Assembly: GCA_964255285.1 (NCBI GenBank)
Contig: CAXUUL010000018.1
Span: 44,152-64,151 of the forward strand
Reading direction: 5' to 3'
DNA length: 20,000 nucleotides
Source: Ionaspis alba
Taxonomy: Eukaryota
Below are positions 1 to 20,000 of this stretch, piece by piece. The position numbers and the translations under genes are program-made. The notes below the pieces were generated by a model, which saw only the letters and a list, made by a program, of their open reading frames with translations, ran no database searches and was not told the DNA's origin. Each line of letters begins with the position of its first letter. The stretch's first letter is position 1.

Positions 1-190
1 TGGCGTTAGGCAGGCATGGTAAATATACCCTACAGCTCCAGTGTCCAAAAAGGCTGATCCAATTCTGATATCTGTCGAGTCATCGTGTATTTCAACTAAA
101 TATGCCAGAGAACGCGAACTAATAGCTGTCGCAATTACAATCACAACCGCCACCCCCACTGTAAACATCTACAGCAAAAGCGCCTCCATA

Positions 191-913
191 TCATGAATCT
201 ATGCCGCCCGCTGGGCTGGAATGTGAGCCAGATCCTTTTCGGCTCGCGAATACCCTCTTTAACCACTTTCTCTTCCTTCCCTTTCCCTTTCCCCTGCCCT
301 TCTCACTCCCCTCATTCTCCTTCTCTTTCCCCTTTCCCTTGCCCATCCCCTTCCGACAGTCATCCAGTCCCGCAATCACCTCCTGGTAAGTACCCACTCG
401 CCGACCAGGCAGCAATCTCCCCCCATTCTCCATCTTGGGGCCTTTATCACCACCCCCCGCTGAGAAATCAGCCGATGTGGCTGCCGGCAGCCCTCCCCGC
501 GGGATCCTCTCAATGTCCAGCTCTGGACATTCGGACGCAATGAGCGAGGTCAGCGTCCAAAGCGGCGGGCGAGAGTGCATTCGTGGCTCTTCTAAAGCCG
601 GTCGGTCCTCAGGTTTCCCACCCAGGACGGGCGGGCCAGCGGCTGCGGAAGCGGAGGAATGCGAAGGCAAAGAGCTGATCCCAGGCCCAGATGACGCAGA
701 AGGTGAAGCCTTCCCGTCTTCCGAGCGAGGAACACCACTTCCAGGTGTCGTGGGTGTGTCTTGGCCACCCGCCGAGTTCGGAGTCGCGGGAGGGGAGGGG
801 GGAGCGGTTGCAGATGCTGCCTTGGTCGAAAGAGATGGTAGGAGGGATTTGTGCGTTATTTGGTAGAAGGTTATTGGGTTTGAGGATGACGGGGCAGAAG
901 TGGAAGGAGACAT
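191..913 (-). CDS. Hypothetical low-complexity protein (240 aa; Ser/Pro-rich N-half, Lys/Gly-rich basic C-terminus)
   Basis: Distal part of ORF 191..1624. The best start is the ATG at 913 (MSPSTSAPSSSNPITFYQITHK...), where GC-rich coding-like composition begins. A TATA-like TATATA lies at ~1149-1156 upstream. No family recognised. Confidence 0.6.
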   Translation of the reverse strand: MSPSTSAPSSSNPITFYQITHKSLLPSLSTKAASATAPPSPPATPNSAGGQDTPTTPGSGVPRSEDGKASPSASSGPGISSLPSHSSASAAAGPPVLGGKPEDRPALEEPRMHSRPPLWTLTSLIASECPELDIERIPRGGLPAATSADFSAGGGDKGPKMENGGRLLPGRRVGTYQEVIAGLDDCRKGMGKGKGKEKENEGSEKGRGKGKGRKRKWLKRVFASRKGSGSHSSPAGGIDS

Positions 914-2304
914 TCTGGTTGGGGTGAGTGGTGAGAATTTTGTGGTGGATAGTGGATAGGAGAGATTGGACTGTGAGGTGGTATTCGAAGTGGGTGGTCG
1001 GGTGAAATGGCAGACTGTGTGCTGTCTTCGGTGTGATGGGTCTAACAGAGGGTCGATGTGGTTGTCCTTTCGATGAAGATGGATTTGTGCGTTGAAGGTG
1101 CAGATTGATTGCTGGTTGGGTTTGATTCGGGAGGAGAGACACTGAGATCTATATATCTGGGCTCGAGTGGTCAGTGCATTTGTTCTCGTGATGCAGAATC
1201 TGCGATAATGGATTTGTTGAGAAAGGTTATTTGCATGGCTTCGGCCATTTGTGGTCTTGAAAGTTTGTTTCGGATTACCGAGCCAAAGTATGATCTTTAC
1301 AATTCTCTTACAGCTTTGGAGATCGCAGCACTGGAAAGAACACATGTTGAAGACAGCCATTGTCTCGGCCAGAACTAAGGTCTTGGTGGTTGCGGAGATA
1401 CCACAAAATCGGAAAGACCCATCACGGACGTGGACTATACCGTGGTTCGGGGTAATGGCAATAAGTGTATGAGTGAGCCACCCGGTACTTCGAGGTTGAC
1501 CCAAAGCTTCATCGATAAGGCAAACCCTAATTGAGCCTCGAAAGCCCTCGGCTGCCCGATTTCCTGACAACCTTCTTTGGCAACTGGAAGGGTACTCAAT
1601 CTTAGGGTTCTGGAGTGCTTGCATCGTTTATATGCTTTATCAGGGCTTAGGGAAGCCGCGATTCGTTGACCTTTCCGAAAGGATAAAGTGCTTCGTTTCA
1701 TGCTTGAGCCAAAGTAATCGCCACTGGCATGAGCTAGTTTTCGCAAGGTCCAGGCTTTCCCTTTTGTCCTGAAAGGTGAACTTTTCCTGTCGCCAGCTTC
1801 TATGCCTTACTTCTCTAGAGAGTCCACTACGTGTTCATCGCGGAGATTTAGGCATACACAAACACTATCCTGGATAGCTCTAGGTTGGATCAGGACCGAG
1901 GTGTCTCTAGTAGTAGAAGGCCTGTGGAACCCAAATTAGAGGCATATCCTTGAGACGAGCAATGGCAGCTTTGATGGTGCGGGTAAAATAGCTTGAATGA
2001 GCTCCTATCTTCAGACGAGGCATTTCAAATCTACTGCTCTGCAGGTTGACACGAAGGAGAGGGTGACTGCCAGAAGAATTCGTCTCATTGATCATGTGAA
2101 GACATTTGGAGCATGAGGCTTCAGTTACAGCATACTAACAGTTCTAGAAAAGGGATCATATATAGAATTGCCTAGGTATTGGTACCTACAAGTAGTACAA
2201 AGAATTCTTGATATCCGTGGGGTATCACGCTGGATCAAAACAAGATGAAACGCCCTCCAATCGCAAAGAACGCCGTGATTTACAATCCCAGAAAATAGAC
2301 AATA

Positions 2305-3252
2305 TCACGAGGGCACAACCAAAAATCCTGCCGCATCCGACTTTCCCGGCTCCGCAACCTTTGCCCCAGCGCCCTCACCGGCGCTGGCCTTCCCCTCGAC
2401 CTCATCGGCAAACGAGACCTTCCGTACCGGTTTTGAGGCGTCAGAGGGGCTTGAGGGTTTCGGCGGCTTGCCGACCACCGCCTCCTCCGTCACCCAGAAT
2501 CTGACAGGCGGCGGCCCCTGGTCTGCCCAGTACATTTGGCACAGCTGCAGGATTTTCGGCTCTACGTGTTGGTAGACCACCATATCCCGCGGCTGTAGGA
2601 CAATTGCCAGTACCATGGTCTCGTCACCGGCTAGGGCCTCATCTTCGCTTGTCGAGCACAGGGCGATGTGCGGGCACGTGAAATTGGAGTCCCAGAAGAT
2701 GTCCCCTGCTTGTTTGAGGACTTTGCTCACGTGCCCGCTCCAGCGATTGTGCCCAGTGACTTTCCAGAGGCGGGGAGCTGCAGAGCCGTTTCCTGGAAGG
2801 ACGCTCTGGACGAGGCGGGACGGGCGGGAGGCGAGGCTGTCACCGGTCTTCTCGGACTCGAGGGATGTCGTCCTCGAAGAGGTGGTTGCCGCAGTCGACC
2901 ACGTGTCAGCTGTGACCGTGCTGATGCAACCAAGGGAATCGTCCCTTCGGTGGAGGTGGGAGAAGGATCTGGCTCGGAAGGAGTCCTCCTTCGTTGCTTC
3001 CGAGCCAGGTCCTCGAACGGTCGTCGTCGGCGAGAGACAGTTCTTGTCCGACGAGCGCAGAGAAGAGGACGTCGAAGAGCGGAGGGAAGGTTGGGCCGCG
3101 GAAGTCGCGGGAATTTGAGCTGCTGACTCCGCAGCGGAGGATTGGTGTGTTGTCGACTCAACGTCGACAGGGCGATTCAACGTAGGTGTACGTTGGGAGC
3201 TCTCTCCTTTCGAGCGAGAAAAGAAGCGGGACACGCTGGAAAGGGCAGGCAT
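2305..3252 (-). CDS. Hypothetical protein (315 aa), Ser/Thr-rich N-half, small globular-looking segment, C-terminal RVxF-like motif
   Basis: Within ORF 2305..3459; first in-frame ATG at 3252 (MPALSSVSRFFSRSK...). GC-rich coding-like sequence, TATA-like ATATATATA at ~3418-3426 upstream. No family recognised. Confidence 0.7.
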   Translation of the reverse strand: MPALSSVSRFFSRSKGESSQRTPTLNRPVDVESTTHQSSAAESAAQIPATSAAQPSLRSSTSSSLRSSDKNCLSPTTTVRGPGSEATKEDSFRARSFSHLHRRDDSLGCISTVTADTWSTAATTSSRTTSLESEKTGDSLASRPSRLVQSVLPGNGSAAPRLWKVTGHNRWSGHVSKVLKQAGDIFWDSNFTCPHIALCSTSEDEALAGDETMVLAIVLQPRDMVVYQHVEPKILQLCQMYWADQGPPPVRFWVTEEAVVGKPPKPSSPSDASKPVRKVSFADEVEGKASAGEGAGAKVAEPGKSDAAGFLVVPS

Positions 3253-3902
3253 GATGGTCTTTGGTGTGGAAAGGGAAAGGACGAAAGTAGAGGCAGAAAT
3301 GGTTCGGAATAAGTATGGAAGGGTAGGATTTGTGCGATGGCTCTTCTGGTGGAGTTGCTCTTTAAATTGGAAGGAAGATGATGAAAGTTGATGATCTCTA
3401 CAATGGGGATGGGGCTCATATATATACTGTCCCCTCGATGGCTGGACTTGCTCGAACAATCACCATGGGCGTCTGAATGCCCAAAACAGCAGGGTAAGAA
3501 TGGCGCAAAAATTGTACCAGACAATACAGTCCCCACTGAGGCAAACTCGAAAGACCAAAACAGTACTTAGCTTTATCACAATTAATTTACCGACAGCGGA
3601 GTTCAGACTAGAGAGGTAGCCAAGACTTGCAAACTGCGGTAGGTCGTAACACTTTCCACGGACTCAAGACTGCGCTGCAGTGAGAAATGGTCTACCAGAT
3701 GGGTTACGACCCGCAAGGATTTCAATATTCTTGGACGCGTGGAGAAGAATGTACTGGAACCAGAACACCCCTACACAGTGAACCACCGGCCGCGCGACGC
3801 ATCTCTTCTACTGGCTCAAATAGCTTCACAACTCATCACCATTCGTGGCTTCGAGGAAGTATAGCGAGCTAGGTTTGACCCACATTTCCTTTCTCGATGA
3901 TC

Positions 3903-6900
3903 TCAAAAGCCTGACTTGCGGATAAGCTTCTTCTTTTTGAACGTACCTGGACGAGCTCCTTTAGACCCAGCTTCTGGCTGACTTTGGGTCATAAAGGCCT
4001 GGACCGACTGACTGCTACTCGCTACCACAGCAGACTGGCTTCCGAAGACTCTGGAAGGAATTGTTTGTGAAGCCAACGCTTGAGAATTCTGGCGCTGCCT
4101 TTTTTTAGTCATCCTTCTTTGCAGCTTGGACATGAATGCATTTTCAACACCGTCTTTCTCATCTAGAGACGATAACGCGCGGTGCGTCTTGTTCCAGTCG
4201 TATGCTTCAGGATTTTGACCCACTTGCCAGTGGCTGACTAGCTTTGACATCGATTCGGACAACGACGGAGGGGTTTCTAGTGAAGTCAAGCGTTTCAGTC
4301 GGTCATACGACAAATCCATCTCGGCAGTGTGCGAGGACATCGACGGCTGCGAATGCAACGAAGGTGTCGCTTCGGGTGTTGGCAGCATATTTTGGGATTG
4401 TTGGGGGGTTGTACTAGTCGATAGTGGTTCTGAAAGGTGGGGAAAGAACTTGTCCTTGAGAATCTCTTTGCCTTTCCCGGTTGGAGCTCCAATTGAAGCC
4501 TTGCGTCTCAGTGGTAAGTCATGTCGTCTCCCACTCATGTCCCGAGTTGATGAATTAGTATCGAGCTCCTGGCACATACTTGGACCACGTTGCAGTCCGT
4601 GTGAGGCAAGATAGATTTGTACAGCAGCCTTCCTTATTTCCTTTTCTAGCTTTACTCGTGCTCGACTCGGCACGGCATGAGAAATTCCACTCATCCATAG
4701 ATCAAGGAGATTTTCGTATACGTCCATGAGCATTGTGCTTTCTTCGCGATCCACAGAGTTTCGGTTGTAATCGATTGCTGCAGGGGTTCGCAGGGGGTGA
4801 ACTCTCAATCGATCTTCCAGATCATGCTCCGAGTCGTCACACGAGGGCAGGGGTTTACCGTCCTCATATACGTAGTCAAAAAGTGTTTGTAGCATTTGTG
4901 AGCCGTTCCCAACATCATTAAAAGAACTCTCGGGTAGGATTTCGAACCTGTTGAAGTTATCAGTGTGGAATGTATAACTTGTGAGCGTAGCCTACGTACA
5001 GTGGCCGAATCCCTTTTCCTTGAGAACTCATGGAGCCAATAACGTCCTCCACTAACTGTTCGGAAGACTCGGGAGCCTTGATATCTGATTGCGTAGACAC
5101 CTTTCGATCTTCGATCTGATCCACCAACCATTCAAGTTGGGAAGTCCTCGAGTTGGCTGCAGTTAAATACAAACGCTGTCCAGCTCGTGTATGTCCCCTC
5201 AATGGCTCAGTCTCCATGTGATCATCTACATGCTCATAAGCTTGATCTGGTACCACAAAATCGTCATCAACTACTCTCGCAGCGCTCTTCGATATCTTGG
5301 CTTTGTCGATGCGATTGCATGTTTGATGCTGCACGTTATCTCCTCGCGCGGCCCAAACGTACACGTGCTCATGAACTGACAAATCGTGGTACAAGGCGAA
5401 GAACTTGAAAATCGAGGTTTCTGCTCCAGACGAAGAAACTTCATTATCCAGTCCGTGAGCGAAAGATAGGCTGTCTTGATTGAGAGGTAGCACATATAGA
5501 GCAGCCAGTGGGGGTGTGGACTTCGTGGACTGCTCACTCTGCAGTCGGTTTAACGTCACAAGAGATGGGTCTGAGATGGATTGAGGTAGGTTCGAAGTGG
5601 ACGACTGAGTGAAGGTATAGCATGTCACGATGCTCGAGATTCTGCTATAAAGAAACGCAAAGGCTACTTAAGCCAATTAGCCAGCTTCCAGCAGAACGAA
5701 CATGAATCTCTATACCCTCCACGCTACCTGTCAAGTGCAACTGCAAACTGATATCGTGCGGGCTGCGAAAATGCCTCCCGGAGAGTAGAGTTTTATCAGT
5801 TGCGTGACCGAACCTTGCGCTTTCCTCTTCATACGATGATACATTCAGCCAGAAGATACGAACCGTCGTTAGTACGAAGATCTGAGAAACATTAAAAGGA
5901 CTTCTCCTGATGTCGAGAACCCAATCTGACACTGAATCGAGATCAAGCAGCGAGGACTTTAGCAGTCGCGAAGGACTTGTGGTACAATACAGAGCTACAG
6001 TCCTTCGACTTGCTGCCACGATAGTAGCACCGTTCCGTACCCAGATGACAGTGCCCCACCCGTCCGCGTTGTCGATAGTCTCATCCGCCTTGTCAGGTCG
6101 CAAGACTTGTCCTGATGATCCAGCCTGTAAAGACCAGAAGCTTGAGTTGTTTGCACGGTCCTCTATAGTCCAAGTAGACCAACAACCTTCAGCATCCAGA
6201 ATCGCAAACTGACGAGCATTCCATGGATTAAACGCAAAGTCAACATGGGCTGCTCCTCCAGTGCGTGTTGTAGTCAAAGCCAGAACACAATTGGCGTCTA
6301 AACGCGATGGCTCGTTGTGTAATCTTTGTCCAGAACTTCCAACATGTGTATTCGAATACACAGGCACGACTCTCATTACGGGTTTAAGGATTGATATGAC
6401 GCCGGGTGCTCTGATGGCAAGCCAGTCGCCTGATTCGTCGCCTCCTTCGGAGAAGCATATCTGTTGAATAGAAGTCCCCATCCCTGCCCATAACACTTGC
6501 TCTGTGCGCACGAATGTTGGAGTGGAAAACTGGGCTCCTTCATGGCCCTGCCACTTGAGTGGCTTTTCGTTTAGGCTTATAAGCCGAACGACATCTGCAT
6601 TTGGCCCACTAGCAACAGCAGCAATATCAATGGTCTTCTTGTGGTAGCCTCCTATTTCTAGTTTTGCGGCCTTCCCTAATGCGAGAAGTGTAGTTGTCAG
6701 GGGATCTGTCAGGATTGTTGCATCAATGACAGCCTCAGACACTTGAGCTAGTTGAGGCAGGAGAAAAGTTGCAGGAGCCAGGTATGGATTTACTGCAACA
6801 AGATCTTGTATTTGTGTAATTCGATCGGCTGCTCGATAGGTGGCACGTGGGGCTTGGGGTAGCCTTGTTGGATTGACTGTGACAATTGGTTCTCCGATTG

Positions 6901-7068
6901 CTCTCAAGGACCAACCTGCTCATAGTCAGTGGATTATCGTGGGAGTCCAGACATTCAGTACTCACGTATATGTCTAGAGCGATTGAAAAGCCATTGCTCC
7001 TTCTCTCCATCATAGACAGCTTCGCCCAAATGACCGTAGGAAAGGTCACTTGGGTTTACTCTGATCAT
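3903..7068 (-). CDS. RRN6: RNA polymerase I core factor subunit Rrn6 (TAF1C-like), ~1003 aa
   Basis: Exons 7068-6966, 6915-5716, 5663-5000, 4947-3903 (3012 nt, in frame) joined by GT-AG introns of 50, 52 and 52 nt. N-terminal DLSYGHLGEAVYD..W.F, beta-propeller-like HVDFAFNPWNARQFAILDAEGCWSTW, LYSR, and C-terminal HWQVGQNPEAYDW ... SQ-rich ... KKKKLIRKSGF all match my recollection of filamentous-fungal Rrn6. Confidence 0.85.
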
Positions 7069-7416
7069 TCGGTCGCCGTCTCTGTCGAACTTTGGTCCTG
7101 GAGGTTGAATTGGCGAGGATAGGCATTGTAGGAAAGTACAGTATAAAGTTGTAGACTATAGAGCATAAAGCTGGTCACCGTCTACCATAAGTGATGGTCT
7201 TTTGTGATATATCACGTAGTCTTGTAGCAAACTTCACGCTGATCTTGGCGCGTCCAGTGCTGCACAGACCAACGCTTATCTACAAGCAGCTATTGCGCTA
7301 AGAAGTCCAAAGTAAACAAAAGAATCCGGGCCAACTTCGACCGCAACGACATTCACCACAACATCGCCCACATTCGTCATCCCTACCACATATCTTAGGC
7401 TTCAATTTTTCAGCCG
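7069..7416. promoter_or_regulatory. Short divergent promoter between RRN6 and SPC25, with a forkhead-type site and an MCB-like core
   Basis: About 350 bp between head-to-head start codons. GTAAACAAA at 7312-7320 and GGCGCGTC at 7247-7254. Confidence 0.45.
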
Positions 7417-7431
7417 ATGCTGAGGCCAACA

Positions 7432-8268
7432 ATGGCGACTCTTTTCGAACCTTCGCTCTCAACGAGCACAATGCGCCAGTCTCTCTCGGCAACGACGACT
7501 TCAGCGGCTGACTCGCTCCCAAACATCAATTTTGGCTTCGATGAACTTCGCGATCGTATGGCCCGCTTCACAAACCGCTTCGACAATTTCATCGCCGAAG
7601 GTCGTAAACGTGTCCTCGAAGAGCGTAATCACTTCCGGCTGAATGTTGCTGAGCTGCACGGTATGTCGGCCTCGGCCCTTCCTTCTGGCTTCCACAGTGG
7701 ACTGACTTGTACCCTCATTGCAGAGGATCAGAAAACGAAAAAGCGTGACCTTGAAATCCTCTCGCAGAAAGCTACCACGCACAATCATGTCCTCGCCAAA
7801 GAAGCTGCCGAAACGGAGGAAATGCACTCGGCTATCGACGCTATCACGATCCAACACACCGCGCGGTCCCATCACCGAGATACGCTTCTCGGGCAGAAAG
7901 CCGCTGTCCAAAAACAAATCGCCGCGCGTCTCGACGTTCAGCGGCAGCACGCAGCCCAATTTGATTTTCAAGCAGCGTTCAATGGACCGGAGCTGGACTT
8001 CTGGGTCGAGTACTTGGGCCTTCGGATCGAAGGCGCCGGAATGGCTGATCGATTGAAGTTCGTCTTCACACAGATTGACGATAGGGATTGGGAGAGAGAA
8101 GCTTGGTTTGAGCTTTGTACCGAGCGGAGGGAGTATGAAGTATTGCATTGGGCACCTAAAGTCGAGAAGGAGAGGGTGGACGAAGTAGTAGAGAGATTGA
8201 ATGAGGGACGAGATCTAGGAATTTTTTTGAAGAGGATGAGAGAACTCTTTGTGGAGGCAACGAGATAA
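7432..8268 (+). CDS. SPC25: Ndc80 kinetochore complex subunit Spc25 (~257 aa)
   Basis: Exons 7432-7660 and 7724-8268, with intron GTATGT...ACTGAC...CAG at 7661-7723. Sequence LPNINFGFDELRDRMARFT.RFD.FI..GRKRVLEERN, then a coiled coil, then RWD-type domain ELDFWVEYLGLRIEGAGMADRLKFVFTQID...FLKRMRELF. An alternative in-frame ATG lies at 7417. Confidence 0.92.
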   Translation: MATLFEPSLSTSTMRQSLSATTTSAADSLPNINFGFDELRDRMARFTNRFDNFIAEGRKRVLEERNHFRLNVAELHGMSASALPSGFHSGLTCTLIAEDQKTKKRDLEILSQKATTHNHVLAKEAAETEEMHSAIDAITIQHTARSHHRDTLLGQKAAVQKQIAARLDVQRQHAAQFDFQAAFNGPELDFWVEYLGLRIEGAGMADRLKFVFTQIDDRDWEREAWFELCTERREYEVLHWAPKVEKERVDEVVERLNEGRDLGIFLKRMRELFVEATR

Positions 8269-8763
8269 TGACCGTGGGCGCAAGATGATGATATGGAAAG
8301 TATTGGGGAACACCCTCTAGGTCTGTTGAGTAAAGTGAGCAAATACGGGTAGTTAGTCAAATACTTTGAACCACTCAAGGCGAGGTCGTAGGAACTTTTC
8401 ATCTATCATTACTAACTATCACACACTTCGTGCCAACATAAGGAAGGTCGTCCTGGATATCTCCGCTATGCTCCAATATTTCGAGTGTTCAAGATCAACC
8501 CTGTTTACCCCTCGAAGCAAACTCAGGTCTATCTACTATGAACTCCAGGTTCACTTATTGTCACAGCTGGAAAGATCAGGCCGCCATAACGTGTGAGGAG
8601 TTTGCTGGAAGCGTTGGAAACAAGTGACTGTACCTCAGACACCGTAAAAGTCCCATCCATCCAGCTCGTCCAAGATTGCCGACATCGAGCGTGGTGCGGT
8701 AGGCAGAGAATCTTCTCTCTTTGGAGGAGGTACCGAATACTCGGAACGCAGTTCCAGATCGAG

Positions 8764-11700
8764 TCACAGCTCGTCATCTTGATCGATGTCCGCTGGTTTG
8801 AGCAAGCCCCCGACCTTCTTGGCTCGTTCCATTTCAGCGTCTTTCACAGCCCTTTGTTCAAGATCACGATCCTCCGCGAAAAGTTCAGCGTTGTCACCAG
8901 AGAACTCTTTCAAACCAATCAAGAAGTCGCGAAGATTGGTCTTGAATCTGTTGATGTCGCTCTGATAGGTAAACAGCCCCTCAATGAACTGCTGCACTTG
9001 TATTCTGTATTTGTTAGCGCAGCCATGTAGAATCTTGGAACTTCAATCACGTACGGTTGAAGATTTGGGAATGCGGTGTGTAGAAGGTTTCCGACGAATC
9101 CGTATAGGAAGTCTTTGTTAGAAGTACCAGGCTGGGCTTGTGCTGGTGTGTAGATCGGCTGATTGATTTTCCCCGATTCGATGAAGTAGAACATTCTCGC
9201 CAATAGCATGGATTGTGTCTTGAAACCTAAAGAACTGTAAGCATTTTTACCAGTTTGTGATAGTCGCCGTACTGACCAGCTTTGTGATCGGTGTCTGTAA
9301 GCACGAAGAACACATCCTGCAAAATAGAGATGAAGAACTGCTGGAAGAAGGCGGTCGATGTCTGCTGGTCAGTCTCGGCCATGTTGTCGATGAGTTCGAT
9401 GCACATTGTGAGACCAGTGTTCTCGACTTCACGATTGTCGTGCTTGCTAGCCCATAAACAGGAGTCGATGACAAACTTGAACTGACGCTGATCAAGCTTC
9501 AGAAGTGCCGGGAAACAGTAGAGATTAATTGCTTTCAGAAGCTTGAAGAATTCGACGCGATGCTCTGGGTATTCTGAGAAGTCCTTGTTTATCATCTCCA
9601 AGGTACACTCAAAAACGTTCTCCATGATGGTAGGGACTTTGTCTTCCATCAAGCTCTATTTACGCGTCAGCGGGTGATTATGTTGAGTCGATCGTCGGTT
9701 CTGACCGAGTGCTTGGAGGTCCGAGGGGTCCAACGTACATGAAGCTTAGCAATGATGGTTGTCATAACATTCAGAACTTCCGCGTCACGCGCGTCTGGAA
9801 CATTGCGATTGTAATCCACCAGTACCGCCTCCAAAAGAGGAGGAACGATATTAGAATTGACCATGTCGAGGTCGTCGGCCTTCTGAACGTAGCTGTCAAT
9901 GAGCTTTAGAATCTCTTTCTTGATCGTCCGTAGTCCGCGGATTCTAGGTGTTTTCGTGGCGATAGTACCTGTAACGGGAAGTCAACCACGGTCTTGTAGT
10001 TTTTGCCGAAGAAGCAGTAATAACCTTCCCTCTGCACGCAATCTGATATCATTGTACTTGTAGCTCGATACATCGACAGCATGTCAAGATAAATACGCCC
10101 GATCTGGGGGTAGAAGTAGCTTCCGATCGATGAACAGGCTGCAACATTGGTCTTCATGATATTGCCGACTATCTTGATGGTCTCGCCATCCTGGAGAATG
10201 GATGGATCCTGGTTGGCAGAAGAAATGATCTGATCCCACTGAAAACGGGATCAGTCTCTCACTTTAATGACAGGTCGGGCGTACTTACTGCCTGGTTTGG
10301 ATAGGACATCAATTCTCCAATCAACCTCTCCTGGGTGCCTTTCTGGCCTTGAGCTGAGATCATGTACCCACAAGCTTCATAGAATGTATGCACTTGCTGA
10401 GGTGATAAGTCGCAAGTGATCTTCTGCATGTTACGGACGATTTCCTCGATGAATGGCTCGCTCTCGCCGGGTTGCAAAGCAACGAAATGCCTTTTGCATT
10501 TGTTTGCAATCTTGATGAACGTATCGCAGGCCATATCTTGAACACCTGTAAAGATTTAGTATCTTGGAAAATGGGGAGATATCTCAAAAGGATGCAATGA
10601 ACCTTCGTGCGTTTCGTGCATGAACTCGAAAAGTTTATTGACCACAGTCTTCAGAAACTTCCAGTGAGCTTTGAGAAACCGGGGATACTGGCCAACAATG
10701 TACATGATATTGCTCGCAACAACCGCCTTGTTGTCCTTGCCACGCTTCGCTTCGGTCAAGCCCAGCAGGTCTTTGATAACTGTAACCAGGAAGCGTTTCT
10801 CCGTTTCCTCATTCATTGCCCCGGAAATCGAACCGATAGCCCAGCAGAGGGTGTTGCATCTCTGCCAGGACCATTCTGAGTCATCCACCTGTCGGGCGAG
10901 CTTCTCCGACATGATGTTCTCCGTATCGACCACATCTAGGTGAGTGAGGTAGACTAAGACTTCGCGGCTGGTCTTGTACAGCTGGATCGTGTCACTCTCC
11001 TTAACAAACTCACGGACGATCTCCCCCTCATCGTTCTCTACTATCAATACTTCCTCTGGTCGTACCATGTTCTCGATCATTACCAACCGGAGGTGCGAGA
11101 GAACCTCCTCGTATTTGTGCTTACGTAGTGGATAGTTGGCAAGAACATTCGGATGCGGGGCACCACCATTTGATAACCCACTAACGCTCATATTGATCAG
11201 TGGATTGATGTCTGTGATGGGCAACTGTTGCATCTCCTCATAGAGCTCTTGCACAAGTTTGGTCCAGTATTCCAGGCATATCTTGAATATCTCGCGGTCT
11301 TCAATCTGTGATATTCGTATGAGATAGAAGTGGGAGTGGGTCAGGTAATCGCGATTGGGGAGGTTCTCGATGAGCTAAACATGTTAACCAAAAGTCGTTC
11401 GACGTTCAAGATCTGAGACCCTACGTTGATGTGCATTGTGAAGAAATTACAGAGAAATAGAGCTAGGTTCTGCACGAACTCTTGATCCCTCGAATTGCTC
11501 TTAGGATATGTATCCTTGAGACTCATGCTTAGCGGAATGGTCTTGGAGACAGAAGTTACCACTTCCGTGAACATCTGTATGAGCTTCTCATCATAGGCAT
11601 ATTGCGGCCCAATCTGGACGCCAGCAATTTCTGTGAGGCACTTCAAGGTGATATTCCGGAACTCGGGCTGCTCGAGGAATCTGGTCCTCAGTGTGTCGAT

Positions 11701-12602
11701 GATCGGTGTCTCGAAGATATAACCCAGAGGAATCCAATTTAGAAATCGAAGCAGTGTCTCCAAGGTGGCCCTGACCAAGCTCGTTTGATTGGCTGTGTTC
11801 AAGACTTCCGAGCAGAGTCCAAAGATAGCCGAGAACTCGGTAGACATGGTGTTCTTCAAGTTTTTGGTCTTTGCTGAGGTCATCTGGTCCTGCGAAAAGT
11901 CGAAAACCTCTTCCGACAACAACCGGAGGATGGCCATGTTGTTCTCGCAAACGGTCAAGTTCGTATGACAGGAGCTAATGATTTCATTGATGAATGTTGG
12001 CCAGTTGTGGGGCCATTCCTGTTTGAGGATAGACACAAGAACCAGATTCAACTTGTTCAGAAAGGTTCGCTGGGTCTTAAGGCTCTCTTCAGTCTCCGAG
12101 GTCTGTACGATGAAACTGACGACAAAGTTTCTAATGCCTGCCGAACGAAAATTATCAGCAGAGATAGCATAGGTATGTGGGGGCATTCTCACCTTGGCAT
12201 TGATCTCGTGGTAAGACCTTCCATCTAGTCATGATCACGCTATCCAGGACTTGTAGACCAAGATCTGTCTACCCTTAGCACTGGACGAAGTTGATCGTCG
12301 ACCAACACATACATTTGGTCTGAGGATATGTAGCCTCTTGTAGGATTTTGTCCACCAGTAGCCATGCGTCCGGGTCCTCCTTGAACTATGATTTGAAGTG
12401 GTATTAGATAACGCCATAGATGGAAGGAATGTAGTCATACCTGGTTCATCGCTGCCTGAGCTTGTTTTTGCTTTAACACAGGCGTCAGTGCTTATTGTAC
12501 GAAACTAGAGATGTGTTATCAGGGTATAGTCCCTACCGCATCACCACGGCTCTCGTAGAACAACCGGACAGTGGTGTCCAGCTCCTCCACAGACATCACC
12601 AT
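8764..12602 (-). CDS. CRM1: Exportin-1 (Crm1/Xpo1/KapK), 1072 aa
   Basis: 12 exons: 12602-12537, 12470-12441, 12385-12313, 12264-12193, 12137-11425, 11374-10603, 10545-10289, 10238-10025, 9968-9739, 9655-9277, 9226-9055, 9004-8764 (3219 nt, open frame). Hallmarks: [103 protein letters not shown]. Confidence 0.98.
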
Positions 12603-12671
12603 TGTGTCTCCAGGAAAATGGGGACTGTAGAGGTGTAGACAGCAAGACAAGGTCGTTCAAATGATGAAGTT

Positions 12672-12922
12672 CTATAGCAGTCAGGAGACCATTCGTAAGA
12701 GGTAAACTGGGCGTCCACGTTAATGGTATCGAAGAAAAGAGTACGTAGCGGGGCTCAGACCGCGAAATGGTGAGAATAGGATAACGAGGTGTTCCGCCTT
12801 CCGAAAACTGGATAAAGGAAGTCGGTGTGTATGGAAGCCTGCATTCGATAACAGAAGACCTTAAAGACTGTTGGATGGTAGAGCTTTGGAGGGCGACGTT
12901 GAAACCGGGTAGGCAGGTATAC
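12672..12922 (-). other. Possible 5'-UTR intron of CRM1
   Basis: On the minus strand, AG|GTATAC donor at 12922 and CCTGAC...CTATAG branch/acceptor ending at 12672, 70 nt upstream of the ATG. Motif evidence only. Confidence 0.35.
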
Positions 12923-15293
12923 CTATGATCGCGGTAGGGTCTTGATGGTCGCCGCGTCTCTTGCCGAGCGGATCATCAAAGCCCTGCCTCGGATCTCCAT
13001 ACTTTACTAATTCTAAGGAATGGTTCCGCAGAATACATCGATTCTTGACTAACGTGAATCACAACTGACTGTGAATCTAGTGCAGCGACCAATATCGAGC
13101 TGAAGCCTAGTCCTCTTGCTGCATAGATCACATGAGAGGCCCAAATCCATGTGACATTTCACGCGAATGTCTACAAACTTAGCATTGGTGACTGACTATT
13201 GTTTTCTACTGAATTATTCGATATCAAGATCGGTAACCACATAATAGCCATTATTGCCTACATGAGATCCTTGACATCGATTGCGCTTTCTCGCAGGCTC
13301 GATGCAATTCTATACCTCTCGCATTTTATAGTACTTTCGTAACATTTCCTCCGGTCCCCTCCAAATCCAGCGACAAGGGGAGGAAACCCGATCTTTCTCC
13401 GGCGTCTCGCCCTTGCTGTACGATGGTAAAGGGAGAGAGATTTGCTATCGTTTGATACCTTCCAGTTAGTGAGGGGGTTTTCCGTGGGTGCTGACGCCTT
13501 GAATATTGTTTTGGGGTGAGATCAAGCGCTACTGAGACGTCCATAAGCGTGAAAGACACTGGCTGTTTGCAAGAGTTATCGTTTGCTTGGAGAGGAGGAC
13601 ACCACCATATCGTGTTGTTTTGAATCTACCTAGGTATTTCATGAGCTTTGCCTGACAGGCTCCACAGAATCTCAGTATCTCCCAGGATAACATGGCAATG
13701 GTAACTCGACTAAAGTCGAGTTTCGTACCCTCATGAAGCTCCTAGACCAAAACCCAGGAGTATTCTCCACTAGTTCAAAACTCAGATCTCAGGGGAGTGG
13801 GGCGAAGAAAGTACATCGCACATTGTCGGCAAAATATACAAGGTGCTTGGTGGAGGCGCATCTTGCGAGTCAAGATATAAATATTGAAGCATATGATGTC
13901 GATAAAATCATGCATTATTGTAACGCCAAATCTCAGCAGCTGCAGCGGTTAAATCGAGGAACTATCGCGAGGGGCCAATAGTAAGACTCGATTCGCTAGC
14001 CCAGACAAGACATGCTCGGTCAGCCGTTGGAGGCAAGATGAGGGAATTAGCCGCATAGAAGAGAGATGAGGATTCATCCTTGTCGCCTTGTGGGCTGCAG
14101 ATGGCTTCCGATGGCAAAGCCTACCGAGTACTGTTATCGCGATGGCATATCAGTATCCACCCGTTACTTTGCTCTTTACTCGCTTTCTTGCCCAATGCTC
14201 CTTGCACCTCGAATCATCATTGAAATTCGGGGATAATCTCCGCTTTTATACAATAATGAGCATTGTTCGGTTATCGAAGAGACCGACAATGGTTGCTCTT
14301 CAATGCGAACCCGTCCGCTTCAAATGATGCGCATAAGCAGAAGCTACAACTGTCGAGTCTACAAAGTTACAGAACACAGTATGATCTGTCCGTATTGCAC
14401 TCCGACAAGGGCAATGACTCTCGTATCAGGTGCGACCCAAATACATCAGTGAGCCTTGCGCCCTGTCTCGGTGAGAAGGGAAAGGGAGGGCAAACTCAAA
14501 TCGGTCCTCTGGAGAAGCATCCACACCAACATAAGCTTAATCGCCTGTGCAACTGCAACTGGCGATCACCTCTCACACTCCATGTCCGTCTTACTGACCT
14601 GGTAAATCCAACAACGTACTATCACCCTGTATCACTCAAGGTGGTCTATGCAGTCACGCATACAGTACACACAGGACGATGAAGACGGAAAAAAGCCAAT
14701 AGCACCGTTGCCTTCATCACTGTGTACATGTGTATCTCCTCCTCCGTCATCCTTTAGCGCCAACATCGACGCCCCTTTAAGCTGCCTTCTTGTACCTGAC
14801 ACTAATCCTCATCGGTGCAAGCGGGCAAAGGCTAGACGAGCCGCGCCTTCCTAATCTCTCCAATAATTTCGTGCCCCCCAATAGCAATAATCCCAGCACT
14901 CCAATCCAATCTGCTCTTCAATCGCTTGTGTCTGTCTCTTCTTTCTCTGCCTCTTCCTCCTCCACCACCACCACCTCCCTCCTGCTGCGACAACCAACAC
15001 TATTCACACCTGGTCCCTTTGTGGCCGTTTCCTTCTTTTACTCTGGTATCATCATACCACTTACGCTCCTTCACAATTGACCTTTAGTCGTTCTTTACTC
15101 ACAGTCGTTGTCATTGGACAGAGCCCGACGTGTTTACGACCATCACGAGAATTTCATTCCGTGTTTTTCATAGCTTCATTCTGCGCACAACAGAGTGGGA
15201 GACTGTCCACGATGCTGTAGAAGGAGAATTGCCTTGCAGATATTGTTTCTTATTCTCAATTGATTCGTACATTGCCCGACATTCTGTCCAGCC

Positions 15294-17669
15294 ATGCCTC
15301 GATCACACATTCGTCACGCCGCTTTGCACCTCCACCACCGGGCACCTGCAGCAGCACCACATACAACTCCTATGTTTCAGGGCCGGCTAGCAGACGTAAC
15401 GGTAGCGCAGAGTGCAGACCTAACTCGCCGAGATGCCTCAACAACATGTGGTCCGAATGATAACGGGCCGGGATGCCAAAGACCTGTATCCTCTACTACT
15501 ACAACGACAATACCCATCGCTGTTGGGACTATGTACAACCCCTTTCTGTCTTGTTATGAAACCACAATGCTGACTGGCTCAAAGTGTTCCGATAACTATT
15601 GCTCTGATCATCTTTATCTTTCTCCAGCGCCGACACGTCAAGAGATTACGTCGTGAAGATGCAATGGACAAACACAAATCATTGGACTTTGGTATAGATC
15701 CAGCGGACGCCCCAATAGGCGGGAAAAAATCTAAGAAAGTCACGGCACCAGAGATGAAAGCGGTTCATATGGGTATTGAGCCAGCCTCTCGACGTGGTCG
15801 TGGACTATCCATGGACATGGGCAACCCGTATCTTCTTCCGCCAGGCCTGCAGAGTTCTCGAGAATCGTTACACTCCATGTCTCGAGCTATTCATGGAGGC
15901 GACGATCCGTATCAGCCGGCTACTACTTTTGTTCCTGGTGACGGATTCCCAACATCCTATCAACCTTCAAAATTGGGTGGGGACGACTCCTCCAGCTATA
16001 CGGGATCGAGTGGTCGAGGAGGCTACAGGTCGGACAATAGCAACCAGAAACTACTGCGTAATGCACAACGAATGTCGCGATCTCAACCACCAACTCAGCG
16101 AAGTTCCGAGGCTTCAAATCTCGCCTATCCTCAAATCCAAGTTCCACCGCCTGCTCTGAGCGTAAAACGAAAAGGTGTCCCACAAAACACATATGACCAG
16201 ACTTTGGCCCCAAGTTCAACACAGGATGCACGGGACTCGTACATGACCAAAGACGCGGCAGATCTGCGTCGGAGTAACAACTATCTTGCAGCTTTCATTC
16301 ATAGCCGGGATCCTTCAATCGACAAGCATCTCCAAAACCAACCACAAGTCCAGAACATCGGAACTGGCTCATCGTCACCACCCGCTATCGCCATCACAGA
16401 CGACTCTATACGCCCACCACGCAAACAGTCCTTGCAGTCAACTACAAGGTCGTCTCTGCAGAACACCACTCTCCCAAACAAGCCTCAGGGTGGAAACCAT
16501 ACCAGCCAGTCTATCCATCAACAAGAGACTACCACAACTACCGGATTTTCGTCCCTCCAGCCTGTTCAGGAATCGCACAAAATTGATTTGCAGCGTCGCT
16601 CCCGCAGCTATTCTTTCACCAATGTCGAAGACACCACACCGTTCTATACGCCTGGCGAAATAGAACCTGTGCACATTCCTTTCGGACTGGATACTCCTGA
16701 TGCTGTCCAGGATTCCCAACGTCTATCAGCTTTCATGCCACTTCCACCTGATGATCCATCCGACAATCCGGAGCAACGAGCGAATAGAATTCGTTCTTTC
16801 TACAAGGAATATTTCGATGAGTCCAATCCAACCCGCACACCTGCTTCCGCACCTGCCCCCAAGACATACTATGAGGACTATGGTCAAGAATACCTCAACG
16901 ATACCGCTGTCTTCGATCCTGCTAGCGGTCAATTCGTCGTTGCCCAAGCCCCCTTCGCCCAACCGGTAACTCGACGCGCAATGACTCCTCCGCCTCGTGC
17001 TCCACCACGTTTCGCCGCACAACCTCAACGTCAGTCCAACCTCTCACATCAAGGTGGTGCCGGTCCACGGTCCCGCGCCTATTCATCTGCCTCGACATCT
17101 GCACGCTTTGGCCCGCCCCAGCCACGTACGGCACCAAGACGAGCTGTTGCTCCACCAGTATCCCTGCGTACCTTGCCCACGCCTCACCTTCTTAATGAAG
17201 ACGCTTTCAGCCTCCCAATCGATTTTGCCCCACCGTCAACGTACCAAGACCGACGCGCCGGTCGTCCCGAGAGTCCAAGAATGCAGATGCGACCTTTCTC
17301 TCCCGCCAGACCTATCGCGAGTCCATTGGTGTCGTCTTTCGACGAGCTATCCACTATGCCAAGCCCGTAAGTTTAATTGTTCTCAGTTGTCTCGATCGTG
17401 CTGACCAGGTCTCTAGCTATCAATTGCGAAAATCCGGTCTTTTTACAGCACTCGACTTCGCACCACCACCTCGCTTCAAGAATAGCGATGCCGGCTCGGA
17501 CGCAGGCAGTATTCGAAGCGGTAGGAGCACTGGCAGTGCCATGTCCGCCGCTCAAGCACACAGCATCCGTGCTGGTGCTTACCGAGTCAGCCGCATCCCG
17601 AAAGAAGTCGTTGGTACGAAGAACGAGATCACGGAAAGCTTACGACCAAAGTGGGACATCAATCGATGA
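15294..17669 (+). CDS. Single-pass membrane protein with a long disordered cytoplasmic tail, probable Skg6/Tos2-like family (757 aa)
   Basis: Exons 15294-15532, 15585-17366, 17417-17669 (introns of 52 and 50 nt; 2274 nt in frame). Splicing builds the TM helix IPIAVGTIVPITIALIIFIFL followed by basic QRRHVKRLRRED...HKSLDFG. Also RANRIRSFYKEYF, LPTPHLL and a terminal LRPKWD. The family assignment comes from recalled motif resemblance, not from a search. Confidence 0.8.
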
Positions 17670-18200
17670 AAACTAGAGTGAAAATGCTATAGGACATAAT
17701 CTCTTCTAGCCCGCCACTGTTGCGGGACGACCCCCCTGGCATTTTGTCACTATATTCGAACATACATAGACTTCTGGACCGATCTATCTGCACACAACCT
17801 GAGAGATCTGTTTGCGACGAATCTGCGTCGCTGCGCACATAATGGATTGCACATACACCGGTGTATTAATAACGTCAAAAAATGTTTGATCTCGAACGGC
17901 GAGGATTGTTGCTGGCCTGTACGATACGATCACTTGTGGGCGATAGATGGTTGGACCACTTCTGCTTCTATTTCCATCTCATTCCAGAGGTGGATCTCAT
18001 TTGAATTCTGTTGGATTCGCTGTATATATTTTACCTTAGACGCCGACATCGAATATGATTCCTTCGGCCATACAGATAGTTCTATGCAAACTACGGTGTT
18101 CTGGATACTGTTCATCCATGCTGTAAACGTGGGTTTATTTGACAAGTGACATCTTCGAGATGTAATCTAATGTTCACAGCCCAAGAACAAGCTGCCCTGT

Positions 18201-19355
18201 TCACATGAAATCATCCTCATCCCAGCCCCCTTGATTTCCCACTCCCTCGCTCTCTACCCGTCCCTTCCCGTACAGCGTCTCCCAATCCCGTTCCTTTCTC
18301 TCCTTCTCGTCCTTCCTCTCCCGTAGTATTCGCGCCTCCTCTTTTCGTCGCTTCTGCGTATCCGNNNNNNNNNNNNNNNNNNNNNNNNNNNNNNNNNNNN
18401 NNNNNNNNNNNNNNNNNNNNNNNNNNNNNNNNNNNNNNNNNNNNNNNNNNNNNNNNNNNNNNNNTCCTTCCTCTCCCGTAGTATTCGCGCCTCCTCTTTT
18501 CGTCGCTTCTGCGTATCCGCATTTATCGCCTGCCGCTTAGATGCCAGTTGTGCGTCACGCTCTTCCTGGAGGTGGGTCGTTGAGTGGGGAGGCGGGATCT
18601 CCGTGCGGGTCTTTTGCAGCCGATTGAGAGGAGGGTTGAGGCGTGTGGGCACGAGAACACGTTTTGTCTGGTGGGAGAATGCGTCAGTACAATGGCGATA
18701 GCGGCAACATCACACACAGATACAACGGGGCCGAGGGACCAACTGACCTTTTTCTGGTCGTGGAAGCCGACTTGGCCGACAGCCATGCTGCCGTCCTTTT
18801 TGAGGTTCGACCATGGTGTGTAAATAATTGTCACGTTGTCTTTCTTGTTGCCTACAGCGCAGTAGTGAGTCTCTCGTGGTTACTCGTTGTAGCTGGGAAG
18901 TTGCGAAGACAAAGAGATCGAGGGCGAATAGTGTTTACCTTCAATGGAGTTCGCCTTTGTCAGCTGTGCGCAGTCTTCCAACAGGTCCTTGGATATATCG
19001 TCCCATGACTGTCCCGGATTAAGGCGTAGGTAGATATGAGCGCTAGAGAGATTGTCCGCGTGGAACTGTCAATCCTTTTAGCATAATTTGGGTGCATGCG
19101 TTAGGAGGAGGCCATACCCTGCATATTAGAATCAGTATTTAGGCAATTTCTAATAGAGTTGCTAGCTGCGATACCATACATCCTCTTCCCAGCCGTACTT
19201 GATCAGCTCCTCGTCTATGGAATCATACCGATTAGCTAGATGTGTATTGGGAGAGGCCTCTTGGTGTATGAAGAGGACGCACTCTCCGTTTTATCTTTGC
19301 CCACGTAGATAGTCGCGGGTGGGGAGACAACGGTGGAGGTAAAGTGATAAACCAT
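18201..19355 (-). CDS. JLP2: CCDC25/Jlp2-type NFACT-R domain protein (~218 aa after closing the gap)
   Basis: Exons 19355-19283, 19214-19175, 19118 (1 nt), 19065-18939, 18851-18748, 18667-18201. Translation: [53 protein letters not shown]...[43 protein letters not shown]...charged coil...WDEDDFM*. These are the family's typical motifs. Confidence 0.92.
18310..18519. other. Scaffold gap (100 N, 18365-18464) flanked by an exact 55-bp direct duplication
   Basis: 18310-18364 is identical to 18465-18519. Collapsing the two copies restores a continuous JLP2 reading frame. Confidence 0.9.
19118..19118 (-). other. Predicted 1-nt microexon (G) between two canonical introns (19174-19119 and 19117-19066)
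   Basis: Minus strand: GAT GTA TG|gtatcg...ttctaatatgcag|G|gtatgg...tgctaaaaggattgacag|TTC CAC. The single G completes the TGG (Trp) codon of DVWFH. Confidence 0.8.
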
Positions 19356-19534
19356 GCTAGCGAAGAGATCAATGCTCTGTCAGAAGTGGTAGTACTTAGA
19401 TAGAAGTCGAATGGAAGAGCGACTGATATACCGCGGGATTTTGGCAGAATAGCTATCTATGGCGGTGAAGGTCGAACCTTAGGAGATCTAGCCCACTGGG
19501 GAAGAGGTCGTCTGGGTTTTTCTATTCTATCCTG

Positions 19535-20000
19535 AACTAAAATCAATATTACCATACACGACCTTATTTTTTTTAGATATTCAATTAAAAATCATAACCT
19601 TACCCTTTTTAGATATCTAATTATAAAAATTATAATAAATTTTTGTTGACGCGTTGTATAAATTTTTTAATATTTTTCGTTTTTTTTTTTTTTTTAAAAT
19701 CTTGTTGTTGTCGTCTTTTTGTTATCGTCGTTTTTATTTTATTTTTTAATTTATTTACTTGGTTGTTTTTTTCGAAATTTTATTTTTCGTTTTTTTACCG
19801 TCGTTATATCGATTTTTTTCAAAAATATTTTTACGGATATTTTGCCCGTCCGGAAACGATTTTTTAAATTAATAAAATCTATATTTCAATTAACGTTTAT
19901 GAAATAAAAAAAATATTTTTTTTATTTTAATAACGTTTGGTCGTTTTACGAAAAAACTCCCCCTACATTTAATATTTTAAAAAAAAAAACGGTTTATTAT
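19535..20000. repeat. AT-rich degenerate segment, probably a RIP-type mutated transposon or repeat relic (runs off the window end)
   Basis: Abrupt shift from about balanced GC to extremely AT-rich sequence, with long T runs and many of the surviving C/G bases in CpG. No credible ORF, and the element family cannot be identified. Confidence 0.6.

Follow-up and report, generated by a model that had tools for sequence, protein, structure and literature searches.

One-nucleotide exons and closely spaced introns in other genes

The APC11 gene of Arabidopsis thaliana has a constitutive exon of one nucleotide between two GT-AG introns, and its cDNA had been mis-annotated (Guo and Liu 2015, PMC4674806). 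As reported there, constructs with GFP and mutagenesis gave the proof, and splicing did not depend on which base the exon was. While the sequence-only reading of the DNA considered here took APC11 to be the known one-nucleotide exon, there are further cases, in plants, in the fungus Coprinopsis cinerea and in the CYP621A genes of Fusarium. Microexons of one nucleotide have been reported from transcript data in plants more widely (PMC8831610), and a long-read annotation of C. cinerea gives 13 exons of one nucleotide in 13 genes (PMC12230235). As these two surveys present them, such exons are recurrent, conserved and widely mis-annotated, fungi included. The one-nucleotide exon of the Fusarium P450 CYP621A is described in 20-24 genes, all of one subfamily and one genus, with support from SRA reads (Nelson and Syed 2026, PMC12940212), and its authors count it as second among all known cases and as the first from a fungus.

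A different relationship between neighboring introns is that of the stwintron, where an internal intron interrupts the donor, the branch site or the acceptor of an external one, which becomes functional only after excision of the internal intron (Fekete et al. 2017, PMC5587772). A full-text literature search, with the gene lists of the Coprinopsis and plant surveys outside its scope, did not turn up any description of a one-nucleotide exon in CCDC25/Jlp2, the gene to which the present case belongs.

The twin-intron site in the CCDC25/Jlp2 gene

The window, a stretch of 20,000 nucleotides from an assembly of Ionaspis alba (GCA_964255285.1, contig CAXUUL010000018.1), carries on its minus strand, from 19355 to about 18201, a CCDC25/Jlp2 gene with an NFACT-R domain and five introns. 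Its assignment to the family is by a match to Pfam NFACT-R_1 (PF05670) at 18883-19068 (E 1.9e-10), with a score of 41.7 bits that exceeds the gathering cut-off of 29.8; full-length relatives score 116-119 bits. The best protein matches of the exon at 18939-19065 are CCDC25/DUF814 proteins of lichen-forming Lecanoromycetes (Trapelia, Xylographa, Bacidia) at 86% identity and of other Pezizomycotina, and its identity to Lecanoromycete and other proteins is 80-88%. The adjoining genes are fungal housekeeping genes, Rrn6, Spc25 and CRM1/exportin-1, and there is in addition a weak GPI2-like match.

Exon 1 (19283-19355) starts with the ATG at 19355 and encodes an N-terminus that agrees with the homologues. 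Splicing of intron 1 (19215-19282; 68 nt, GTGCGT...CCATAG) yields KTENEELIK, as in homologues, and leads into exon 2 (19175-19214). Beyond the twin introns the exon at 18939-19065 encodes the core of the NFACT-R domain, as judged by PF05670 and by identity to homologues, and ends with ANSIEG. Removal of the 87-nt intron that follows it (18852-18938; GTAAAC...CTGTAG) joins SIEG to NKKDN, again as in homologues. The exon at 18748-18851 corresponds to PF05670 positions 77-112, an 80-nt intron (18668-18747; GTCAGT...ACTGAC...CCACCAG) comes next, and the last exon (18201-18667), with its stop codon at 18201-18203, ends GGWDEDDFM like its homologues. This last exon is interrupted by a scaffold gap of 100 N at 18365-18464, which has duplicated flanks.

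At the site of interest the minus strand reads from the exon ...GATGTATG into intron A, a single G, intron B and then TTCCAC. The 3′ end of exon 2, GAG GAT GTA TG, supplies the first two bases of a Trp codon, with ...GAGGATGTATG ending at 19175. Intron A, 56 nt at 19119-19174, is GTATCG...TTCTAATATGCAG with branch-like CTGAT and CTAAT and a CAG acceptor. The G at 19118 is the third base of the Trp codon TGG, and its context is CAG/G/GTATGG at 19121-19112. Intron B, 52 nt at 19066-19117 and in phase 0, is GTATGG...GCTAAAAGGATTGACAG with a branch-like GCTAAA, and its CAG acceptor abuts TTC, TTCCACGCGGAC coming directly after it. The exon end, both introns, the single G and TTCCAC had been given in the sequence-only reading, and every coordinate was reproduced from the sequence.

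The reading frame was followed through each way of splicing the site. Removal of A and B with retention of the G gives ...EEDVWFHADN... in open frame. If one intron extends from TG as far as the 19066 acceptor, the product is EEDVCSTRT, with a frameshift and a stop; removal of A alone gives DVWGMASS and a stop, and removal of B alone gives DVWYRS and a stop. The upstream donor GAT/GTATGG used with the 19066 acceptor keeps the frame, and V-W is missing from the product. These translations agree with the earlier claim that removal of both introns gives D-V-W-F-H and that other readings either shift the frame or drop V-W. The single base thus stands between an acceptor AG and a donor GT, is flanked on each side by a complete intron, and is needed both for the frame and for a conserved residue. 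The two-intron model is the sole canonical solution that preserves the frame together with the Trp. One feature of the site is less regular, in that the GTATCG donor of A is without the usual G at +5 and an overlapping GTATGG just upstream is the better-looking donor.

The two introns had also been described as matching an intron size typical of the window, 50-57 nt. In-frame GT-AG candidates of 49-57 nt are indeed present for 8 of 10 pairs of ORFs in CRM1 and Rrn6, candidates that are ab initio, ambiguous and without homology support, and so a weak check of intron size; the other introns of the CCDC25/Jlp2 gene itself are of 68, 87 and 80 nt. The typical size proposed for the window is plausible.

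Orthologous loci

Metagenome contigs were scanned with an alignment seeded by the window's exon, the best 80 of 286 relatives were analyzed, and at each locus the segment that separates the Asp and Phe codons was read. The twin arrangement GTNTG/GT...AG/G/GT...AG/TTC is present in 58 of the 80, 56 of them recognized by pattern and two (L028 and L061) by eye. Five loci (L019-L022 and L029), whose proteins resemble those of Aureobasidium, have a single intron of 59-61 nt, TGG/GT...AG/TTC, at the position of B. The remaining 17 have no intron at the site; 16 of these are genomic, since other introns are present, and one (L080) is cDNA-like. No locus with intron A only was seen among these best 80 of 286. 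An alignment of orthologues had been proposed as a way to see whether AG/G/GT is kept or whether relatives have a lone intron, and both situations are found: the motif is present in 58 of the 63 intron-bearing loci and the other five have their lone intron at the B position.

Collapse of identical sequences left 43 distinct twin sequences, 44 with the window included. All 44 have AGGGT in a central position, flanked by 40 nt or more on both sides, as do 2.5% of interior shuffles. The corresponding counts for control motifs at the central position are one of 44 for AGGT, none of 44 for AGAGT, none of 44 for AGCGT and one of 44 for AGTGT. Chance falls far short of explaining the twin arrangement. 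Otherwise the introns have diverged in sequence, and even for the closest loci (L023, L067 and L074) alignment with the window is confined to the exons, the GTATC with which A starts and AG-G-GTA.

Each half looks like an ordinary short fungal intron. The length of A is 45-74 nt with a median of 55, and that of B 49-128 nt with a median of 55.5; G is present at donor position +5 in 31 of 42 A introns and in 32 of 42 B introns. All 42 B introns have a YAG acceptor, as do 35 of 42 A introns, the other seven having AAG, and a strict search for a branch-like NTRAY 4-35 nt from the 3′ end was positive for 33 of 42 A and 29 of 42 B introns. The GT and AG ends of both introns are present in all 44 sequences. 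An arrangement so invariant suggests that the one-base exon is used constitutively, with which some skipping would be compatible.

The possibility that the intron-less loci are transcripts from species with the twin locus was considered, and among them no pairs were found, the best nucleotide identity at the junction being 0.71-0.78. Exact matching of exon peptides from twin loci to full-length ORFs gave one candidate pairing, of locus L006 with the ORF P0016, and as a single species it was dropped; the two match over 56 amino acids at the junction, and several differences elsewhere in a tblastn comparison indicate a close relative. A search for a full-length ORF at 97% identity or more to a twin locus found none.

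Public gene models and the missing Val-Trp

The junction was also surveyed at the protein level, in the best 120 protein hits, of which 66 are public gene models and 54 are ORFs from contiguous contigs without gene modeling. The junction is wrong in 43 of the 66 public models among these closest hits, 18 of them reading D/FH with V-W missing and 25 being otherwise aberrant, and the Trp is kept in 23. The contig ORFs divide into 26 in which the Trp is retained and 28 that continue through intron B, and D/FH is found in none. Because the Val codon always starts with GT, an in-frame alternative without V-W is available everywhere, and it is this alternative that predictors adopt. In two Fonsecaea models a different error was made, the TG/GT donor having been combined with a wrong acceptor (DEDVC-AHVYLRL).

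Particular pairs of entries make the same point. A 212-residue ORF (P0073) on a Logan contig of 980 nt matches P0071, a protein annotated in Exophiala dermatitidis, at 210 of 210 residues and has V-W in addition. The same gain of V-W distinguishes the contig ORF P0058 from the annotated P0057 of Glonium stellatum, and two Phyllosticta annotations differ from each other likewise, V-W being present in one and missing from the other. Within the 90% cluster of P0073, V-W is in none of 12 public models from Chaetothyriales and in all three contig ORFs. P0073 and P0058, the contig ORFs with V-W, look as though they are derived from transcripts. From the misannotations in E. dermatitidis and G. stellatum, together with the similar loci in metagenomes, we infer that the twin layout is present in these two species as well.

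Whether the annotated form might be the real one is the alternative that best survives, and it is unlikely. It would have a single intron of 114 nt run from the upstream donor GAT/GTATGG (19179) to the 19066 acceptor, and the protein would be without V-W. Such splicing keeps the frame, its GTATGG donor has the G at +5 that GTATCG has not, and the 18 public homologue models with D/FH are in accord with it. Against this, D/FH is absent from all 54 contig ORFs, and V-W is carried by ORFs that are otherwise identical to annotations without it. The codon for Val is variable in the manner of a wobble position, being GTC, GTG or GTT in 39 of the 44 distinct sequences, while TGG is fixed. A full tally of the Val codon preceding the Trp is GTC 17, GTG 11, GTT 9 and GTA 4 (5 with the window), with TG/GT fixed, and third-base wobble next to an unvarying TG/GT indicates that V-W is coding. 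By the fungal splice consensus GTCTGG and GTTTGG are unusual donors. A 114-nt intron would, moreover, leave the invariant central AGGGT without a reason and would exceed in length every other intron of the gene. The protein comparisons are also adverse to it. P0073 aligns without gaps to the solved CCDC25 chains 7eof, 8woh and 7eoe (E 5e-63), EDVWFHVD against EDIWFHVD, so that the Trp is aligned with that of the known structures, and with V-W the match to Pfam NFACT-R_1 reaches 119.1 bits, some 10 bits more than the 108.7 obtained without it. Some isoform without V-W is possible in this fungus.

As in Fusarium CYP621A, then, a nuclear gene of an ascomycete has an AGGGT pentamer, with its single G needed to complete one codon of a conserved motif (PMC12940212). 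As in the account given of the Fusarium genes, it has been missed by automated annotation, with out-of-phase intron boundaries as the basis on which the exon is inferred (PMC12940212). CCDC25 differs from CYP621A in being a conserved single-domain gene, in its representation by 43 distinct metagenome sequences and in having exons that resemble those of several Pezizomycotina classes; its one-base exon is read here from DNA.

Splicing of the two introns

The reading that best accounts for the site is that the Trp codon of D-V-W-F-H is split, TG and G, by what would be two complete U2-type GT-AG introns one base apart, and that the lone G remains in the mature mRNA as an exon of one nucleotide, which on the genomic and protein comparisons we regard as very probable. 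The core of the sequence-only reading, two abutting canonical introns with a one-nucleotide exon that would complete a conserved Trp codon, is supported by the same comparisons.

Each of the short introns would be recognized by intron definition. The donor of B, which would be bound by U1, spans AG-G/GT and so overlaps the acceptor of A, AG/G, and the two could hardly be occupied together. With this overlap A and B would be removed one after the other, in a recursive-like manner in which one base is retained. Either order would present a normal second substrate, TGG/GT once A is out and YAG/GTTC once B is out. Obligatory ordered splicing is thus a reasonable inference, and it has a counterpart in APC11, for which intron definition and sequential, recursive-like removal are argued by the authors (PMC4674806). 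There the exon consists of an A that follows an intron of 333 nt (PMC4674806), whereas the base in CCDC25 has to be a G if Trp is to be encoded.

If the donor of A were joined to the acceptor of B the G would be skipped, with a frameshift and an early stop, and so any leaky skipping would generate a target for NMD. That skipping might serve as a regulated frameshift or NMD switch, as had been raised earlier, is pure speculation.

Comparison with stwintrons is instructive. In the Pezizomycotina cases described under that name and that of the one-nucleotide intron shift there are, as here, two intron units at one site, relatives have single introns at the same site or one base apart, and splicing is sequential (PMC5587772). 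In contrast to a stwintron, however, introns A and B of CCDC25 are both complete and one base is kept between them. The opinion that the site is not a stwintron holds good, as the GT and AG ends are intact and the base is retained. Nor is it the ratchet point of recursive splicing. A ratchet point is AG/GT, an exon of zero length at which removal is stepwise. The CCDC25 site shares with it a 3′ splice site directly before a 5′ splice site, but it differs in that one G is retained; a central AGGT is present in just one of 44 sequences, and retention of no base at all shifts the frame.

The same mRNA might be reached by a non-standard route, with a nested event resembling that of stwintrons or an unusual choice of 3′ splice site, and the documentation of complex nested introns in Pezizomycotina (PMC5587772) lends this some background plausibility. 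We consider it very improbable: the splice signals of each intron are uninterrupted by the other, full GT and AG ends are present in 44 of 44 sequences, and no nested reading of the window's sequence gives TGG/TTC.

Less likely still is that the gene is broken, a pseudogene or decaying copy in which a single 109-nt intron, TG/GT...AG/TTC, shifts the frame. With a canonical donor in A and a canonical acceptor in B the spliceosome could join the two, but the downstream exons are all open and 80-88% identical to homologues, purifying selection on them is evident, and the same layout is found with conserved exons in 43 other distinct sequences.

Fidelity of the genomic sequence

A contig of 1120 nt in Logan, from the one run found to contain the stretch, here called X1, and at a depth of 64.7, is collinear with 18621-19560, introns included, without gaps and with one differing letter, at 18912. 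As the run may be of the very sample behind the assembly, this contig excludes a slip of the assembler and is no independent isolate. A sequencing error at 19117-19119 or at the 19066 acceptor had been named as something that would overturn the interpretation, and the letters of the X1 contig are identical there, with no gaps. In two runs of other organisms from the same study, X2 and X3, which like X1 consist of DNA contigs, the exons match and what lies between them is 199, 259 or 325 other letters in place of the window's 193, 185 or 316, from which it appears that these relatives too have at the site an insert of about twice the size of an intron. That a G was lost by assembly or sequencing error, after TGG or after the CAG at 19066, can be set aside as the most improbable of the alternatives, for even if this is a draft assembly with a gap of 100 N and duplicated flanks inside the same gene, the X1 contig is identical at that depth and TG/GT and AG/TTC are common to relatives.

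Origin and age

Among the best 80 of 286 loci the site exists in three genomic states: no intron, B only, and A with G and B. Intron B, in phase 0 after TGG, would occupy the site of the lone intron in relatives, with A abutting it one base upstream. The single intron of the Aureobasidium-like loci is most simply taken to reflect a precise loss of A. That A might be a recent tandem duplicate of B was considered and rejected, as their global alignment is no better than chance: of 2000 shuffles of each kind, 536 full and 865 interior ones reached its score.

The taxonomic affinity of the loci was judged, approximately, by the identity of a 43-residue exon to proteins of known species; affinity by best tblastn bit score had been dropped as noisy due to fused or overlapping models. 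On this approximate measure the exons of twin loci are identical at 41 of 43 residues to Chaetothyriales, at 41 and 40 of 43 to the Dothideomycetes Glonium and Lepidopterella, at 40 of 43 to Aspergillus and Talaromyces, at 39 of 43 to Letharia, at 38 of 43 to Cladonia and, as a weak affinity, at 38 of 43 to Orbilia. If these affinities of twin loci to several classes hold, the twin state is old in Pezizomycotina.

A wider reading brings these strands together. The one-base exon of CCDC25/Jlp2 may be ancient and constitutive, and common to several classes of Pezizomycotina, the loci resembling Lecanoromycetes, Chaetothyriales, Eurotiales, Dothideomycetes and perhaps Orbiliomycetes. Its age would then run to hundreds of millions of years, with the need for a G to complete an invariant Trp codon as the reason for its retention; splicing would be by obligatory two-step, recursive-like removal, and the Aureobasidium-like intron would record a precise loss of the upstream one. 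Taken as a whole this reading is tentative, and we give it a little less than an even chance.

Significance

The CCDC25 case is an addition to the known one-base exons, and it stands out for being so widely conserved within a housekeeping gene, for a site that occurs naturally in three states and for the extent of the misannotation that it causes. Of the picture first drawn from the window, the one-base exon in this gene stands, and what falls is any notion of a quirk of one genome, since 43 other distinct sequences show the layout. With it a conserved gene joins the very few cases of one-base exons, and dozens of independent sequences give comparative support for it.

There is also an annotation problem, in that structural or functional readings of fungal CCDC25/Jlp2 from faulty entries inherit the error. 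With none, one and twin as the natural states of the site, the origin and the loss of one-base exons become directly testable. If laboratory moulds share the twin layout, ordinary genetics could address the order in which the introns leave and how well the spliceosome tolerates abutting sites. Should the reading of the exon as an ancient feature be true, it would provide in tractable moulds a natural and universal test case of how an intron-defining spliceosome deals with splice sites that are one base apart.

Genomic setting

The CCDC25/Jlp2 gene lies on the minus strand of the window, and its neighbours there are (within 3906-12300) an Rrn6 gene, minus strand, whose beta-propeller, helical bundle and K-rich domains cover 3906-6919, Spc25 (7399-8265, plus strand) and, at ~8900-12230 on the minus strand, CRM1/exportin-1 with several short introns. 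Upstream of the gene the sequence at 19600-20000 is very A+T-rich, with long runs of A and of T, and the G+C fraction is 0.35 in 19001-20000 against ~0.48-0.56 in the rest of the window; this stretch may be RIP-like or the border of an AT-isochore, or may simply be the promoter region. A scaffold gap of 100 N (18365-18464; with flanks ~18310-18520) falls within the last exon, and since ~54 bases (CGGATACGCAGAAGCGACG...GGAAGGA, minus strand) are present on each side of it, it probably represents two overlapping contig ends that were left unmerged. For 18518-18650, the assembled contigs of a sequencing run (X1) include two alternative 133-nt contigs a few letters apart, which suggests allelic or repeat variation.

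The one-nucleotide exon junction

Weak-looking donors like the GTATCG of intron A, which precedes the one-nucleotide exon, are also used elsewhere in the CCDC25/Jlp2 gene, because the well-supported intron at 18852-18938 (minus strand; ..SIEG / NKKDN.. junction) has the donor GTAAAC, without the usual G at +5. Public gene models of relatives (P0003-P0138) are systematically mis-annotated at the junction: among the top 120 protein hits, V-W is missing in 18 of the 66 named models, and another 25 of the 66 are aberrant there in other ways, with false +1-frame start codons, skipped exons or intron read-through. Examples of mis-annotation are those of Ptychographa (P0021), Exophiala xenobiotica (P0121 and P0128) and Letharia lupina (P0138).

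Five metagenome loci judged Aureobasidium-like by protein resemblance (L019-L022 and L029, match at 632-1501; among the best 80 of 286 relatives) have only a phase-0 intron of 59-61 nt, TGG|GT..AG|TTC, at the position of intron B, directly ahead of the Phe codon. This single-intron state is as expected if intron A had been precisely lost from these relatives, or had never been gained by them.
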